Shown here: in pieces, positions 1 to 64,000 of the stretch
Layout of the letters: each line of letters starts with the position of its first letter
Position numbering within the stretch: position 1 is the first letter of the stretch
From: Piromyces finnis finn
Lineage: Eukaryota > Fungi > Neocallimastigomycota
Length of the DNA: 64,000 nt
Assembly (NCBI GenBank): GCA_002104945.1
Contig: MCFH01000059.1
Span: 124,001 to 188,000 of the forward strand
Direction: 5' to 3'
Position numbers and translations under genes: made by a program
The notes under the pieces: generated by a model
What the model was told of the DNA's origin: nothing
Database searches by the model: none
What the model saw: the letters and a program-made list of their open reading frames with translations, nothing else

Positions 1-1750
1 TTATCATGTCTATTATTTTTATTTTCGAACTAGGATTAATATAGAAATCAGTTTCTAATATCTTAATTATACCTTTAGTTTTTATTTAGCTTTCAAAAAA
101 AAAAAAAACCATAATTAAGAACCCTTGAAATAATTTTACTTTTTTATAAACAATAACTACCGTTACTCAAGCTTATTTAAGGTTACACATGTGTATATTT
201 TCTTTATAAATATATTTCTAATACATTATTCACTAATTATAAGAATGTATGTACGATACAATATAGAAAATGGTAAAAGGATGATGTTTGTAGCATGAGG
301 AAAAATGAAAACTATATAAAACCCTTGAAAAGAAATCATCATGAATTATAAAAAAACAGTGTTAAATGTCAACATTTTAATCCGAAAGAAAAATTACACT
401 GAAAATAAGTATAATAATATAATGCTTATTTTTTTATATCATTTATTGCAATAATAAATCTATTTATGTGATTCATAGTAAGGTTAATTATATAATATTG
501 TAAATATAGACATATATACTGAAGGTTCATTATAATGAAAATGTTATCATTAATTGTTAATTAAAACTACGTTCATTTAAATAAATTGTTTATATATAAA
601 ATTTCTTTTCTTTTATTCAACATTTAGATAACTAGTTATTTCTTTATTTTTATAATATACATCATATTATTTTAAAAATACTTTTTAACAATTTTTGATA
701 TTAGTTACAATTTAAAGATATAGGATTTTTTCTTTTTCTTTTTTTTTCCTTGTTATAATTTATTACTACTTTTTTAAGATTATTACTTATTATTACTTAT
801 TATTATTTATCAATTAATAATGAATTTGATAAAAAGTGTATATAATATTTGGATATGTTAATACACTTTTAAAGTTAACCTTTTATGAAAATATAAAAAA
901 ACATTATAATTAATCTTAAATAAATATAATAAATTAATTATTCTTTCTTTTTTTTTAAATAATAATGAAACTCCTCCCTTTGTAAATATATAATTTAAAT
1001 ATTATTCTAGTATTTTAAACTGAATAATAGTAATTTTAATTATTATCATTCTTTTTCTTCTTCTAATTATTATTGTTAAAATCGAAAAAAGAATATTCAA
1101 AAGAAATTTTTTTTTAATCACAAAAATCAAAAATTAATAATTAATATAAATTTAGATTTTTATTATAAATTAATTTTAAAGTATATAATAGTATATAATA
1201 TATATAATATGGCTGTTATTATTGTTATAAATAAATAAATAAATAAATAGATAAATAAATAGATAAATAAATAGATAAATGAATGAATGAATTAAATGAT
1301 TAAATTATTGAAAAAGATATAAAAAGACCTTTATTTAAGCCAAAATTATTTAAATCTTTGAAAAAAAAAATATACAATAATATCATATCATATTAAAAAT
1401 ATATTTTAAATTTTTTATTATTTATATCAATTACATATATCTATATCAATTTGCTAATATTTGTGATAACAGAATATAGTAAATTTAACAAGAATAATTT
1501 AAAAATATTATCCAAAGGTAAATAAAAATTATGTTAAATGTTTTATTTAATTGTGAATGTCAATACACTTGTTTTCTTTATAATATATTTACAATATTAA
1601 CGTAAAAATTTATAATGTATAATCAATTATCAATTGAATATATTACATATTAATTTTAATGCAGAAAAAAAAACAAAATTTCTTGAAAAAATAAGAAAAT
1701 TATCTATCCAAACTTTTTTTTTTTTACAGTAATAGTATAATAAAATCAAA

Positions 1751-4165
1751 ATGTCAAGTGAAGATAACAGTATCATGAATAATAAGGTTAATGACACTAT
1801 GGAAAATAAAACAGATGACCAAATTACTAATCCAGCTATTGCCGGTGCTAGTACCCCAAACCAAGTTAATAATGAAAAAGAAAATGAACATTTAGCTGAA
1901 GTCAAAAATAATAAGATGAAGAATGAAGATCAATTAAATTTACCAACATACGAAGAAGCTGTTAGTTTTCAATCATTTGTAGATAATTTGGAAACACCTG
2001 GAGAAAATGTACAACCTAATTCATCTTTTTACATTTCAAACAGTTTAAATATAAATCAACAACAATCACAAATGAATGAAAAACCACTTCATTCCACAAC
2101 TCCTGCTCCAAGTTATAATTCTGTACTTCCTCAACAATTATTACAACAATACCCTAGTCAACCTAGTCAACCTCTTCAACAACAAAATGATAATTCAAGT
2201 TATTTACAAAGTCCATCTAATGCTGGAAATGTTTCTTTATTAGAAGGACAGCCTTCTAAGCCATTTAATTCATCTTCAACATCAACTCCAATACCATCAG
2301 CTCCAGTTATTTCCGGTTCAAACATTTATCCATCAGCTCCAACTAATTCCTGTTCAAATGTTTATCCATCAGCTCCAATAGCTGATTCATCCATTTCTCC
2401 ATCAACAACTACACCTTATCCACCGGTACCACAAGGTTCATACATGCAACCACCAATGGTTTCAGGTCAATATAATCCATCTATTCCACAATTTGTTAAA
2501 CATCGTTTTGATACAAAAAAACCTGAATCTGCTAGTAATCAAAATTTTGAAACATGTTTTGATGGGGAATATGTTGATATGAATGGTTGTAATACCATTG
2601 GAACAGGTATTATTGGTTCAAGAAAAACTCAAGTACGAGCATTAGCTCGTGACAATATTATCAAGAGTAGCATTGGATTAAGTATTGTTGATATTAGAGG
2701 GGCTCGTATTTTAAATGGTGAATCTAGAATTGTTTTCGATGGTACTCTCGGTAAACTTATTTTTGTTGTACCAAAGTATATTTCAATCATTATGGAAGAT
2801 CAATTTTGTATTGGTGAAGTATTTAGTTATCGCCCAACAGAAATTCCTGTAGATGAATCCATGAAAAAAGGTTTACCAGTTCTTCGTGTAGTTGTCAAAA
2901 ACTCGGTTGGTGATATTAATATTATTGAAAAGGAAGCCGATGTTAATATTTCTTCTGATTCCTTGAACAATGAGCTTAAAAAGTTAAGAAAGCAATATGG
3001 TAAAAAGAATAAGCATAATAATAATGGTAGTAGTAGTAATGCTCCAGCTGTTGGTGGCGCTTCATTAGTTAGTTTTAAAACCAATTTTATGAAAAGTTTT
3101 AATAATGCAAAGAATCAAATTTCTGGTGTCCAAAATAACAAGCCAGTAAATACCACACCATATTCACAATATGGTCAACAGCCTTATGGTGCAGCCTATA
3201 CTATGCCACAACCTTATGGATCACCTTATGGTACCCCTAATGGAGCCCCTTATGGTGCACCAGCACAAGCTCATTATGCTTATCCACCACAAGGATACCC
3301 ACCACAAGGATACCCACCACAAGGATACCCACCACAAGGATATTCACCACAAGGATACCCACCACAAGGATATCCACCACAAGGATATCCACCACAAGGA
3401 TATCCACCACAAAGCAATCCAACTGCTGCTGCTCCATATCCAAACTCTTCTCTTTCTACTACTTCATCTACTACCACACCTTCTAATGCTTCCACAGTAC
3501 CACCAATATCTACAACTCATACTTCAATAGCACCATCTACTACTATTTCATCAACTACTTCATCTTCTGCTGTCCAACCAACTGCCTCTCCATACGGTGC
3601 TCCATCACAACCATATGGTAGTCAGTCTTCTGCTCAACCAACTGCCTCTCCATACGGTGCTCCATCACAACCATATGGTAGTCAGTCTTCTGCTCAACCA
3701 ACTGCCTCACCATATGGTGCCCCATCACAACCATATGGTAGCCAATCTTCTACTGCTCAACCAACTGCCTCACCATATGGTGCTCCATCACAACCTCAAA
3801 AGGAAGGAACAACTAATGCACCAGCATCAACAGGATCATTTTCATCTTCTATTCCATCTTATTCTTCTTATTCACCATATGGTGCACCATCTCAACCTTA
3901 TGGATCATCTGCTCAATCTTATAGTGCTCCATCCTATCCTTATGGTGCTCCAACTCAACCCTATGGTGCTCCAGCTTCAACAGCAGAAGCCAGTAATAAT
4001 ATTTTAACTCCTACTACTACTACCATTTCTTCTTCTCCATTAGCTATTGCTCCAACTTCTGCTACTACACCACCACTAATGAATTCTTCTGTTTGTTCTA
4101 ATTCTTCTGATATCAAAATTAATGAAACTAGTCAATATCCTTATCCACCACCATCTCAAAAATGA
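1751..4165 (+). CDS. Pro/Ser/Gln/Tyr-rich protein with central LiaF C-terminal/DUF2154-like beta domain, PSAP motifs and GYPPQ repeats
   Basis: 804-aa uninterrupted ORF. The only globular-looking part (~2570-2935: IIGSRK..SSIGLSIVDIRGARI..TLGKLIFVVPKYISI..IGEV) follows the G..D(L/I)..A....G.V.I.VP pattern of DUF2154/LiaF-C. Three PSAP motifs, ~8 GYPPQ repeats and ~57-60 bp QPTASPYGAPSQPYGSQSS repeats. Confidence 0.8.
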   Translation: MSSEDNSIMNNKVNDTMENKTDDQITNPAIAGASTPNQVNNEKENEHLAEVKNNKMKNEDQLNLPTYEEAVSFQSFVDNLETPGENVQPNSSFYISNSLNINQQQSQMNEKPLHSTTPAPSYNSVLPQQLLQQYPSQPSQPLQQQNDNSSYLQSPSNAGNVSLLEGQPSKPFNSSSTSTPIPSAPVISGSNIYPSAPTNSCSNVYPSAPIADSSISPSTTTPYPPVPQGSYMQPPMVSGQYNPSIPQFVKHRFDTKKPESASNQNFETCFDGEYVDMNGCNTIGTGIIGSRKTQVRALARDNIIKSSIGLSIVDIRGARILNGESRIVFDGTLGKLIFVVPKYISIIMEDQFCIGEVFSYRPTEIPVDESMKKGLPVLRVVVKNSVGDINIIEKEADVNISSDSLNNELKKLRKQYGKKNKHNNNGSSSNAPAVGGASLVSFKTNFMKSFNNAKNQISGVQNNKPVNTTPYSQYGQQPYGAAYTMPQPYGSPYGTPNGAPYGAPAQAHYAYPPQGYPPQGYPPQGYPPQGYSPQGYPPQGYPPQGYPPQGYPPQSNPTAAAPYPNSSLSTTSSTTTPSNASTVPPISTTHTSIAPSTTISSTTSSSAVQPTASPYGAPSQPYGSQSSAQPTASPYGAPSQPYGSQSSAQPTASPYGAPSQPYGSQSSTAQPTASPYGAPSQPQKEGTTNAPASTGSFSSSIPSYSSYSPYGAPSQPYGSSAQSYSAPSYPYGAPTQPYGAPASTAEASNNILTPTTTTISSSPLAIAPTSATTPPLMNSSVCSNSSDIKINETSQYPYPPPSQK

Positions 4166-5220
4166 TTTTTTTTGATAATAAATCTACAATATCTTTATCT
4201 ACCACCATCACATAAATAAGTGATTATTTCTTGATAGTAAAATTCAAATTATTATGCCTTATTTTGGCGTGTTAACATTTAAAGAATTAACATAAAAAAA
4301 AAAAAATAATAATAAAATAAATCACTATTTAAAAGCCTTTTTCTATTATTATTAATTTTTAAATTCTTAAAGTAAAACCTTGAGATTTTAGAAATTAAAA
4401 AACGTATAAAAAAATAATTTTTGATATAATAAAAAAATATATATGTATAAAATAATCTTTATACATTAAATATAATAATCATTAATTATTTTTACAGCGC
4501 TTTTACTCTAAAAAAAAAAAATATTAATTATTTCATAATATATCTTTATCAAATATTAATATTTCAACCTCCTAACCTATCCTAAATATTATATAAGAAT
4601 ATATCTATTTATTATTTTAAAATAATCCAAAGTTTTATGAATAACATAAAAATAAAAATATAATAATTCCATTAATAATTATATTTTTAATATTTATTTT
4701 ATTCTCATATTTTATTATACTATATCAAAAAAGAATAAAAATAAAAAGTATAAAAAATAGCTACGTTTTATTATTACTATTAAACATAAGTAATAATATA
4801 TCATGTAAAATTGAAGATTAAAAAAAAAAAAAAAAAAAAGATATAAAAATAAAAAAAATATTACTATTAACAATTAAATATAAATGTTTTCATCATTTCC
4901 TTTTTTTTCTTCTTTTAATTATTTTTAAATAATTATATTTCAATATTTTTAGTTAATTATTCATTTTTCCCTATAATTTTAAAATTAGAAACATTCTATC
5001 TAATCTTTACTTTTTTTTTTATTTCAAAATACGTAAATAGTCACTACTGGAATAAAAAAAAAAGATTAATCTATTAATATAAATAACGATATTTCTTTTT
5101 TAGTTGTTTAAATTTATACTCTCTTTTAATATTATATGTATTTTCTTGATTATTAAATATTTAAAAAAAGACACATCTTTCAGGTTTAATAAAAGAAATG
5201 TGAACTATTTATCATTATAT

Positions 5221-5261
<41 letters not shown>

Positions 5262-6705
5262 TTTCTATATATTTTAAAGTTTACGGCTCTTTTTTTTTTA
5301 TTATTATTAATTATATGAATAAATTAATATAAAAAAGGTTATTTATAATTTATAATTGTGGTATTAATTAATTAAGCATTTCTTTATATTAATAAATTAA
5401 ATTGAGATTTAATTAAGCGATGAACAGATTTGAAAAAACTCGTGAACTGTAATTAAATTAAATTTTGTAATTATTAAAAGCACATGCAATCATTTACATT
5501 TCATAAGCCTTAAATTAATATGTGTATAATAAATAATGAAATATAATAAATTATATATTTTATTAACTACGCCATAAAATATTAGGGATTAAAAGTAAAA
5601 CATTAATTTAACAGGATGAAACATAAATTTTATTATTTATATTCAAATTATGACTAAGTTCAACTTGCCACAAAAGAATTATCCATTACCAGGACATGTG
5701 GTATGAAAGTTATTATAAATATATTATAAATAAATAGTATTTTATTATAATAATTATTATGAAAATTATCTTTTTTTATCGGTGACGAGAATTTTACAAT
5801 TTTTTTGTACTTATTAAATCAATATATAAAACTATATTTAATTATTAAGAGGAATTAATGTCATTGATACTAAAAAGAATATTGTAAAGGTAGTTTACCT
5901 ATTTTTTATTATTAATAAAATGAATTTTGTTTAAATTTTATAATTTTTCAAATTTATTAATTATTAAAATTATATAGTTAAAACTTTAAAACTATAAAAA
6001 AAATTCATAATTGTATTATATTGTAATATAATGTAATATATAGGAATATAAATATAAGAAGATAATTAAAGGAAAATAATAATTAATAAAAGAATATAAA
6101 TGGATGAATAAATAAATAAATAGATAAATACATTAATAAATATATAAATAATATATAAATGAATAAATGAATAAATTAACTTTTAAAAATTTTCACTTTT
6201 TATCTCCTATTATTTGTTTTGTTTCTTTTTTTCTTTTTTTTTTTTTTAAAATTCATTTTAATAATAATATTATAAATATTTCTTTATTTTTGCTTGTCTT
6301 ATAGAAAAAAAACAAGCAAGAAAATAAGAGGTTAATAAGCTTTTTATATTAAAAGTGGTAGCATTATTTTATTAATAATTAACCTTTTGTTTTACAAAAA
6401 GAAATGGTTTTAATTGACTAAATATAAAAGAAATTATTTTTTGTGAATTTTAAATAGGATTTAAAATTTAGTATTTAGTAAACTTAATTTTAATAATAAT
6501 ATGTTAAAGTATTTTTGAAGCAATAATAAAGTCAAAAATAGCCAGAAAAAAAAAAAAAAAAAAAAAAGAAATTGTTTTAGTTAATATTTGAAAATAAATT
6601 GAAGAATTGAACCATTTTTTGAATATTTTATTTTTAAAATTTAAATTTAAAATTTATTACACGACTTTCCAGATATACTCTTAATAATAACAGTAAAAAA
6701 AAAAA

Positions 6706-9477
6706 ATGGAAATTTCAGATACAATAACTACACCAGCTATTTCGTCGAAAGGCGAAAAATGTCAAATAGCAACTATAATAAATAAGATAAAGAAAAGGAA
6801 TTCAAAAATAAAAAATAAAGAAATAATGGATATGATAATAGGTAATAAGTTTATTAATATTGGATATATTGATACTACAGAAACCGGTTATAGAAGAACG
6901 CCACTTATATATGCCGTTCAGAGAAAAAATTTTGAACTTACAAAATTCCTTATTCATTACAATACTGTCAATGTAAACCTTATCCTTCAATTTATATTAA
7001 ACATCAAATATGGTAAGCAAATGAGCGACGAAGAGTGTCAAAACCTATCCAAAAATTGTATTTTAGAATCAGATATAAATCATCAAGATGATAATGGTAA
7101 TACAGCTCTTCTTTATGCTTGTAAACTTAACAACAAAAAAATCATTGAATTATTATTAAAAAATGGTGCTAATACAAACTTAGTCAATGTTAAAAATAAA
7201 TCACCATTAATGTATTCATGTAAAAATGGAAATAAAAGTTGTGTCGATATACTTTTACAATACCATGCAAAATTAGATATCGAATCCAATAGTTCAGGAA
7301 AAACGGCTTTTAAATATGCTTGTGGTTCCGGGAAATTACCAGTAATCAAAACATTGATTCAACATAAAGCTATTAACAATAAAAGACATTATTCCGATGC
7401 ATTCAATTACGCTCCTCAAAATGAATTTTTTGATGATGTATATCATCTTCTTCAATCTTACACAGAAATTTGTTTAAATGACTATAATTATACCCTTTCC
7501 GAAGAAAATTGCAAAGATCCTCTTATTATAGTCAGTTATAAAAATAGCATGGAGCTTATTAGTCATTGTATCAAGGGAAATATTGAAAAGGTGAGATCCA
7601 TATTGGCTATGACCAATGAAGGTGAGTGTATGAATTCTCTTGATATTGATTTTAGAGATAAACATGGTTATACGGCATTAATGTGGGCAAGCTACTTTGG
7701 GCACACTAATATTGTAAAAGAATTAATTTATCATCATGCCAACATTAATCTAAAAAGCGATATTGAAGAATCTGCAATTTTATTAGCATGTAAAAAAGGA
7801 CATGTTGATACGGCAAAAGTACTAATAAAATATGGTGCTGATGTTAATGATACTAATTATCATGATGATACTTTATTAATGATTGCTTGCCTTAGAGGTA
7901 ATTTTAAATTAACACAACTTTTATTAGAAAATAATGCCAATGTTAATGCTCAAAATAAATCAAATGATTCTGCTTTAATTTACGCTGTTGAAAAAGATCA
8001 AGAAGAATGTGTTGATCTATTGTTACAGCATAATGCTGACTTAACCTTTAAAAATGATTATAATGATTCCATTTTTGTAATAGCTTATAGAAAAAATAAT
8101 ATAAAAATAATGGATTTGCTTTTAACGGATTATGAATACAAATATAATAACGGTTCAAATGGTGAAGATGATCGTTTAATGATCGATGAAAGAAATTTAA
8201 TTAGCAGTGGAAAAACATTATTAATGTTAGCATGTTCTCAAGGAAATAAAGATATGATCAAAATACTTATTAAACATCGTATAGATGCTCTTTTTAAAAA
8301 TTATAATGGAAATACAGCGTTACATATTTCATGTCAACATAGAAATACCGAGGTAGCAGAAATGTTACTCCAATATCAACCAGAAATTGTAAATATTCAA
8401 AATAAAAATGGTAAAACACCTTTAATGATAGCATGTAAACTTGGCGATACATTAATGGTATCCTTATTATTAAAATACAATGGAAGTATTAATTTAAAAG
8501 ACCATAATGGAAAAACAGCATTGATGATAGCATGTAAATATGGTCATATCGATACTATAAATTATATCGTGGATTACTTTGATCAAATAAATAAAAAAGA
8601 AAACCCAATAAAACGTGATCAATCCTCAAATGTTTTCCTCATAAATAGAATAAGTAAATCAAAAATGTATCAAATAAAGCATAAAATAAAAATACATCAA
8701 CGCATTAAAAGTTCGTTAAAAACTTCAAAGCTATTAAATTATAATATGAATCCTAAAAATTTTATGGATAGTAGCTGTTCCTATCTCTTAAATAAATTTA
8801 AAAAAAACAATTCAAAGAGTTCCAAAACATGTTTCAATAGAATGAATATACTAACTCACACATTAGCTACATTCATTAAAGCCAATAATAAAAATAATAA
8901 AAAATACCCAATATCAAAAGGAATTATTCAAAATTCAAATTTAACACCACATTTAAATGATAATTATCATCATGGTCATCATAATATGAGTAATGATACC
9001 AACACCGGTTTTCCTAAACCAATTACTATTACTAATAATGAGATCATTGATATCAACTCAAAAGATACAAAATATGGCTATTCTGCATTATTATGGGCTT
9101 GCAAATATAATGGTAATAATACCATAAAAATTATTGAAAAACTTTTAGCTATTGGTGCCAATATTAATGATGTCAGTAACATGAATCAAAATGCACTTAT
9201 TCTTTCTATTATTACACCATCCCAAATTACAAATACCAATCAACCAATAAATTTAGATTTAATTAGTTTTTTACTTCATCATGGAATTGACATAAATGTT
9301 TCTTCATCATCAGATAAATATACCGCATTAATGTTGGCCTGTCAAAAGCGATATCAATTAGTTGTCAAAATGCTTTTAAATGCTCATGCAGAACGGTCAT
9401 TATTAAATAATGAAGGGAAAACAGCAATGGATATTGCTCTTATCAATAATTATTTTGAAATTGTACAACTTTTTTAA
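6706..9477 (+). CDS. Ankyrin-repeat protein
   Basis: 923-aa ORF with many canonical ANK repeats (GNTALLYAC, GYTALMWAS, GKTPLMIAC, GKTALMIAC, GKTAMDIA) and an Asn/Lys/His-rich non-repeat insert at ~aa 625-780. Confidence 0.92.
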   Translation: MEISDTITTPAISSKGEKCQIATIINKIKKRNSKIKNKEIMDMIIGNKFINIGYIDTTETGYRRTPLIYAVQRKNFELTKFLIHYNTVNVNLILQFILNIKYGKQMSDEECQNLSKNCILESDINHQDDNGNTALLYACKLNNKKIIELLLKNGANTNLVNVKNKSPLMYSCKNGNKSCVDILLQYHAKLDIESNSSGKTAFKYACGSGKLPVIKTLIQHKAINNKRHYSDAFNYAPQNEFFDDVYHLLQSYTEICLNDYNYTLSEENCKDPLIIVSYKNSMELISHCIKGNIEKVRSILAMTNEGECMNSLDIDFRDKHGYTALMWASYFGHTNIVKELIYHHANINLKSDIEESAILLACKKGHVDTAKVLIKYGADVNDTNYHDDTLLMIACLRGNFKLTQLLLENNANVNAQNKSNDSALIYAVEKDQEECVDLLLQHNADLTFKNDYNDSIFVIAYRKNNIKIMDLLLTDYEYKYNNGSNGEDDRLMIDERNLISSGKTLLMLACSQGNKDMIKILIKHRIDALFKNYNGNTALHISCQHRNTEVAEMLLQYQPEIVNIQNKNGKTPLMIACKLGDTLMVSLLLKYNGSINLKDHNGKTALMIACKYGHIDTINYIVDYFDQINKKENPIKRDQSSNVFLINRISKSKMYQIKHKIKIHQRIKSSLKTSKLLNYNMNPKNFMDSSCSYLLNKFKKNNSKSSKTCFNRMNILTHTLATFIKANNKNNKKYPISKGIIQNSNLTPHLNDNYHHGHHNMSNDTNTGFPKPITITNNEIIDINSKDTKYGYSALLWACKYNGNNTIKIIEKLLAIGANINDVSNMNQNALILSIITPSQITNTNQPINLDLISFLLHHGIDINVSSSSDKYTALMLACQKRYQLVVKMLLNAHAERSLLNNEGKTAMDIALINNYFEIVQLF

Positions 9478-10271
9478 ATCTATAAATGAAAAAAAAAGAG
9501 CATTACATTTATATTTTGATTCACTTTATAAAAATTTTGAAATTAATTTAAGTATTAATATTTTTAATCTAAAAATAAATTAAAAAAAATGAAAATAAAA
9601 AAAAAACTATAAATTTTTTTATACAATTAATAAAGATCATCATACTTATATATGATTTTTAATATATAATTTTTTGATATTTATATTTAATTTTGATGTG
9701 TCGTATATTTCCTTTCATCATTTTCCTCTAACTTTAAGCACTTTCTAATATTACAACACAATATTTATTATTAAATACATTAATATGCTTGATGAAGAGG
9801 GTAAAAGAAAATAAAAAATTTATATTTTTCATTATCTCGTTTATAATTATTTTCAATGTAAAAGGTTGATTTGAAAAAACAAATATCAATTCTTTTTAAT
9901 CTAAAAGTTATAGGTAATAACCGTGATCTTTACAAAAAATTATATAAAATATAATATAATATATATTTTTTATAATTATTATTGGAAAAATAGTTAATAT
10001 TTCTTATTTATTAATGGCAAGCCATTAATAAATACAGTTTTTTTTTTATGAAATATTAATTAAAATAAAACTTCAATTGTGTTTCTAGTCTATTAATTAA
10101 ATATTAATGTTATATTAAATTTTTATATATATAATAAACAAATATATATATATATATATTAATAGCAATATATATGATTTGAATATCAAAAATAAGGCAA
10201 AACAATTATAATAAATTTCTCATTATATATTTTATATATAGTTAAGCTATAATGTATATATAAGATACTTC

Positions 10272-13200
10272 TTATTCAATAACTTGAGCTGTTTCAAGAA
10301 AACTAAATGAAAAAAAAATTATAAATTAAATTAATTATAAATTAATATTTCTATTCTTTGAGCATTTATTATATATAGTTGTTTCTCGAAGAAAAAAAAA
10401 AAAATACCTTTTGTATTTTTCATTCTTATTAATAATTGATGGTGGAACAAGGAACAAAAATGATACTAATGCATTCATTTCTTTAATTTTTTCGGTATAC
10501 ATTTTATTAAAAACGAAAAAGTCTATCGTAAGGAACAATACAACTCCAATACCAATTAATATTGTTACTTCTTCTGACATCTGAGATAAAAGACTTTCGC
10601 CATGTTCCATAATGACTTGATTAATATATTGAAGATCACCAACAATATTATCTACTAAGCTATCTTGAAGTTTGAAAAATTGATCATTCGATACTTCCTC
10701 AAATATAATGGAAATATTTTCTTTACTACTAAATGGAACATTAACATATTTACCTTTTTCATAATTAGAAATAAAATTTTTAACATTATAAATATATTCT
10801 CTGATTAATTCATTAATTGGTAATGTACCAATTTCTTTGGAGAAACCTATTTATTTATATATCATTTTTAATAATAAAAAATTAAAATAAAAGTTTATGG
10901 TATTATTTTATGAATCGTAAAAAAATAAAAAAAAAAAAAGATATTGATTCATATTACCATAACTACTATCATATGTCATATTATCACAATCATTATTTCC
11001 TTCATATCTAAAACATCCACCTTCTTTTAATACATCATTTAATAAAGGATAGGCATCAAAAGTTGGACCACCATATGATCCTGTTTTTAATTCATCTTGA
11101 ATAAGCTATAGGATTAAATAAATTTTTATTTATTATTATATTTATATTATTTAAAAAATAAAAAAAAAAAAGGGAGTTTAAATTATCAAATCAATATAAG
11201 ATAAATATTTTAATGGAATTATATTTTTTGTTATATTACTTCTAACTGATTAAGATGACTCTTTAAAATTCTTTGAGGTTCATCTTGTAAAAAAACTGAT
11301 TTATCTTGGTTTATAACTTCATAAGTATACATTTGAATGGTTCTAACAGCTAAAAGTCTATCAATCTTTTTTTTTTAAAATATGAAAATATTAAATACAT
11401 TGTAAATGTTTTTATTTCCTTTTTTTATGATAAAAATTAATTAAAAAAATATAAAATAATGTAATACATACAGATTTTTGAGATATAGCAATAATATCTT
11501 TAACTTCAGTAATTGTTTGCTATGATATATAATAATTATAAATGTTATTATTATTATGATTATAATATAATGTAATAAATGTAATATATATACTTATATA
11601 ATATTGTTATTTTTATAGTAATATTCTTCATACCAATACTGGAATTCCCGAAATAACAATATAAGCAATAATAATAATAAACGAAAAGAATAATATTATG
11701 TTTTTAAATAATGATCCTTTATCATTTTTTAATTCAATATCTTCTTTTTCCAATTCATAGTTTTCACATAGGGTTTCAATTTTTTCTTCATAATCTTTTG
11801 TTATTTGTTCATAATTTTCTAATATAATTAAAAAAAATTTTTTTTATTTAATTTTTTATATTCAAAAGGAAAAAGATATTTATATTATTATTAATTATGA
11901 TTTAAAGTATATATTTTTTCCTACCTTTTGATAGGCATTTAAGCATCTTAAGTGCATTAAATGAAATCTTTTTTGTTGATTTTTTTAATGGAAAGAATGC
12001 TATTTTATTAATTTGATTTTTAAAAAATATTTTAATATTTTTTGATAATATAAAATAATATATTATTTTCTTTTTTTTTTTCTTTTTTTTTTTTAAAAAA
12101 AAGTTTTACTGAATTAAATATTAAATAATAATAATAAAAAAGATAGTAATATACATACTAATAAAACCAATATAGAGAGTAATAATAGCAAGTGTTAACT
12201 CTAAACCAATAATAATTACTGTTACGTTACCAAATAAATTTATAATTTTATCTCTTAAAATTTCTTTGCATCTTATAAATACTAAATCCATGTTTCTTAT
12301 TGAATTTACTAATTTTTGAATATTAATCATCAGTTTTTTTTTTTATATAATTTGTTCATAATAAATTAGCATATATTGTACTATTTTTAAATGTATACAT
12401 TATATTATAACATTATCTATATATTTTATTACTTAAAAAATATCTGTATTGTAAAAACAAAAAATATATATTTATTTATAATTAAAAAAATATAAAAAAT
12501 TAATATATTATTATTATTATTATTATTGATTATTGTATTCCATCATACCTAAAATGAGGTTCAAATAAAATTTCTTCCATATTTTCTGTTTCGCTCAAAA
12601 AACCTAATTAAAATTATTAAAATATTAATATAAATAATTGCATATTAAATTTAAATTTTTTTAATATATTTAATTTTATAATATGGATTAATGTTTTTTT
12701 TTTTTTTTTTGGATTTATGATTTTATAAATAGCTTTTTTTTTTATAAATATTTACCTCTGTTAAGACAAAACTTAACAAAAGATAATAATTTTTTGTATG
12801 CATCTGCTAATGATATAGTTTCCACTGTATCAAACGAATATTTTCCTACAGGAATATATAATGGATTTACTGTAGGAACATCCATATGTGCTGTTACAAT
12901 TGGAAGATTCTGTTCCGCTAAAAATCCAGATATTCCAATTAAAGCACCGTTATTTCTATAATAATTATACATTTTACCTGTAATAAAATTTAATGATAAA
13001 TTTCTTATGAAAAATGCAATAGATTTAATATAACCAGGGATACACATATTTGTATTTAACATTTCAACATTTTTTTTAATACTATCGAATATAAATATTG
13101 TGAATAAAGCTCTTAAATTTGAAAAATCGATAAAATTTTTATATTAATTAATTTTTAAACAATGATAATGGTAATAATAATTATAATAAAATAGTAATAG

Positions 13201-14765
13201 CATATTTACTGAATTCCAAAAACTATGATAAATAAAATAATACATATTGTCATTTTTACTTTTAATTGTTTTATTGGAAGAATATATTTTTTTGTCATTG
13301 AATTCCTACAAATAATATAAAAAATATAATAATAATAATTATAAAAATAAAAATTTTTAATTATAAAGTTTCTATTATTTTTTTTTTTTTCAGAATTTTT
13401 ATTATATCATACTTTAAACTAATTTTTTTTCTAATTTCTTTTCCTAAACCTGATACACCTGATATGCATGAAGGAACTTCAGAATATGTAGCAGATGCTA
13501 ATGAATTTGATGAAAGAGTTATCGCTTTTTTATTTTTAAAATTATTTGAACAGATGCTATTTCTTTTATTTTCCATTTCTTCGATTTCCCTTGGAATCTT
13601 TAAAAATAAAATATTTTTTTAAAAAATAATATTATTAATTTTATTACTACTAAAAAAACTTTTTTAAATATCAATATATATATATATATTAAGTATTACT
13701 CTGTTTGCAGTTTTGTTCTATTTTTTTATCATATAATATAAAATATTAATTATGTTAATATATTAAACAGTATTATTACAAATATTATTATATAATGTAA
13801 CTTTTATTAAAATGTTTATTTCAATAATAATATATATCATAATAATAATAATTAAAGTATATTTACAGCAAGATCATCCTTATTCTATTTATTTTGATAC
13901 CATATTATATATTATAATATGAAAATAATTTAAAAATAAATTTAATAAATATTGTATTAATTACTTGTATTTTGAAATGAAAAATGATATGAAAATCAAA
14001 TACTTACCATGACATCGGTTAAAAATAAAACATATACTTTAAGAATATCCTATTTATCATATTATCATAAAATGATTAAATATAAAAAGGTTATAAATTA
14101 TTAATTTTGGTAGGGAAACAAGCATTATTATTAAGTAAATAAAATATCAAGAAATAAATTAATTATCCTAAAGGCATACCACTGATTCTGGAAATTGTCT
14201 TAAGATATTCTTATACTGCCAATTCGCAGATTCTTGATATTTGGATATATTAACTATATGCTGTCCATAGGAAGCAATATCTTTTGGATTTGTAGTATTT
14301 CTTAATTTATTATATAATTCTTTAATTTCTTGTAATCCATGAACATGAGTTATTATAGCATTACGCTTCATTTCTTCTAATTTTATTGATGCTTCACTTA
14401 TATTAAAAAAAATAATATTAATATAATTAGTGAAAAAAAAAGAATAAAAAAATTCATATTTCATAATAATAATTATCAATGATAATATCCATACACATCA
14501 TTTGAATCAATTTTCATTAAATCTTCTCTTTTTTCTATTTCAATGTAATTTTGAGCTTTATATATTAAAAACTTTTTTCTTGTATCTAATTTAAGATCCA
14601 TTGCAATATTTAGCATTTGTTCTCCATTAAATAATTCCATATCATATTTTTTTAACAAATTATTATCTTTGTAAAACTTTTTCATTGAGTGCATATAATA
14701 CCATGTTATAATATATACCTATAAAAATGGAATATAGAGATATTTTATTAGGCTATAAAAATTTT

Positions 14766-14822
<57 letters not shown>

Positions 14823-16911
14823 GTAATAATTTTAATAATGAGTATATTTACATCTGCTTCATGTTCATATTGGGATAAACTTTATTTTAATTAGAAATAT
14901 TGTTAGTTATGTATCAAAACCATTACATTACTTTACTATTTATATATACCCTTCTTCAAATATACTTTTCATTAAAACATAGGCATCCAAATTTCTATTA
15001 TTTCTGTTTATTATTATTATATAATTGAATGATCATTCAGTGTACATATATATATATTACTATAGTAATAATTTAAATTTAATCTATTAAAGTTTATATT
15101 TATACCTTAAGAATCTAGAAGCGATTTCACATTCATAATAATTACAGAATACTTTAATTTCCTTTTTAACATATACTTCTTTAGCTATTTTTTTTAATTA
15201 ATAATAAATATTTTGATAAATATAAAGTATAATATATTTTTATATAACTATAATATTTGACTAACTAATTCGTTCAACAGAATTATAAATATTTTTCATT
15301 TCTACGTTTTCTGGATTATTATCGATAGATTGTTTTAAATCATTAACGATTTTTTTTTCCTGATATTTTTTATATATTCTATGTAACATTTTTTTATGGT
15401 AATAATTATTATATTTATAACTTCCAATAAACAATATTAAGATGATAAAAGGAGAAGAGTCTGCAATAAATTGAAAATTATTAAAATTGAATAGTGCAAG
15501 TAGGGTAGTGTATATTGAGAAACTGCTTAATGTAAAATAAGTTGCAAATTTATAGTTATTTATTGAAGTTGAATAATATGGCTGCCTTTTTAATTGAACT
15601 CTTGATATATATGAAAAGGTCATCATAATAATTATATTATCCAAAAGTAAAATTACTTTTTGATTTATTTGCTTCATTAATAAATATTGTGAAATAAGAT
15701 TATCCATACTTGCCTGAAATATTGGTTTTTAATATATAGTATATTTATAAGAATTTATATAATATAATATAATATAATATAATATAATATAATATATTAT
15801 GCATGAAATAGTAGTTAAAAATGTATTACCAAAAGTAGTTTTGTAAACATTATGACGTTAGTATTAACATTATGAATTGATCCAAAATATTTTCCATGGG
15901 ATAAGCAATCAGTATTATAACTATAATTATTATACTATGTTAATAATATGAGTCTATATTATTCTTGCTTTATTATTAAACATAATATTGTTTATAAGAA
16001 ACTAATTAAATAACAACCATAATATTATATATAATAATTAAGATAGTGCATCCAATTGATACACCAATTCTGTTTTTTTTTTTTTTAAGAAAAAATGTAT
16101 ATATATATGAAAACAAAAGTTTTGAAATTATTTTAATTAATTTAAGTTCGATAAATTTGCTTATATATTTATAATCATTGAATTATTATTACTCGATTTT
16201 TGAAAACATAGAATCACATTTATCTAATCCAGGTATTTTATATTGTTTGCATAATAAAATGCCTTGTGTTAAAAATAGAAAAACTGATATACATATATAT
16301 TATTATATGTTTTTTCTTTATTTAAAATATAAGTTTTATAATTTAGTCAAATTAAAATAATTACCATAAGAAAGCAAATATCTATTTTTATTTAATTACA
16401 TTTAAATATTAAAAAAAAATTAATAATATATATATATATTTTTAACAAGTATATTTTCTTTCCTTGATATACGCTTACTTGTATAAAATAATATACATCG
16501 AGTTTAAAAACTAATTTTATTTTTATAATATTATTAGCAACCAAAAAAAAAAAAAAAAAAGAAAAACTTTTTTTCTTATCAATATATTTTATTCCTATAT
16601 AAATTTTACCCATAATTTTTTTTTTGATAGAGTTTTACTACTACAAATTTTAAAATAAATAAAAAGAGTATATAAATATTAGATATTTTTTATTATTAAC
16701 TTAAACTTTGCATAATTATAAAATTAACCTTCTTCTTGTGTTTATAAAATAGCCTACAATACAATTAAAAATTATAATGTAATTATATATATTATATTAG
16801 AAAACTTTTTTATCGAAAAATAAAAAAAAAAAAAGAATGAAGTAATTATTAACTTACATAATATAGAATAAATATAAATTGTAGAAATGATAATCAATCC
16901 AAATACAACAT

Positions 16912-16943
<32 letters not shown>

Positions 16944-17592
16944 GAAGGGAAAATAAAAAAAGATATATTTAAAAAATATTTAATAATTTAATAAGCATAT
17001 ATTAAAGAAGTTTTGATATTTAAAAAGGGAATAAAGGAAAAAAGAAAATTGATATTACAAAAGTAAAAATATGATTTTATTGTAGGATTAAATATTGAAA
17101 AAATCTTTCCATAAAAAGGTCTTAATTTTCCCAAAATATTATCATTAAAAATAAACCTAATTAATTGAAGATCTTTAATCAAAAGAATTTAAAAAAAAAA
17201 GTAATGTTAGAAGCATATATTCTAAAAAGATAGTGTTAATATTTTAATGTAAAAAGTATATCTTAATATTCTTTTTTTTTAAAAATATTTTTAAAGAATA
17301 ATAATAGATATTTAAATATATTCCTACCTTCAATTAGGTAAAAAAAGGGAATCATCCAATCTACCGGAACATCTTGTGGAAGAGCTTGAAAAAAAGGAAA
17401 AAGATTTTTCTTTTTTTTTTTTAGTTTACAAAATAAAGATATTTATATTATTATTGTTTACCATCACACTTTTTTTATCATGTTTATTATTTTATAAAAT
17501 TTTGTTTATATAAATAAATATAATTAAATATATACTTCTAATGAATTATAATTGACTTTATTCAAGCTAATTCTTGAATTGTCATTATTCAT
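10272..17592 (-). CDS. Large multi-exon polytopic membrane protein (TmcB/TmcC-like by C-terminal pattern); exon structure and start approximate
   Basis: Chain of minus-strand exon fragments (track ORFs at 15261, 14476, 14168, 13361, 12742, 12121, 10335) with GT/AG boundaries. C-terminus is a TM helix followed by KIKEMNALVSFLFLVPPSIINKNEKYK spliced to FLETAQVIE* (stop 10272-10274). Putative ATG at 17592 (MNNDNSRISLNKVNYNSLE). Confidence 0.55.
14767..14821. repeat. (TAA)n microsatellite within an intron
   Basis: About 18 contiguous TAA units. Confidence 0.9.
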
Positions 17593-18436
17593 TTTGAACA
17601 CTATTTAATAGACGTAATTTATCCGTTTCAAAAAATGAATATGTAGAGAAAATGTATCTATAAATTTTTAGATATTTTATAGATATAAATGAAATATAAT
17701 AAAAGTATTTTTTAAAAATGAATTCATAAAATAATATAAAAACAAAAATTATGCATTAATTCTATTTCATTTAAACTAGAAAAACTAAAAAGTTTTTTAA
17801 ATGTAATAATTTATATGATACTAATATGATCAATTTATGAGGTTAAAAGTTTTTTTATAATCAAAATAAAGTTAGTTTAATTTAAACTTTAATTCAAAAT
17901 AAAACATAATTTTAAAAATTGTATATTACCCATTTATACAACCAAGTTACATTGTATATTATTGTATATTATTATGCCTTTATAATATATATATTAAAAC
18001 AAATAAAATAAAATACTATAAAATAAAAGCAATTATTATGCTTTTTCAGTTGAATAAAATTAACATATTAAATATACAATTCGACAATGAAGGAAATATT
18101 TTATATTCTGGTAGTTTTATAATTTATATTATTTAAAAAGTTTAGTTAATTATTATTCTTTTTTAGATATAAAAATACTAAATACCAAAGCAAATGCAGA
18201 TTACTAATTTACTTTATATCTTACAATTCATTCATTTTACCCTCTTACCATTTATATATTTAAAAAAATAAAAGATTATGTAATATAATTAAAACCTAAC
18301 CCATATTATTTTAGTATAAAAAATTTATTTAGAAATATTAAATATTTAAAATTTAAATACTTCCAAACTTAAAAAAAAGTATAGTTTTACTTAAGTTATT
18401 ATTAAACAAAAAAAGTTAGCTGTTACTATTAGTTAT

Positions 18437-18623
18437 ATTCAATCTATCAATTATTTCAACTTTATAATAATTGATAGATATTAATTATTAATATTTACTA
18501 AATAACATATTCAATCTACATTTTTGTTTCAACTTTATAATAATTGATAGATATTAATTATTAATATTTACTAAATAACATAATTCAATCTACATTTTTG
18601 TTTCAACTTTATAAATAGTTGAT
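18437..18623. repeat. Tandem duplication, ~73-74 bp unit x ~2.5
   Basis: ttcaactttataataattgatagatattaattattaatatttactaaataacata(a)ttcaatctacatttttgt repeated head to tail. Confidence 0.85.
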
Positions 18624-19140
18624 ACTCTTTTATGATGATTTAATGGTTATTAAAAAGTTAATATTATAAAGTATTTTTACCATTTTAATAATTATTAGTT
18701 TAAAAGATATATTGCTTTTTTACATAAATAATGATAATACATATCAATAAAAGCAATATTATTAAGCGCTAAATTAGGAGATAGTAAACTGACTCTATAA
18801 CATTAATATATGTACTATTAAATTTAACAATAAATTTATGTGTTTATTACATACGAAATACACGTGTTATCATGCATTTTAAAAAGTTTAACAATAGACA
18901 AAATTAAAGTTTTTAAAATAACATTTTTTTCATATACGGCACATTTTCCAAATATAGTTATAGTTCAAATTAAAATATTAATAAATAAAATTTTAAATAT
19001 TGATTACATTTCTTTAAAGTTGACCAATAAAAATTCCTACAAACAAAGAGTTACCGTTTAATTAATTTATGTTAAATAAAGTTTAATCATTAATATAAAA
19101 TAAAAAACTGACGGTTTTTAACAATTATTATCTATTTATG

Positions 19141-19360
<220 letters not shown>

Positions 19361-21206
19361 TCTATATTTTTTATTGATATTAGAAATAAAGATACAGTTG
19401 TAAAAAAATATTAAATTATTTTAAAGCAAATGTTTTAAGGCGGAGAACAAACATATAATTCCTATTTTTTTAAAGCCTTTATTTTTCATTAATGATAATT
19501 CCTTATTCATTGTCTTTTATTATTCTTAAGGATTATTTACTAATCAAAAAAACAAAGAATCCTATTATATTAATTAGTTTTTTTGAGAGAACTAATTTAT
19601 TATATATTATTTAAAAATTCTTAATATAAAGTTACATTTATCTATGTTCTATTATATGTATTCACGTGAACAACTTATCAGCTAAACTTCTACTACTGAA
19701 TAATAATGATTTGGTTAGTAGTCAACAAGGAATATTTGTTTTAATTGAAATGATCAACCTGCCGGTTGTTTATTAAAATATTATTTATTTATCATTAAAA
19801 ATTCCCTTTCTTTTTACAGTCAATTATATATAATAATATATCAATAATAGTATTCATAATAATAATAGTATTATTATACTTATTATACTTTTAATAATTT
19901 AATTTTTACCTCATATAAATGAATATTTTATTTTATTATAAATAAAATTTAATTTTAATTTTACTTTAAATTAAATAGAAAATGATTTTTTAAAATTGTT
20001 TTGTATTTAGTTCCATTAGGGAATAAAACTTTATTTATTAATAAATTTTAAATTAATTTGCGTAACCTAATTATTAAAAAAAATAAATCAAAACAAAAAT
20101 AGTTTAGAAAACGGTTGGTTATTTTATTTATAATATAAATTTTAGTATATTAAAGATTAGAATATTAATATATTAATATATATTCATTATATACTAATGA
20201 GTAGTTAGTGTAAAAATAACAGATCCTGTGTAACAATGTATTTTAATTTAATATAGCCATAAAATAATAATATATAGATGAATGTCAACCGTATATATAT
20301 TATTAAACATAAAAAATTAATTTATAATTAATAAATTTAATTTAGGAACGAGTCAAAAGAACAAAAATTAAATGGATGAATGAATTAATAAACAAATAAA
20401 TTGATAGTCATTTAATTATTATTCTTTATATATTAAAAAGAGTAATTCATTTAATATAATATATGATCATCATATATTATAATTATAATATTTCTAATAG
20501 TATTCTATTGATAAATAAAGAATAATACAAAGGAAATTATTTTTAATATATTTTCATTCTTATTTCATATATATAATATATGAACAATAATAAATATTAA
20601 TATATATAAATATTTAATATTATAATTTATATTAATAGTGTCATTAAAAATTAATTATTAAAATGTAATTATCAAAGGAAAAAAAAAACAAAAAAAATTT
20701 TTTTTTTTTATCCTTTTGTTCTTTTTATAATTATTTTATTTTTTAATTTTATATTGTAAATAGTAAAAAAAAATAAAGTTATATTGTACTGATTTTTAAA
20801 TTTGATTTATTTTTTTTTTAATAAAAGTAAATCTTTTAAATAAAAATTGTACAAAAATTATTTGATTTGATTAAACTATAGATTTAATTCATTTCATATA
20901 AAAACATAAAATTTATAAATTTTATACGTTCTTATTTTACCGTACCTATTTATAATACATAATAATACAAATAATAATTATTATAAAACAAACAAAAAAA
21001 AAAAAAACACATAATTAAAATATTGATTATTGATATTTTCTTTTATAGATTAGAACTTTATCCTTGTATATATAAAAGCATCGTTCACTATAATAGAAAA
21101 TTTCATATATTTATTCAATAAAAATACAATCAATCATTATCAAATCCATTCAATATTTATATTAAAAAAAAAAAAAGGATTATTTTCAATATTTATTATT
21201 TCAAAA

Positions 21207-23961
21207 ATGAACAGTTTAATAATAATTTCCATTCTTTTTTCCTTGTTCAATTATTGTAATAGTCTTTTAATTTTACCATTTCCAGATGTTGCTCCAACTA
21301 TAGCATCAGGTGATAAAATTAGTATTCCAATTTCAAACGATAAATTCATTATTTCAAATTGTGCTGCTTTAGGTAATTCTTATTTATATACTGAAGATAA
21401 CGAAAGAACCGAATATTCACCAGTTGCTTATTTCAGAAATGGTGAAACTTTAGAAGTAAGAATTACATAATTTAAAAAAAATATTATTTATATATATTAT
21501 TTATATATTGTTATTATTTATCACATTTATTATGTTTGTATATCCTATTTATTTCATAATTAAACTTTTTCTTTATTTTTTTATATAAAAACTTTTGGAA
21601 TAATATAAAAATAAAATTTTATTATAGTTATACATTCCAGAAATTAATGGTGATGCATCAAAGAAATTCTTCGTAGTTGTTGAATTACCATTAGCAGAAG
21701 CTATTATTAAAACAGGTTCTTTTAACGTTTCTGGTGGTTCTGCAATCAATTTACCAAAAACAGATGGTTGTGGTAAGGAAGTTAAATTTTCCAACAAAGA
21801 AACTAACATCGGTTCAGATGTTAAGAGTAATGAAAGTAACAATAGCAATGAAAATAATAAGGAATCTACAGAAAACAAACCCAACAATAAAGATAATATT
21901 GTTGAAAATGACAATCAAAACAGCTCAAATATTTTAAGTGCTGCTAACACTTCAACAACTACTAATAACAATCAAGAAGAACAAGGTTCCAATCATGCTG
22001 TTATTATAGCTTGTGCAGGGTAATTTTTTTTATTAATTTCAATATATCAATTATAAAATAACTAAAATAAAAATATATTAATATTTCAATAATTATTATT
22101 GTATTTCAGAACAAGTGTCGTTGCTTTAGTTGTTATCAGTGGTTTCGTATTTTTAAGAGGAAAGTCTTATATGAAAGGTGACAGCGATGTTTCTTATACA
22201 TCATTAAATTATAATAACACTTATTCTCCAAAACCATTTAATGCTGTTGGAGGATTATATGATAATTTAACAAAATCAAATGATGATTTCGATCGTGATT
22301 ATCAATTAAGATGTTTAAATGATGTCCCATCTCAAGTTAGCTATCCAGTTTCATTAAGTGATGGATCTTGTGTTAACATGGATAAAAATACAGATATTTT
22401 TGAACAAACTGATGATGCTCCAGAAGTCCCTGAAATTCCTCAAGAATTACCAATTACTAAGCATATTGTAGAAGAAATTGTTATTAATCCAGAAAAGGTT
22501 CTTAGTGAAACAATTAATTCAAATGCTGTTTCTGCTGTTGTCACTACAGCTTCTGTAGCTTTAGCTATTAATGAATGCGGAGATCTTACTATTGATAAAT
22601 CAAACTTTGTTTGCGAAGATAGTAAATTAGAAAAGTCAAACTCTACTTCTAGTAGTGGTTCATGCAGTACTTGCTCAGGCTCTTGCTCATGCTCTTCATG
22701 CTCTTCTTGTTCATGTTCATGCAGTGGAAAGGGCAGCTGTTCTTGTTCTTGCACTGAATCCTCTAGATTCACCTCAACTATCAATAATGAATCATCATTA
22801 AAGTTACTTTCATTAGACTTTAATTCTACTAATGGTGATACAACCAGAGGATATTCAGTATTTGTTGATAAGGAAAATGATAGCAAAAGAATGACTAACT
22901 ACACTGAAACCAATTATGATGACAGTCGTAGAATGACAAACTACACTGAAACTAATTATGATGACAGTCGTAGAATGACAAACTACACTGAAACTAATTA
23001 TGATGACAGTCGTAGAATGACAAACTACACTGAAACCAATTATGATGACAGTCGTAGAAACACCGCATACACTGATTACACTGAAGACAGTCGTAGAAAT
23101 ACCGCTTACACTGATTACACTGAAGACAGTCGTAGAAATACCGCTTACACTGATTACACTGAAGACAGTCGTAGAAATACCGCTTACACTGATTACACTG
23201 AAGACAGTCGTAGAAACACCGCTTACACTGATTACACTACTGAAGACAGTCGTAGAAACACCGCTTACACTGATTACACTACTGAAGACAGTCGTAGAAA
23301 CACCGCTTACACTGATTACACTACTGAAGACAGTCGTAGAAATACCGCATACACTGATTACACTGAAGGATCAAGTTACACTAATCGCGACTCACGTTAT
23401 TCAGAATATACTAGTCGTGATTCACGCTACTCTGAATATACTGAAGGTTCAAGCTATACTTCTTGTTCATGCTCTGAATCAGATTGTGACTGCAGTCATA
23501 GAAAGTCTGAATACACTACTGACTACTCTTCTTACACCGATAGTAGAAGACAAACTTATACTACTACCGATTATAGTAGTTACACTAGCGACTTTTGTGA
23601 AACCCAAGACGCCTCTAGTGATTTCCCATCAAAAATTTTACCAAACACTTCAATTGAACCATTCGGTTATTCAATAACTAATGAAAGTTTAATTGCTATA
23701 CAATCAAAGCAAAATGTCATGCGTGATAGTATTTGTAGTTTATTACCAGAAGTACCAATTGAAGGAAAGCCACCAAAGATTGATCTTGAATTCATAGCCC
23801 AAAAGGATTATCAAACCTCCAAATCTGGTGAATTAAATGTTAAAACAAAGGATGTTCTTCGTGTAATTGAAAGTTTAGATGGTGGTTGTTATATGGTAGC
23901 AAATGCAAACACAGGAAAATCAGGAAAAATACCAGCTTACATTATTAGCACATTATTATAA
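21207..23961 (+). CDS. Type I membrane protein: signal peptide, ectodomain, one TM, repeat-rich cytoplasmic tail, C-terminal SH3 (3 exons: 21207-21455, 21628-22019, 22110-23961)
   Basis: Signal peptide MNSLIIISILFSLFNYCNS. GT/AG introns join the frames and rebuild the TM AVIIACAGTSVVALVVISGFVFL. C-terminal FIAQKDY..ELNVKTKDVLRV...GKSGKIPAYII is an SH3 signature. Confidence 0.85.
22891..23366 (+). repeat. Coding tandem repeats: 4x MTNYTETNYDDSRR (42 bp), 4x NTAYTDYTEDSRR (39 bp), 3x NTAYTDYTTEDSRR (42 bp) plus a partial unit
   Basis: Directly visible in the DNA and in the translation. Confidence 0.95.
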
Positions 23962-24897
23962 ATCTAATTTTACAATCATATATTTATTCCAACCATTAAT
24001 TAAAAGATGATTACTATTTTTTTTATTTTATTTTCAATTATAATAATATATATTACATTTCTTCCAATAGAAATTAAATATTATTTTTTTTTTTTACTGA
24101 ATTACAAACTATTTTTTTCTTTATAATTTTATAAAATAATGTTGAAAAAAAATTGTTTAGTATTAAATAATTTTTAACTGGAGTTTAAATTTTAATAAAA
24201 AAAAAAAAAATTTTTTTTATAAACCTCTTTAAAATTGTTTTTTTTTTTTTTTGAAACCATAATAATTTTTAAATTGTTTTATTATGCATATATAAAACAT
24301 TAATACATAAATTACTATTTTTTATATAATAATAATAATTAAATAAATAAATATATATGAAAAAAAAATTTTTTTTTTATTTATAATTATTTTATATAAT
24401 CGAAAAAAAAAAAATAAGAAAAGGTGATTGAAGAAAAAAAAAGAGAAAAAATACTATCAAATAACAATAGAATACTAATAAAACCCATTCTATAAAATGG
24501 TATGATGATAATGATCAATTCCTTTATAATACTCTTAAGAATTTTATTAATAGAGATAGAACAGTATCATGAAATACAATGTGTTATAAAAATATTTTTT
24601 TTATCATTAAATAAAATTTAAAAAGTTTAGATTTTCATTCAGGGTAAAGAAAAAGAAAGAGTTTTTCATTTTAGCCATAAATTTTAGGAAGGGTATTTTA
24701 TCCTTTTTTTTTTTTTTTAATTATATAAAGTTTTACCACCACCACACCTTTTTTTTTTTAATTTATTTTTAAAACATATTTATGTAGTCACCTTCCTTTT
24801 TAGGTGAATTACTGTATGATTTAATTATTTTTTTTTTTAAAAAAATAAATTAAATAGAAACCTTTTAGGAAAAAAAAATATAAATATAAAAGAAAAA

Positions 24898-24943
<46 letters not shown>

Positions 24944-25408
24944 AAGAATATTTTTTTATTTTATAGAGATAAAAAATGTTGATAAAAGGATTAATTGGAT
25001 TATTGTTAAGTAACTATATGTACTTTTATAATTAACGAATGTTTTAAAATATATAAATAAATATAAAAATAAAAATAATTTTTATTTATTTTTTTATTTA
25101 ATATGATGATGATGATAATATATTTTTGTTAAATATCAAAGTTTAATTAATAATCATTTTAAAAATATAATAAATAATTATAATTCAACTAATTTATTAT
25201 ATTTTAATATTATTATAATTATATATATATATATATAATAAAATACTATATTTTTATCAAAAAATTTGATATGATTAAAATATATTTTAAAAATATGTTA
25301 TTATCAAGTTATCAAGTGATTTTATTTTTTATAATAGTTAAATAAAATAAAATTGTTTAAAATTGGAATATTTTGTACTTTTTTTTTTATAAATATATAC
25401 TTCATTAA

Positions 25409-26854
25409 ATGGATAATACAGAATTATTTTATAAAGAATTAAATAGTACTTGTAATCCTGATACATTATTAAAAATTGCAAAAAAAGGAATTTTTTTATA
25501 TGAGCCTTTATTTACAAATAATAAAATAAAAGATCATGAAAATGTAATTGAAATCAGTATATTAGCTGGACAATATTTTATGATATTTAATAGAAAGCAG
25601 TATCAAAAACTAGTAGAATTAATTTCTCGGAAAGATTTCACAATTTATCCATATCTAAATAATCATTATATTATTTTTAATATATTTATTATAAATAAAT
25701 ATTTTATAGAACAATTAATGATCGAAAAAAATAATGATTTTTTATTATTAATACATGAGCATTTATCTAATGAGATAACAATATTATTGTATTTATATAA
25801 GTATAATTATATATCCACTAAAATATTTTATTCATTTTATTATTATGGTAATAAACATAATTATTTTAATTTTGTATTTGAGTTGTATGAATATTTTTAC
25901 CATAATGAATTTAAAAATTTGTTTGAAAATACATTTGATGCTCTCGATATTACTGGTAAATCTAAAATAATTTCTGAAATGTTACTTTTTTATGGAAGAG
26001 ATATTAATATATTTAAATATTGTATAAAGAAGATTAAGCAATATCATTTATATATACGATATGATTATTTTCGAATACCTTTACATTTTCCAATAGAGTA
26101 TTTGAAAGAATATAATGATGATGTATTTTTTCCAAATGAATTGTTTGTTACTTGTGAAGATAAAAAAATTGAAGAATTTATAAATACATTTTTTTCTGAT
26201 TATTTCATTCTTGTATTAAGTAATAATTATAATGATAAATATAAATGTTATGAAAAATTTTATTCAAGATATAATATTGATATTGACAAACTTTATAAAT
26301 TTAAATATTATAAAAAAAAGGATATAAATTTAGATTATATATATAATTCAGAAGAATATAAAAATTTCTTAGAAGGAAATAAGAATTTTAAGGGAATAAC
26401 ATATAATACAAGAGATAATATTATAAATTTAATTAATATAAAAAAAGAAAAGTACAAATACTATAAACTTAAAAGAATGTTTATAAAAAAGAATTTTAAC
26501 AATTTATATTTTGTTAAAAAGTACTTGAAAGAGTATAATGAACTTGAAAAAATATTAAGTGATCCTGAATATATTTTAAGTCAAAATATTGAAATTTGCA
26601 TTAATGAATATTATGTTATGTTATTTTGTTGTTCAATTTCAATGATTCACAATAATTTTAATTATTTTATTATTAAAGCATTATTATATAATATTTTTGA
26701 TAGTTCTTATTTTGATGTACTTGATAAGAAACTTGTTTTTTTTAAGTATACGTGTGAAGAACCATATATTAGAAAAATATTTAATATATTATGTTCAACT
26801 CCACATGAAGTATTTAATAATTATATTTTAATAAAAGATTATAATCCTAATTAA
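25409..26854 (+). CDS. Intronless Tyr/Phe/Lys/Asn/Ile-rich hypothetical protein (ORFan, possibly viral origin)
   Basis: 481 codons open in ~80% AT DNA is very unlikely by chance. No signal peptide and no recognised domain. Confidence 0.7.
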   Translation: MDNTELFYKELNSTCNPDTLLKIAKKGIFLYEPLFTNNKIKDHENVIEISILAGQYFMIFNRKQYQKLVELISRKDFTIYPYLNNHYIIFNIFIINKYFIEQLMIEKNNDFLLLIHEHLSNEITILLYLYKYNYISTKIFYSFYYYGNKHNYFNFVFELYEYFYHNEFKNLFENTFDALDITGKSKIISEMLLFYGRDINIFKYCIKKIKQYHLYIRYDYFRIPLHFPIEYLKEYNDDVFFPNELFVTCEDKKIEEFINTFFSDYFILVLSNNYNDKYKCYEKFYSRYNIDIDKLYKFKYYKKKDINLDYIYNSEEYKNFLEGNKNFKGITYNTRDNIINLINIKKEKYKYYKLKRMFIKKNFNNLYFVKKYLKEYNELEKILSDPEYILSQNIEICINEYYVMLFCCSISMIHNNFNYFIIKALLYNIFDSSYFDVLDKKLVFFKYTCEEPYIRKIFNILCSTPHEVFNNYILIKDYNPN

Positions 26855-27061
26855 AAAAAATCTTTTTTTTTTTAGATTTTTATAAATTGAAAGAATTGTT
26901 ATTTTTATATATATGTATTTGGTATATATTTTACTTTATGTATATAAATTTATATAATTTTTAAAAAGCAAATTTAATATGTTTTATCATAAATATTATA
27001 AAATGATTTTTTTACGAATTTAAATAATTAACAAACAAATTGTTATATATAGTATTTTATT

Positions 27062-27520
27062 ATGGATTTGCTATTAATATCGTTGATAACTTTTACATTT
27101 TTTGCTAATTATATTTTAGCGAAAATAGATAAAAAGGAGTTCTGTTTGCATAACTATAATGGTATCACAAAAATAGTTGATCCCTTTTATATCAACTCTA
27201 AAAATGAAACGATTTATTTTGATACTATTGAAGAATATTCGAAATACATTGGACCTACATGGTTTGGCGTAGCCTATTGTGGTAATAATACTATTGTTAA
27301 TAATGTAGGACGTTATTTTAAATATATTGGAGATGATGTTAATCCATCAACAGATATTACACCAACAGAAATAAGCGATAAATCAGATGAAGCAGAAACT
27401 GAAGGAGTATTTGAAGAAGATGACATGTACAACGATGATGCAAATGAAGTTTTTGTTGTTAATAAAGTAAGTTCCAAGAAGCAATCTAAAGTCAAAAGGT
27501 ACATGAATTTTGTTAAGCGA

Positions 27521-27551
<31 letters not shown>

Positions 27552-30500
27552 GTGATAATGGTAATGATAATGGTAATGACAATAAAAATTTTTTGAATCT
27601 ACATACCAAAGAAGAATTTACAAATTATTATAGTAATCTTTATGATAAGTTGATGGATCCTGAGAAGCCATTAAAATGTGTTCCATTGAATAGTGTTAAT
27701 CCAGCGTACAATCCCTATCATCCTTTATTGATTAGAACAACCAATAGAGAAAGAGCAAATATTATAAATAATATGGGTACTGTGTATGGAGGTAATAGTA
27801 ATAAAATAATGGAATTTATTAAAGATAGTAAAGATATACAACCATGTGGAATTGTTATGAAGATGAAAGATTCATCTATTTCGTGTAGCGTTCGAATTTC
27901 AAATACAATTGATGAAAGTGTGACTATTACAGACAGCAATGGGAAAACTTATCATCAAGCATATGGAGTTGTTTATAGTGATACTAATTCATTTTCTGAT
28001 GATATTAATACAGTTTTAGAATTGTCAGTATCTTCGACAGAGAGTAAATCACTTTCATATTCCGAATCCGATACGGTTTCTAAATCAGCTGAAAGAGTGC
28101 TTTCATATACAAAATCCAAAGGTAAATCTGTTACAGATTCAAGTGAAGACACTCACACTGATACTCACGAGAGCTCTTATGCTTATACAGAAAGTGAAGA
28201 ACATTCTCATGCAAGAAGTGATGGTGGTGAAGTTGTTGATGAGACTAATTGGAGTAAAAGTGAAGAAATATCACATGTTGAAGAATATAGTCGAATGGAA
28301 AGGAAGGATTATGAAAATGCCAAATCAAAAGTAAAAAGAAATGATGTAGTATCGTTATGCAAACGAGGAGGTATTTGTATTCCTTGTGATGTTGTTGATA
28401 CCGTTACAAATGTAGTTGGTACTGCTGCTAATATAGGCTTGCAAATACAATCTAATAATTTACAAAAAGAGTCTAATGATATAGCCAGAAATTCCACAGA
28501 AGCTGCTTACATAGCTAATGATATCGCTAGAAATTCCACAGAAGCTGCTTTTATTGCTAATAATATAGCAAATAATGCCAATGAGATTGCAAAAGACGCT
28601 AATGCTGCTTCATGGAAGGCAAATAATTTAACGTTACAGTCGATAGAATCTCAAGAAGATATAGCAAGGAAAGACAGAGAATTGCAAAGAGAACTTAATG
28701 AACTTAATGCACAACAAGAACTTGCTATTGCATTTGCAGGTACAAGAACTACAAGTGATAGTTATAGTACGGTTAAAAGTGAAGGTGGAAGTCATAGTCA
28801 GTCTCAAAATTGGTCTGATACCTATACCGATTCTACAGGTATTAGCAACACCTGGACTACATCTGATGGATATTCCGATTCACATACTCAAGGTCATTCG
28901 GAAACAACTACTGAAGAAAGTACTCGATCTGATTCTATTTCACATTTATTAACAAATACATTTACTAAAGATAAAGGTTGGAGTTTTGAATCTTCTAATA
29001 CTAATTCAGCATCCAATAGTTATTCTTACGGCAAATCAAATACAATATCCCATACAAATGATATTTCCATAGACCAGTCTATTGAAGTATCGGCTGAGAG
29101 ATCATATCAGAAATCGGTTTCAAGATCTAACACCGAAGAACATAGTAAAACTCTCGAATTCCATATTCCAGATAATGGTTGTTACAATCTAACAGCTGTT
29201 CCTTTATTTAGATCAGAAGTAAATATTTGGGCGTGTGGTGACTATGATATATACGGAAATTATTATACACGTTTTCAAAAAACCATTCATCCAATTGAAT
29301 TAACAGATTTTGCCAAAACACCAATTGAATGCAATAAGGAGCAAATTGATCCAGTTATTATTGATAACAATTATCAGAATAGAAATTATATTCCTGATAA
29401 CGGCATGCCTAAAAACACACTAATTTCAGGTCAAGTTTTAAATAAAGGCAATAAAATTAAATCACGCAATGGTAAATATTATTTTGGATTATTGGATGAT
29501 ACAGGAGAATTAGCTTTATGTAAAGGTGAGTTCAAAAAAGAAAATATTGTATGGAGTAATGGTATAGATTTTTTGAAAGATGATAAATACAATCTTAAAT
29601 TTAAAGTAAATTATAACGGACATTTGGTTGTTACAGCAAAGAATATATTTTCAAGATATAGAGTAATGGATACTGATCAAAATAATGATGTAAATATTAA
29701 TATTAATAATAATTCCAAGTTATCAAAGCGTCGTAGTCCATTAGATAGATTATCTTCATTACTAGATAATAAAACAACAACAACAACGACAACAACTTCT
29801 ACTACTACAACAACTACAACTACAATTAATACTACTACAACTAATGAAACTAATTCTATTGCTATTACAACATCCACAATCGAAAATACAAATAAAAATA
29901 CTAGTAAAGAGAGTTCAACATCTTCATCTAATTTAATTGTTTCAAAGGCAACCGAGAATTTAAGTAGCTTAATATTTTCTAGTACTTATTCTACCACATC
30001 TAATGAACCTACATCGACTGCTGTTAACACATCTACTAATACAAGTAGTTCTGAACCAGTTAAAATGGCTAATTATAGAAATACCGAGGAATTCATTATA
30101 TGGGATTCATTACCTAAAGATTTACCATTCAATGTAGGCTACTTAGATGGATCGGGATACTCATTGGTCTTAAATGACGACGAAAATACCGATTATTGCA
30201 CTTTAACATTATATGATGGTGTAGGTGTAAAAATTTGGGAAATTAAGCCAGGGCAGTATGATTATATAGGATATGCGTTTCCAAGAGAATATAATATGCC
30301 ATTAGCATTCGAAACTAAAAAAGCTGAAAAAGATATTAGTAAGTATGATTTTCACAATGTTATTAGACCGGAAGTAAAAGATGTATTTATTCATAAAATG
30401 AGCTTCACTTGTGATACAAAGATGCGCGAAAATGAGGCGTTGGTATCAAGTAATGGCAAATATAGATTTTATGTACAACCATCAGGTAATTTAGTTATTA

Positions 30501-33500
30501 AAGAAAATTCCAGAACGATGTGGTCTTCATTAACTGCTAATATTGAAATATTTGAGGCACCATATATTTTGTCATTCTCACCATTGGGCGAACTATTATT
30601 GAGAGATAAAAATAAGTTTTTAATATGGCACACTGTAAACGGAGATTCATTTAAAAATACAGAAAAGATTGAAGACATTCGTAAATTTTCCTTAATATTA
30701 TCAGATGATGGGGAATTATATATCGAGGATAATTATCATAATATGTATTGGAGTTCATGGCCTGTAAGATTATATAATCAACATATACGATATGTTGAGC
30801 CAATGATTTATGATATATCCATATGTAAGGAAACTATAAGAAATAAATACATCTACGATCTCTTTTCCAATCCAAATATTTATAATTATTATGAAGATCC
30901 AGATGACTCAACTACCTATGTTCGTAAATACTATGTTAATAATTTATTACCAAATGAGTCATTGCTTTCAATATACCATGCTACTTTAAATGTTACAGAT
31001 ACTGAAGTTGTATTTTATTATAAGTATAAAGATAAAATGCATTCAAAGGAATTGGCCAGTTGCAGTAAAAATTCGAATGTTAAGGAATTGAAATTAGAAA
31101 AAAATGGTTTATATTTGTATTGTAATGATAACACCTATAAAACTATTGCTATGGTACCAGAGAATCAAAAATATTATCGTCTTTCTATTGAGAAAAGATA
31201 TAAAATGGATTATCCTGATTTAATGATATACAACACCAAAACTAAGGAGTTCTTATGGGGATTGAATCCAGTTAAATTTTTGTATAGTGTTGTTCCCAAT
31301 AAAACTAAATATGGTGAATACAATAGAATTGTTACTGCTAATACATTTACAACATTTGATAGATTAATATCTTATAATGGTGGTGGAAATCATGTGTATA
31401 TGTCCAATTCTCATGGATTAGAATTGAGTAATTCAGCATACACTGAATTTAAGAGCTTATCCCTATTGGATGATAACTTTTATATTAATGATGAAATAAT
31501 TATTAAGAATGAAAAAAATATGGAACTTTCTTATGATGGTATCAATGATAAATTAATAATCACAAATGATGCCGATACATTGTGGGAATTATTTGGAAGA
31601 AAAAAATGTAATAAATTTATTTCTTCTGATGAAAATTGTAATACTCTATATTCCTTTAGTGAGTTTTACAATGACGAAAATGAAAAAACTTTTCATTTAG
31701 CTTCATATTGGCTATTATATAAAAGTAATACGTTTTATATTTTTAATATAATAGAGTATCTTAAAACCATTAATGAGCCAATATTTTCAATGAAACTAAA
31801 TGAAAATGGTGACATTACATTAAACAATAATAAATATATATTTCACAAAGAATATTACAAAAAGGATCAATATTACGAATTAATTACCAATAATTATAAT
31901 TTAATATTAAAATCAAGTACTGGAGAATATAAATGGGCACTTGGAGATATCTTCAACCGTGCCTATAATGCAGATATCTTAAAAATTGGAGATTCTTTCA
32001 AAGAAGGTGAAATGTTATTCTGTGATGATTATTCTCTAATTATTCTTGGCGGTAAATTATTGTATAGAGACCACAAAACATTTAATGAAGTCGACATTTT
32101 AAATTTAAAAAATAACTATGTTTCAAAATTAGCTATAGGATCTAGAAGTTTAACATTCTTTGATAAAAGTAATGAACCAATTTATGCGATTATGTCACCT
32201 GATAGTGTTGATTATCCTGACAGCTGTCTTAAATGTGATAAAATCAATAAAGGAGTGTATTGGGATGACGGTAATGGAAATTCATTATGGAGTTATCCTA
32301 AGAATTTACCAAAAACCGATACTACTACAATTACTTCAACTACAACCACAACAACAACTACTACTACTACCACTAGCATTATGCAAACTCCTCAAACTAT
32401 TGTTTTTACTACACATGTTACTAACTACTCAACCGAATATATAACAGAATCACAAACTAGTATAGCCACTAAAACTAGTTATAGTTATGCAACTTATACC
32501 AATGTAAGTTATCAAGGAAGTATTGGATCAAAGTATTACCTAGGTATAAATGAATTAAAAGAATATGTCACACTTGAAGCTAAATATGGTGGAAATAATA
32601 AACAGCCAAGCAAGTATATTAAATGGTTAATTAAATCTGAAAAGGAACCTTCATATATGCATATAGTAAATAATAATGGTGAAATATCAAATTATTGTTT
32701 AGACGTAGGTAAAAGTAAAAACAAATATTCTTACTATTTAAGAATTAGTAAATGTTCAGAAGACACTTACTTATTTAAATATAATGTACCATTTACTGAT
32801 TATGAAAATTCAAAAATAAATAATCCAAATAATATTATTGTTTATAAAAACGATAATTCTTTATTTACTAATAGTAACGGTGTACCATATTGTATTTATT
32901 ACAGCGATACATTGCGTATAGAAGAGTGTAAAGATCCTAAAGATTATGAAAATTTCAATTGGAAAAAATACAATAATGGCTATTTTACTGAAACTTCCAC
33001 AAAGACTAAATTACAAACTTCTACTGAATATCTTACCAAGAGCACAGTAGTACCAACCATATTAACTTCAACAATAACTTCAATTTTATTACCTACTTTT
33101 TCACCAACTACGTCTACTACAACGAATATAAGTAGTATTACTACTAAGGATATAAATCCTACACAATCCATTGATTTACTATTTATTCCTTTAACCTTTA
33201 AAGGTATACAAAATGGAAATTCCAGTATTTTCTTAAGTGTTTCAAAATTAGGAACAAATGAATCTTTTGATATGAGAATATCTGACAGCTACTATACATG
33301 GTTTGTTACTTCAACTACAAATCCTTCTTATCTTTATCTATCTGAAGGTATTTCAGGAAATATTGGAAATCCAACAAATTATTGTTTGGATTTAGGCGAC
33401 TTTGTTCATAATGAAAAGGATAACTATAATTATTTACGTATCGAAAATTGTTCTAATGTAAAGTATAAATTTATGTATAATGCTTCAGATAATGCTAAAT

Positions 33501-33658
33501 ATGGAACAATTAATGTTTACGATATCAATGGTAATCCTCTTTCTATTAATAATGACTTTATGTGTATTTACTATTCAATGACACCTCGTGTCGATAAATG
33601 TGTTGATCCATCCCTTAATACTAAAATGGGTTGGGAAATGTCTCTAATAAAAAATTAA
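27062..33658 (+). CDS. Secreted 2198-aa multidomain protein: candidate aerolysin/ETX-MTX2-like pore-forming region, bulb-type lectin repeats, two ricin-B-like C-terminal domains
   Basis: Signal peptide; several KR/RR sites; alternating S/T-x arms at aa ~274-410 and ~560-699 ending in LEFHIPDNGCYNL. B-lectin motifs (LISGQVLNKGNKIKSRNGKYYFGLLDDTGELAL; LVSSNGKYRFYVQPSGNLVIKENSRTMWSS). Duplicated W..T..PSY....NYCLD(V/L)G....LRI.C units; Thr-rich linkers. Confidence 0.75.
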
Positions 33659-33793
33659 TAATAAATTAAATTATTAATTATTATTATCATCAAATAATTA
33701 TAATTTATTCTATTAATTAATTAAAATGTATAGATTTATAGAAAAAATAAAAAAAATAAAAAAAAATAGATAAAAATATAAAGATAGAAATAA

Positions 33794-33824
<31 letters not shown>

Positions 33825-34251
33825 TATGAAATATGAAAAATATTTAAAATAAATAAATAAATAAAAAGATAAATAGAAAAAATCAAAAAAAAAAAAGAAA
33901 TAAATAGGATAGGGTCAATAAAAATATATATATAATAATAACAAAATTATATATATTTTTTAAAATTTTAAATATTTCTTTTTTAGTATCAGTTTTCTAT
34001 CTTCATTTATTGTTATTTTTTTTAAACCGTATAATATATTATTTATTATGATTATAATAACAAAATTTTCATGTAAAGAAATTATAAACTATTTTATATT
34101 TTTATATTACTTTTATAAAATGATTTTATAAAATTTTAATAAAAATAATTATAAAATAAAATAAATTAGAAATTACATATATATAAATATATATATATAT
34201 ATATATTTAAAAAAAACTATAAATTCAAGCAAAAATTTTTAAACAGAAGAA

Positions 34252-34971
34252 ATGAAAACTGTTACATTATTAGTATTTTTAGGCTTTTCTGTTTTAATTT
34301 ATGCTAATTCAATTAATTTTTTGAAATTATTGAAAAGAGATGTTACATTTGATGGAGATACTTTCAAGAATAGTATAAGTGAAGAATGTTTAAATGAATA
34401 TAAAAATTCAGAATATAATGAATGTTTGCCTACAATTACATTGGATAATTTTAAAGGTGAGTGCTTAAAAATACAAAATGAAAAATGTCAAAAGTTTTAT
34501 GAGGATCCATTAAAATACTATCCTATTTGTGGAAATTTCCCAGCTTTTAAAGAATTGTATCAGCCAAATATGATTAAAAGTTTATTACAAGGTTATGATA
34601 TATATTGTCAAACTAATGAAAATGGTGATTTATGTCCATTTTCTATAAATGTAATAACAAAAAATGATAATATTGAAATTTTAAATGAACAATGTAAATC
34701 TAAAAAATGCACTGAATCTTTACTTAAGGTCTATAAAGAAATAAGTAAGGATCAATATACAGCTTATGAAAATTCATCATTCACTTCTGGAAATTATTCT
34801 GATCAAGATTTAAATGAATTAAACCATATTATTTCTACATTAGAATCGAAACAATGTAAATCTTCACATGTATCAAATGATAACGAAACTAGTGATTCTA
34901 TTTCTATTAAGATCAATAATATTTTATTAATTTCATTATCTTTATTATTATTAATTTTTTATGAATTTTAA
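34252..34971 (+). CDS. Small Cys-rich secreted, probably GPI-anchored protein
   Basis: N-terminal signal peptide, KR site, ~10 Cys in a spaced pattern, S/D-rich spacer and hydrophobic C-terminal tail (ILLISLSLLLLIFYEF). Confidence 0.8.
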   Translation: MKTVTLLVFLGFSVLIYANSINFLKLLKRDVTFDGDTFKNSISEECLNEYKNSEYNECLPTITLDNFKGECLKIQNEKCQKFYEDPLKYYPICGNFPAFKELYQPNMIKSLLQGYDIYCQTNENGDLCPFSINVITKNDNIEILNEQCKSKKCTESLLKVYKEISKDQYTAYENSSFTSGNYSDQDLNELNHIISTLESKQCKSSHVSNDNETSDSISIKINNILLISLSLLLLIFYEF

Positions 34972-35632
34972 ATAAAATAAAAATTTACTATTTTATAACT
35001 ATAGTATTTTTTACTAAATAATTAATAATAAAAATATATAAAAAAATTAGATATACTAAAAATTAGTATTTAGATCAATTATTTAAAAGCTCTATAATAT
35101 TAATATGTTTTAATCATATTAATAATAATTATAATCATATAACATTATAAAATTTATTTTCTATCAAATAAATATATATATTATATATTATACTTGTTAA
35201 TTATGTAATTATAATATAACAAAATTATTAAAAAATTATAAATAATTAATTATATTTTAATTATATAATAAAACAAAATAATAATAAAATACTATTACAT
35301 AAATGTTTTTTTAGATCGTATTTTTTTTTAAAAAAAAAATATTTTAATCTTCTTTTTCCTTTCCTTTTCTTTTTTTTTTAAAAAAATTTTTTTTATTTAT
35401 TTGTTATTTAATTAAAAATATATATACTAAAATAATATCAAAAAGATTAATTTTAAAAGAAATTATACGTATGTTAATAAATATTTTATATATATAATAA
35501 ATAAAATTAAAAGTTTTTTTTTTAAAAAAAAATTATTAACTAATATAATATAAAATAAGAAATTTGCAATATTAAGCCTTTATTTAAAAAGGTTTTATAT
35601 TATATATTCCATATATATATATACTTTCATAT

Positions 35633-36481
35633 TTATTCTACATTTATATTTGAGTTAATGTAAGAATCATAAGAAAAATACATAATATTATAATAAGAAT
35701 TAATTACATTTATAATGTTATTATACATTACAACAGGATTATTTTCAGTGATATCACTAATTCTTTTATTAATATCATTAATGTCATATGGAATACCATA
35801 TTCACCAAGAAAAGATATAATCTTTTTATATATTGGTTTATCTTTAAGTGAATCAATCGATTTTAATGATACCTTTGCATACATATTTGATTGGAGATCT
35901 TCACCATACTTATTAACTTCAACATAATGTGTTGCCATATAATAGCTTTCCTTTTTATCTGAAGAAATATAATGAATAACAAATACTCCAGCTCCAAAAT
36001 AACCTGAAAATTCAGTAAAAAATAAAATGTAAGAATTGACAGAATTTGAAGTACTTTCAATTTTCAAAGGCCATTTAGTATTGATATTATAATCTAGTGG
36101 TAACTTATTTTGAGATATCCATTCATTTCCTAATAATACTGTATTAGCAATAATTTCATATTTGTATTTATTAGCAACCATTTTTATGTGTTCAGGTAAT
36201 GGTAACTTACCTTCAGAACGTAAATGTGTACCACAATAAACATGACCAGGAGTACACTTATTTTTGCAAGTAGTTTTATTCCTTTTGATTGCTATACAAG
36301 TATCATTAATGGAAAGTTTATTCATTTCTTTTATTGGTGGTTGATTACTAATTTCATTTTCTAAATTCTCAATTATACTTTCTTTTTTAATATCTAAATT
36401 ATAGCTATTATTGAAAACCTCTACAGCTTTATTAGTGATTTCATCAATAATCGTATTATAATATTTTTCTAAATTTTCCAT
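35633..36481 (-). CDS. Intronless protein with C-x9-C-C3H zinc finger (DUF5763-like pattern common in large DNA viruses)
   Basis: 282-aa ORF containing TCIAIKRNKTTCKNKCTPGHVYCGTHL. Confidence 0.65.
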   Translation of the reverse strand: MENLEKYYNTIIDEITNKAVEVFNNSYNLDIKKESIIENLENEISNQPPIKEMNKLSINDTCIAIKRNKTTCKNKCTPGHVYCGTHLRSEGKLPLPEHIKMVANKYKYEIIANTVLLGNEWISQNKLPLDYNINTKWPLKIESTSNSVNSYILFFTEFSGYFGAGVFVIHYISSDKKESYYMATHYVEVNKYGEDLQSNMYAKVSLKSIDSLKDKPIYKKIISFLGEYGIPYDINDINKRISDITENNPVVMYNNIINVINSYYNIMYFSYDSYINSNINVE

Positions 36482-37083
36482 TTTTTATTTTTTTTTATTT
36501 TTTTTTTACTAATTTATTTATACTTTTTAATTTTAGTTTTATATTTAATTTATATTAATATATTTGAAAAATAGAAAAATAAAAGAGAAAGAAAACAATA
36601 AAAGAATTATTTAATTATTTTTATATTAATATATAGAAAAATAAATATCATTTTAAGATATAAAATAATATAATTGGCGAATAAAAAATAAACTTTAATT
36701 TATATTACACATTGTTTTTCAATATAATTGATAATGAAAATGAAATTTCTGAAATATAAAGAAGCTTACTTCTATATTGAAAATTTTATTATTTATATTT
36801 ATATTTGTATTTGTATTTGTATATATATACATATGGATATATATATATAATTTTTAATTTTAAACTTTATACCTATTTTATTATTATATAATATAGAATA
36901 TAAACATTAAACTATTATTTTTTTTTAATAATATACTCTTCATTTTATAATAAAAAAAATAATAAACTTAAATTATTTAATTGATATTTATAATAATATT
37001 AAGTACCGTTATAATAGCTTTTATAATTCAATCTCCATGTAGAGGTAACTAGTTATATAGTTTAATATAGATTATGTCACAAA

Positions 37084-37205
37084 GAGCATTAATGCTGAAG
37101 AAATAGTAGGACAGGTCAGGAGGGCCAGCGCAACCAATGGAGATCATAATTTTGTTTCTTGATAAAATTTTGTTCTTTGGCTCTGTGTCCCATTGGAAGT
37201 CAAAT
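37084..37205 (+). mobile_element. Diverged fragment related to the 3' part of the SINE
   Basis: gagc..gctgaagaaa.agta.gacag..caggaggg.ca matches SINE positions 58033-58076, and both end in ggaagt followed by an A-rich tail. Confidence 0.65.
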
Positions 37206-37529
37206 ACAATTATTATACTTTAGTATAATAATCATGACTTTCTTATTTTAATTAAAATTACAAGAGTACATATACCCAATTTTTTATTCATTTGTATTTA
37301 TTTAAACATTTTTTTTTTATTTTTTATTTTTTATTTTTAATTTTTTATTACATGTATTATAATTTTAATTAAATTAATAATAAAGTTTAAAAATTTGATA
37401 CTGTAAAAAAAAGGATTATGCCATTGGTTCGAATCCGACTATTTACTTTTTTTATAAATTTATGTTTTAATTGAACAAACAGTTTAATAAATTATATATA
37501 ATATAAATATATATATATATATAAATAGA

Positions 37530-37530
<1 letters not shown>

Positions 37531-37560
<30 letters not shown>

Positions 37561-38092
37561 TTCCGAGTGCATTTCTCCCATCGATCAGAGTTAGCTCCAA
37601 TGGTGGTTCTTAGAGAAACGTTGGCTCATTCCTATTGCTAGGTGGTTGTGACCCTCCTGGTCTGTCATACTGTTTCTTCAGCTTCGACGCTCACTTAATC
37701 CATGTACATTAGATGCATGTCGTTGTACGATATTTCACAACTACAATGCTAAGCCTCTTATAGTCAATTTGATCACGTGTCAACCGCCCCCTAATGTTTA
37801 CACTTAAATTGATTAAGGAATATTATGTGTTTTTGGCATAGCCTAAGTCACCACTTATTAAGTTCTAATTTGGAATGTACCATGTACACTAGACCCTCTC
37901 AGGCCGGCTAGACGAGTGTTATTATCATAGTAGTAAATTAGAAAGTTCATTTATACTTACCTGAATATCATAACCCAACCCATGGCAAACCCAGTGGGAA
38001 AATCCACAGGCACTGACATCTGCGGGGTCGAACCAGAAGCCTTATGTATGCTAAGGAAACGCCTTAACAACCAGGATAAAAACTGGAACGAC
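37531..38092 (-). mobile_element. tRNA-derived SINE, copy 1 (535-bp core + A27 tail), 14-bp TSD atatataaatagaa
   Basis: Reverse complement of 57632-58166. Poly-T at 37531-37557; the same 14-mer occurs at 37517-37530 and 38093-38106; B-box GGTTCGACCCC in the head. Confidence 0.88.
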
Positions 38093-38420
38093 ATATATAA
38101 ATAGAAAATAAATAAATTTATATTAATTTATTTTCCAATCATGTATGTAGGAAATGTAGGAATGTAGTATAGAACAGAATTAATGAATCTAAATATTCAT
38201 AATGATTTCTCTTTTTTGTTATTTATTAAAGATATTTTTAAAATACTCAATAATTTTAAAATGATTATTTAAATATATATAAATTTATTTATCCTTCACA
38301 AAAAATTCAAGTTACCAAGAATTTATTTTGGTCCATTTAATTAATTAATATTAAAATTTGATTTTTCATTTTATTAAGTTCCATCATTTCATTTTAATTC
38401 ATTTTATATAGAATAAAAAT

Positions 38421-41400
38421 ATGACATATTCAGATATTCAAGAACTTTGTAAATATCGGGAATTCAAAGAAATATATACTGAAGAAAAATTGATTGAAGA
38501 GAATCTCCATATGAAGCGATATCAAATTTTACCTGTACGATATATGACAAATGAAAATGAAATAGCTAAAAGATTTCTAATTTATCATTCGCCGGGTACT
38601 GGGAAATCATTTACAGCTCTATGGATTTTATTGAATTTCATTGATATTTATAAAAAACCAAGTATTATATTGGTAAAAAGTAAAGAGGCCATTATGGAAT
38701 TTAAACAGAGAGTCGCGTTATGGTACGCTTACACATACAATTATCGTCAACCTCCAACCGGTATTACCAATTATCACCAATTTATAAAAAGATACATCGA
38801 ATTTCATACCTACATTACTTTTTGTAAATCCGTTGAAACCATAAAAGATATTTCGTTATATGAAAATAGGCTTTTAATCATTGACGAAATACACCATTTT
38901 CGAAATACAGTTGGTAATAAAATTATATATAATAAATTACTTAAATTTTTAAATAACATAAAAGATTCGAGAGTCTTATTTATGTCGGCTACTCCGATTT
39001 TCGATAATTATAATGAAATAACAAGTTTAGTAAAATTAATAAAACCTGATTTTGATTTCAGTATTAAAATAACACCGAAAAAATTGGAAGAAATAATGAA
39101 AGGTCATGTATCGTATTATGGATTAAATCCACCGGACACATCAGTTAATTTTATAGGTTCTCATGTGCCAAGAATTGAACGCTTTAAAATATTTAAAGTT
39201 TCCATGAAAGGATTGCAACTTGAAAATTACAAAACGTTAGCTAGTGAAACAAAAAGTATATGCAACATTGGAATTAGTCATGTGAAAGCAACGCTTGGTG
39301 TAATTGGTTTTAAAGAAGAGGATTCACACGATAATTATGATGAAAGTTCATCTAACAATATTTCAGATAATAATAATGATGAAAATATTTCTATTTCCAT
39401 TTCAAATGATGATGATAATGAAAATTTTTCTGACAATATGTCAGATGATAAAAATAACGATAATGATTCTGACAATATTTTAAATGATGTTAATAACGAT
39501 GATTCTAATAACAACAAAAATAATAATAATAATAATTCAGAAGATAATAATAATAATAATAATAATAATTCAGATGATCGATACATTTTAAAAAATGAAA
39601 ATATTATTAATAGTAACAGTATTATTCAGAATATTATAAGAAAACAATCAAAGAAACTTGAAAATTACTGCTGTAAATTACATGAATGCCTTAAAATCAT
39701 TAATAGTGAAAATAGTCCGGATGGTCCTGTTTTTATTTACTGTAATATTATTGATGAAGTAGGTATTTATTATTTTGCTGCATTACTCTGTGAAATGGGC
39801 TATAAATACATTTATGATAAAAAATCAGCATTAAAATTTGGACAAAAGTTATCTTTAAATGAAAATATTAACTATCCGGAATTAAAAGAAATGCGAATAA
39901 ACAGAAACAAGAAAAAATGGAATTTTACCTTTGTTACCGGAGATAAGAGACTATGCCCAAACGTTATGGAACGCTTAGGCATATTTAATGATACAAGTAA
40001 TAGAAATGGTACAACTATTAAAGTACTTCTTGGAAGTGATATATTATCGGAAAGTGTAGATATCATGAATATTCGCCAATTACACATATTGACACCGCAC
40101 TGGAATTATGAAAAAATTAACCAAATTATCGGCCGAATTCGTAGAGTGGGATCTCATGACGCTTTACCACCACACCAAAGAAATGTTAATATTTATCTAT
40201 ACATGGCTTATAACAGTGATCATGAATGCGAATATGAAAATTCGATAAATTACAGCATTGATTATGTTAAGTATATTATTAGCGAAAAAAAGTATAATCA
40301 AGCTTTAATGTATAACAATGCCTTACGAAATGCTTCCATTGAGTCTTTAATATGTGATAATCAGTCAGAAATTAATTCTAATAATACCAACACCAACACC
40401 GATACCATAGACAATTTTCAATATTCCAAAAACTATCTACGTAAAACTCTACCGATATACCTTTCCATAGCATGCAATGAATTTAAAAGTGTATTCGATT
40501 CATCTACCTGCTGCTATATAAGTGTAAACGATTTCAGAAAAAGAGTACCCCTATTAAATACCTTTATAATGAATAAAATTATTGAAATAATTAAATCTAA
40601 AAATATTATTATTAATGAAAAAAATTTAGAATATTCATGTGCCTTATTTTTCCTTGAATCTGTCCCAAATGTCCATTTTTGTAATAGCGCTAATGTAAGT
40701 ATAAGCAACCCATCACTTAGTATGCTTACTCACTACAATCCTAACTACTCTGCATACACACCAAAAAAAATAGCGTCCAAAAAGCACAAAGATAAAATTA
40801 TCGAATATAACCCTCAAAATGATAACCAACTCAGTAAAGCTTTGTTAAATACCGAAAATTCTGAAATTGTAATGAAAATAAAAAATATGGAAGATCTTTT
40901 AAATAGTAAATTAATAAAAGAATTTTACGACAGTATATCTCAACTTACACACACAGAAATCCTCGACATTTTAAAATATAGTCTTAAAAATGATTTAAAG
41001 AATTTTAAACAATTATTAAGTCCTTACTGGATGGAATATAAAGAATTATTTTATATTTTATATTTTTCGAGCATTAAAAATTCCTCTTATGCTAGTAACA
41101 AAAAACGTTCCATTAACGATTTTAGTAATATGATCATGTATAGCGATAGAAATTTTGAAAATTGGACTCTATTGAAGAATAAGGAATTGAAAAATTTATC
41201 CATTGTATTTCAGCGTCATTACAATGAAAAAACATCTATACGCATTAATAATCGTCTAAAGTATGTTTATGTATTATGTAATGATTTCACCCTTCGTTAT
41301 CGTGACTTGCGCAGTGACTTGAATCTTTATTCGAAAAAAGAAGATGATTCTAATAATCTTAGGAATATAAATCGTGGTAGAAATATTGATAATTTTTATG

Positions 41401-41738
41401 ACAAAAAGGAATTGATAGAAAGGTTAGTATACTCGGTATGTTTTGACAATCTTGAAGATGAATTGTCTTTAATAGAAAACTATAAAAAAATATCTGTTTC
41501 GGACATTACCGATTTACTTGAAAATAACACCAATGAAAACACTGATTTAATTGAATATATATTAAATGTTGTAACTAATGATAACATAAATGAATATTGT
41601 AGTAAAAGACCTTATCAAGCATTTTTATTATATACATTACTTTCTTCAATACCATATTTAATTAAAACAACAAGGTATAATATTATTGATGTTTGGAAAA
41701 AGTATTTATTTACTTATAATTTAATAGTTGTTTTATAA
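38421..41738 (+). CDS. NCLDV-type SF2 helicase, poxvirus D6/D11 (early transcription factor/NPH-I)-like
   Basis: Walker A LIYHSPGTGKS, Walker B IIDEIHH, motif III MSATPIFDN, GPVFIY, LLGSDILSESVD, and WNYEKINQIIGRIRRVGSH, the motif V-VI signature of D6/D11-like helicases. 1105 aa, intronless. Confidence 0.85.
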   Translation: MTYSDIQELCKYREFKEIYTEEKLIEENLHMKRYQILPVRYMTNENEIAKRFLIYHSPGTGKSFTALWILLNFIDIYKKPSIILVKSKEAIMEFKQRVALWYAYTYNYRQPPTGITNYHQFIKRYIEFHTYITFCKSVETIKDISLYENRLLIIDEIHHFRNTVGNKIIYNKLLKFLNNIKDSRVLFMSATPIFDNYNEITSLVKLIKPDFDFSIKITPKKLEEIMKGHVSYYGLNPPDTSVNFIGSHVPRIERFKIFKVSMKGLQLENYKTLASETKSICNIGISHVKATLGVIGFKEEDSHDNYDESSSNNISDNNNDENISISISNDDDNENFSDNMSDDKNNDNDSDNILNDVNNDDSNNNKNNNNNNSEDNNNNNNNNSDDRYILKNENIINSNSIIQNIIRKQSKKLENYCCKLHECLKIINSENSPDGPVFIYCNIIDEVGIYYFAALLCEMGYKYIYDKKSALKFGQKLSLNENINYPELKEMRINRNKKKWNFTFVTGDKRLCPNVMERLGIFNDTSNRNGTTIKVLLGSDILSESVDIMNIRQLHILTPHWNYEKINQIIGRIRRVGSHDALPPHQRNVNIYLYMAYNSDHECEYENSINYSIDYVKYIISEKKYNQALMYNNALRNASIESLICDNQSEINSNNTNTNTDTIDNFQYSKNYLRKTLPIYLSIACNEFKSVFDSSTCCYISVNDFRKRVPLLNTFIMNKIIEIIKSKNIIINEKNLEYSCALFFLESVPNVHFCNSANVSISNPSLSMLTHYNPNYSAYTPKKIASKKHKDKIIEYNPQNDNQLSKALLNTENSEIVMKIKNMEDLLNSKLIKEFYDSISQLTHTEILDILKYSLKNDLKNFKQLLSPYWMEYKELFYILYFSSIKNSSYASNKKRSINDFSNMIMYSDRNFENWTLLKNKELKNLSIVFQRHYNEKTSIRINNRLKYVYVLCNDFTLRYRDLRSDLNLYSKKEDDSNNLRNINRGRNIDNFYDKKELIERLVYSVCFDNLEDELSLIENYKKISVSDITDLLENNTNENTDLIEYILNVVTNDNINEYCSKRPYQAFLLYTLLSSIPYLIKTTRYNIIDVWKKYLFTYNLIVVL

Positions 41739-42052
41739 TTTAAAATATAATTTAAAATATATTTAAAAATATAATTAAAACTTTACTTTTCTTTTATTGT
41801 TTAGACTAAATATTTTTTTAAAAAATTAAAAAATAAATAAATAAACCTTTTTTTATTATCTTTAATTATTAATTGGTAAAAAAAATTAACAAATTTACTG
41901 AATTATTACAAATTTAGCAAAATAATACTTTTAATTCTTATTTATATTATTATTTATTTAGTTATTTATATATATAGGAATAGAAAAAAATAGAAGATTT
42001 TACATAAATTATATAATATTAAATAGTTTTAATTTTTTATAATATTAAATAG

Positions 42053-44148
42053 TTTGGTATGTTACAGCAAAAGGTTCTTTTATTGGAGATGCTTTTAAGA
42101 GAGCAGAACTTTTTGAGTTGACGGATAATGAAATACCAACTTTTGATATAAAAATATCAGATGAAGAATTTAAAGCCTTAACATTGGAAGGTCAAAAAGG
42201 TGCAGCAGCTGCTAATGTTCCAGAGGAAGAAGAATTAAAAATTAAAGATGGTGTATTAAAAGTTGATTTAAATGGGTAAAATACAATAGAATATTATTTA
42301 ATAATAATAAAAGTTTAACCGAAAAATATTTTTTATAAATTTTTTTATTTAATGGTCGAAAAAATATTAAAAAGTTATTCAAGATACCTATAATAAATTG
42401 TTCACTTTTATTTTGTTAATATATATAATATTTTTATAAAAAAAAATTATGATATTGTATATTCAAATTAAAATTTATAAAATAAATTAACCCAATTTTT
42501 ATTTGTATTTAATATATATTAAAAAAAAAAAAAAAAAAGAAAAGAAAAAATATTTAAAAAAATAACTCTTTCTATTGGTGGTAATTCCTCTCGCGGTTTC
42601 GGTAAACAAGGTTATAATATCAAAATTAGAGGTAAAGGAGATTTATACGGACGTACTCAAATAAGACTTCGTCCAGATGCACGTGAACCAACTTATTTAA
42701 GATCAAAGTTATCTTGTGATATTCATAATCGTTTAGGATTATCATCCATTTCATCTAATTATGCCACATTATACATTAATGATGAATTTATGGGATTATA
42801 CGTTTTAATGGATTCAATTAACTTGTCTTGGATAAAATATGTCTATGGTGAAAATGATACTACCAGTTTATATCAATGTAAAAATGTTAAAAATGATTTA
42901 TCTCTTGAAAAATCAGCTACAGGTTGTATTAATAAAAATGAAGAAGTTTTGGATAATACCCAATGGATCGAGTTTTTAACTACTATTAGTAAGGCACAAT
43001 CTGCTGAAGATCTTGAAGCAATTTTTGATATTGATACTTTTTTAACTGAAATGGCATTTGAATATTTAGTTGGATCGTATGATCATTTTACAAATTTTGG
43101 TCATAATTATTATTTATATAAACCTCAAAATGATAAATGGAAAATTCTTTTATACGATTACGATAGTGAATTTGGTCAAGAAATTGCCATGGGTATTAAT
43201 AGAGTTAAAAATAATCAAGGCAATAATAGCACGGATTACACTAGTTTTACTTTTGCCCAAACAACCAGAGATATTCACTTGGTAGATGTTTTAATTTTAA
43301 ATAATTCCACTCGTTTCAACACTATTTTGAAGAATGTTGTTGAAAAAGTTTTTAATCCAGCTACCCTTTTCCCAAGAATTGATGAATTGAAAGAAATGAT
43401 TAGACCTTATGTTGAAAAAGATAAAATTCCAAATGAACAAGGTAAATACCCAGGAAAACTTAATGAAAAATCGGATCATTACTCTTTAGCTCAATGGGAT
43501 GCCAATTGTGAATTTACAAATGTTAAAAGTATTCATAGTGGTACCAAGGCATATGGTTTAAAATATTGGATTCTTGCTAAATATAGATATGTTTGTCAAT
43601 CCCTTAAAATGGAATGTGACTCTACCTATTTAGATGAAAATTACGCCTATTCTATAGATACTTCTGTAGAACTTTCAGGTGAAGATATATTTTCTGGAAT
43701 GGATAATCTTCTACCACCACCACCAACAACAACAACAACAAATCAAACTCCAACAGAAACTAAAATTGAAAACCCAACTCAAACCACTACTAATGTCATT
43801 TCAAAACCATCAGAAAATACAACAACAACATCATCATCATTACCCCCAACATCAACACCAACATCAAAGCAATATCAATGTTGGTCTGAACTCATAGGTT
43901 ATCCATGTTGTGATCCAAAGAATAATGTTGTCTATTCACATGATAGCTATGGTGAATGGGGATATAATTTTAAAACACAAATGTGGTGTGGACTTACAGC
44001 ATTTGAAGAACATGAAAATGATGAAGAATGTTGGTCGGAAGAATATGGTTATCCTTGTTGTTTGGGTTGTACCGTATATGAAACGGATGATCAAGGTCAT
44101 TGGGGTTATGAAAATAACCACTGGTGTGGTATTCAATCATTTTGTTAG
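42053..44148 (+). CDS. cotH: CotH kinase-family protein with two C-terminal fungal dockerins (cellulosome component); intron 42276-42539; true start not found
   Basis: Exon 42053-42275 (WYVTAKGSFIGDAFKRAELFELTDNEIPTF) splices to KITLSIGGNSSR..KQGYNIKI..LRPDAREPTYLRSKL..YINDEFMGLY..YDHF..HNYYLY..YDYD. Thr linker; dockerins CWSELIGYPCC..WGY..WCG and CWSEEYGYPCC..WGYENNHWCG. Confidence 0.9.
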
Positions 44149-44690
44149 ATTATTTTATTATTTTTTTTTTTTTTTATATTTTTTAGAATATAGTATATAT
44201 ATATATATATATAAAATAAACTTTATTTTATTCATAATTTATTTGATCATTAAAAATTAAATGAAAAGATAAAAAGCAAAAAAAAAAAAAAAAATGTAAT
44301 GCTTTGTATTTATTTAAAAATTATATCTATAAAGCCTTTTTTTTAAAGAAAATAATATAATTAAATTATATAATTTTAAAATAAAAAAAAAAAAAAAATA
44401 GAAATTTAATAAAGTATAAATTATATAAAAGTTACCATTATTTATTTTTTATAATATTCTTACAAAGTTATTATCATTAATTTTTTTTTTTTTTTTTTTT
44501 ATAAATATTTTGTTGTTGTTTATTATTTACATTTTTTTGTATTGATATGAAATTATATTATATATAGAAACTTTTTTAAAAAAAGCATTGTATTTCATTT
44601 AGATCAGTTCACTTTTTTATTAGATGTCTTAATTCCAATAATTGGATATATAAATAATAGATATTTATTTTTTTATACGGGAGTGGCTAT

Positions 44691-46576
<1,886 letters not shown>

Positions 46577-47520
46577 TTCGATATATAATATCAAAGTTTT
46601 TCTTTTTTTTTTTTTTATTTTATTTTTTAAAAAAAAATTGAAAAATTAAATAAAAATTTTTAACTAAAATTAAATATTTTTTTTTTATTTTATTGGTTTA
46701 CCAAAATATAAATTTTTTTTTTTTATTTTTTTTTTTTTTTTATTGGAAATAAATATAAAAAAAATATTTTTAAAAGTTTTTTTTTTTTTTCCCTTTCTTA
46801 TTTAAATTACTAGTATAAATAGTTTAAGCTTTTTTCTTTTTCTATTGTAAAAAAAAAAAAAAAAAATATAGATTGAATTTATTTAATGGAATTTTTTCAT
46901 TTTTTTTCCGCATATTAACAAATAGTTAATGATCCATTAATAATTATAATTAGTAATATATTAAATTAAATAAATGCAAATTTTAATTTAATTATTTTTG
47001 ATGGATAAAACTGTTAAATTAATTAAAAAAAAAAAAAAGTTTTATCCAAATAAGGAAAAATTGTAATGCTAACCATTGAACCTTTCACTTTTTTCAATAA
47101 TATGAAAAAATAGGAATATCCAAAATAGTAATAAGTTAGTACTACCAAATACCAAATACCAAATAGTAATTTTAATAATAAGTATATAATACTATCTACT
47201 ACTACTGATAATATTAAAATATCATAGAAATATAAAGAAAACTTTTATAATTGTTTTTTTTTTTATTTGATATTTTATACAAATATATTGACAATTTAAA
47301 GGATTTTTATTATTATTTTTCTTTTTTATATGCTTTATATATATATATATATTACATTTAATGATTTTATATTATGTGCTGTATTTAATTACATTTAAAA
47401 AATAACAATTAAAAGGTTTTTGATTTTTTGTGAATTATTATAATTTCCTTTGGTTATATTATAATCTATTGTTATTCTTTGATGTTTTAGTAATATGATT
47501 TTTAATTTTTAATTTTTATT

Positions 47521-49175
47521 TTAAAAATCACCCATATCTGGGAAAAGATCTAAACCTGGTAAAGGTTTATCATAGACATCTCTGTGTCTAATAGTAATAG
47601 CATTAATTTTTTCAAAATCTTCTTTTGAAAGTTCAGTAATTTTGAAGTTTTCTTCAATTCTGGATGGAGTAACGGATTTTGGAATAACTTTTTTTTTTTT
47701 AAAATATAAATAAATAAATAAATATAACATTAGTATCCATTAATAACTTTTTTTTTATTTATTAAACTACTCTTTTTTTTTTTTTCATTTCTATTATCAT
47801 AGATTTAGTTTTTTTCCCCTTATTTTTTAGATGAAATAATAACTTACCAATAACATTTCTTTGAGCATTCCAGGAAAGAATAACTTGAGCTGGAGTCATA
47901 TTGTTCTTATTAGCAATTTCATGAATAACTGGATCAGCAAAAAGCTTAGATGCACGACCAAGTGGGCAGTAGGCTGTAACTTGAACATCATTATCTTGAC
48001 AGAATTTAACTAATTTATGTTGTGGAAGATATGGGTTGTTTTCAACCTATTATTATTATTATTTTTTTATTTTTATTTTAATGGAGTATTAATATTATAG
48101 AAAAATGAATTATAAAAATAATTTAGTAATGAATATTTTTAAAAGAAAAATATGAGTGTATAACTAAATAAAAATATCTTAACTATTTTATCAATATTTT
48201 ATAAAAAATATATATTATATATATATATTACTTGATTAACAGCTGGCTTAATTTCAGCCTTTTCTAATAAATCCTTTAACTTTTCAACATTAAAGTTAGA
48301 AACACCAATAGCCTTAGCTTTTCCAGATTTATATAATTTCTTTTTTTTTTTTTTTGAATATATTTTATTTAATATTTGTTAGTGAAAAAATGTTTTCTTT
48401 CTCCTTTAATTTATTATTACTCACTTCCATTTCTCTCCAGGTATCAATAATTGGAATGTCTTCAACATCTTTACCAAATTCTTCAGTTTCTGGCTTTTGA
48501 GCAATTGGCCAGTGAATTAAATAAAGATCAACATAGTCTAAATTTAAATCCTAAAATTATATTTATTTTTTTTTCGTTTTAATAGTTAATAATTGTTATA
48601 TTAAAAATAAAATATATATAATGATTTTTTTTAAATAAATAATAAATAGATAGATATAAATATATTTATATATATATAATATTTATAATTTTTTGTACTT
48701 TTAATGTAATATCAAGAGCTTTAGAAACGCATTCTGGACGATGGAAATTATTCCATAATTTTGAAGTAATAAAGATATCTTCACGTTTAAGTCCATTTTC
48801 TTTTAAACCTTCCTTAACACCTTGACCAACTTCATCTTCGTTTTGATCTATAATAAATAAATAGGAAAGTTTTCAATAATTTGTAAATACTTTGATGAAT
48901 GAATTTTTTAAATCATCATATGAATTTATTAATGGCTCTATCTTACAGTAATAAGCACAATCAATGTGTCTGTAACCAACACTAAGAGCTTTTTTAACAG
49001 CATTAGTAATATCTCCTGGTTCAGATAAAACTAAAGTATACAGTAAAAATAAAAAAAAAAATATATTAATCTTTTAAACTAATATTTATAATTAATATAT
49101 ATATTACATACAGGTTCCTAAACCAATAATTGGCATTTTAGCACCAGTGTTTAAAGTAACAGTTTTTTGGTTCAT
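47521..49175 (-). CDS. Aldo-keto reductase, tandem copy B
   Basis: Same motifs and intron positions as copy A; ends FPDMGDF*. Confidence 0.92.
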
Positions 49176-49449
49176 TTTTTTTTATTTTAAAATATTAATA
49201 AAATCTTAATAGATATTATTTTTATTTTTTTTTTATATATAAAGATTTGTTTAATTTTCTAATTAAAAAAAAAAACTTTTAAAAAAAATTTAATTTTATA
49301 TTTTTTAATTTAATTTTCTTAAATTTTATTGGTTAATTGACTTTTATATAATTGAATTAATAAAAAGTGTAAATAAAAAAAATAAAAAAAACTCTTTTCT
49401 CAATTCTTCTTAATAAATACTTTTAATAATTATAAAAATTTAGATAATG

Positions 49450-49485
<36 letters not shown>

Positions 49486-49512
49486 ATTTCAATAAATAAA
49501 AAAAAAAATATT

Positions 49513-49582
49513 AATCCGCTTATTTCAATGATTAAAAAAATATATATATATAAGCGGATTTAATTTTTATTTATCCGCTTAT
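49513..49582. promoter_or_regulatory. Cluster of three ATCCGCTTAT motifs (two form an 11-bp inverted repeat) upstream of AKR copy B
   Basis: aatccgcttat 49513-49523, ataagcggatt 49550-49560, atccgcttat 49573-49582, in otherwise near-pure AT DNA. Confidence 0.5.
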
Positions 49583-49802
49583 TAATAAATAAAAATATTA
49601 ATTTTTGAATTTAAGGTTTTATTTTCCTTTTTTAACTAAATTAAATTTTTGTAGATTTTTGTAGATGTAATTTACATGAAAATAAAGATTATTTTGTTAT
49701 TATTTATTATTAGAGTTCATTATTATTCCTTATGGTATAATTTAATTATACTTTTTTTTTTTTGTAATTTATTAACATTTTAATTTTTTTTTATTATATA
49801 TT

Positions 49803-51336
49803 TTAGAAATCACCCAAGTCTGGGAAAACCTTTAAAGCTTTTAATGCTTCAGGATCAACACCTCTTTGTCTAAAGGTAATACCACTGATTTTATCAAAAT
49901 CTTCCTTTGAAAGTTCAACAATTTTGAAATTTTCTTCAACTCTAGATGGGGTGACAGATTTTGGAATTACTATTATAAATCATAATATATAAATATAAAA
50001 TTTAATATTTACTAATTCCTTTTTATATAAAATACCTTATATTTTACATTTATAAAAAGGTATTTTAACTTACCAATTACATTTCTTTGAGCGTTCCATG
50101 AAAGAACAACTTGAGCTGGAGTCATATTGTTCTTTTTAGCAACTTCATTAACTACAGGATCATCAAGAAGTTTTGGATTGTTTGCACGACCAAGTGGACA
50201 ATAAGCTGTAACTTGAATATTGTTATCTTGACAATACTTAACTAATTTATGTTGAGGAAGGAATGGATTATTTTCAACCTTTGAATAAAATGTTTTATAT
50301 ATTTATTTTTTTTTTAAAAAAAAGTGAATATTAAAACTAAATATTTAAATATTAATGAAATATAAAATGGCATTACTTGATTAACAGCTGGTTTAATTTC
50401 AGCTTTTTCTAATAAATCCTCTAATCTACTAATATCCCAATTAGAAACACCAATAGCCTTTGCTTTTCCAGATTTATATAATTTCTTTATTACAATTATA
50501 TATACATATTATTATTATTATTATTATAAACCCGTGAATCCAATTAAATATTATGTATATATTATGTATATATTTTGTATAAATTATTTATAGGAAAACT
50601 TTAAATATTTTTTATTACATACTTCCATTTCTCTCCAGGTATCAATGAGTGGAACATCTTCGATATCTTGAGTAAAACCTCTACTATCTGGCTTTTCAGC
50701 AATTGGCCAATGAATTAAATAAAGATCAACATAGTCTAATTTTAAGTCCTAAATTATATATATATAATATATATTTTTAAAGATCGTAAAATAAATACGT
50801 ATAACTATAAATTAATTTTTTATTTTTTATTTTTTTTTACCTTTAATGTTTGTTCAAGACCTTTGGCAACTAATTCTGGACGATGGAAAGTATTCCATAA
50901 TTTTGAAGTAATGAAAATGTCTTCACGCTTAAGTCCATTTTCTTTTAAACCTTCTTGAATACCTTGTCCGACTTCTTTTTCATTATTATCTTTTTTTTAT
51001 TATTTTTTATTTTTGTTTTTATTATTGATATTATTTTATTATTACTATAATATTATTTTTATCAATAAAATATTTATATTGAAAAACTAATAAGAAAAAC
51101 TTACAACATAAAGCACAATCAATGTGTTTATATCCAGCTTTAAGAGCTGTTTTAACAGCATTAGTAACTTTTCCTGGTTCAGATAAAACTAATGATATTA
51201 TGTAAAAAAGAAATAAATTCAATAAATATATTTACAGTTCATAAAATATTTTAATAAATTAATGATTTTTACAAGTTCCTAAACCAATAATTGGCATCTT
51301 TGCGCCAGTATTTAAAGTAACAGTTCTTTGGTTCAT
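49803..51336 (-). CDS. Aldo-keto reductase, tandem copy C
   Basis: Same motifs and intron positions as copies A and B; ends FPDLGDF*. Confidence 0.92.
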
Positions 51337-52991
51337 TTTTTTTTTTTTTTTTGATAATTATAATGATATTTTAAAATTAAAAATTGTAAAAAGAATTTTT
51401 TCTTTAAAAAATTTAAATAAATTTAAAATATTTAATATTTATCGTTCTTTAATTTCATTGGTAAATTTTTAATTATATTATATGTGTATGGACCATTCTT
51501 TTTAATTTATATTAGTAAAACAAAAGGATGATATAGAGAAAATATAAAAAAGTCATCTTTTATATATAGAGAGGGGAGAGAGGATTTAATAGTATATTGA
51601 AACTTTTAAATAATAATTTTATATACCTCTTTTTATTATGAATGAAATTAAAAAATGTTAATTTTTATATAAAAATTGAAAAACAAATGTAATAAAAACA
51701 AATTTAATACTTTTATAACAGATACAAAAGGTTTTATATCATGAATAATGTTTTTAGCAGTAATTATATAGCTATTATTTATAGTAATAATTTAACTTTT
51801 ATTATTTTACAGTATAAATTACTAATAGTTTTTGTATATTAATAAAAAAGTATAATGTATTCTTAACATAATTGTTAAAGTTTTAAGAACTTCTTACAAA
51901 TAAATAAAAAAAGGAATTTGTTTTTATTTATATGTTAAAATTATATTTAAAAATACTTTGTTAATATGACAATACTAAATACTCTAAAATATTATAAATA
52001 TTTTATATAAAAATTATTTTAAAGTAATTCTTATAAAAGTTAACTATTATTTTACATTTATAATTTACTTTTTTTAGAAAAAAAAAAATTAAAAACTATT
52101 AAAATAAAAGAATATTTAATTAACAATAATTATATATATTTTAATTTTATTATAAATTAATTTTCGTTAGCGATACTTGAAGGTGATTTAAATAATTATA
52201 TATTTGTTGCTATGTCAATATTATAAGTTCATAGATGGATTAAAATAAAATAAAAAAAATATATATAAAAAAAAAGGAATAAAGTATATGAATATAAATA
52301 CGTAAAATAATAAAATGATGATGATATTTACAACTACTTAATATAATATATAATTTTTTGCCCAACCCTTCATTTATTATTTCATTATAATATTTTTTTT
52401 ATGTATTAATATATGTATATACACAGAATGTAAGTATTGAGTTTTACAGACAATGTTCCGGGAAATCAAGTTCCCTCCTCTTTTCTTTCAAACCTAATAC
52501 TTTATAGTTTAAATATTTTTTTGAATTTATTTATTTATCCATTATTAAAATTAAGAATTATATATTTAAAAAAAAAATCTCTTAGAATACTAAAATTTAA
52601 TATTTTTTTTAATGGGCAAAAAATTATATATTATATTAAATAGTATAAAATAGAATAATAATACAACATTGAATGTAATCAACAATACACATATACATAT
52701 ATATGTGTGTATATGTATATATATTTAATTAACAAATACAGAATATATATATACATCATACATCATAGTTTTAAAAACTAGATATTCATTATATATATAT
52801 GTCCGTGTAATTTATATATTTTATATTTATTTTTATATATTTATAAGTTGATCATTAACATGGACACCATTCATTACTAACTAAATAACGTACGTCCACT
52901 TATTTTCTAACTACATCTGTAATTCTTTTCTTTTATATTTCTACTTATAACTTTATAAATTGAATAATAAACTTGTAAGACGATTAATAAC

Positions 52992-53460
52992 ATTTTATAG
53001 TACTGGTTCTGATAAATATCTTACTGTAAAAAAATGGTATAGCAGTCAATTCTTAAAATATTGAAGTCAATTTTGTAAAATAAAAGTGGTTAATTACTAA
53101 TATGGATGATGTTACTATTATCATTCTTAGTGAATTTAGTAATTACATGTTAGATGTTAATGGTGGTAGTGATAAATATGGTGCTAATACTCATATATAT
53201 GATGCTTACTCTGGAAAATCATTCTTAGGGAAACTTATCAAAGTAATATTTATACCATAAATACTAAAGTTACTTTTGATAAAAAAGTTTTTGATGTTTA
53301 AAATGAAGGCAAATCTGATGGTAGTAATGTTTGTCAATGAGAAAATAGTAAAAGACCAAATCAAACATGGGTATTTATTAGTGGACTAAATGGTGAAATA
53401 GAACAACTAAAGGAGGATCCAAAAGAAGAATCATGCTCTTGCTTTAGACTATTCATGTTG
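52992..53460 (+). pseudogene. Decayed ricin-B (RICIN) lectin-repeat coding fragment
   Basis: Translates with stops and frameshifts to WLITNMDD..IILSEFSNYMLDVNGGSDKYGANTHIYDA and KVFDV..GKSDGSNVCQ*ENSKRPNQTWVF, the LDV....GAN/NQxW pattern. Confidence 0.6.
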
Positions 53461-53520
53461 TAAATCTTGTAAGAAATTTTTACTCTCATTATATTTAAGA
53501 GATTAAAAATAGAATTGAAT

Positions 53521-53665
53521 AGACGCGGAAGTGTGTCTTACCTTATTCCTTGAATGATAACTTCAAGTATGAGGATAAATCCTTTGCAGACGACTTAAAT
53601 TTAGAACGAGGTATTGTAGAGTAACCTTGTTGCTACGATCTATTGAGATTTATTGTTCTCTAATT
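53521..53665 (+). rRNA. Degenerate orphan fragment of the 3' end of LSU (25S/28S) rRNA; non-functional
   Basis: ggataaatcctttgcagacgactta...aacgaggtattgtagagtaaccttgttgctacgatctattgagatt matches the conserved eukaryotic LSU 3' end, with small deletions; no other rDNA nearby. Confidence 0.85.
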
Positions 53666-55133
53666 TACTTGTACTTTTTTTCTATACCATTTTAATTTTA
53701 AGTAGCATTATTAATAATGGTCAGTATATTAAATCCACAAAATAAAAAACACAAAATAAAAAACAAAAAATAAAAAACACAAAATAAAAAAAAACGTGTT
53801 GCTTTTAAAATTGACGTATAATATCATTATATTATTAATAAGTTTAAGAGTTCTAGTTAAAGATAAATCATTAAAATAGCTTGTATCATCATATTATTTA
53901 TTGTTACTTTTATAATAAATCATTAACAATATCTTTTCAAAGATATTACAAAAGAAATTGGTATTAATAATAAAATTACATCCACCATAATATAATAAGG
54001 AATCCTATTAATATATTAATAAACAATTAAATTTTTATAGTTATTAGATTTGGTTATAAAATATACAAAACATTTAAATTTTTTTTTAATATAATTCATA
54101 ATATGTTAATTCCGCATTATTAATCATTTTTAAGTTACTTCTATTATATATATCCAAATATAAATTCTTTTATCTTCAATATGTTAAAAGTCTACTCTTT
54201 TGTAATAATTATTTATAATTATTTATTGAATTTGTGTATATCTATTATATATTTTATAAAAAATATTTAAAATGTTTCAGGAATAATTTCTTTTTAAAAA
54301 AATAAATTAATTTATTAAACGGTAATTAAATAACGATGTAAAAAAAATTGTAGAGGATGGAAAATCGACTTTTTTCTTTAAACCTTAATTATTATAATTA
54401 TCACTTTTAATAAAAGTTTTTGTATAAGAATAAAAAATTAATGTGGAAATAACTACTAATTGATGTCCTTTGAATTAGCAACAGTTTTTATAATTTATAG
54501 ATAAATATTATTATATTATTATTTTTATATGGAGTATAGCTTAAAAATATAATTTTATTTTAAATACTTTATAAATTTCGTTTTAATTGAATTAGGTCAT
54601 TGATAATAATTAATAATGATAAAAAGAATTAAAAACCTCTCTTTTATTTATACTGAACTATTAATATATCGATGAATTATAAACATATATATGTTATATA
54701 TATTAGACTAGTATAATTTAAATATAAAATAAACTATAATAATTCATTTTATTATATATAATCTTTAATATGAAAAAAAAAAAAAAACATACACATTTTT
54801 TTTTTTTTGAAGATCTAGATCTAAAAAAGTTTTAAGTAGATAAAAATAACGAACACAAACTAAAAATTAATTAAAACTAATACTTTTATAATATATTTAA
54901 GTGGTAAATCTTATTTTTACGATTATTCTAAGAGTGCTTGAATCCATCTTAGGGTTAACCCTTAATACTTTTATAAATAAAATTAATAGATTTGCTATGG
55001 ATTATATTTATTACAATTGATGTTTAATATTACAAATAATATAATGTTGAAAAAATTATAAATAGTCTGAATTTTTTCTTTAAAAATCCAAAAAAAGTAT
55101 ATATTAAAAAGAAATATATATATATAAATAAAA

Positions 55134-56513
55134 ATGAAATACCTTAGTTTAACTCTCTCATCTATTCTCTCCATTACATATATTACTGCTGCTCCAACTT
55201 ATACAAGTAGATGTGGTATTGGATATGGTGAATGTGATCCTGGCTTTTGCTGTAGTGAATTTGGTTGGTGTGGTCAATCTAATAGCCACTGTTTAATTTC
55301 AAATGGTTGTCAATCTGAGTTTGGTAAATGTATTGGTGATATTTCAACAAATGGTCAATGTGGTCCACAAAATGGTTATACTGTATGTCCATCTGGTAGA
55401 TGCTGTAGTGAACATGGATGGTGTGGAACAGAAAGTATTCATTGCGGTACAGGATGTCAATCTGAATTTGGTCAATGTAATAATTCTTTACCACCAACTT
55501 TAATAACAAGTACCGTCCCAAAAACCACCACCATACCTAGTACTCCTAAAACTACAACCACAACTAAAGCTACTACAACCAGAACTACTACAAAAAAGAC
55601 TACTACTACAACTAAGGCTACAACATCTAAAGCTACAACCACTAGAACGACTACAACTAAAACTAGTACATCTCCTACATCAATAACTAGATGTGGTAAA
55701 GGATATGGTGAATGTAGTCCAGGCTATTGTTGTAGTAAATTTGGATGGTGTGGTAAAGAAGACAGCCATTGTAAACTTTCAAAAGGATGCCAATCTGAAT
55801 TTGGTACATGTACCGGACTTTCTACTAATGGTAAATGTGGACCTAAGAATGGTGACACTGTATGCCCATCCGGTAAATGCTGTAGTGAACATGGATGGTG
55901 TGGAACCGAAAATGCTCATTGTGGTTTTGGATGCCAGTCAGAGTTTGGAAAATGTTCTACCCTTAAATCATGTTCTCAAAAAAATGCTTATGGAACTATT
56001 GATAAAGAAGCATTACCAAATGCACCATATATTTGGAGCTTCCTTTTAAGTAAAATTGGAAATGTTTATGGTGCTGCAGGTATGATTGGAAATCTATATG
56101 CTGAATCTCGTCTAAGATCAAATGATCTTGAAGGTATTTATGAAAGAAGTCTTGGAAAAACTGATGAACAATATACAAAGGATGTTGATAATGGAACATA
56201 TAAAAACTTTATATCTAATTCAGCTGGATATGGTTTAGTACAATGGACTTCAAGTAAACGTAAACAGGGCCTTCTTAATTATGCCAAAGAACAAAAAAAG
56301 AGTATTGGAGATCTTCAAATGCAACTTGACTACTTCTGGATAGAACTTAATAAGAATTATAAAGATGTTCTTAGTGTTTTAAAAAGTGCTATATCAGTTA
56401 AGGAAGCTTCTAATAAAGTCGTTTTAGAGTATGAAATTCCTAAAGATCGAAGTGACAGTGTATTAAAAAAGAGAGCCAATTTTGGAGAAATGTTAAAATT
56501 AGCTTGTAATTAA
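55134..56513 (+). CDS. Secreted protein: four CBM18 (hevein) chitin-binding modules plus C-terminal phage-tail-lysozyme (Phage_lysozyme2-like) domain
   Basis: Signal peptide; 4x C..CCS..GWCG....C..GCQSEFG.C; Thr/Lys linker; C-terminal IWSFL..GAAGMIGNLYAES..GYGLVQWT..RKQGL..QLDYFWIEL..AS..V..EYEIP..R. Confidence 0.88.
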   Translation: MKYLSLTLSSILSITYITAAPTYTSRCGIGYGECDPGFCCSEFGWCGQSNSHCLISNGCQSEFGKCIGDISTNGQCGPQNGYTVCPSGRCCSEHGWCGTESIHCGTGCQSEFGQCNNSLPPTLITSTVPKTTTIPSTPKTTTTTKATTTRTTTKKTTTTTKATTSKATTTRTTTTKTSTSPTSITRCGKGYGECSPGYCCSKFGWCGKEDSHCKLSKGCQSEFGTCTGLSTNGKCGPKNGDTVCPSGKCCSEHGWCGTENAHCGFGCQSEFGKCSTLKSCSQKNAYGTIDKEALPNAPYIWSFLLSKIGNVYGAAGMIGNLYAESRLRSNDLEGIYERSLGKTDEQYTKDVDNGTYKNFISNSAGYGLVQWTSSKRKQGLLNYAKEQKKSIGDLQMQLDYFWIELNKNYKDVLSVLKSAISVKEASNKVVLEYEIPKDRSDSVLKKRANFGEMLKLACN

Positions 56514-57631
56514 ATCTAAGGGAAATTATATACATATTATAAATTAAAAATTTATTAATATTATATTAAATTAGATATTCTATATAAATAATTAAAAAAA
56601 AATATAAATATAAAAGAATCTTAATACTATACTAAATAATTAGAATATATAATTATTGATAATAATATAAAAATATAAAAATTATTGTTTTTTATTTTAA
56701 TATTAATAACTCTAAAATTAATAATAAAATAAAATAAAAAAAATAAATGATAAACAAAATAAATATAATAAAAAAAAAATAGAAATAAAATAATAAATAA
56801 ACATAATAAATAAAAAATATAATTTAAACTAATATGTATAGATTATTTACTTATTTTTCTTTTTTTCTTTATTTTTATTTTAATTAAGAATAAAATATTA
56901 CAATAAGCAAAATGAATTATATATGTTTATTCAATTTATAATAAATCAATATTATATTCAGTGATACCATTAAGTCTTTTAAGTCTAATTTTTGAGTACT
57001 TTGAAAAGTTTTCCTTTTTGGAATTTTCATCTTTATAAAAAATATGAATTAAACATATTATATTTTAAATTCATTTTTTTTATTAATAATTTTGAAATTG
57101 TATTAATATATAATAAACAATGATATAAAAATACTATGTGACTTGAACCTATTATTATACTTGTCAATTTTTCCTAATATTAAATTTATATTATGTAATG
57201 TAAAAGAGTTATGTAGATGTATAATCCATATGATACCAGCCCTATCTTTAGACAATTAGTTATTAAGTAAGCCTCATTAGAATAAATAGGCTAGGGAATA
57301 ATTATTATTAAGGAGGCTGGCTTCTTGTTTTTAGTAAAAATTTAATAGTTAACAACGATAGAATTAACGTTTTAGTATTTAGACAGAATAGAAATATTGG
57401 AACGTAATAAAATTATTAATAAAACATATATTATTTAAAGTTAAATTCTTCCTACATAAAATTAACCCGTATCAATAAATTTATTCTTGTGTTATCAATA
57501 AAATTAAAAATAATATTAATTGTTACACAACGTTGTATTACATAATTTAATTATATATTAAAAACGTGTTTTTTATAAATAAAATGTTTATTATTTATAA
57601 ACTTTTGTTATAAGAATAATTTGAAACAGTA

Positions 57632-58182
57632 GTCGTTCCAGTTTTTATCCTGGTTGTTAAGGCGTTTCCTTAGCATACATAAGGCTTCTGGTTCGACCCC
57701 GCAGATGTCAGTGCCTGTGGATTTTCCCACTGGGTTTGCCATGGGTTGGGTTATGATATTCAGGTAAGTATAAATGAACTTTCTAATTTACTACTATGAT
57801 AATAACACTCGTCTAGCCGGCCTGAGAGGGTCTAGTGTACATGGTACATTCCAAATTAGAACTTAATAAGTGGTGACTTAGGCTATGCCAAAAACACATA
57901 ATATTCCTTAATCAATTTAAGTGTAAACATTAGGGGGCGGTTGACACGTGATCAAATTGACTATAAGAGGCTTAGCATTGTAGTTGTGAAATATCGTACA
58001 ACGACATGCATCTAATGTACATGGATTAAGTGAGCGTCGAAGCTGAAGAAACAGTATGACAGACCAGGAGGGTCACAACCACCTAGCAATAGGAATGAGC
58101 CAACGTTTCTCTAAGAACCACCATTGGAGCTAACTCTGATCGATGGGAGAAATGCACTCGGAAGTTAAAAAAAAAAAAAAAA
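57632..58182 (+). mobile_element. tRNA-derived SINE, copy 2 (535-bp core + A16 tail), 10-12 bp TSD tgaaacagta(gt)
   Basis: TSD at 57622-57631 and 58183-58192. Head has D-arm-like GTTAAGGCG, a 5-bp stem with 7-nt loop (cctta-gcataca-taagg) and B-box GGTTCGACCCC. Appears identical to copy 1. Confidence 0.88.
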
Positions 58183-60158
58183 TGAAACAGTAGTTTTAAT
58201 TGTTTCTTCAATATTTATAAGATCATTAGAAAACTCTATATCTAAGCCATATTTTAAAGTTTTTTTATATAGATACTTAAACTATTTTTTTTCTTGTCTT
58301 GTACATTTATGTCAATCAAAATAATGTCTAAGAAAGGCTATTATTACTAATTTTATATATTAGAAAATTTATTAAATAAAAAAAAATAAATTAACGAAAT
58401 ATGGAATTAAATTTTAAAATCTATTATATACTTTAATAAAAGATTCAATATTTATATTTTATATTCTATATTCTATATTATATATAATATATTTATTTTT
58501 TACTTATACAGAAATAGAGGTATCATATTTTTATTGAAAGGTAGAAATAAATATTCAAAATATTATTATTAATATTTTTATATCTTATGTATTATATATA
58601 TATATGAAAGAGTATTAATAAAAATATATGAAAAATCAAATAATATTATACTCTATTTAATCTATACTGTTTATAATAAAACTCAGTTCTTAAATGTATT
58701 CAAAACAATTCATTTTACGGTATAGTATTTACGATATTCTTGAAATATATATATCTGATATAAAAATATTAAAATATTTTGACTTTATTAAGAAAAGTAG
58801 ATCTTATTCGAACTATTTAATTAAAAAAGGAGAAATCAATATAGTTATAATAGTTTACTTTTTTTAATAAAGCTTTATTAATACTATCTAAAGATAAATA
58901 ATAGTCATGGATTTTATTTTCTATTATCAATAAAAGCATATATTATTTGTATTGATTTTTTCAATGAAATTATCATTTGTAATTTCATTACTTTAAAAAT
59001 ACAACAGATGGTGATTTATTGAAAGATTATTTATATGAATTAAAATAATAAAAGAATATAGTGGTAGTAAATGTAGTTTCAGTCAAAATCTAGATTTCAA
59101 AGACAGGAGATGAATTGAATGAAACAAAGGTAGAAGGATTTTTTAAAAGTGATGATATTAACTAACTGGATATAATATTATTGGGAATTCATGAAAAAAC
59201 CCCGACTTTTATAAAGAAATAATAAAAAGATAATTCAAAGTCTAATATGACCTTATGCTAAACCTAAAATAGAATTTGATACAATTTTATAAGATTTTAT
59301 TTTTAGTAATGTTAGTAAAATTAACCATGTACATCAATATAGACTAGGACATACTAATTATTTCTTGTCCATATTAATAAAAAAAAAGATTTTATTAATA
59401 TAAACAAGAAATATATTTAAGTAGAAAAGTTCGGTAGCCATTTTGAAAAAAGGATAAATACTATATTTATGAAAAGTATGAAGTACCTTTTAATAAATAA
59501 AGAATAGTAAAAGATTTTTGAAAGAGAAATCTATACTAAATAATTTATTGAAAATAATAGTTTTATCTTAAAATATTTCAATGGAACAATGTTTCAATAT
59601 ACTAAGTAACTTTGTAAATTTAAAGCTTATTACGAAAGTATTGACAATGAATATACTTCAAATTTATAATTTATATGACGGAATGGTTGGCATTTATAAA
59701 ATATAAAGTTTTTATTTTGATAATTCAATCAAGGCTCAATCTCATGGTTAGAAGAAAACTTTTTGAAGCTTTACTACTATTATAAATATTCAAAGTTAAG
59801 ATTCACCAAAAAAAAAAAAAAAAATCCTCACTAAATGTAAAAAAAAAGCTGCACCGCTTTTTTAAACTTTTTTTTTTTTTACTCTTTACTTAAAAGTTTT
59901 TTTTTTTTTATAAAAATATATTTAATAAACTTTTTATTCTATTCTTTTTTTAATTTATTTTTTTGATTAAATTAATATATCATTTAACAAAAATTATATT
60001 AAAGCTATTTAAATTTAAATGACACTTTAATATATTAATAAAATTAAAAAAAAAAATATAAAAACAAAAAAAATTTTCTTTTTTTTTTTTTTTTTTTTTT
60101 TAGAATCTTCAATTTTTTTTTAAAAAAAAATAAAAACAAAATAGAATAAAAAAAAAAA

Positions 60159-60455
60159 ATGACTAAATTAACTGATGAAGAAATAGATGATTTTTTCATG
60201 AATTCACCTCTATTTGAAGAGGACAGAAAAAAAGAAAAAGAAGAAATAGAAAGGTTAGAAAAAATGTTGATTGGTAATGTAAATTGTCCTATCGTATGTA
60301 AAAGATGTAAAACAAAAAATATTGAATTGAGATCACTTCAAATTCGTCGTACTGACGAAGGTCCTACCTTAGTATATTATTGCATCAATTGTAATAAAAT
60401 AGCAGGTTTTCCTGGAAAGGAGAATGAAGATTTTGTAGAAGATTGGATTTATTAA
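60159..60455 (+). CDS. Minimal TFIIS C-terminal zinc-ribbon protein, NCLDV-type (TFIIS/RPB9-C family)
   Basis: 98 aa: CKRC...LQIRRTDEGPTLVYYCINC retains the acidic DE hairpin. In-frame stop 12 nt upstream of the ATG; no N-terminal zinc ribbon (unlike Rpb9/Rpc11/Rpa12) and no TFIIS domains I-II. Confidence 0.82.
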   Translation: MTKLTDEEIDDFFMNSPLFEEDRKKEKEEIERLEKMLIGNVNCPIVCKRCKTKNIELRSLQIRRTDEGPTLVYYCINCNKIAGFPGKENEDFVEDWIY

Positions 60456-61747
60456 ATATATTATTTCAAATAACTTTTTTAAATTTTTTATATCTTTAAA
60501 ATAAATAAAAAAGAATAATAATTCTTTATAAAAAAAAAAAGTATATTTTATTTAAATAACTTTCAGAAAATATATATATGTCATATATCATATGTATATT
60601 ATGTACATTTAATATATATGTATGTATTTGAATATATATATATTTTTAAAAAAAAAAAAAACTTTTTAAATAATAAAAATTAAATTTCAAACAAGAAAAA
60701 AAATCTATAAATCAATAAATATATAATAAAGGATGCTCATAAATATATATTATTATATATTTAAAGCGACTATTATTAATAATATATAAAAGATTTGAAT
60801 AATATAAGATGGTGGAGGAGGTGCTTGTTTTATGTAAAAGAATTTCTTGTTGTGACTGTATAAATTTTTTCATACTGAAATAAATATATGAATGTTTTGA
60901 TAATAATAAAAAAAAAAAGATTATTTATGATGGTATGGGTATATTGAAAAGGGATAAAGATAGATAAAAAAAAGAATTAAAAAAGGTTATTACTTTGGTG
61001 GTGTTGTATTGTTTTTTTTTTCCACTCCTATTAAATAATAATTAAAAAAAAAAACGAAAAAGTCAAATAAAATAAAGATTTTTATTATAAATAATAATAA
61101 TTTTTTAAAAAAAATAATATTTAATTTTTATTATTATTATTATTATTATTAGATTTATTATATGATTTGTATAAAATTGTTTGTGGTTTATATATGTCAA
61201 AGGTTTGATAAATATATGGTATATGCATTTTTTTTTTTAATAATTTTATATTCTATAAAATTTACAATTGCTTAAGTAGTAGGGGGAATAAGATTAAATA
61301 AATAAAGGTTTAAATGATTATTTTGAAAATAAAAGTTTTATTATTATAATTCTATGAATATTTTATTTATAGTATATATATATTCTTTTTTTTTTTTTTT
61401 TTTTTTAACGATCTATTATATATAGGTTCATAACTATTTTTATAGTCATTCCTTTTTTTTTTTAAGTAACTATTATTATTATTATTATTAAATTATTCTA
61501 TTATTATTTTATATATTTATTATTATTATTATTATTATTAATATAAGTTATGATAAGTAATAATTTAAATTTTTGTAAAATAAAAAAAAAAAAAATAAAG
61601 GTTAATACAAATTAAATTAAAAAAAAAAAAATATTTAGGCTTCTTATTCTTCATTAATTAACGATAAGAATACTTTTTTTTTTTTTTTCAATTTTAATTA
61701 TCATGATCATCCAAAATATATTATGAATTCATCTAGATTCCCTCCCT

Positions 61748-63718
61748 TTATTCAATATGATGGTAGGAAATACCTCTATCTTTGTAGGCGTTAAATTGAT
61801 AAATAATCATAATATCAAAGATAAAGGTACCAACACTACCAATTAAATATGGAAGTGTACCAGTGAAGAATTTTAAATCAATTGGTGGGAAACGTGTAAG
61901 AATGGAAAGACTATAGAATAAATTACCAAGAATTGTACAAACAAAAAGTAAAATGGAAAGTCCTTCAACAGAATGGTTTCTCTTGTTATCAAGAATTTGT
62001 GGAATTCTACTGGTAAAGTAAAGAATACCACTAGACCAGGCCATGATACTACCAAAGACCTTTTGAATTAAACTAAGATTTGGATTGGCATTACAAATTC
62101 TTTGTGGAGCTTCATGGAATGGATTGTCATTTTCTTCATTTTCCTTGATATAATAGTCAATTGCCTTGGCTTGAATTTGAAGAATAAATAAAGAAAAGAG
62201 GGCAATGGTTTGAATAACGGTGGAAAGACCCTTTCCTTTCTTGGCTTTTCTTCCCTTTTTTCCTTTCTTTCCTTTCTTTCCCTTCTTCTTCTTCTTTTTG
62301 ATAATGGAAGATTCACTACGATTAATACCACTTTCTTCTTCATCATTTTTGGTATCGAGACTTAATTGACTGGTAACCTTACTATCTTCATCAAGGGATT
62401 CCTTACTTTCTTCGAGAGATTCCCTACTATCTTCGATTCCGTTATCTTTGATCTTGTCATCATCATCATCTTCTTCCTTTGGTTTAGCGATAATAACCTC
62501 ACCTTGTTCTAATTCTTCTTCTTCTTCTTCTTCTTCTTGTTCTTCTGGTTCTACATGTTGTGATTGTTTTTGACTAACTTCATCTAACGTTTCATATTTT
62601 GATTGACCTTCTTTTTCAACAACTTTTTCTTTTTCTTCTTCTAATTCAGGTTCTTCTACAGTTTTTGAATTTTCAGAGTTTGAAAAAGTAGAGTCAACCT
62701 GAGTAGAATTTGTTGGATAGGAGGAGGAGGCAACAGCTTCAATACCTCTTGAATTAGAAGAGATAGATGCATCGACCTTTGGAGTAGTATCAACTGGATC
62801 TGATGGAGGTTGAGTTGGAACCTTTTGAAAATCACTAAAGGTTTCATAGGAAATTTGAGAAAAAGGTTCATGACGTTTTTCATTATCCGTAGTTTCATTA
62901 TCAATAGTTTTGATAATTAATGGATCATTTTCTGTTGGTTCATCTTCATCATCACTTTCAATCATGGATGGACCTTTATACATATATTTATAGTAAATAT
63001 ATTGACCAATAATAATAACTTCCATTAAGGCAAAGTAAATACCAACAACCTTTTGAATTGGGTATTGCTCGGTTAAAACAGTACCAATATAATTGGCTTT
63101 AGAACATAATAATAATATATATAAAAGGTATTTTATAAATAAAATGTTTACCAATTTTTATTTTTAATCCCTTTCTAGTAAATATAAAACTTTTTTTGAA
63201 TACACATACCAAAATCACCTAAGAACCAAATACCAATTAATAACAATGATAATCCTTCAGTTGTCTTTCTTTTATAGTTTTCATAGATTTGAGGATAAAA
63301 AGCTATTATATATATAAAGAAATACCCATTTAATATTTAATACTATTGTATAATTTTTTTTTGTTTTTTATTTTTTTTTTAAAAATTTTTTCCTTACCTA
63401 TGAAATAAAATAATATAGAAATTACTCCTGAATAATAACTAAATTTTTCAAGTGGAGTGTAAATACAATCCCCTGATAAAGGTAAAGGTAGGTTGGTTGA
63501 AATATTAAATATATATGAAAAAAAATATAAAATATAAAATATGTTAATATGTCAATATGTCAATAGTGGAATAAAAAAAATATCATTTTTGTCAATTTTA
63601 TGTATAAGAGGTTTATTAGGTTTATTACTATTTAAATAAGTATTATTTAAATAATAGTTGACACTTTTTTTTTTAAATTTAACATTAAAATTCCTCGGTT
63701 TAATTCATTCATTTCCAT
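61748..63718 (-). CDS. PQ-loop family (Ypq/PQLC2-like) vacuolar amino-acid transporter, spliced; start approximate
   Basis: Exons give FYPQIYENYKRKTTEGLS..WFLGDF|ANYIG and SRIPQILDNKRNHSVEGLSILLF..LGNLFY (two PQ-loop repeats); long charged linker. The ATG of the track ORF lies in an intron (acceptor at 63097-63098). Confidence 0.85.
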
Positions 63719-64000
63719 AGTGAAAAATAATAAAAATTAACAATATGAATGATGTATGTAAAGTATTTTTTTTTTAATACTTTATTCTATTGCATATAGG
63801 TTTCAATAATAATTTTTCCTTTATAAAATTTACTATTATTGATATACTTTTTTTTTTGTCCATATATTCATATAATATATATTTAATATTGGTAAATCAT
63901 TGTTGTTTTTATTTGTTATATATGTCCATTTTCATATTTGTTTTGCTAAATATCCATGTGAAATCTTTGTAGGAATAAAAAAAAAAACTCTCATAATAAA

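Follow-up and report, generated by a model that had tools for sequence, protein, structure and literature searches.

A Ser/Thr-striped two-arm module, probably a very long beta-hairpin, in secreted lectin proteins of zoosporic fungi

A window of 64,000 nucleotides of the Piromyces finnis genome (the whole stretch of DNA analysed here, from contig MCFH01000059.1) encodes a secreted multi-lectin protein of 2198 residues with a module that has not been described before, in which two long arms with Ser or Thr at alternate residues are located on either side of a central hydrophobic segment. The arms quite probably represent the two strands of a single, very long, in-register antiparallel beta-hairpin (beta-ribbon), because their sequences are rigidly conserved, matched in length to the residue, striped with Ser/Thr in one unbroken phase, and arranged around the sole hydrophobic element. 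The module is confined to zoosporic fungi.

Gene and domain organisation

The gene (27062..33658, + strand), including the two-arm module, is an intact ORF in the ORF list. A P. finnis gene model labelled 'partial' (ORX41591.1, 573 residues) is 100% identical to this ORF over 457 residues, and the N-terminus of the 2198-residue protein is common to its full-length homologues. Residues 1-20 (27062..27121, +) form a putative signal peptide, as judged from hydropathy and from a cleavage-type context read off the sequence; when the whole protein was scanned, this was the sole 19-residue window with a mean Kyte-Doolittle value above 1.5. The same kind of scan of hydropathy and sequence identified no C-terminal anchor, GPI signal or wall-linkage motif in the 2198-residue protein. 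The first-pass annotation had described the protein as secreted, which fits with a TM-like hydrophobic stretch at the N-terminus only and with the missing C-terminal anchor.

A Cys-containing domain near the N-terminus (residues 26-100; 27137..27361, +) is kept in homologues and is modelled by AlphaFold2 with a pLDDT of 73-90. The two-arm region itself is bounded by Cys275 and Cys707, and has a base region on each side. The pre-arm base (residues 191-273; 27632..27880, +; pLDDT 60-79) contains the motif C-x-P-L-x-S-x-N-P-x-x-N-P-Y-H, which is found in all homologues, those of chytrids included. The post-arm base (residues 707-770; 29180..29371, +; pLDDT 70-82) is characterized by Cys707 and a W-A-C-G motif (residues 723-726), and their 16-residue spacing is kept in all homologues.

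Profile, PDB and Pfam matches delineate a region of bulb-type (monocot mannose-binding) lectin domains, at least two in number, at residues ~775-1232 (29384..30757, +), interrupted by a Thr-rich linker that was recognized from TRF arrays (29767..29852, +). The Pfam B_lectin match covers residues ~1168-1233 with E=1.3e-6 and 29.3 bits, which is below the gathering cut-off of 32.4; in homologues PF01453 is found above the cut-off, and PF00652 is also present. A search of the PDB with the family profile gave bulb lectins in two regions (E 2.9e-10 to 1e-6), including putidacin L1, pyocin L1 and plant bulb lectins, and with the single sequence bulb lectins were matched at residues 1115-1232 (E 0.0016-0.0055). 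The earlier view of the protein as lectin-bearing is confirmed by these matches for lectins of the bulb type; as far as sequence matching can tell, this membership applies to the lectin part alone, not to the arms. The C-terminal remainder (residues 1233-2198; 30758..33655, +) consists of beta-rich repeats and two modules separated by Thr linkers. Homologues have ricin-B lectin domains (PF00652, PF14200) at their C-terminal end; the C-terminus of the 2198-residue protein has no match to ricin-B (PF00652) or to other Pfam or PDB sequences.

The Ser/Thr stripe of the two arms

Arm 1 (residues 274-412; 27881..28297, +) has 139 residues, among which is the base Cys275, and arm 2 (residues 559-706; 28736..29179, +) has 148 residues and ends with L-E-F-H-I-P-D-N-G before the base Cys707. 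The interval 27881..29160, to which the arms had originally been assigned, is correct and corresponds to residues 274-700 of the single intact ORF. Ser and Thr together make up 34% of arm 1 and 41% of arm 2, compared to 20% of the whole protein, and they occupy alternate residues in a single phase. Their autocorrelation flips sign at each lag from 1 to 8 in both arms (-0.38, +0.34 and so on in arm 1; -0.42, +0.27 and so on, up to +0.48, in arm 2). One parity holds 42 of the 47 Ser/Thr residues of arm 1 (42 vs 5) and 51 of the 58 in arm 2 (51 vs 7), a bias that was matched in 0 of 20000 shuffles for both arms. The Thr-rich linker that interrupts the lectin region shows no such bias (28 vs 29). 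The alternating S/T-x periodicity noted in the first-pass annotation is thus real and keeps one parity throughout each arm; the near-equal arm lengths are real as well, and conserved among homologues. The hydrophobic-x-IP motif said to close arm 2 is present as LEFHIPDNGC, and is moderately conserved.

The face opposite to the Ser/Thr stripe is mostly polar or charged; it is highly charged and conserved residue by residue, and a membrane-type hydrophobic face is found on neither side of either arm. In the homologue alignment the stripe and many non-S/T positions of the arms are conserved position by position, including several conserved Gly positions. Homology of the two arms to each other was considered as the cause of their equal lengths, and was rejected as their similarity is weak (BLASTP E 0.011; hhalign probability 49%).

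Conservation and length pairing of the arms

Among nine full Neocallimastigomycota homologues (30-83% identity), eight have no indel in either arm, and the arm lengths are always 139 and 148 residues. All five other regions of the same homologues, including those next to the arms, have 1-11 indel events each. Arm lengths were further compared in four chytrid proteins that lack the helical centre, P0045, P0057, P0091 and P0060 (two from Geranomyces, the others from Rhizophlyctis and Thoreauomyces). Tip and base were located in these proteins by explicit motif and Cys landmarks; automatic regex anchoring was noisy and was dropped. The Cys-to-Cys gaps (N arm/tip/C arm) are 135/30/140, 159/34/164, 159/33/164 and 243/29/248, respectively, i.e. 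the C arm equals the N arm plus 5 residues in all four chytrid homologues, which represent three length classes and are mutually related. Distances between the hydrophobic segment and the two base Cys residues are 167/173 in P0092 and ~170/170 in P0093, and over the six helix-less members the N-side and C-side lengths are correlated with r=0.96. All differences in arm length between the chytrid homologues fall, in either arm, into the ~45 residues nearest to the tip, and the extensions of 24 and 84 residues are equal on both arms.

The covariation of arm lengths in homologues, proposed earlier as a check, was indeed observed in these four proteins and three length classes, and the matched lengths with a constant excess of 5 residues in the C arm support an in-register antiparallel hairpin. 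In addition, Ser and Thr lie an even number of residues away from the tip Cys in both arms of all four chytrid proteins, so the stripes of the two arms would share one face. The first-pass annotation had regarded the arms as one matched antiparallel pair, and this is borne out by the lack of indels at 30-83% identity, the co-varying lengths and the position of the hydrophobic segment at the midpoint. The opposite outcome that it had named, with disordered or O-glycosylated spacers and independently varying arms, is excluded by the fixed lengths, the parity and the covariation. Read from these alignments, the arms are structured elements, not spacers.

The centre and the putative tip

The centre between the arms (residues 413-558) is made up of a linker with Cys, a hydrophobic segment rich in Gly and Ala, and helices built of heptads. 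The linker after arm 1 (residues 413-437; 28298..28372, +) is charged, includes Cys433, and varies in length in homologues. The hydrophobic segment (residues 438-462; 28373..28447, +), with Cys439 and Cys442, is a putative tip on the basis of hydropathy and of its chytrid equivalents. In this protein and in every homologue examined, it is the central segment that has the highest hydropathy between the arms. Its chytrid equivalent is located at the exact midpoint, is bracketed by a single Cys pair, and forms a loop of 30-35 residues, about half of which are Gly, Ala, Ser or Thr and 5-7 of which are aromatic or aliphatic. Alternating hydrophobic residues in a short Gly-rich stretch occur in the tip loop only. 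The hydrophobic core of the tip has only ~12-20 residues, is weak in chytrids (KD15 -0.2 to 0.6), and is marginal for spanning a bilayer.

Residues 468-558 (28463..28735, +) form a helical insert with heptads of the type A-N-x-I-A-x-x, modelled by AlphaFold2 as one long helix (pLDDT 54-74), and a tandem-repeat search identified a 42-bp repeat within it (28473..28569, +). The insert closes with a conserved hydrophobic L-A-I-A-F-A-G directly before arm 2. Homologues have 0-20 copies of the heptad motif and a centre of 118-282 residues, and the insert is missing from chytrid and 'type 2' members. The tip of the Piromyces protein bears a lineage-specific helical coiled-coil insert of variable length. 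As modelled, a one-piece helix of ~90 residues would hold the arm ends apart unless it is folded back.

Family searches and structure prediction

Searches against Pfam with the arms and the whole protein (E<=1 and E<=10; eight pieces) gave no match on the arms. The arms were also unmatched in homologues, for which six distant proteins and the 28 members of alignment A1 were searched, and 27 were scanned singly at E<=0.1. A search of the PDB with the family profile gave lectins only and no match on the arms, and with the module alone the matches were insignificant, being designed antiparallel coiled coils at the helical centre (E 0.07). The Pfam profiles of aerolysin, ETX_MTX2 and their relatives were matched by neither the arms nor the whole protein (E<=10), and for the B components of binary toxins (anthrax PA type) there was no Pfam or PDB sequence match. 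No features of protease activation or of a translocase were seen in the 2198-residue protein.

AlphaFold2 was run on residues 21-770 (model 1; 28 sequences), with a mean pLDDT of 52 and most of the arms below 40, and on the helix-less paralogue P0038 (model 2; 31 sequences), with a mean pLDDT of 41 and most of the arms at ~20-25. In model 1 three short helices are placed within the arms, in a region of low confidence. Foldseek comparison of model 1 with the PDB gave no fold match, the best being to herpesvirus capsid chains (E=0.19, TM 0.03). The kinship with aerolysin/ETX-MTX2 toxins put forward in the first-pass annotation was thus not upheld, as Pfam (E<=10), PDB sequence and Foldseek searches all lack such a match on the arms.

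Proposed assembly and alternative explanations

We propose that the beta-ribbon would rise from the base domain, with its assumed disulfides, and end at the Gly-rich hydrophobic tip. With 135-248 residues in each strand and polar residues on both faces, a ribbon of just two strands would be unable to stand alone, and for this reason several protomers would be expected to join their hairpins. The numerous lectin domains may gather the protomers on a surface coated with glycans, and the joined hairpins could then form a beta-barrel tube, filled with water and lined by Ser/Thr. At an assumed 2.6-3.4 A per residue, this tube would be ~35-45 nm long in the Piromyces protein, and up to ~65-80 nm in the longest relative. 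Its hydrophobic tip would insert into a lipid membrane behind a thick wall or coat; the Cys-bracketed chytrid tip of 30-35 residues may be the equivalent, in size, of an aerolysin-type insertion loop, with the arms as its extramembrane extension. Taken as a whole, i.e. a hairpin that also forms a tube or pore, this proposal is tentative, and we hold it to be possible rather than probable. Its most explicit version appears rather unlikely, namely that lectin-guided hairpins of zoosporic fungi form a closed Ser/Thr-lined beta-barrel tube of 35-80 nm, which crosses a wall, pellicle or glycan coat with the Gly-rich tip in the membrane behind it, and whose length is set genetically by matched insertions in both arms. 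Rumen competitors, which had been envisaged as the targets, are too narrow a frame, since soil chytrids carry the module too.

The evidence for paired, rigid and length-controlled arms would equally suit a ribbon, either single or in a small oligomer, that acts as a rigid rod with a constant length and makes no pore. Such a rod could keep the array of lectins a defined distance away from a surface, which might be a substrate particle or else the wall or membrane of the fungus itself, anchored in that case through the hydrophobic tip. Fungal wall adhesins have Ser/Thr-rich stalks, of which the rod would be a folded equivalent. About 1400 of the 2198 residues are lectin and other beta-rich sequence of a binding type, the chytrid tip is weakly hydrophobic, and the sharing of the family by gut fungi and free-living soil chytrids suggests a general role in attachment or at the cell surface. 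Arm length also differs between lineages, from 135 to 243 residues, as might be expected of a spacer tuned to wall thickness. However, a GPI signal, a wall-linkage motif and a C-terminal anchor are all absent, the arms lack the freedom in length and sequence that known adhesin stalks have, and a polar two-stranded ribbon would still need partners for its stability. A rigid stalk, wall-spanning or adhesive, is the main rival of the tube, and is considered possible, albeit somewhat unlikely.

A straight ribbon is called into question by the conserved Gly positions and a possible repeat of ~46 residues, which could mean a folded-up meander, and a single smooth strand of 140 residues also by the short helices modelled by AlphaFold2 inside the arms and, in the Piromyces protein, by the helical insert at the tip. 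The arms might instead fold back, for example in units of ~46 residues, and pack their Ser/Thr faces in a compact, monomeric sandwich or solenoid with a function in binding or scaffolding, and the symmetry of the arms would then reflect a pseudo-twofold fold and not an extended hairpin. In agreement with this, arm 2 aligns with itself when displaced by 46 residues (hhalign probability 77%, E 2e-5), there are unit matches between the arms (probability 49%), conserved Gly residues are found at repeat-equivalent positions, and the strands modelled in the arms are ~11-25 residues long, not 140. The confidence of these strands is very low, however, and the repeat is suggestive for arm 2 alone, its signal being weak both in arm 1 and in a profile test without gaps (z 1.3-2.5). 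Moreover, neither of the matched length changes (24 and 84 residues) is a multiple of 46, and a conserved hydrophobic core is nearly absent over ~200 residues; a compact domain thus seems quite unlikely. The long unbroken period-2 pattern with a face of small residues, and the failure to predict a stable monomer, also bring to mind amyloid- or silk-like sheets, in which striped strands would stack between molecules into a lectin-decorated adhesive or matrix. As the face without Ser/Thr is highly charged and conserved residue by residue, and as stacking does not require the exact pairing of two different arms in one chain, we regard such cross-beta fibrils as very improbable. Hardly credible at all are disordered, O-glycosylated spacers on either side of a coiled coil: high Ser/Thr content and low AlphaFold2 confidence would be in keeping with them, but not the zero indels and fixed lengths at 30-83% identity, when true linkers of the same proteins vary, nor the single-phase parity lacking in the Thr linker, nor the exact covariation of the arms.

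If the long hairpin is real, the in-register pairing of 135-248 residues per strand would, to our knowledge, be the longest such element described, and a single hairpin of this kind would represent a natural protein 'ruler', the length of which evolves by matched insertions on both strands. If a barrel is formed, it would provide a way for a pore-former or injector to reach a membrane through a thick wall, and early-diverging fungi (gut Neocallimastigomycota and soil chytrids) would own a family of proteins for attack, defence or attachment that has gone unrecognised. A tube of 35-80 nm would be several times longer than the stem of any known pore-former.

Comparison with known systems

Members of the aerolysin/ETX-MTX2 group that are fused to lectins occur in fungi and animals, such as the Laetiporus haemolytic lectin and natterin-like proteins. 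The proteins described here resemble this group (K62, PMC12691639) in being secreted and in having lectins fused to a Ser/Thr-rich, alternating module with a hydrophobic tip, the beta-hairpin being a predicted one in our case. Insertion loops of the aerolysin type are S/T-rich and ~25 residues long (PMC12691639), which is near to the 30-35 residues of the Cys-bracketed chytrid tip. The core fold of the aerolysin group is an elongated five-stranded sheet on which the insertion loop packs, and its members form membrane pores and oligomers that are stable to heat and detergent. The arms differ in that they lack a sequence match to aerolysin and, as far as the low-confidence model shows, a fold match. 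Each strand of the proposed hairpin has 135-248 residues, as against a few tens in aerolysins, the arms are polar on both faces, the Piromyces protein has a helical insert at the tip, and its 2198 residues compare to 300-700 in aerolysins. The general architecture of the anthrax protective antigen type, a long, polar, alternating beta-barrel stem outside the membrane with only the tip inside, is similar to the one proposed here; this likeness is by description, and a stem of ~10 nm contrasts with a potential 35-80 nm here, where a Pfam match is also absent.

Lectin-like bacteriocins (putidacin L1/LlpA, pyocins L1 and L2) include the best PDB matches of the lectin region of the family (E 2.9e-10 to 9e-10), and they are likewise secreted tandem bulb-type lectins, which are used against other cells. 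They differ in having ~270 residues and no arm module, and the match is limited to the lectin domains, which plant bulb lectins match too. Stalks of adhesins of the Flo and Als type are repetitive, variable in length and poorly conserved. Like the arms of the present family, they are Ser/Thr-rich stretches of extracellular proteins of fungi, located after the signal peptide and next to binding domains, but the arms are indel-free, phase-locked and matched in length as a pair, and a GPI signal and a Pfam flocculin match are absent.

Occurrence of the family

In the searched fungal proteins, those with the two-arm module constitute a multi-copy, divergent family, which is present in gut Neocallimastigomycota and free-living soil chytrids; the 64,000-nt window itself holds no second copy of the module. 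Existing annotation designates the members as 'hypothetical' or 'bulb-type lectin domain-containing' only, and literature searches found the family nowhere described. Even on a modest reading, a multi-copy family of secreted proteins of ~2000 residues is hereby provided with a defined new module, which can be recognized from two motifs (C-x-P-L-x-S...N-P-Y-H and W-x-C), from the Cys pair at the base, and from striped arms with a hydrophobic tip. Divergent multi-copy families are common among attack or defence proteins, an observation that was counted in favour of the long hairpin with a possible tube.

Gene and domain composition

The two-arm protein is encoded by one intact ORF of 2198 aa (27062..33658, forward strand), in a window that is extremely AT-rich (GC content 14–38%). 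Over 457 aa the ORF is 100% identical to ORX41591.1, which is annotated in Piromyces finnis as a 'partial' model of 573 aa; the window is therefore Neocallimastigomycota DNA. Since the ORF is uninterrupted over 2198 aa and includes a signal peptide, the public model of 573 aa badly under-calls the gene. Three identical P. finnis models of this 573-aa sequence are annotated on two scaffolds, an indication of recent locus duplications. The N-terminal signal peptide is the sole transmembrane-like hydrophobic stretch of the protein, and a hydropathy scan of the whole protein revealed no C-terminal anchor. Directly upstream lies a putative gene, a very AT-rich ORF of 481 aa (25409..26854, forward strand) that is rich in Asn, Ile, Lys and Tyr and gave no match in a Pfam search.

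The description of the protein as lectin-bearing in the first-pass annotation is confirmed. Two regions of the family profile match bulb-type lectins in the PDB, with putidacin L1 as the best hit (E=2.9e-10), the 2198-aa protein alone matches such lectins at aa 1115–1232, and Pfam B_lectin is found with E=1.3e-6, which is below the gathering score. Lectin-like bacteriocins are among the nearest solved relatives of this part, which, to judge from these matches, is a true bulb-type lectin region. Ricin-B domains are present in homologues.

Periodicity and conservation of the arms

Conserved landmarks place arm 1 at aa 274–412 (139 aa, bounding residue Cys275) and arm 2 at aa 559–706 (148 aa, bounding residue Cys707); the interval 27881..29160, to which two arms of alternating Ser/Thr periodicity had first been assigned, corresponds to aa 274–700, and both its coordinates and the alternation proved right. 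Ser and Thr account for 34% of the residues in arm 1 and 41% in arm 2, compared to 20% in the whole protein, and their autocorrelation in the arms alternates between negative and positive through lags 1–8. One parity holds 42 of the 47 Ser/Thr residues of arm 1 and 51 of the 58 of arm 2, with no slip of phase along either arm, and this was matched by none of 20000 shuffles for either arm. In a Thr-rich linker of the same protein the two parities are 28 versus 29. The second face of the arms is mostly polar or charged; beyond the first ~20 residues of arm 1, few hydrophobic positions are conserved.

Among nine full homologues (30–83% identity), eight have no indel event in either arm, with arm lengths of exactly 139 and 148 aa; the N-terminal domain, linker, pre-arm region, centre and post-arm region have 1–11 indel events each, and the centre varies from 118 to 282 aa. 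Conservation in the arms is column by column, and extends from the Ser/Thr stripe to many other positions. Because of this absence of indels, fixed length and column-wise conservation, a reading of the arms as disordered or glycosylated spacers is effectively excluded.

The centre and the pairing of the arms

Between the arms, hydrophobicity peaks in every homologue in a stretch rich in Gly/Ala or Phe/Gly. The Piromyces protein has a larger centre than the chytrid proteins, consisting of a charged linker that contains Cys433, a hydrophobic segment (aa 438–462) that contains Cys439 and Cys442, repeats of the heptad A-N-x-I-A-x-x, and a conserved hydrophobic L-A-I-A-F-A-G motif preceding arm 2. 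AlphaFold2 models aa 468–558 as one helix (pLDDT 54–74). The heptads include a 42-bp tandem repeat (28473..28569, 2.3 copies, 87% match) with two heptads per unit. Homologues have between 0 and 20 heptads, and thus the helical centre changes length fast, whereas the arms do not. The three cysteines at aa 433–442 all lie on the N-terminal side of the hydrophobic segment, and their odd number might point to a link between chains. In P0038, a helix-less Neocallimastix paralogue, the tip cysteine pair encloses 78 residues (aa 402–479), and mirror-image motifs adjoin the two cysteines (C-D-S-N-G-W-N... and ...N-N-G-W-N-G-N-H-E-Q-C).

The helical centre is absent from chytrid members and from a second paralogue type. 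In four chytrid proteins (of Geranomyces, Rhizophlyctis and Thoreauomyces) the cysteines are placed as mirror images on either side of the central hydrophobic segment. Counted from base to tip cysteine, between tip cysteines, and back to the base cysteine, the N arm, tip loop and C arm measure 135, 30 and 140 residues in P0045, 159, 34 and 164 in P0057, 159, 33 and 164 in P0091, and 243, 29 and 248 in P0060. The covariation of arm lengths that the first-pass annotation had proposed as a test of the hairpin was thus found, disulfides being assumed: in each of the three length classes among these four related proteins, the C arm exceeds the N arm by five residues. In two further proteins, which lack tip cysteines, the distances from the base cysteines to the hydrophobic segment are 167/173 and about 170/170 residues. 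In pairwise alignments all arm length differences fall within ~45 residues of the tip, in both arms. Ser/Thr residues stand at even distances from the tip cysteine in both arms of all four chytrid proteins, and both stripes would lie on one face provided that the tip cysteines are opposite each other. The arrangement that this comparison shows is a base domain from which two phase-locked arms of matched length extend to a hydrophobic tip and return.

Fold predictions and proposed role

The arms gave no Pfam match in the Piromyces protein or in any homologue scanned, and PDB sequence searches found no relative of the arms. AlphaFold2 models of aa 21–770 of the Piromyces protein and of P0038 give the arms, over most of their length, a pLDDT of <40 and ~20–25, respectively, and a Foldseek search with the former, the better of the two despite its unconfident arms, found nothing. 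Moderate confidence is confined in that model to a base domain to which the pre-arm and post-arm regions contribute, together with the beginning of arm 1 and the end of arm 2. Three short helices appear at a recurring D-x-I-x-x-x-hydrophobic-E-x-S motif. Arm 2 matches itself at a shift of 46 (hhalign, probability 77%), with weaker unit matches elsewhere; an ungapped profile test gives this repeat mild support (z=2.5 for arm 2, 1.3 for arm 1). Because of the low pLDDT, the short helices and the self-match, a straight unbroken strand of 140 residues stays putative.

We consider a hairpin topology of the two arms probable. Hairpins of several protomers would then probably assemble side by side, because two polar-faced strands this long need partners, and the most economical assembly would be a closed barrel, one surface of which carries the Ser/Thr stripe. 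Through their lectins the protomers may gather on a surface rich in glycans, and the tip may engage a membrane. Beta strands rise 2.6–3.4 Å per residue, at which the arms would reach about 35–45 nm in the Piromyces protein and up to ~65–80 nm in the Thoreauomyces protein. Such a tube or pore function is a tentative proposal, less likely than not. Its main rival, a rigid stalk of set length that displays the lectins or anchors them via the tip, we judge only slightly less likely; a compact, folded-up polar domain is improbable, and cross-beta material very improbable.

The module would work most like lectin-fused aerolysin/ETX-MTX2 pore-formers, and its putative long polar stem resembles that of protective-antigen-type pores. 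The chytrid tip loop (30–35 aa, Cys-bracketed, half Gly/Ala/Ser/Thr, with 5–7 aromatic or aliphatic residues) is close to the Ser/Thr-rich aerolysin-family insertion loop of ~25 aa (PMC12691639). The kinship to aerolysin/ETX-MTX2 suggested by the first-pass annotation failed the sequence tests for membership in Pfam and the PDB, as did membership of the protective-antigen type. From fungal adhesin stalks the arms differ in every tested respect. The module is best filed with the 'lectin plus beta-hairpin stem' kind, outside any named family.

Distribution of the family and other features of the locus

A HMMER search of 1.84 billion representative proteins yielded 56 relatives of the module. The named ones are without exception from zoosporic fungi, i.e. 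Piromyces, Neocallimastix, Anaeromyces and Pecoramyces (Neocallimastigomycota) and Geranomyces, Thoreauomyces and Rhizophlyctis (Chytridiomycota). Species carry the family in multiple copies. Many of the members from metagenomes lie on contigs of about gene size, as would be expected of transcript assemblies. Literature searches found no published description of the family; the two-arm module is undescribed, and residue-exact matching of arms of 135–248 residues is a structural principle that would surprise specialists. In P0023 (Anaeromyces robustus ORX75597.1) the arms are shortened to 121 and 103 aa (by alignment), the centre is absent and most of the Ser/Thr stripe is lost; this may reflect a degenerate copy or an error in the gene model.

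Elsewhere in the window, a 459-aa ORF (55134..56513, forward strand) combines four chitin-binding (Chitin_bind_1) domains with a following phage-tail-lysozyme-type domain (PF18013, E=1.4e-25), a pairing unusual for a fungal gene and possibly acquired horizontally. The ORF at 42790..44148 (forward strand) carries a CotH kinase-like domain and two CBM_10 fungal dockerin modules, a make-up resembling that of cellulosome-associated proteins of anaerobic fungi. Two GC islands, 2001..4000 (38%) and 22001..24000 (33%), stand out against 14–25% around them. The first coincides with an XYPPX-repeat ORF (1751..4165) and the second with an ORF that has an SH3 domain at its C-terminus (22099..23961).

Follow-up and report, generated by a model that had tools for sequence, protein, structure and literature searches.

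Background

The founding structure of the Phage_lysozyme2 family (PF18013) is that of the N-terminal domain of phi29 gp13 (PDB 3csr, 3csq and 3ct5), a virion tail-tip protein in which this domain is fused to an M23/LytM peptidase. The family is also represented in the endolysins of phages and prophages of gut Clostridia, such as those of Faecalibacterium phage FP_Lagaffe (AUV56383.1), Acutalibacter phage Fontainebleau (WAK78968.1) and Butyrivibrio sp. M55. These endolysins are intracellular, holin-released proteins that combine two enzymes (PF18013 plus Amidase_2, CHAP or NlpC/P60) and bind the cell wall via SPOR, SH3_3, LysM or PG_binding_1 modules. Functional information on the gp13 family was so scarce that, up to 2023, no CAZy number had been assigned to it (PMC10394673).

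Peptidoglycan hydrolases of comparable organization are encoded by several eukaryotes. Secreted fungal muramidases (Trichophaea saccata GH24, GH184, GH25) consist of a signal peptide, an SH3-like wall-binding module, a linker and a catalytic domain with a lysozyme fold and a single essential Glu, and are found in Dikarya; GH184 is a structural neighbor of gp13 (PMC10394673). The amphioxus proteins BbtPGRP1-3 combine a signal peptide, one hevein-like domain and a linker with a peptidoglycan amidase (PMC4610682). Horizontal acquisition of wall-degrading enzymes is also on record, in the form of the GH25 lysozyme transfers (Metcalf et al. 2014, PMC4241558), the ladybird hydrolases (PMC7807722) and the archaeal peptidoglycan hydrolases (PMC12352652); in these cases, bacterial or phage enzymes reportedly ended up in peptidoglycan-free organisms that live among bacteria.

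Here we analyze a gene from a 64,000-nucleotide stretch of a Piromyces finnis contig (hereafter, the window) that encodes a fusion of four CBM18 (hevein-like) domains with a PF18013 domain. This domain shares with the gut Clostridia phage endolysins the motifs GNLYAES and GYGLxQWT, the predicted fold and 50-59% of the residues; the identity to gp13, which has the same fold, is only 22-23%, and in contrast to the tail-tip protein, the window domain belongs to the endolysin-type subfamily. Unlike the phage endolysins, the window protein has a putative signal peptide, one catalytic domain and, for wall binding, a CBM18 array with a Thr linker. The overall plan, the lysozyme fold and the single essential Glu are shared with the secreted fungal muramidases, but the binding module is a hevein/CBM18 array and the host belongs to the anaerobic, chytrid-grade fungi; furthermore, the catalytic domain comes from a family other than those of the secreted muramidases. 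BbtPGRP1-3 have the same succession of parts and a comparable Ser/Trp/Trp/His-type binding motif, whereas the window protein would be a glycosidase with four hevein units, encoded by a fungus. The reported transfers of GH25, ladybird and archaeal enzymes parallel the present case, although they involve other enzyme families, whereas here PF18013 has been re-fitted with a host lectin array. The CBM18-PF18013 fusion is a further example of an already known kind of gene borrowing. On balance, the window protein probably is a domesticated prophage endolysin domain turned into a secreted, chitin-anchored muramidase that acts on bacteria.

Domain architecture and genomic context

A single, uninterrupted ORF joins the eukaryotic-type and the bacterial-type parts of the protein, with the following features:

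55134..56513, + strand: CBM18-PF18013 coding sequence, complete, intronless, 459 aa plus stop (ORF list, translation)
55134..55190, + strand: predicted signal peptide, aa 1-19, likely cleavage A19/A20-P (hydrophobic N-terminus, A/AP motif)
55212..55331, + strand: CBM18/hevein domain 1, aa 27-66 (PF00187; 8 Cys; S-x-F-G-W...H)
55359..55478, + strand: CBM18/hevein domain 2, aa 76-115 (PF00187, best stretch aa 75-115; 8 Cys; S-x-H-G-W...H)
55488..55688, + strand: Thr-rich (mucin-like) linker of 67 residues, aa 119-185 (Thr count, TRF, weak Pfam Mucin match)
55692..55811, + strand: CBM18/hevein domain 3, aa 187-226, copy of domain 1 (PF00187, pair alignment, motif)
55836..55955, + strand: CBM18/hevein domain 4, aa 235-274, copy of domain 2 (PF00187, pair alignment, motif)
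56019..56480, + strand: Phage_lysozyme2 catalytic domain (PF18013, phi29 gp13 N-domain-like), aa 296-449 (Pfam, PHROG, AF2, Foldseek)
56103..56105, + strand: Glu324, predicted catalytic acid, in the motif NLYAES, aa 320-325 (alignment to gp13 Glu45)
56109..56111, + strand: Arg326, two residues past Glu324, a substitution limited to the fungal lineage

From the N-terminus to the C-terminus, the protein consists of a signal-peptide-like stretch, two CBM18 domains, the Thr-rich linker, the duplicated CBM18 pair and the PF18013 domain. The original prediction of an intronless fusion of CBM18 with a lysozyme-type domain is borne out by Pfam matches far beyond chance: Chitin_bind_1 (PF00187) matches four stretches (E 4.7e-33, 113.6 bits versus a cut-off of 27.8), and PF18013 matches aa 296-449 (E 1.4e-25, 90.6 bits versus a gathering score of 28.2). 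An NCBIfam scan of the protein yielded no informative family. The N-terminus, which looks like a signal peptide, is composed of Met-Lys, a 17-residue hydrophobic stretch (mean Kyte-Doolittle value 1.33) and A/AP, and an N-terminus of the same type is present in all 7 fungal relatives.

The contig belongs to Neocallimastigomycota, with a GC content of about 20%, and the neighbor genes, which encode ankyrin, SH3, CotH with a CBM10 dockerin, and TFIIS-ribbon proteins, are eukaryotic and typical of anaerobic fungi. The base composition of the ORF (GC 0.35, GC3 0.14) differs from that of the flanks (GC about 0.20), and no holin gene was found near it in the fungal contig. Because the gene resides in a fungal nuclear contig among eukaryotic neighbors, has a signal-peptide-like N-terminus and no holin nearby, its product, though derived from endolysins, is not itself a working lysis-cassette endolysin.

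Two observations could raise the suspicion of contamination by bacterial or phage DNA, of a chimeric assembly or of a pseudogene in decay: the gene stands by itself within about 17 kb of AT-rich, ORF-poor sequence, and the exact window protein is absent from the public gene collection (among the matches listed, no orthologue exceeds 63% identity). Against any such artefact, both types of parts are encoded in one unbroken ORF that has fungal neighbors; the codon use of the lysozyme domain is host-like (GC3 0.14, with 0.14-0.22 across all fungal copies of the gene); and the same layout recurs in the genome of Piromyces sp. E2 and in several independently assembled metagenome contigs. Conservation of the active site and a dN/dS ratio below 1 (see below) also speak against it. 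The artefact explanation is effectively refuted, and we assign it hardly any probability.

Fold and active site of the lysozyme domain

The lysozyme domain matches PHROG 20388 ('endolysin') with an E-value of 5e-51, and the span that is homologous to bacterial and phage lysins extends over approximately aa 300-452. The AF2 model of the domain (pLDDT 96, pTM 0.91) presents an all-alpha lysozyme-like fold that superposes on gp13 residues 1-159. In the Foldseek comparison with the PDB, the only significant matches were the gp13 structures 3csr and 3csq (E 2.6e-4, probability 1.0, TM 0.67-0.73), and models of gut-phage lysins align with the window domain even more closely (TM 0.87-0.93). A profile search against the PDB also retrieved gp13 (E 2.4e-8), with Glu324 aligned to Glu45 (in GNMQSES). 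Interferon-gamma chains, which ranked above gp13 in a single-sequence PDB search (E 6e-4), were discarded because they appeared in neither the profile search nor the fold search; this likeness of helical segments was put down to chance. GH184 structures were not matched in the profile and single-sequence PDB searches, and the Foldseek comparison with the Kionochaeta GH184 structure 8b2e yielded an E-value of 3.5 and a TMq of 0.47; membership in GH184 was rejected, as there is no sequence match and gp13 is placed in a different family (PMC10394673).

In gp13, Glu45, at the end of helix 2, has been proposed to be catalytic; mutagenesis showed that its counterpart in GH184, Glu41, is essential (PMC10394673). 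The catalytic-position Glu of NLYAES is residue 324 (nt 56103-56105), precisely as originally claimed; it is invariant across 40 aligned sequences and reaches at least 95% conservation in a set of 195 sequences from bacteria and phages. This degree of conservation applies to 48 positions of that set, of which 41-45, including Glu324, are kept in the fungal sequences, the changes being conservative only. Position 326 is Arg in all 8 fungal sequences and in none of the 195 others, where Gly or Ala is found instead. For the P0005/P0023 pair, dN/dS is about 0.25 at a dS of 0.24; only this pair was used because in deep-paralogue pairs, which were set aside, synonymous sites are close to saturation (dS 0.8-1.4). 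In these alignments, the fungal family shows active-site conservation and purifying selection, and the conserved residues together with the dN/dS ratio argue for a functional enzyme. In PrgK, muropeptide mass spectrometry identified a gp13-like domain as a hydrolytic muramidase (bioRxiv 10.1101/2024.02.15.580431); by analogy, we infer that the window domain would hydrolyze the MurNAc-GlcNAc bond.

The substrate could, in principle, be different. The lysozyme-fold domain might have been repurposed for chitin or chitosan-like polymers, for remodeling of the fungus's own wall (in growth, branching or zoospore release) or for attack on other fungi, with CBM18, which is usually found on chitinases, as an ordinary substrate-binding module. 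The gp13 crystal complex contains GlcNAc units (PMC10394673), so that chitin-type ligands fit the cleft; the long stem of the fungal clade (see below) and Arg326 next to the catalytic Glu leave room for a changed substrate and could signal a shift of specificity; and lysozyme-fold chitinases do exist, the Ralstonia A-471 GH23 chitinase being among the weak fold matches. That match, however, is not significant (E 1.0-1.4, TM 0.36), Pfam detected no GH19 or GH23 domains, and neither a sequence link nor a significant fold match connects the protein with the chitinases of GH18, GH19 or GH23, so the domain does not group with the eukaryotic GH19/GH23 enzymes. Nearly all positions that are conserved in the peptidoglycan-degrading relatives are retained, with conservative changes, and anaerobic fungi already possess GH18 chitinases with CBM18. 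We therefore consider repurposing to a chitinase improbable.

Evolutionary origin of the lysozyme domain

More than 1000 bacterial and phage lysins match the lysozyme domain at 50-61% identity; in the protein search, the identities were 54-61%, and most of the bacterial and phage hits also contain Amidase_2, CHAP, SH3_3, PG_binding_1 or LysM domains. The search of GTDB species genomes yielded 516 loci, the best of which come mostly from Lachnospiraceae, Oscillospiraceae and Butyrivibrio of the rumen and gut. Close relatives of the Clostridia phage sequences also occur in several MAGs that bear the labels Succinivibrionaceae, Bacteroidales or Thermoguttaceae; these labels were treated as unreliable for naming a donor. 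The only eukaryote-type (CBM18-bearing) proteins among the best 120 of the 1043 matches are anaerobic-fungus-like, in a database of uncertain fungal-proteome coverage.

The relatives with 52-59% identity are lysis-cassette endolysins, with a holin adjoining in three of the four nearest cultured examples (phage FP_Lagaffe, phage Fontainebleau and the Butyrivibrio M55 prophage). A reverse-transcriptase gene precedes the homolog in Butyrivibrio INlla14, as it does in FP_Lagaffe. Given their location in lysis cassettes, the nearest cultured relatives are endolysins rather than tail proteins; the tail-lysin and tape-measure versions are merely 30-36% identical to the window domain. The label 'phage-tail lysozyme' under which the domain was originally described thus reflects the Pfam name only.

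In the careful tree, which was rooted on tail-lysin and tape-measure outgroups, the fungal PF18013 sequences form one clade (support 100/99) within a group of gut Bacillota sequences (84/84), and the quick tree (205 rows) agrees on a fungal clade nested among gut Clostridia and phage sequences. Support for the nesting within the donor radiation is moderate; in both trees, the fungal clade emerges from a polytomy that it shares with sequences of gut Bacillota and phages, and its stem is long (0.35-0.48). The sequence P0014, which was placed as the sister of the fungal clade in the quick tree (SH-aLRT 62), was not recovered in that position in the careful tree. The identity levels, the position of the fungal clade and the location of the gene in a fungal contig confirm, at the level of sequence comparison, the predicted acquisition of the PF18013 domain from rumen bacteria or phages, and show both its origin and the unity of the fungal clade. 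This transfer has already been mentioned, in one sentence, by Ciach et al.

CBM18 array and linker

Each of the four CBM18 units is about 40 residues long and has 8 Cys, the number expected for the four disulfides of this family. The predicted duplication of the hevein pair is clearly seen: pairs 1-2 and 3-4 share 67 of 90 residues, with 73% nucleotide identity. The sugar-binding motif S-x-[F/H]-G-W-C-G-x5-H-C is intact in all four units, which are accordingly predicted, from their sequence, to bind chitin or GlcNAc oligomers. The sugar-binding residues of hevein are Ser19, Trp21, Trp23 and Tyr30, and all four window units have His at the position equivalent to Tyr30. The hevein-like domain of BbtPGRP3 likewise has His at this position (PMC4610682). 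The linker contains a tandem repeat (55560-55670, period of 15 nt, 7.2 copies by TRF); Thr accounts for 36 of the 69 residues across aa 119-187, and the linker is probably O-glycosylated.

The nearest relatives of the array are CBM18 proteins of Anaeromyces, Neocallimastix, Piromyces and Orpinomyces, which bears out the proposed fusion of the lysozyme domain to host CBM18. Because arrays of the same kind in anaerobic fungi carry many unrelated payloads (LRR, CotH, deacetylase, CAP, serpin and GH18), the array appears to be a general wall-display cassette of these organisms, which indirectly supports the originally suggested tethering to the fungal wall.

Alternatively, the same enzyme could act on the same target as a freely diffusing bacteriolysin, with the CBM18 array replacing the lost SH3, LysM or SPOR modules in targeting bacterial walls. 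All bacterial wall-binding and partner domains are indeed gone, with CBM18 exactly in their place, and lectins of the hevein type, wheat germ agglutinin among them, recognize GlcNAc in the walls of Gram-positive bacteria. The hevein-like domain of BbtPGRP3, whose Ser/aromatic/Trp/His motif is also present in the window units, boosted peptidoglycan-amidase activity on Lys-type peptidoglycan approximately five-fold; this effect depended on the Trp residues that bind chitin, and the activity fell by about 30% when free chitin was added (PMC4610682). However, since the CBM18 arrays of anaerobic fungi bear payloads unrelated to peptidoglycan (LRR, CotH, serpin, CAP), the common factor is more likely the fungus's own chitin, and a protein with four chitin-binding units would likely be retained on its way out through the chitin wall. 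Free diffusion thus seems possible but rather unlikely as the main mode of action; it is, in any case, compatible with wall display.

Proposed history and function

Under the favored reading of a domesticated, wall-displayed muramidase, an ancestor of the anaerobic gut fungi would have taken the PF18013 glycosidase domain of a two-enzyme endolysin from a phage or prophage of gut Clostridia. The bacterial partner domains (amidase, CHAP, SH3, SPOR) would have been lost, with one catalytic domain retained and set behind a fungal signal peptide, the host CBM18 cassette and a flexible Ser/Thr linker. The gene would then have diversified into a small fungal family, and in the window gene, duplication of the CBM18 pair would have produced the four units.

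We infer secretion, glycosylation, wall anchoring, muramidase activity and an antibacterial role for the window protein. Once secreted, it would grip GlcNAc polymers with its four hevein domains, chiefly those of the fungus's own chitin wall and possibly also those of bacterial peptidoglycan; the long glycosylated linker would allow the catalytic domain to reach outward, and Glu324 would cut the MurNAc-GlcNAc backbone in the peptidoglycan of bacteria that touch or colonize the fungal thallus. The protein is probably an antibacterial tool, although a single-enzyme lysin that attacks from the exterior may have little effect on the Gram-negative bacteria of the rumen.

A peptidoglycan hydrolase could also serve nutrition, by digesting bacterial wall debris and dead rumen cells for amino sugars and peptides. 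All the evidence for peptidoglycan hydrolysis applies equally to this role, the rumen is rich in bacterial biomass, and sequence does not separate killing from scavenging; however, the ORF-poor flanks show no genes for uptake or catabolism linked to the window gene, and CBM18 anchoring fits contact-dependent action better than bulk digestion. A primarily nutritional role is, in our view, quite improbable.

CBM18-PF18013 proteins in annotation and, possibly, in co-culture studies

Bacteria vastly outnumber the anaerobic gut fungi in the rumen, and the persistence of the fungi is poorly understood; earlier work on this problem focused on secondary metabolites. A chitin-anchored enzyme derived from the endolysins of the surrounding bacteria would be a concrete, testable enzymatic mechanism, and a phage lysin rebuilt with eukaryotic targeting modules is relevant to the design of enzyme antibacterials and feed muramidases. 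The main texts of Murphy et al., Wang et al. and Swift et al. contain no earlier discussion of the subject; in the main text of the co-culture study of Swift et al., lysozyme, peptidoglycan and CBM18 go unmentioned. Because PF18013 had no CAZy number (2023), CBM18-PF18013 proteins are reported simply as 'CBM18'. We venture, as a speculation that we consider unlikely to hold, that the CBM18-PF18013 family serves anaerobic gut fungi as a lytic defence that is displayed on the wall, induced by prokaryotes and hidden by CAZy-based annotation. In Caecomyces churrovis, gene 407913, annotated as CBM18-CBM18-CBM18-CBM18, is the top-induced CAZyme-class gene in the presence of a methanogen on 3 of 5 substrates. 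Compared by CAZy string only, 407913 could be an orthologue of the window gene, in which case the 'CBM18 induction' in co-culture studies would be the induction of a domesticated phage lysin. Peptidoglycan hydrolases of GH73 and GH25 appeared together with 407913.

Domain architecture and genomic setting of the fusion gene

The original prediction of chitin-binding modules joined to a lysozyme domain holds: within a single open reading frame, Pfam searches detect four stretches of Chitin_bind_1 (CBM18/hevein; E 4.7e-33) and a Phage_lysozyme2 domain (PF18013) that spans aa 296-449 with a score of 90.6 bits (E 1.4e-25; Pfam cut-off, 28.2 bits), and the C-terminal 171 aa match PHROGs family 20388, 'endolysin' (E 5e-51). 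The features discussed here are:

55134-56513, + strand: single uninterrupted coding ORF, 459 aa
aa 27-66, + strand: CBM18 unit 1
aa 76-115, + strand: CBM18 unit 2
aa 119-187, + strand: Thr-rich linker between the CBM18 pairs, 36 Thr in 69 residues
aa 187-226, + strand: CBM18 unit 3
aa 235-274, + strand: CBM18 unit 4
56103-56105, + strand: Glu324, the Glu of NLYAES
56109-56111, + strand: Arg326, two residues past the predicted catalytic Glu
aa 376-426: segment with a chance similarity to interferon-gamma (residues 92-142 of a 171-aa query, window 55998-56510)
42790-44148: example of a CotH+CBM10 gene

Eight Cys are present in each of the four CBM18 units, and the Ser/aromatic/Trp/His motif for sugar binding is intact throughout. 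The duplication of the hevein pair that had been proposed is confirmed by the identity of 67 of 90 residues between units 1-2 and units 3-4 (73% at the nucleotide level); the two pairs are a true tandem duplication. The Thr-rich linker contains a 15-nt tandem repeat. The N-terminus looks like a signal peptide: its core is hydrophobic and is followed by an A|AP site, as in all fungal relatives. A TATAAATA motif at 55057-55064, ~70 nt upstream of the ATG, precedes an A-rich leader; with a genomic AT content of ~80%, such a motif carries little weight.

The gene is isolated within ~17 kb of AT-rich sequence where long ORFs are few; the GC content of the window is ~15-38% (typically ~20%). The window encodes ankyrin-repeat, SH3, SNF2/DEAD-type helicase, CotH+CBM10 (fungal dockerin), PQ-loop and TFIIS-ribbon proteins, a eukaryotic gene set that includes, with CotH-dockerin, a typical gene of Neocallimastigomycota. 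Further evidence for a eukaryotic contig comes from a 98-aa ORF at 60159-60455 (+) in which a zinc ribbon of the TFIIS type (PF01096, E 1.5e-10) is found; the ORF probably encodes a small subunit of RNA polymerase or represents a TFIIS-like exon. The GC3 of the lysozyme segment (0.137) is like that of the remainder of the gene, and six other fungal family members have values of 0.15-0.22. Given the eukaryotic neighbours, the uniform GC3 and the similarity of the other fungal members, contamination or chimerism is very unlikely. The window contains no second copy of the lysozyme domain. For two long ORFs, at 27062-33658 (+; 2198 aa) and 25409-26854 (+; 481 aa), Pfam gives no match at E <= 0.001.

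Conservation of the catalytic domain

A profile built from a 40-sequence alignment, in which 30 columns are invariant, among them Glu324 and the GYGLxQWT motif, retrieves phage phi29 gp13 as the only PDB match (E 2.4e-8). In the profile alignment, GNLYAES is paired with GNMQSES of gp13, so that Glu324, which is found at exactly the predicted nucleotides, corresponds to residue 45. Glu45 has been proposed as the residue responsible for catalysis in gp13, and mutagenesis shows its counterpart in GH184, Glu41, to be essential (PMC10394673). The AlphaFold model of the domain (pLDDT 96, pTM 0.91) has the gp13 N-terminal domain as its only significant PDB neighbour (TM 0.67-0.73), and the best matches among viral models are gut Siphoviridae lysins (TM 0.87-0.93). 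A likeness of the segment at aa 376-426 to interferon-gamma (1fyh, 1eku; E 6e-4, single-sequence phmmer) was absent from the profile and fold searches and was rejected as chance helical similarity.

Across 195 bacterial and phage sequences, 48 positions show at least 95% conservation; 41-45 of them are retained in the fungal copies, where the substitutions are conservative. In the only fungal pair with unsaturated synonymous sites, the lysozyme-domain dN/dS ratio is 0.25 at dS 0.24. Arg326 is specific to the fungal lineage, being present in 8 of 8 fungal sequences versus none of the 195 bacterial and phage ones, which have Gly or Ala; the substitution may reflect altered specificity or pH adaptation.

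Endolysin relatives and horizontal transfer

A word search with aa 285-459 matched 1043 proteins, the top seven of which (55-63% identity; two from Piromyces sp.) also carry CBM18. The other matches among those listed are bacterial and phage multi-domain lysins (53-61% identity) that combine the domain with Amidase_2, CHAP, NlpC/P60, SH3_3, PG_binding_1, LysM or SPOR. Scanning one genome per prokaryotic species yielded 516 loci with a homologous domain; the best 80 (50-59% identity) belong mostly to Lachnospiraceae, Oscillospiraceae, Butyrivibrio and unclassified Clostridia from goat, sheep, deer and human guts. The closest records in the phage collection are Faecalibacterium phage FP_Lagaffe (53.5%), Dulem virus 37 (53.2%) and Acutalibacter phage Fontainebleau (51.6%).

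The 'phage-tail' label in the original prediction requires correction. Tail-lysin and tape-measure versions from Staphylococcus and Rhodobacter phages are just 30-36% identical, whereas a holin gene adjoins the homolog in FP_Lagaffe, Fontainebleau and a Butyrivibrio sp. M55 prophage, and the Butyrivibrio sp. INlla14 homolog comes after a reverse-transcriptase gene, as in FP_Lagaffe. Judged by this gene context, the close relatives are endolysins, 'phage tail lysozyme' being merely the Pfam name. In FP_Lagaffe, the upstream neighbour is a reverse-transcriptase/Avd-like module of the diversity-generating retroelement type (locus L081, 323-2240); a reverse-transcriptase gene also precedes the homolog in Fontainebleau and in the rumen INlla14 prophage (L011, 22-534).

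Phylogenetic analysis, the check that had been proposed, was performed on 205 sequences (the query, 7 fungal, 113 metagenomic, 80 from named genomes, 2 phage and 2 distant outgroups). The eight fungal sequences form one clade (SH-aLRT 99) with a long stem (0.48). In a careful 69-row tree, this clade (support 100/99) lies inside a group of gut Bacillota (84/84), with several other Bacillota and phage sequences outside it, and no one sister group is recovered; the predicted acquisition from rumen bacteria or phage is thus supported. Bacterial homology is limited to ~aa 300-452, and the short flanks common to the fungal sequences were not found in bacteria. The results are most simply read as one transfer event, in which an ancestor of these fungi received a single catalytic domain from a phage or prophage of gut Clostridia and the gene later duplicated. 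The direction also follows from the occurrence of the domain in hundreds of prokaryotic species versus a few proteins from one fungal phylum.

Transfers of wall-degrading enzymes into eukaryotes are established, and one sentence of Ciach et al. already mentions this transfer. The main texts of an anaerobic-fungus HGT survey, a dating study and a bacterial co-culture study do not mention it, and three points were not found in the literature searched: the PF18013 catalytic family, its hevein-array partner and the prophage-endolysin donor pool.

Metagenome-assembled genomes (MAGs) of Gram-negative phyla, namely Succinivibrionaceae (L002/L004/L062), Bacteroidales (L012, L032, L076, L077) and Planctomycetota (L013, L038, L060), carry lysin domains very near those of Clostridia phages, which suggests mis-binned phage contigs or a wide distribution of these phages; L077 is nearly identical to the metagenomic protein P0111. 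The Piromyces paralogue P0004 (L086, 6535-7970; Piromyces sp. E2 KZ151248.1) lies directly downstream of a run of N, and because of this assembly gap its public model is 'partial', without a start Met. The metagenome contig encoding P0125 is AT-rich except for a G/C-rich, homopolymer-like end (L090, ~1467-1506), probably an assembly or sequencing artefact.

Chitin-binding array and possible function

Searches with aa 20-284 retrieved mostly anaerobic-fungus proteins (Anaeromyces robustus, Neocallimastix lanati, Piromyces finnis, Orpinomyces), which substantiates the fusion to host CBM18 modules. In these proteins, the payloads of similar arrays include LRR, CotH, polysaccharide deacetylase, CAP, serpin, GH18, phospholipase A2, peptidase S9 and other domains (proteins P0135-P0254), which makes the array a promiscuous cassette of host origin. 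With payloads so varied, the simplest common job for the arrays is anchoring secreted proteins on chitin, i.e. the fungus's own wall; this resembles a cassette for general surface display, much like the dockerin system. The remaining members of the fungal family carry one or two CBM18 units, and the combination of four with PF18013 was not found among the 120 best matches.

We somewhat favour a chitin-anchored antibacterial muramidase as the function of the protein. Under this scheme, the protein would be secreted via the predicted signal peptide and held on GlcNAc polymers by the four hevein units, the Thr-rich stalk, probably O-glycosylated, would extend the catalytic domain, and Glu324 would hydrolyse the glycan backbone of bacterial peptidoglycan. 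Secreted fungal muramidases likewise consist of a signal peptide, a wall-binding domain, a linker and a catalytic domain (PMC10394673). Muramidase chemistry is inferred by likeness to the gp13-like domain of enterococcal PrgK, which is hydrolytic, with non-anhydro products by mass spectrometry (bioRxiv 10.1101/2024.02.15.580431). A less probable function is that of a chitinase or wall-remodelling enzyme, for which GlcNAc binding by gp13 (PMC10394673) and the existence of lysozyme-fold chitinases leave room, although it has no positive support. Compatible with the muramidase function, the array may act on bacterial walls as well, because the hevein-like domain of amphioxus BbtPGRP3 boosts a peptidoglycan hydrolase, with a five-fold gain on Lys-type peptidoglycan that depends on the chitin-binding Trp residues (PMC4610682).

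The gp13-like catalytic family (PF18013) had no CAZy number in 2023 (PMC10394673), and a CAZy-only annotation of the window protein would look identical to that of Caecomyces churrovis protein 407913, CBM18-CBM18-CBM18-CBM18 (PMC8665504, Table 2 and supplement). In co-culture with Methanobacterium bryantii, 407913 shows the strongest induction of any CAZyme-class gene on 3 of 5 substrates, and the same top-ten lists include GH73 and GH25 peptidoglycan hydrolases (PMC8665504). This gene may be an orthologue of the window gene, with a catalytic domain that CAZy annotation conceals.
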